Source of the DNA: a virus
Taxonomy: Duplodnaviria; Heunggongvirae; Uroviricota; Caudoviricetes
Length of the DNA: 4,109 nucleotides
Virus record (IMG/VR): IMGVR_UViG_2534681941_000034
Reading direction: 5' to 3' (one strand)
Position 1 is the stretch's first letter, and every line of letters starts with the position of its first letter. The translations under genes and the position numbers were made by a program. Below, one piece after another: positions 1 to 4,109 of this stretch. The notes below the pieces were generated by a model. It did no database searches. It was not told the DNA's origin and saw nothing but the letters and a program-made list of their open reading frames with translations.

Positions 1-417
1 CATATTGTGCCGCGACTGGCCGGGGCCGGAAAGGGTGGACTGCAGATTGTGCTGGGGGCGGCAGCCATCGTGGGGTCGTTCTTCACTGCCGGGGCATCAA
101 TGGCGTTATGGGGTTCAGCCCTGGCAGCCGGTGGTTTTTCTGCCACCACGATGCTGTTTTCACTTGGAGCCAGCATGATTCTGGGCGGTGTGGCCCAGAT
201 GCTGGCCCCGAAGGCAAAAACACCGGATTACCGCGCAACGGATAACGGCAGACAGAACACGTACTTTTCCTCGCTGGATAACATGATTGCCCAGGGGAAC
301 CCGATGCCGGTGCCTTACGGGGAAATGCTGGTTGGCTCCCGCCGTATATCCCAGGACATCAGCACCCGTGATGAAGGTGGGGGCGGAACGGTCGTGGTTG
401 TCGGGCGACAGGGATAA
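1..417 (+). CDS. Tail assembly protein I (lambda gpI family), C-terminal part; the 5' end lies upstream of the window. The track ORF begins at an internal GTG at 7, but the frame is open from base 1.
   Basis: Frame 1 is open from base 1 to the TAA at 415-417. The translation (glycine/alanine-rich hydrophobic stretch, then ...YFSSLDNMIAQGNPMPVPYGEMLVGSRRISQDIS...) matches my recollection of the gpI C-terminus. It sits immediately upstream of a J homologue, as in lambda (K-I-J order). Confidence 0.8.
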   Translation, partial: HIVPRLAGAGKGGLQIVLGAAAIVGSFFTAGASMALWGSALAAGGFSATTMLFSLGASMILGGVAQMLAPKAKTPDYRATDNGRQNTYFSSLDNMIAQGNPMPVPYGEMLVGSRRISQDISTRDEGGGGTVVVVGRQG

Positions 418-420
418 AAC

Positions 421-456
421 ATAAAAAAATCCCGCAGTGATCGCGGAGCTGCGGGG
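421..456 (-). terminator. Rho-independent terminator, functional on the minus strand only
   Basis: Perfect 7-bp GC-rich inverted repeat cccgcag (431-437) / ctgcggg (449-455) with an 11-nt loop. On the minus strand the stem is followed directly by AUUUUUUUAU (complement of 421-430). There is no T-run after the stem on the + strand. Confidence 0.55.
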
Positions 457-520
457 ACAGACAAATGAAGATCAATGTTAAGGAGTTGTTTTTGTTACTC
501 GGGCAAAAAAACACTAACGC
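422..520 (-). ncRNA. Candidate small regulatory RNA (about 100 nt), transcribed antisense to the tail operon from the promoter at 527-554 and ending at the terminator at 421-456
   Basis: The predicted transcript has no AUG and no plausible ORF. It has a 5' imperfect hairpin, a C/A-rich single-stranded tract (AACAAAAACAAC), an A/U-rich internal region, and a 3' GC stem plus U-tail, which is the usual layout of Hfq-dependent sRNAs. The start site is inferred from promoter geometry (about 7 nt after the -10), so the 5' end is accurate only to a few nt. Confidence 0.45.
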
Positions 521-526
521 AGCGAA

Positions 527-554
527 ATTATAAGCGCCACAGTCAGTGTGTGAA
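527..554 (-). promoter_or_regulatory. Sigma70-type promoter on the minus strand: -35 TTCACA (549-554), 16-bp spacer, -10 TATAAT (527-532)
   Basis: Read on the minus strand: ttcaca, 16 nt, tataat. The -10 is a perfect consensus and the -35 matches TTGACA at 5 of 6 positions. An A/T-rich stretch lies just upstream (complement of 555-580), resembling an UP element. Confidence 0.5.
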
Positions 555-626
555 AATGTGAAGATATTCAGAATTTTTATGCCATTACCGGTTTTAACCA
601 ACAGGATTATCGGTGGGCATGAAAGA

Positions 627-662
627 AAACCCCGGTATCTGCTGATACCGGGGTTTCTCTTT
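627..662. terminator. Bidirectional Rho-independent terminator
   Basis: Perfect 10-bp inverted repeat ccccggtatc (630-639) / gataccgggg (644-653) with a 4-nt loop (tgct). It is flanked by an A-rich run upstream (gaaagaaaa, 621-629) and a T-rich run downstream (tttctcttt, 654-662), so it should terminate on either strand. Confidence 0.7.
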
Positions 663-745
663 AGCATGGCAGAAATGTGTTTCATGCTTTTCGGGCGAAG
701 GATATCCGACTTCTGTACGGAATGGCAAGTGGCGGTTAATTTATT

Positions 746-755
746 CAGGGGAAGG
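746..755 (+). promoter_or_regulatory. Ribosome-binding site for the J gene
   Basis: Purine-rich aggggaagg lies 4-10 nt upstream of the ATG at 760-762. There is no in-frame start further upstream, because frame 1 has a TGA at 643-645. Confidence 0.4.
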
Positions 756-759
756 CTGT

Positions 760-1509
760 ATGGGAAAAGGTGGCGGTAAGGCACACACGCCTCGTGAGGC
801 GAAGGATAATCTCAAATCCACGCAGATGATGAGTGTGATTGATGCGATTGGTGAGGGACCGATAGAAGGTCCGGTGAAGGGACTGCAGAGTATTCTGGTG
901 AACAAAACCCCACTGACGGACACGGACGGCAATCCCGTGATACACGGTGTGACCGCGGTCTGGCGTGCCGGGGAGCAGGAGCAGACACCACCGGAAGGCT
1001 TTGAGTCCTCCGGAGCTGAAACCGGACTGGGCGTGGAAGTGACGAAGGCAAAACCGGTGACGCGCACCATTACGTCCGCGAACATTGACCGCCTGCGGGT
1101 CACCTTCGGGGTGCAGTCACTGTTGGAGACCACCTCAAAGGGCGACCGTAATCACTCTTCTGTCCGACTGCTGATTCAGTTGCAGCGTAACGGTAACTGG
1201 GTGACGGAAAAGGATGTCACCATTAACGGCAAGACCACCTCGCAGTTCCTGGCGTCGGTGATTCTGGATAATCTGCCGCCCCGGCCCTTTAACATCCGGA
1301 TGGGTCAGGGAGACGGCGGACAGCACCACGGACCAGCTGCAGAACAGAACGCTGTGGTCGTCATACACCGAAATCATCGATGTGAAACAGTGCTACCCGA
1401 ACACGGCCATTGTGGGGCTGCAGGTGGATGCGGAGCAGTTTGGCGGTCAGCAGATGACGGTGAACTACCATATCCGCGGTCGCATCATCCAGGTACCGTC
1501 AAACTATGA
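760..1509 (+). CDS. J fragment 1: N-terminal part of the host specificity protein J homologue. Genuine similarity ends near 1302; the remaining 3' tail of this ORF is out-of-frame read-through.
   Basis: ATG at 760 with an upstream purine-rich RBS. The first 181 residues resemble the lambda gpJ N-terminus closely. After NIRM the translation becomes low-complexity G/H/A-rich sequence with no resemblance to gpJ, while frame 2 picks up the similarity. Confidence 0.6.
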
Positions 1510-3706
1510 CCCGGAAAAACGCACGTACAGCGGCATCTGGGACGGCAGCCTGAAACCGGCATACAGCAACAACCCTGCCTGGTGCCTGTGGGACATGCTG
1601 ACCCACCCGCGCCACGGAATGGGAAAACGCCTGGGGGCGGCGGATGTGGACAAGTGGGCGCTGTATGCCATTGCGCAGTACTGCGACCAGACGGTCCCGG
1701 ATGGTTTCGGGGGCACTGAGCCGCGGATGACTTTCAATGCGTACCTGTCACAACAGCGTAAGGCGTGGGACGTTCTCAGTGATTTCTGCTCGGCGATGCG
1801 CTGTATGCCGGTATGGAACGGGCAGACGCTGACGTTTGTGCAGGACCGTCCGTCAGATGTGGTGTGGCCCTACACCAGCAGTGATGTGGTGGTGGATGAT
1901 AACGGCGTGGGGTTTCGCTACAGCTTCAGCGCCCTGAAGGACCGCCACACGGCGGTGGAGGTGAATTACACCGACCCGCAGAACGGCTGGCAGACCTCCA
2001 CGGAACTGGTGGAAGACCCGGAAGCCATACTGCGCTACGGGCGCAACCTGCTGAAGATGGATGCGTTCGGCTGTACCAGTCGCGGTCAGGCCCACCGTGC
2101 CGGGCTGTGGGTGATAAAGACCGGACTGCTGGAAACGCAGACGGTGGATTTCACGCTCGGGTCACAGGGGCTGCGTCACACACCCGGTGACATTATTGAA
2201 ATCTGTGATAACGACTATGCCGGGACCATGACCGGCGGACGTGTCCTGTCCATCGATGCCGCCAGCCGCACCCTGACACTGGACCGTGAGGTGACCCTGC
2301 CGGAGACCGGTGCCGCCACGGTGAACCTGATTAACGGCAGCGGTAAGCCGGTGAGCGTGGCCATCACTGCACACCCCGCGCCGGACCGGATACAGGTCAG
2401 CACCCTGCCGGATGGCGTGGAGACATACGGTGTGTGGGGGCTCTCCCTGCCGTCACTGCGTCGTCGCCTGTTCCGCTGTGTCTCCATCCGGGAAAACACG
2501 GACGGCACCTTTGCCATCACGGCAGTGCAGCACGTACCGGAAAAAGAAGCCATCGTGGATAACGGGGCGCACTTTGACGGCGACCAGAGCGGCACCCTGA
2601 ACAGCGTCATCCCTCCGGCAGTGCAGCACCTGACGGTGGAGGTGAGTGCAGCTGACAGCCAGTATCTGGCGCAGGCGAAATGGGACACGCCGCGGGTGGT
2701 GAAGGGCGTGCGCTTCAGTCTGCGCCTGACCAGTGGAAGCGGTCAGGACAGCCGTCTGGTGACCACCGCCATCACTGCGGATACAGAGCATCGTTTCAGT
2801 GGTCTGCCGCTCGGGGAATACACCCTGACAGTCAGGGCAATTAACAGTTATGGCCAGCAGGGGGAACCGGCCATCACCACCTTCCGGATTAACGCGCCAG
2901 CAAAACCCGCCACCATTGAACTGACGCCGGGGTATTTTCAGATAACGGCGGTACCGGTGCTGGCGGTGTATGACCCGACGGTGCAGTTTGAGTTCTGGTT
3001 TTCGGAAAAACGCATCACGAACACGGCACAGGTGGAAAAATCTGCCCGTTATCTGGGGAGCGGCAGTCAGTGGACTGTCCAGGGAAGCCGGATTAAGCCG
3101 GGGACGGATTTCTGGTTTTACGTGCGCAGCGTCAACCTGGTGGGGAAATCTGCGTTTGTGGAAGTCAGCGGGCAGCCCAGCAATGATGGTGAAGGGTATC
3201 TGGAATTTTTCCGGGAAAAAATAGGAAAACTGCATCTGGCTCAGGGGCTATGGGAGCTGATAGACAACAGCCAGCTTGCGGATGAGATGGCGGAGATGAA
3301 GACCACCATCACGGAAACCCGCAATGAAATCACACAGACGGTCAGTAAAACGCTGGAGAACCAGAGCGCCACTATACAGCAGATACAGCGCGTGCAGAAG
3401 GACACAAATGATGACCTGGCTGCGCTGTACATGCTGAAGGTTCAAAAAACGAAAGACGGCATTCCCTATGTGGCCGGGATTGGTGCAGGGATTGAGGATA
3501 CTGATGGCCAGCCACTGAGCAACATACTGCTGCTGGCTGACCGTATCGCGATGATAAATCCGGAGAGCGGCAACAGCACGCCGTTATTTGTGGCGCAGGG
3601 GAATCAGCTGTTCATGAACGACGTGTTCCTGAAGCGACTGTTTGCGGTGAGTATCACCTCGTCCGGCAATCCCCCGACGTTTTCCCTGACGCCGGAGGGC
3701 GGCTGA
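1382..3706 (+). CDS. J fragment 2: central part of the host specificity protein J homologue, including two tandem fibronectin type III-like repeats (about 2612-3189) and the conserved [17 protein letters not shown] segment.
   Basis: Frame 2 is open from 1262 to the TGA at 3704-3706, and gpJ-like similarity begins at about 1307, upstream of the first GTG (1382). The 774-aa translation is collinear with the gpJ centre (e.g. [65 protein letters not shown]). Confidence 0.7.
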
Positions 3707-4109
3707 CGGCGAGAAATGCTGATATCAGTGGTAGTGTGAATGCGAATTCCGGGACGCTCAACAACGTCACGATTAACGAGAACTGTCGGGTTCTGGGAAA
3801 ACTGTCCGCGAACCAGATTGAAGGCGATCTCGTTAAAACAGTGGGCAAAGCTTTCCCCCGGGATTCCCGTGCACCGGAGCGGTGGCCATCAGGGACCATT
3901 ACCGTCAGGGTTTATGACGATCAGCCGTTTGACCGGCAGATTGTTATTCCGGCGGTGGCATTCAGCGGCGCTAAACATGAGAGAGAGCATACTGATATTT
4001 ACTCCTCATGCCGTCTGATAGTGCGGAAAAACGGTGCTGAAATTTATAACCGTACCGCGCTGGATAATACGCTGATTTACAGTGGCGTTATTGATATGCC
4101 TGCCGGTCA
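3700..4109 (+). CDS. J fragment 3: start of the C-terminal (receptor-binding) region of the host specificity protein J homologue; partial, running off the window end.
   Basis: Frame 1 is open from 3556 to the window end and is missing from the supplied track only because it has no stop in the window. From 3700 it translates to [54 protein letters not shown]...[18 protein letters not shown]...VIDMPAG, collinear with the lambda gpJ C-terminal region but clearly diverged from it. Confidence 0.7.

Follow-up and report, generated by a model that had tools for sequence, protein, structure and literature searches.

The closest described system is the pathogenicity-associated sRNA B (PasB), which was reported in 2021 from prophage PP6 of EPEC O127:H6 strain E2348/69 (Pearl Mizrahi et al., Sci Adv 2021, PMC8550237). 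This RNA of about 83 nt was found by RIL-seq and is visible on northern blots. Table S6 of that study places it on the minus strand of NC_011601 (1466343 to 1466261, 83 nt, prophage PP6) and gives the northern probe AATCCCGCAGTGATCGCGGAGCT, and table S5 records a longest U tract of 7. The published 5' end was derived from RNA-seq coverage and an approximate size on northern blots. PasB was depleted in the delta-hfq strain, with log2 fold changes of -6.8 and -2.4 in the comparison of wild-type and delta-hfq cells (table S2), was more abundant in overnight static LB than in DMEM, and was detected in non-induced cultures of E2348/69 (PMC8550237).

The RIL-seq data of the same study list 37 partners of PasB, of which 30 are CDS/5'UTR, 4 are 3'UTR/IGR, and 0 are sRNAs, and the fraction of chimeras in which PasB occupies the RNA2 position was 0.99-1. 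PasB fragments numbered 1,820 in the non-activating condition versus 258 in the activating condition. Among the partners recorded in the non-activating condition are a PP9 gene, the napF 5'UTR, map, the nlpD IGR, hflX, and fabR, as well as bfpB, the raiA 5'UTR, ftsZ, espC, caiF, and the tolC 5'UTR. The MEME analysis gave no common target motif for PasB, which has no entry in table S7 (PMC8550237). The distribution of PasB was surveyed in a 2026 preprint, in which a seed directly 5' of the terminator was proposed (Zhu, Shabalina and Storz, bioRxiv 2026, 10.64898/2026.05.13.724894). Two other groups of elements are relevant for comparison, namely the lambdoid morons (Juhala et al. 2000, as cited in PMC4104026), such as lom and bor in lambda or stx downstream of PR', and the prophage-encoded RNAs AgvB and AsxR, whose Rfam entries (RF02702 and RF02703, respectively) are cited in the preprint.

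The stretch of DNA analyzed here, called the window, comprises 4,109 nucleotides of a virus record in IMG/VR (IMGVR_UViG_2534681941_000034). On its left side lies the tail assembly gene I, cut by the left end so that only its 3' part is present (7-417, plus strand); it stops with TAA at 415-417. This ORF matched the PHROG tail assembly families phrog_4554 (1e-52) and phrog_32 (1e-47), and its RefSeq homologues are annotated as 'tail assembly protein'. The tail tip/host specificity gene J (760-4109, plus strand) begins with ATG at 760, runs off the right end, and matched Pfam FNIII-A_GpJ and the PHROG central tail fiber J. The I stop and the J start codon therefore delimit a gap of 342 bp (418-759), and the reading of these borders in the original prediction agrees with both the ORF list and the PHROG/Pfam matches. 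Its I-J distance of about 60 bp for lambda was also correct, as the end of I (15444) and the start of J (15505) on the lambda map leave exactly 60 bp between them. The prediction had proposed base composition as a check, and the G+C content of the gap (0.38-0.48) is indeed lower than that of the I and J flanks (0.55-0.65). The J gene contains two frameshifts in the window (+1 at about 1302 and -1 at about 3700), and the prophage may therefore be decaying. The nearest complete RefSeq genome of E. coli showed 96.2% identity across the whole window.

We are highly confident that an autonomous minus-strand unit, the sRNA gene pasB, lies in the I-J spacer of this lambda-like prophage of E. coli, oriented opposite to the late tail operon. 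The coordinates 1466343 to 1466261 of NC_011601, mapped through the alignment, place the 83-nt RNA at 423-505 (minus strand), antisense between I and J, with its 3' end at 423 lying 6 nt from the I stop. The northern probe corresponds exactly to positions 428-450, and 82 of the 83 nt are identical to PasB of E2348/69. Since PasB runs from 505 to 423 in the alignment, the sole mismatch, at window position 479, is RNA position 27, with A in the window and C in E2348/69. The variant PasB-2 differs from PasB at this same position, and a variant other than that of E2348/69 is the commonest (10.64898/2026.05.13.724894); the variant in the window was the commonest one in the sample of family members compared in this study. 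Apart from position 479, the window from 380 to about 580 is the same as the E2348/69 locus, and in the RefSeq annotation of E2348/69 PasB falls between a 'tail assembly protein' (end 1466255) and gpJ (start 1466496), on the opposite strand. The transcript of the gap is an already described sRNA, and the finding is not new. The noncoding transcript and the RNA-based cargo of the original prediction are accounted for by this published RNA, which RIL-seq and northern blotting confirmed in EPEC E2348/69 (PMC8550237).

The transcription signals of the unit were recognized in the gap. A promoter scan of the minus strand found a putative sigma-70-type PasB promoter (527-554) with a -35 box TTCACA (554-549), a 16-bp spacer, and a -10 box TATAAT (532-527), matching 11 of 12 positions; this is the consensus promoter that had been predicted in the gap. 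Three promoter-like sites were found in positions 300-900, versus 0.6 expected. The promoter is kept in loci of types 1 and 2, and loci of type 3 carry TATCAT and a different -35 region (the type names are our own). At the other end of the unit, an intrinsic PasB terminator (423-455, minus strand) adjoins the I stop and consists of the stem CCCGCAG/CUGCGGG (455-449/437-431) with an 11-nt loop, followed by an A and U7 (429-423). Together with a bidirectional terminator-like hairpin at 618-668, this terminator makes up the pair of terminators that the original prediction had placed in the gap.

The transcription start predicted from the -10 box lies at about 520, which would add a possible 5' extension (506-520, minus strand) to the primary transcript and give a 98-nt RNA starting with GCGUUA. 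The corresponding GCGTTA was unchanged in 14 of 14 aligned family members. The published 5' end (window position 505) is located 15 nt downstream of this predicted start, a discrepancy that processing of the RNA or an error in one of the two positions would explain. When 14 distinct family members were analyzed with RNAalifold, the terminator was the only conserved structure and the body of the RNA was predicted to be largely unpaired. The terminator stem is invariant and therefore without covariation support, and in single-sequence folds PasB did not surpass shuffled sequences in folding energy (z about -0.8 to -1.0). The stretches conserved among the 14 members are GCGUUA at the predicted 5' end, UCCUU, AAUCUUC directly 5' of the terminator, and the terminator itself.

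Together, the sRNA gene, its promoter, and a conserved upstream block form a PasB module (418-585, minus strand), which is common to PP6 of E2348/69 and to spacers of about 240 bp. The upstream block is an AT-rich segment located 5' of the -35 box (555-585, minus strand), and all variants found carry it almost unchanged. Within it lies TGTGAAGATATTCAGA (557-572), which differs by one mismatch from the CRP core TGTGA-N6-TCACA and is the only such CRP-like site in the window (chance expectation 0.15). This site was not significant by itself, since 30 of 200 shuffled sequences contained one, and its center at about -44.5 from the predicted transcription start corresponds to no canonical class I or class II position. 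The block may represent a CRP site, an UP element, or a recombination linker.

The remainder of the spacer is a 174-bp segment (586-759, plus strand) containing a hairpin and the J leader, with the Shine-Dalgarno-like GGGGAAGG at 748-755. The hairpin (618-668) is very stable; its core is a G+C-rich stem of 10 bp (630-639/644-653) closed by a TGCT loop and bordered by A/T runs on both sides. The folding energy was -32.2 kcal/mol (z = -6.3) for the plus strand and -28.7 kcal/mol (z = -6.1) for the minus strand, in keeping with a bidirectional, terminator-like structure that would insulate the PasB promoter and J from each other. In the spacers of about 240 bp, a different, shorter hairpin and leader stand in place of 586-759, and the alignment between these spacers and the window stops at about 580-586. 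A query of positions 591-750, searched in 5,426 complete E. coli genomes, found this right-hand segment at 1,694 places in 1,446 genomes, with at least 99% identity in almost all of them.

We measured the I-J gap at 76 loci, most of them IMG/VR loci with a J N-terminus at least 97% identical to that of the window. The gaps were 235-254, 337-343, or 851 bp, and only lambda, included for comparison, had 60 bp. A gap of 60 bp was also present in 4 of 4 sampled lambda-type E. coli J loci (the class with 72-74% identity). In the 851-bp gaps we found a minus-strand gene for Cu,Zn superoxide dismutase (sodC), and IS insertions were present at the I-J junction of other loci. The junction is, as these arrangements indicate, a recurrent cargo slot for PasB types, sodC, and IS elements. 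After the PasB module comes either a short hairpin with a leader, which recalls the lambda spacer, or the 174-bp segment as in the window. In addition, near-identical copies of the right-hand segment adjoin sRNA modules that share only about 80% identity with one another, a pattern indicative of recombination within the conserved block (550-585). Because the right part differs between spacers and the right-hand segment joins diverged modules, the spacer is best described from these alignments as a two-part mosaic, in which a PasB module of about 168 bp (418 to about 585) directly follows the I stop and an independently distributed segment (586-759) completes the gap. The original prediction had estimated that about 280 bp of DNA were acquired at this junction. 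The expansion relative to lambda and lambda-type loci holds, but the added DNA is a mosaic of two parts and not one insertion.

The PasB module itself has diverged into at least three sequence types, with RNA bodies that are about 65-80% identical. Type 2 was found in Stx2c/Stx1a phages and in PhiR5_1, and type 3 in YYZ-2008 and Stx2a WGPS phages; types 2 and 3 are present in many Stx1a, Stx2a, and Stx2c phages. In a survey of 5,426 complete E. coli genomes by distant BLAST with positions 418-590 as the query, the PasB-family module was identified at 5,544 places in 1,813 genomes, and the J 5' end was detectable at 14,899 places in the same genomes. About one in three J loci of E. coli has a PasB-family module. 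The module was also found in 147 phage records, and nearly all close relatives of the J gene in the window carry it. The survey of bacterial genomes in the preprint gave 1,158 PasB hits with a BLAST word size of 28 (10.64898/2026.05.13.724894); with this word size, it probably missed the diverged types 2 and 3. The diverged PasB-like types appear to outnumber the previously counted, near-identical copies by about five to one. An exact-pattern scan with the invariant upstream block, covering one genome per species, detected only Escherichia albertii and two small contigs resembling E. coli contamination, in agreement with reports that the Pas sRNAs are confined to Escherichia and Shigella. A search of genome contigs across taxa with the J protein gave no confirmed locus.

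The possibility that the gap codes for a small protein, either from a 77-codon ORF (546-779, plus strand) or from a 22-codon ORF (465-533, plus strand), appears extremely remote. The original prediction had seen no convincing protein gene, and this view was upheld: none of the ORFs of the gap (546-779 and 465-533 on the plus strand, 359-784 and 594-728 on the minus strand) matched Pfam or PHROG, and they are not conserved, being broken or without a start in relatives. Annotation provides some support for coding, as the record of phage ASU11 contains a 'hypothetical protein' from an internal start of the 77-codon ORF and a counterpart of the 22-codon ORF is annotated as a hypothetical protein in PhiR12_1. 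However, the 77-codon ORF crosses the 10-bp G+C hairpin, overlaps the J start, and is disrupted by a 1-bp indel in MS20657. Likewise, ACG replaces the ATG of the 22-codon ORF in type-2 loci, and in type-3 loci its predicted product is wholly different after four residues.

The evidence supports a moron-like reading of the long I-J gap with RNA as the cargo. Extra DNA stands between two adjacent genes (342 bp versus 60 bp in lambda and in the four lambda-type J loci), a promoter and a terminator of its own are predicted from the sequence, and its base composition is unlike that of the neighboring phage genes. The consistency with the moron model claimed by the original prediction is maintained by these features and by the antisense orientation to the late operon and the presence of other cargo at the junction. 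On this reading, the event would have been a gain here rather than a loss in lambda. The opposite account, that the long spacer is ancestral to the tail module and was lost by lambda-type phages, so that a long-standing resident is present and nothing was acquired, is unlikely, although it deserves consideration: the PasB-family module occurs in nearly every close J relative, all measurable gaps except that of lambda fall at 235-343 or 851 bp, and the existence of at least three types with RNA bodies diverged to about 70-80% identity implies long residence. Long residence is, however, compatible with an origin by insertion. The cassette is also a self-contained antisense transcription unit with a G+C content below that of its flanks, and unrelated cargo (sodC, IS) occupies the same slot in other phages. 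Moreover, the lambda spacer of 60 bp and the spacers of about 240 bp have a hairpin-plus-leader layout in common, to which the PasB module looks added on the left, right after the I stop. The original prediction had regarded the presence of the cassette in most lambdoid I-J junctions as the mark of an ancestral spacer; such prevalence was found only within this J lineage and not overall. Within this lineage the cassette is, judging from its divergence and distribution, old and widespread.

Two further alternatives concern the function of the RNA. PasB could act mainly in cis by pairing with the late mRNA and altering its processing, its stability, or the translation of J, and would then be directed at the phage and not at the host. 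Its sequence is the full complement of the late transcript over a length of 83-98 nt, and its place directly after the I stop is kept in all variants. We nevertheless consider a predominantly cis role quite improbable, as the 37 partners in RIL-seq are trans partners that belong nearly all to the core genome (accessory-genome fraction 0.005-0.02), the neighboring tail genes are absent among the partners in the sheet for the non-activating condition, the J start is about 250 nt away from the paired region, and in the lysogen the late operon is silent and PasB is abundant. The idea that PasB is an AgvB-type anti-sRNA, or sponge, whose CA-rich 5' part AACAAAAACAAC mimics GcvB targets and titrates GcvB, draws on the CA-rich stretch at 484-500 (minus strand) and on the precedent of prophage anti-sRNAs in EHEC (PMC4104026), but we give it hardly any credence. 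The sequence of AgvB is unrelated to the RNA in the window, the CA-rich stretch is not kept in type-2 loci, the GcvB consensus target CACAACA is absent, and PasB had no sRNA partner in RIL-seq. Furthermore, AgvB, AsxR, and EcOnc03 occupy the PR' moron site and have a 42-nt 3' region in common, and an Rfam scan of the whole window gave nothing at E <= 1. An identity with the AgvB-like anti-sRNAs is thus largely refuted by the unrelated sequence, the other location, and the lack of an sRNA partner.

The preferred reading is that of a moron-type RNA cassette acting in trans, and the following course can be proposed. The leftward sigma-70 promoter (554-527) would direct a transcript that ends at the rho-independent terminator with U7, 6 nt from the I stop. 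Having the same RNA and the same promoter as E2348/69, the PasB gene of the window would be expressed from the repressed prophage in a lysogen. PasB would then base-pair in trans with host and virulence mRNAs in the manner of a classical Hfq-dependent sRNA, and pairing would probably involve the unstructured conserved stretch just 5' of the terminator (UCCUU...AAUCUUC). The hairpin at 618-668 would shield the cassette from transcription in both directions, and during lytic growth the Q-antiterminated late transcription would pass both terminators. The cassette itself would have been added, in the manner of a moron, to a junction whose length in lambda-type phages is 60 bp.

A broader possibility, which we put forward tentatively and hold to be rather doubtful, is that PasB belongs to a wider and undercounted family of I-J sRNAs with at least three body types, found at about a third of E. 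coli J loci and in up to 11 copies per genome, in which all types retain a nearly invariant upstream box with a near-consensus CRP half-palindrome (TGTGA-N6-TCAGA) and the pairing regions diversify. The invariant box might also serve as a crossover point at which sRNA bodies are shuffled against tail modules. Under catabolite control, the slot would then amount to a cassette system by which lambdoid prophages rewire host mRNAs.

As a discovery, the presence of PasB in the window matters little, and the analysis has some practical value for annotation. In the RefSeq genomes no annotation lies under the match to the PasB locus, and no Rfam family exists for it; the locus is therefore unrecognizable by name to a reader or a pipeline. 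A third of the complete E. coli genomes carry a PasB-family module, yet the locus is unannotated.

Compared with known systems, the prophage RNAs AgvB, AsxR, and EcOnc03 (Tree et al. 2014, PMC4104026) resemble PasB in being short, prophage-encoded, Hfq-binding RNAs with their own promoters in moron-type slots. They differ in their length of 51-60 nt and in acting on sRNAs, whereas PasB had only mRNA/IGR partners in RIL-seq. The 3' region of about 42 nt in AgvB and AsxR (…GTATCTCATGC…TTGCCCGAACCCA(C/T)TCGGGC…) has nothing in common with positions 423-520 of the window, and AgvB and AsxR lie downstream of PR' in convergent sRNA pairs, whereas the RNA in the window lies between I and J. The sodC cassettes (loci L025, L063, and L071, with a J N-terminus 98% identical to that of the window) occupy the same I-J junction on the minus strand. 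Their cargo is a protein, and the PasB promoter has been replaced, leaving a type-2 PasB-like body and its terminator downstream of sodC.

The cassette resembles the lambdoid morons in placing additional DNA between genes that are neighbors in related phages and in having a promoter and terminator of its own, a distinct base composition, and expected expression from a repressed prophage. The cargo in the window departs from those examples in being a non-coding RNA located inside the tail operon and transcribed against it. The PasB-like genes of types 2 and 3 are closer, with the same slot, orientation, upstream block, terminator, and GCGUUA, UCCUU, and AAUCUUC stretches; they differ in their diverged RNA bodies and, for type 3, in the core promoter TATCAT. 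The closest counterpart is PasB of E2348/69. Its spacer measures 240 bp and has a short plus-strand hairpin with a T run, in contrast to the 342 bp and the larger bidirectional hairpin of the window, but the two loci agree in 82 of 83 nt, an exact probe match, the promoter, the U7 terminator, and their position and orientation between I and J.

The right-hand segment of the I-J spacer (window 586-759) showed at least 99% identity in nearly all of its 1,694 copies, whereas the PasB modules (window 418-585) joined to such near-identical segments shared only approximately 80% identity with each other, as in the comparison of the window with WCHEC000837. At the sequence level, this difference implies recent recombination whose breakpoint lies within, or close to, the invariant block found upstream of the PasB -35 element. 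This block (window 555-585, core 557-572) was near-invariant across the sRNA types, including those with a different core promoter, and it includes TGTGAAGATATTCAGA, which has one mismatch against TGTGA-N6-TCACA. For the E2348/69 copy, PasB has been reported at high levels in LB cultures kept static overnight and at low levels in DMEM (PMC8550237). This pattern is compatible with control by CRP, and also with other controls.

The I-J gap was extended to 851 bp in three IMG/VR loci of the window's J type (L025, L063, and L071), and a gene encoding Cu,Zn superoxide dismutase (sodC) was identified on the minus strand inside the gap (650-1500 in L025, and likewise in the other two), together with a hairpin of its own. 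The sodC cassette stands in the place of the PasB promoter, which is absent, and the body and terminator of a type-2 PasB-like sRNA (types 2 and 3 being our names for the diverged loci at this junction) are still present approximately 90 nt downstream of sodC. Therefore, judging from this arrangement, a PasB-like RNA at these loci could be produced only if transcription reads through from elsewhere or if it derives from the 3' region of sodC. Additionally, several loci carried IS elements within or adjoining the PasB module, including IS3-family orfA/orfB in L077 (70-1350 of that locus) and a different insertion in L047 and L090, which separates off the PasB promoter. A transposase gene occupies the place of J in L098 (Stx2a_WGPS2, 653-956).

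An ORF of 22 codons (MKINVKELFLLLGQKNTNAAKL) runs antisense to PasB on the plus strand at window 465-533, and the PhiR12_1 record includes an annotation for the corresponding ORF. Its start, ATGAAGAT, is the complement of the conserved AUCUUCAU of PasB. This ORF is probably not a gene, because type-2 loci have lost its ATG, while in type-3 loci its product is completely different.

Compared with the intact homologue NZ_CP074958, the J gene of the window (760-4109) contained two frameshifts, namely one extra G at approximately 1302 (GGATGGGTCAGG vs. GGATGGTCAGG) and one absent A at approximately 3700 (GGGC-GGCTG vs. GGGCAGGCTG), which reflect either prophage decay or sequencing errors. The identity of the whole window to complete RefSeq E. 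coli genomes was 96.2% at best. E. coli prophage DNA of this kind was also found on a 3.4-kb contig of a Streptomyces flavalbus assembly (L092; 95.8% identity to the window over 2.7 kb, G+C 0.59) and on a 546-bp contig of an Asaia platycodi assembly (L090), both of which most probably represent contamination.

In all of the approximately 240-bp spacers compared (L001, L006, and L008), a hairpin with a T run after it was located just upstream of J. Across E2348/69, PhiR12_2, and the Stx2c phage, one base pair of its stem changes from C-G to T-A, and G-T occurs as the intermediate. The terminator-like element before J seems, from these comparisons, to be a conserved feature, and it is likewise found in the 60-bp spacer of lambda (L002 746-805).

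Follow-up and report, generated by a model that had tools for sequence, protein, structure and literature searches.

The sRNA gene between tail genes I and J of a lambdoid prophage is very probably pasB, carried as the A27 allele

Organization of the locus

The stretch of DNA analysed here (hereafter the window) comprises 4,109 nt of the IMG/VR virus record IMGVR_UViG_2534681941_000034. Its plus strand carries the 3′ part of the tail assembly gene I (1–417) and the tail tip gene J (760–4109), which is broken by two frameshifts. The gap between them measures 342 bp (418–759), compared with 60 bp in lambda (end of I, 15444; start of J, 15505); the lambda distance agrees with the roughly 60 bp given in an earlier note on this DNA, which had been made from the sequence alone and had placed an antisense sRNA module in the gap.

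The minus strand of the gap contains a −35 hexamer TTCACA (554–549), a 16-bp spacer and a −10 hexamer TATAAT (532–527), preceded by a stretch (585–555) that is A/T-rich by direct reading, may act as an UP element and lies within the most conserved block of the module. The site matches 11 of 12 consensus positions and is the best, and the only 11/12, promoter-like site in the window; sites with at least 11 matches are expected 0.007 times per dinucleotide-shuffled window and were present in 2 of 300 shuffles. Transcription would start at G520, 7 nt past the −10 hexamer, and would open with the leader GCGUUAGUGUUUUUU (520–506). The 98 nt from G520 to 423 are free of ATG. Within them, an (ARN)5 tract, AGUAACAAAAACAAC (499–485), forms a candidate Hfq distal-face site and adjoins the segment that appears to serve as the main seed, ACUCCUUAACAUUGAUCUUCAUUUG (486–462). 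The RNA ends in a terminator hairpin (455–431) whose G+C-rich arms, CCCGCAG (455–449) and CUGCGGG (437–431), pair over 7 bp around an 11-nt loop and are followed by an A and then by a U7 tail (429–423), which is both the terminator tract and a putative Hfq proximal-face site. The promoter, the A/T-rich upstream region, the AUG-less body and the G+C-rich hairpin with its U tail had all been read from the sequence in the earlier note, and all are present at the positions given here. An alternative inner 5′ arm, UCCGCG, is able to pair with the same terminator 3′ arm (437–431), and folding of the entire RNA yields an unremarkable energy (z = −0.9).

Identification as pasB

The minus-strand segment 585–423 is very probably the pasB gene of a lambdoid prophage, in an A27 allele that matches the description of PasB-2 and that encodes an Hfq-stabilized, trans-acting sRNA. 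The sRNA gene that the earlier note had flagged is already known and is not a discovery: PasB was reported with experimental validation in 2021, and a survey of its occurrence followed in 2026. In enteropathogenic Escherichia coli (EPEC) O127:H6 E2348/69, PasB (E2348CN_0006) is an 83-nt RNA from the minus strand of prophage PP6 (NC_011601, 1466343–1466261), for which the Northern probe was AATCCCGCAGTGATCGCGGAGCT (Pearl Mizrahi et al. 2021, PMC8550237, Table S6). This probe is an exact match to the plus strand of window positions 428–450, which places the RNA on the minus strand. Carried over by alignment, the Table S6 coordinates correspond to 505–423, and 82 of the 83 nt are identical, the lone change being at RNA position 27 (window 479), C in E2348/69 and A here. 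Over the wider interval 381–585 the two loci differ by four mismatches; two of these fall within the end of gene I, the other two are at 479 and 574, and neither the promoter hexamers nor the terminator shows any change. The surroundings also correspond: in E2348/69, PasB lies antisense between a tail assembly protein gene and gpJ, as in the window. The gap there is 240 bp rather than 342 bp, because in the window a 163-bp element is interposed between J and the promoter of pasB.

The match of RNA and probe, the location on the opposite strand between I and gpJ, and the agreement with the published description of PasB in our promoter-site, consensus-fold and fold analyses together assign the locus to PasB. 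What the earlier note had proposed, a self-contained, lysogen-expressed antisense sRNA of the Hfq type in the I–J gap of a lambdoid phage, is thus what the literature reports for PasB. No relevant report of an sRNA in the I–J gap under a different name came up in a literature search. The PasB-2 variant is defined by a change at position 27, and the most frequent sequence is a different one from that of E2348/69 (Zhu, Shabalina & Storz 2026, bioRxiv 10.64898/2026.05.13.724894); by its sequence, the allele of the window appears to fit PasB-2.

The published data on the E2348/69 copy show what kind of RNA this is. Northern blotting confirmed the size of PasB and its Hfq-dependent stability, and in the Δhfq strain its level fell by a log2 fold change of −6.79 (adjusted P = 2 × 10−40) and −2.39 (PMC8550237). 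In RIL-seq, PasB had 37 unique partners, 30 of them in coding sequences or 5′ untranslated regions, with 258 chimeric fragments in one condition and 1820 in the other; it was RNA2 in fractions of 1.0 and 0.987 of these, ranked 15th among all RNAs and had a longest U tract of 7, and partners from the accessory genome made up 0.5–2% of its chimeric fragments (PMC8550237, Table S5). Its function has not been elucidated according to both that study and the later survey (PMC8550237; bioRxiv 10.64898/2026.05.13.724894). Because the promoter and terminator are identical to those of the E2348/69 copy, the window allele should likewise give an Hfq-dependent transcript of about 83 nt. A second RNA of the same prophage, outside the window, lies in the intergenic region E2348C_1409/E2348C_1408 of PP6 and has 10 partners, a U7 tract and 100% of its fragments as RNA2 (PMC8550237, Table S5); it is a candidate for an unnamed sRNA.

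The −35 hexamer is the second copy of a tandem repeat, TTCACA-TT-TTCACA (549–562, minus strand), which creates two overlapping promoter-like registers with spacers of 16 bp and 18 bp. The level of PasB is condition-dependent in E2348/69, the RNA being commoner in the non-activating condition (PMC8550237), and the repeat could be a binding site for a regulator.

The predicted start near 520 lies 15 nt upstream of the annotated 5′ end at 505. The earlier estimate of about 100 nt therefore holds for the RNA counted from the promoter-predicted start (98 nt), and not for the RNA as published (83 nt, 505–423). The published 5′ end was set from RNA-seq coverage and an approximate Northern size rather than by transcription-start mapping (PMC8550237), and the leader is conserved across all body types among the 43 distinct family members described below. 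The 15-nt offset may mean that the annotated end is inexact or, alternatively, that a primary RNA of 98 nt is shortened in its U-run. In several minimum-energy folds the leader (GUUAG/GCGUUAA) pairs with a UUAAC motif of the seed, a pairing that we mention as speculation and for which no clean covariation was found.

Comparison with other prophage-encoded sRNAs

A search of Rfam for known sRNAs, a check that the earlier note had suggested, assigned neither the window (E up to 1) nor any of five sister loci to a family; the two matches obtained elsewhere were at chance level. Esr41, STnc100, IpeX, DicF and the other Rfam sRNAs were rejected on this basis, as none of their covariance models matched the window or the five sister loci.

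The earlier note had left open a match to the anti-sRNAs of enterohaemorrhagic E. coli, and the answer is negative. AgvB (RF02702) and AsxR (RF02703) are 51–60-nt RNAs encoded at the PR′ moron site downstream of Q, and they sequester the core sRNAs GcvB and FnrS (Tree et al. 2014, PMC4104026). The I–J gap is not that site, the RNA in the window is 83–98 nt long and neither Rfam model fits it. The two systems do have features in common: like PasB, AgvB and AsxR are prophage-encoded, Hfq-bound and short, and they are transcribed convergently with phage late transcription. Their family combines a conserved terminator end (a 3′ region of about 42 nt) with a variable targeting end, and AgvB has an ARN motif. 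They differ in that AgvB and AsxR antagonize core sRNAs, whereas PasB has 0 sRNA interactions (PMC8550237, Table S5); the lone PasB partner from an sRNA locus in the RIL-seq table is an intergenic fragment adjoining pasA (PMC8550237).

PasA/PasC, PasD1/PasD2/STnc100 and Esr41 resemble PasB in being prophage-borne, Hfq-dependent sRNAs of pathogenic E. coli. In contrast to PasB, however, they are encoded near the Q and lysis region rather than in the tail operon, are unrelated in sequence and are induced under virulence-activating conditions, PasB being higher in the non-activating one.

Seed region and predicted targets

We took 12 well-supported RIL-seq partners and searched the E2348/69 sequence around each for perfect complements to PasB of at least 9 nt, comparing the counts with those of shuffled PasB; this exact-complement counting was used after whole-length RNAduplex had returned long, loop-ridden and meaningless duplexes. 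Six of the 12 partners have a perfect complement of at least 9 nt (9–11 nt) to PasB nt 14–44, against 0.39 expected, and none of 500 shuffles reached six. Five of the six sites fall within PasB nt 22–44, and five of the six lie at start codons or ribosome-binding sites. Numbered from the start codon, the complements are to napF (PasB nt 24–34, 11 nt; −5 to +5), yijD, listed as fabR (nt 22–32, 11 nt; −17 to −7, over the Shine–Dalgarno sequence), caiF (nt 22–30, 9 nt; +3 to +11), tolC (nt 35–44, 10 nt; −3 to +6) and ydbJ (nt 32–40, 9 nt; −21 to −13). The sixth, in yhhX, pairs with nt 14–22 deep in the coding sequence. A PP9 gene downstream of E2348C_2648 has two 7-nt complements over its Shine–Dalgarno sequence and start codon, below the 9-nt cut-off. 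The other six partners examined have no complement of at least 9 nt, and rplX and gshA have none of even 7 nt; the hflX and yhhX sites lie deep inside coding sequences and count against start-site binding.

This complementarity points to PasB nt 20–44 (window 486–462) as the main seed, and the segment is unpaired in the predicted folds. Immediately 5′, the (ARN)5 tract occupies PasB nt 7–21 and would provide the distal-face contact with Hfq; at the corresponding position of 485–499, a tract of (ARN)3–7 is present in all 43 distinct variants, and a run of four or more occurs in 0.25% of shuffles. With its U-tailed terminator, putative Hfq motif and single-stranded seed complementary to partners, the RNA has the general features of Hfq-dependent base-pairing sRNAs.

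The A27 allele

The seed segment that napF, yijD and caiF use includes position 27, and the predicted duplexes with these three partners are weaker for A27 than for C27: −21.4 versus −25.4 kcal/mol for napF, −12.5 versus −18.5 kcal/mol for yijD and −11.6 versus −18.0 kcal/mol for caiF. The duplexes with tolC (−16.8 kcal/mol) and hflX (−16.7 kcal/mol) are predicted to be the same for both alleles. A27 is the common allele, carried by the window and by O157 prophages, and is about twice as frequent as C27 among the sampled copies. In the published survey, the polymorphism at position 27 is discussed solely with regard to how it alters the predicted fold (Zhu, Shabalina & Storz 2026, bioRxiv 10.64898/2026.05.13.724894). 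Given the position of the change within the seed part for napF, yijD and caiF and the altered duplex energies, the target set defined in E2348/69, which is the C27 strain, may not hold for A27, and the E2348/69 results may not be transferable to the A27 allele.

The pasB family and its distribution

The module (415–585) is present in 1611 of 5426 complete E. coli genomes (about 30%), with the best-match identity per record clustering at ≥99% (864 records) and at 80–90% (580 records). Among species representatives we found it only in E. albertii and in two small contigs, a result that agrees with the reported restriction of PasB to Escherichia and Shigella (bioRxiv 10.64898/2026.05.13.724894). 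Contigs assigned to Asaia platycodi (L024, 546 bp) and Streptomyces flavalbus (L026, 3408 bp) carry the E. coli prophage module, almost certainly through assembly contamination. The Sakai prophage Sp12 carries the module between ECs_2236 and ECs_2235; PasB is missing from the Hfq-CRAC sRNA list for Sakai of Tree et al. 2014, which has no EcOnc entry at the Sp12 coordinates (~2217458–2217727; PMC4104026).

Scanning IMG/VR with a word from the promoter block, together with other loci, yielded 131 intact copies with 43 distinct sequences. The ATAAT core of the −10 hexamer, which lies outside the search pattern, is invariant in all 43, its first position being T, A or G; the conservation of the −35 hexamer is partly forced, as the collecting pattern overlaps it. 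Constant features of the 43 variants, besides the ATAAT core, are the leader, an AUCUU motif, both arms of the terminator and the U tail. In aligned I–J gaps the block 506–585 is nearly invariant and is the only part shared with the Stx2c phages. The bodies, by contrast, fall into at least five types, the commonest of which (55 copies, including those of IAI39, ATCC 25922 and Stx2c phages) does not resemble that of PasB. When the 43 variants are folded jointly with RNAalifold, the terminator is the only consensus helix, and the body has no conserved structure.

Sequence comparison establishes that a family with constant ends and varied bodies exists. Its other members, from IAI39, ATCC 25922 and the Stx2c and PhiR12/PhiR5 phages, share with PasB the position, promoter block, leader, ARN tract, AUCUU motif and terminator arms. 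In contrast to PasB, however, they have a replaced seed-bearing body and match PasB exactly over 24 nt at most. The published survey used BLAST with a word size of 28 and 75% coverage, and described PasB as varying at just a few nucleotides (Zhu, Shabalina & Storz 2026, bioRxiv 10.64898/2026.05.13.724894). Exact matches of at most 24 nt fall below these settings, so the other body types would have been missed, which would fit the statement that few nucleotides differ. The published survey probably undercounts the PasB family, the majority of sampled copies combining a different body with the same promoter and terminator.

The rest of the I–J gap and gene J

The 163-bp insert (586–748) that distinguishes the window from E2348/69 is found at ≥99% identity in 1446 of 5426 complete E. 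coli genomes, has never been annotated and is not in the list of Tree et al. 2014. It folds very strongly on both strands (z = −4.2 for plus and −6.0 for minus). On the minus strand it resembles a two-hairpin sRNA ending CCCCGGUAUC-AGCA-GAUACCGGGG UUUUCUUUC, with a weak promoter-like site at 728–699 (9/12), and the element could either be another sRNA gene in tandem with pasB or terminate transcription in both directions. One locus, L043, has a 1.4-kb insertion within it.

Gaps that lack the insert (L001, 1585–1625; L006, L008, L009, L010 and many IMG/VR loci) have a plus-strand, terminator-like hairpin directly upstream of J, CAGGCAYC...GRTGCCTG followed by TTGTTTTT, with a compensatory change from C–G to T–A between phages; this hairpin sits inside the antiterminated late operon. 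The gap also takes up cargo, as in L007, where a minus-strand sodC (1082–1609) lies upstream of a pasB-type promoter. In L024 and L057 an IS3-family element is inserted between the −35 and −10 hexamers, and the sRNA should therefore be silenced there.

Aligned with the intact 1157-amino-acid J of phage PPompW, J of the window reads in frame 1 to 1302, in frame 2 to 3700 and then again in frame 1, with lesions near 1302 and 3685–3700, the first of which is an extra G in GGATGGGTC. J of Sakai Sp12 is likewise split, into three coding sequences. Either the prophage is decaying while its pasB stays intact, or the lesions are errors of assembly. A diverged mosaic segment makes up the middle and C-terminal part of J (~2400–3800), and none of the complete E. 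coli genomes matches the whole window above 96%.

Discussion

The location of pasB raises the question of whether its main role is exerted on the operon that surrounds it. The RNA is perfectly complementary to the I–J part of the late polycistronic mRNA and could promote cleavage of leaky or incoming late transcripts, thereby lowering J or hindering related superinfecting phages; conversely, once the prophage is induced, the late mRNA could titrate PasB. The late operon encloses the gene, which is read from the other strand and has its 3′ end 6 nt from the stop codon of gene I, and this position is kept in 131 of 131 copies examined, in a gap that accepts other minus-strand cargo such as sodC. 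However, the RNA does not overlap the ribosome-binding site of J, which lies at a distance of about 255 nt here and of about 150 nt in E2348/69. Its RIL-seq partners are overwhelmingly core genes encoded in trans, with the accessory genome accounting for the small fraction given above, and the body diversifies although nothing in the flanking I and J sequences calls for it to change. We consider a mainly cis-antisense role unlikely, although such a role could coexist with a function in trans.

Far less plausible is a chance promoter beside a hairpin whose only task is to terminate or insulate minus-strand read-through from cargo downstream of J, with no functional RNA made. Although the hairpin does stand at the edge of a gap that in some phages carries minus-strand morons (sodC), and the overall fold is not exceptional, this explanation is contradicted by the published Northern and RIL-seq data, in which a probe whose sequence is also that of window 428–450 revealed a discrete RNA dependent on Hfq. 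It also fits poorly with the rarity of such a promoter (0.007 expected per window), with the conservation of the −10 core, leader and ARN tract over divergent copies, and with a complementarity to RIL-seq partners far above chance. Equally improbable is a small protein or the remnant of a protein gene, the latter having been raised in the earlier note as a possible refutation: a 22-amino-acid plus-strand ORF exists at 465–533 and the record of phage PhiR12_1 annotates a 32-amino-acid ‘hypothetical protein’ at the same place, but a Pfam search of four gap ORFs found no match, the ATG at 465 is ACG or deleted in other body types, in which stop codons also appear, so that the ORF is not kept in related copies, and the detected RNA is on the opposite strand.

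We therefore return to PasB as a trans-acting sRNA. In the lysogen, pasB would be transcribed from its own σ70 promoter against a silent late operon, and would be halted by the intrinsic terminator 6 nt past the gene I stop codon. The RNA would be stabilized by Hfq, probably with the U7 tail on the proximal face and the (ARN)5 tract on the distal face. Its unstructured nt 20–44 would then base-pair in trans with host and prophage mRNAs at their ribosome-binding sites and start codons, the most likely outcome being that the ribosome-binding site is occluded and translation repressed. We infer the position of the seed, the binding at translation starts, the direction of regulation, the use of the promoter, from which transcription would begin near 520, and the extension of this scheme to the host of the window. 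The seed at nt 20–44, together with the start-site targets napF, yijD, caiF, tolC and ydbJ, provides a concrete and testable set for PasB.

A more far-reaching reading, which we put forward tentatively and regard as somewhat less likely to be right than wrong, is that the lambdoid I–J junction holds an exchangeable sRNA cassette in which seeds are swapped within a constant frame of promoter, leader, ARN tract and terminator, the leader being trimmed to give the 83-nt form and 586–748 being a second, tandem sRNA gene. If this reading is true, each prophage would give its host a different small regulon, and the C27A change alone would re-target PasB, weakening its action on napF, yijD and caiF and keeping tolC and hflX.

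Follow-up and report, generated by a model that had tools for sequence, protein, structure and literature searches.

Two compensating frameshifts in a lambda-type J gene are probably a consensus artefact of collapsed prophage repeats

We found that the frameshifts interrupting a lambda-type J gene on a short draft contig are very probably an artefact of a chimeric, collapsed-repeat consensus, rather than the mark of a biological pseudogene. The window, by which we mean the whole 4,109-bp stretch of DNA that was analysed, corresponds to contig AIFL01000016.1 of draft assembly GCA_000249395.2 in its entirety, as identified by an exact-product look-up. Its sequence joins three types of J that belong to separate prophages in E. 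coli O157:H7 (TccP-prophage type at 1–1247, Sp14 type at 1248–3695 and a third type, X, at 3697–4109), and both of its frame-changing indels lie no more than one read length from a switch between types. The J sequence as shown is probably not that of one real locus. A sequence-only reading of the window had judged an error of sequencing or assembly more likely than long-term decay; the three-paralogue composite, together with a double-gap hybrid at the second switch, supports that preference. The same reading had described the indels as independent events in an otherwise well-conserved gene; we find them tied instead to the joints of what is probably a chimeric consensus.

The contig is a short orphan with both of its ends inside genes, and the gene caller split its J into products of 249, 659 and 124+ residues. 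J-like sequence is present at 8–13 places per O157:H7 genome and is therefore repeat sequence for an assembler. As comparisons, we used the TccP-prophage J of O157:H7 NE122 (L001), the J of 03_3013 (L002), the Sp14-type J of CEC96047, EC4115 and Sakai (L211 to L213) and three J copies of O157:H7 PV15-279 (L004, L005 and L210). X denotes the third J type, carried by 03_3013 and by the PV15-279 copy at 2.67 Mb, while T denotes the sequence that is common to the TccP-, Sp14- and Sp9-type copies at the second switch. In the closest annotated loci, the genes run in the order tape measure, M, L, K (C40 peptidase), I, J, lom and side tail fibre. The window has gene I upstream of J (1–417) and stops before the J stop codon, so that the placement of lom and stf is taken from relatives, where both follow J (L001, L002, L211 and L212). 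The features of the window are collected in Table 1.

Table 1. Annotated features of the 4,109-bp window (positions counted from its first base).
Feature	Position	Strand	Remarks
Tail assembly gene I, 3′ part	1–417	+	Truncated by the contig start; alignment with the 'tail assembly protein' CDS in L001 and L002
I–J spacer, TccP-prophage type, 340 bp	418–759	.	Identical to L001
J N-terminal segment, frame 1	760–1300	+	ATG at 760; Pfam FNIII-A_GpJ; TccP-prophage type to 1247, Sp14/Sp9 type from 1248
GGG run with extra G (+1 partner indel)	1301–1303	+	GG in all homologues
J middle segment, Sp14 type, frame 2 relative to the start codon	1304–3695	+	Pfam Phage-tail_3, Ig_J, Ig_J_second, Phage_Tail_Tip
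Missing-base site (−1)	3696–3701	+	GGAGGGCGGCTG versus GGAGGGCAGGCTG (X type) or GGACGGGCGACTG (T type)
Hybrid zone, alternation of X and T SNPs	3697–3750	+	Combination of bases absent from all sequences searched
J C-terminal segment, frame 1 again, X type	3700–4109	+	Pfam Ig_GpJ_C; cut off by the contig end, some 43 codons short of the J stop
TGA closing the frame-2 reading	3704–3706	+	Same bases span codons CTG ACC or CTG ACG in intact homologues

The gene itself is an ordinary lambda-type J. When one G is removed at 1301–1303 and one base is added at 3700, the repaired gene encodes a stop-free protein of 1,116 aa that is collinear with lambda gpJ residues 1–1089. A phmmer search of the PDB matched this product to 8iyk_J with 1694.6 bits (query 1–835 to 1–836 and query 858–1116 to 832–1089), and the families FNIII-A_GpJ, Phage-tail_3, Ig_J, Ig_J_second, Phage_Tail_Tip and Ig_GpJ_C follow one another in canonical order, all above their gathering scores. 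The three J fragments called on the contig match the same six Pfam families. The window J is thus like the tip attachment protein of lambda (gpJ, PDB 8iyk chain J) in its collinearity, in its domain order after a two-base repair and in having gene I upstream. It is unlike gpJ in that its frame is broken twice as written, that the gene runs off the contig and that a spacer of 340 bp separates I from J.

As written, J does not occupy a single uninterrupted frame, as stops are reached at 1507 in frame 1 and at 3704 in frame 2. Frame 1 is interrupted by 33 stops over 1507–3538 and is open again from 3700 to the contig end, where it is collinear with lambda gpJ; frame 2 is open from 1382, has no stops over 1259–3704 and ends at the TGA at 3704–3706. 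Therefore, the frame truly changes twice. Compared to the intact J of 03_3013 (96.2% identity), exactly two differences change the frame, the extra G at 1301–1303 and the missing base near 3700, and a further length difference of 3 nt at 2577–2590 is in frame; this result is a deterministic outcome of the alignment and not a statistical one. The sequence-only reading had already ended frame 2 at this TGA, resumed gpJ in frame 1 from 3700 and noted that the two indels cancel, and our reading of the frames, the alignment of the repaired product to 8iyk_J and the stop-free repaired frame agree with it on each point. The cancellation is real as arithmetic and is functionally meaningless, because frame 1 stops at 1507.

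The composite structure of the window is apparent when each of its parts is compared to its nearest relative. Over 1–1247, the window differs from the NE122 TccP-prophage locus by two SNPs, both in gene I (positions 75 and 78) and both matching other O157 paralogues, and by none over the J portion (760–1247). Over the next 2.4 kb (1248–3690), its nearest intact relative is the CEC96047 J, and the extra G and one SNP (2243) are the only differences between the two; the second indel lies at the boundary of this stretch. Over 3640–4109, the differences from the 03_3013 J are the −1, five T-type bases (3708–3735) and one SNP (3939), again with nothing else. Set against seven O157:H7 copies, which come from five genomes, the alignable J sequence of the window has no private differences other than the two indels. 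Substitutions outnumber indels roughly tenfold in E. coli mutation-accumulation studies. Two indels beside one substitution in 2.4 kb are the reverse of this natural spectrum, and private differences that are all indels therefore look technical and not evolutionary.

We did not find the composite in any of 5,426 complete E. coli genomes, where the best full-length match has 96.2% identity. Mosaic structure has to be read with care in this gene family. The T-type copies are mosaics of one another, lambdoid J genes recombine pervasively in nature, and a mosaic alone is therefore not proof of chimerism. The contig ends show no obvious coincidence with the points where the paralogues diverge, as compared across a five-locus panel.

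The second switch, from T to X, is located at 3696 and coincides exactly with the −1. The window reads CGCCGGAGGGCGGCTGACGGCGA over 3690–3712, and every homologue that we aligned has one more base than the window at 3696–3701. At this site, E. coli 03_3013 and the PV15-279 copy at 2.67 Mb have GGAGGGCAGGCTG, while the O157:H7 TccP-prophage, Sp14-type, Sp9-type and 1.69-Mb copies have GGACGGGCGACTG. The missing base maps to 3696 or to 3700/3701, depending on the reference used, which places it within or adjoining the interval 3698–3703 where the sequence-only reading had proposed the loss of one base. T and X are related here by a compound change, and under four scoring schemes their optimal alignment contains two offsetting one-base gaps (GGAC GGGC- in T and GGA- GGGCA in X). 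The window holds the gap state in both of the offsetting columns, which amounts to a net loss of one base.

Downstream of the −1, the window alternates between the two types. It carries X bases at 3697, 3700 and 3702, at 3713 and 3720, at 3732 and from 3747 on; T bases are found at 3708 and 3711, at 3729 and at 3734 and 3735. When the step from T at 3637 is included, there are seven switches of type in about 110 bp, and a single crossover cannot yield this SNP pattern. After 3860, the T-type copies can no longer be aligned.

The first switch, from the TccP type to the Sp14/Sp9 type, falls between 1161 and 1248, and the +1 lies 54–141 bp downstream of it. This partner indel is an extra G that converts ATGGTC to ATGGGTC; all 172 alleles in a fetched panel of about 200 loci have GG at the site. 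We looked in this panel for an allele, or a pair of alleles, whose gapped alignment could give rise to the +1 by mixing, and found none at the site. The +1 has no specific mixing mechanism and is most simply attributed to a generic homopolymer miscall.

Both indels are unique to this contig. The window strings that carry them are GGAGGGCGGCTGACGGCGAG and ATGGGTCAGG, and likewise GGCTGACGGCGAGAAATGCTGATATCAGTGGTAGTG and ATCCGGATGGGTCAGG. A 61-mer across the −1 has no match above 93.5% in the 5,426 complete E. coli genomes, and the full-length matches to 3560–3860, among those listed, span 302 bases compared to 301 in the window. The 191-mer around the +1 (1230–1420) is matched at 190/191 by 213 records of complete E. 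coli genomes, almost all of them O157:H7 and with Sakai Sp9 among them, and the span is 190 bases in every match listed. Exact-pattern scans for both indel alleles returned no match in species-representative genomes and none in IMG/VR, where the corresponding intact alleles have 96 and at least 120 matches; a scan of metagenome contigs for the −1 allele alone also returned none. The hybrid 36-mer at 3701–3736 is absent from the 5,426 complete E. coli genomes, from IMG/VR and from metagenome contigs, and none of the roughly 200 fetched loci has the window's combination of SNPs at the second site. The products of 249 and 659 aa are on record on AIFL01000016.1 only.

These features are best explained as follows. 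Reads derived from three or more lambdoid prophage copies of J would have been merged when the genome of an O157:H7-like E. coli was assembled to draft level, with the 5′ arm contributed by the TccP-prophage copy, the middle by Sp14-type sequence (which is common with the TccP type from 1409 on) and the 3′ arm by a third, X-type copy. At 3696, where T and X begin to diverge, a column-wise consensus on mixed reads would have taken the gap at both columns; this double gap would remove one base and bring GGC TGA into frame. The same column-wise mixing would make the following 50 bp flip between types, as reads of two paralogues overlap briefly before the divergent copy drops out. The +1 (GG to GGG) would be a homopolymer-length miscall in a poorly supported join near the first switch. 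We infer consensus calling on mixed reads as the cause from the form of the sequence; column-wise mixing accounts for the −1 and not specifically for the +1, although both anomalies lie at the joints. The window shares with collapsed or chimeric repeat contigs, as they arise in draft EHEC assemblies with many lambdoid prophages, its orphan state, its multi-copy sequence, its mosaic of paralogues that are separate loci in finished genomes and its private indels at the joints. Such contigs are usually proven by read depth and read-level haplotypes; our analysis used the consensus sequence.

Several alternatives would accept one or both indels as real. The contig could record a genuine pseudogene, in which gene conversion between prophages produced a recombinant J that then bore a real +1 at 1302 and a real −1 at 3696–3701, leaving a tail-tip protein in three fragments and a prophage without infectious tailed particles. 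True pseudogenisation had been offered as the alternative by the sequence-only reading, and it was reasonable a priori, as real J lesions are present in complete O157:H7 genomes; J genes also recombine naturally. In Sakai Sp14, a 1-nt deletion in a CCC run (window-equivalent 1870) splits J into ECs_2720 and ECs_2719, and at least 11 of the best 60 complete genomes carry the same deletion (a span of 1,200 compared to 1,201). The TccP-prophage J of NE122 contains a 599-bp tandem duplication of window 1673–2271, is annotated as two partial pseudogenes and has the duplication in common with at least three other records; if the source strain carried it, the draft would be expected to have collapsed this duplication too. 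In PV15-279, the annotation of the J copy at 2.67 Mb records a frameshift, and this copy has (GA)5 instead of (GA)4. The genuine J pseudogenes (Sakai Sp14 and the 599-bp duplication) resemble the window in gene family, in host lineage and in having J split by a single-base indel or a length change. However, their lesions recur in many independent complete genomes, as expected of an inherited pseudogene whose lesion is common to independent assemblies of related strains, while both window indels are confined to one 4.1-kb draft contig and lie at or near paralogue switch points. The exact double-gap hybrid followed by SNP-by-SNP alternation, the single substitution beside two indels in 2.4 kb and the absence of the composite from every complete genome searched also speak against a genuine pseudogene, which we consider unlikely. 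A related and decidedly unlikely possibility is that the contig is faithful and that J was newly rebuilt by gene conversion among three resident prophages, so that the indels and the SNP tract at 3697–3750 would be left over from recombination at the tract ends that was error-prone and patched by mismatch repair.

The two indels could also differ in origin, for example with the +1 being true slippage in a G run and the −1 a consensus artefact. Their local contexts do differ, a homopolymer in one case and a compound paralogue difference in the other, and a specific artefact mechanism is available for the second indel only. Nonetheless, the +1 is missing from all complete genomes, even though 213 records otherwise match its 191-bp surroundings perfectly, it is missing from IMG/VR and the species representatives as well, and no more than one read length separates it from the first switch; such a mixed case is very unlikely. 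Finally, programmed ribosomal frameshifting could read through both changes and yield a full-length J, a proposal that draws on the arithmetic cancellation of the +1 and −1 and on nothing more. Neither site has a slippery heptamer, frame 1 does not stop until 205 nt after the first indel and has no conserved signal there, and ribosomes would have to shift twice, at sites 2.4 kb apart. We rejected programmed frameshifting, as J is single-frame in all relatives at both sites, and we regard recoding as having next to no chance of being correct. The chimeric, collapsed-repeat consensus remains the explanation that we favor, and the possibility of true pseudogenisation raised by the sequence-only reading stands for the lineage, where real J pseudogenes exist, and is unlikely for the window, whose indels are found in no independent assembly among those searched.

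The distinction matters for data hygiene. Draft EHEC assemblies collapse many near-identical lambdoid prophages, and 'pseudogenes' or 'recombinant' alleles of tail fibres that no cell carries can appear in the collapsed contigs. Counts of J pseudogenes, inferences of host range and calls of 'cryptic' prophages that are based on such contigs would mislead. We suggest that a chimeric consensus can be recognized when all of four features occur together: indels private to one short contig, their location at paralogue switch points, a double-gap hybrid signature and alternating SNPs nearby. If the indels were real, the prophage would be without a functional tail tip, and if the contig were faithful, it would capture recombination-associated mutagenesis in the act of inactivating a tail gene.

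The spacer between I and J was considered separately as a candidate small RNA locus. It has no Rfam match at E ≤ 1, and it is neither AgvB nor AsxR, as both of these sRNAs are located at the PR′ moron site instead; we found no link between the spacer and the Pas sRNA described in a preprint. The spacer does contain a promoter-like site on the minus strand and a terminator-like site.

The 1-nt deletion that splits Sakai Sp14 J into ECs_2720 and ECs_2719 falls within a CCC run, and we employed it as the positive control for a real J lesion. A span one base shorter, as in Sakai, is present in at least 11 of the 60 complete O157:H7 genomes that match best, and the Sp14-type J is intact in EC4115 and CEC96047. 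The Sakai frameshift is genuine and inherited.

The J gene of the TccP prophage in O157:H7 NE122 contains a 599-bp tandem duplication, which is also found in at least three further complete genomes. Its length is not a multiple of 3, and the annotation splits the duplicated gene into two partial pseudogenes. This duplication, which would be collapsed in a short-read draft, is absent from the window.

Over the first 1,247 bp, the window differs from the TccP-prophage locus at only two positions, 75 and 78 in gene I, and both bases are those of other O157 paralogues (the PV15-279 copies at 2.67 and 2.75 Mb). These differences are consistent with paralogue mixing in the 5′ arm as well.

Two length differences within J were also observed. 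At the dinucleotide tract of X-type J, the type that matches the window's 3′ arm, 29 other loci have (GA)4, while the PV15-279 copy at 2670437-2673914, annotated as frameshifted, has (GA)5; the tract may be prone to slippage. At window positions 2577-2590 the J types further differ in sequence and, by 3 nt in frame, in length (GACGGCGACCAGAGC versus GAGCCGCAGTCA). This polymorphism is located in the linker preceding the first Ig-like domain and represents natural variation and not damage.

Features of J and the I-J spacer (window 418-759)
Feature	Location	Strand	Window equivalent	Description
Split Sp14 J	L213 (Sakai Sp14 J locus) 2812-6290		1870	ECs_2720/ECs_2719
Duplicated TccP-prophage J	L001 (NE122 TccP-prophage locus) 3760-7838; NE122 chromosome 2096516-2100594		1673-2271	
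(GA)4 dinucleotide tract	window 3979-3986			C-terminal receptor-binding domain of X-type J
Sigma-70 promoter-like site	window 554->527	minus		I-J spacer; near-consensus TTCACA-16-TATAAT, 11/12
Terminator-like site	window 447->431 plus T-run	minus		I-J spacer; GC hairpin and T-run

In the I-J spacer, the hairpin and T-run lie about 80 nt downstream of the promoter-like site on the same strand. A transcript running between the two sites would be about 100 nt long and convergent with gene I; the spacer had no match in Rfam. The I-J position is a moron insertion site, because sodC occupies the equivalent position in another O157 prophage, that of the PV15-279 copy at 2.67 Mb.
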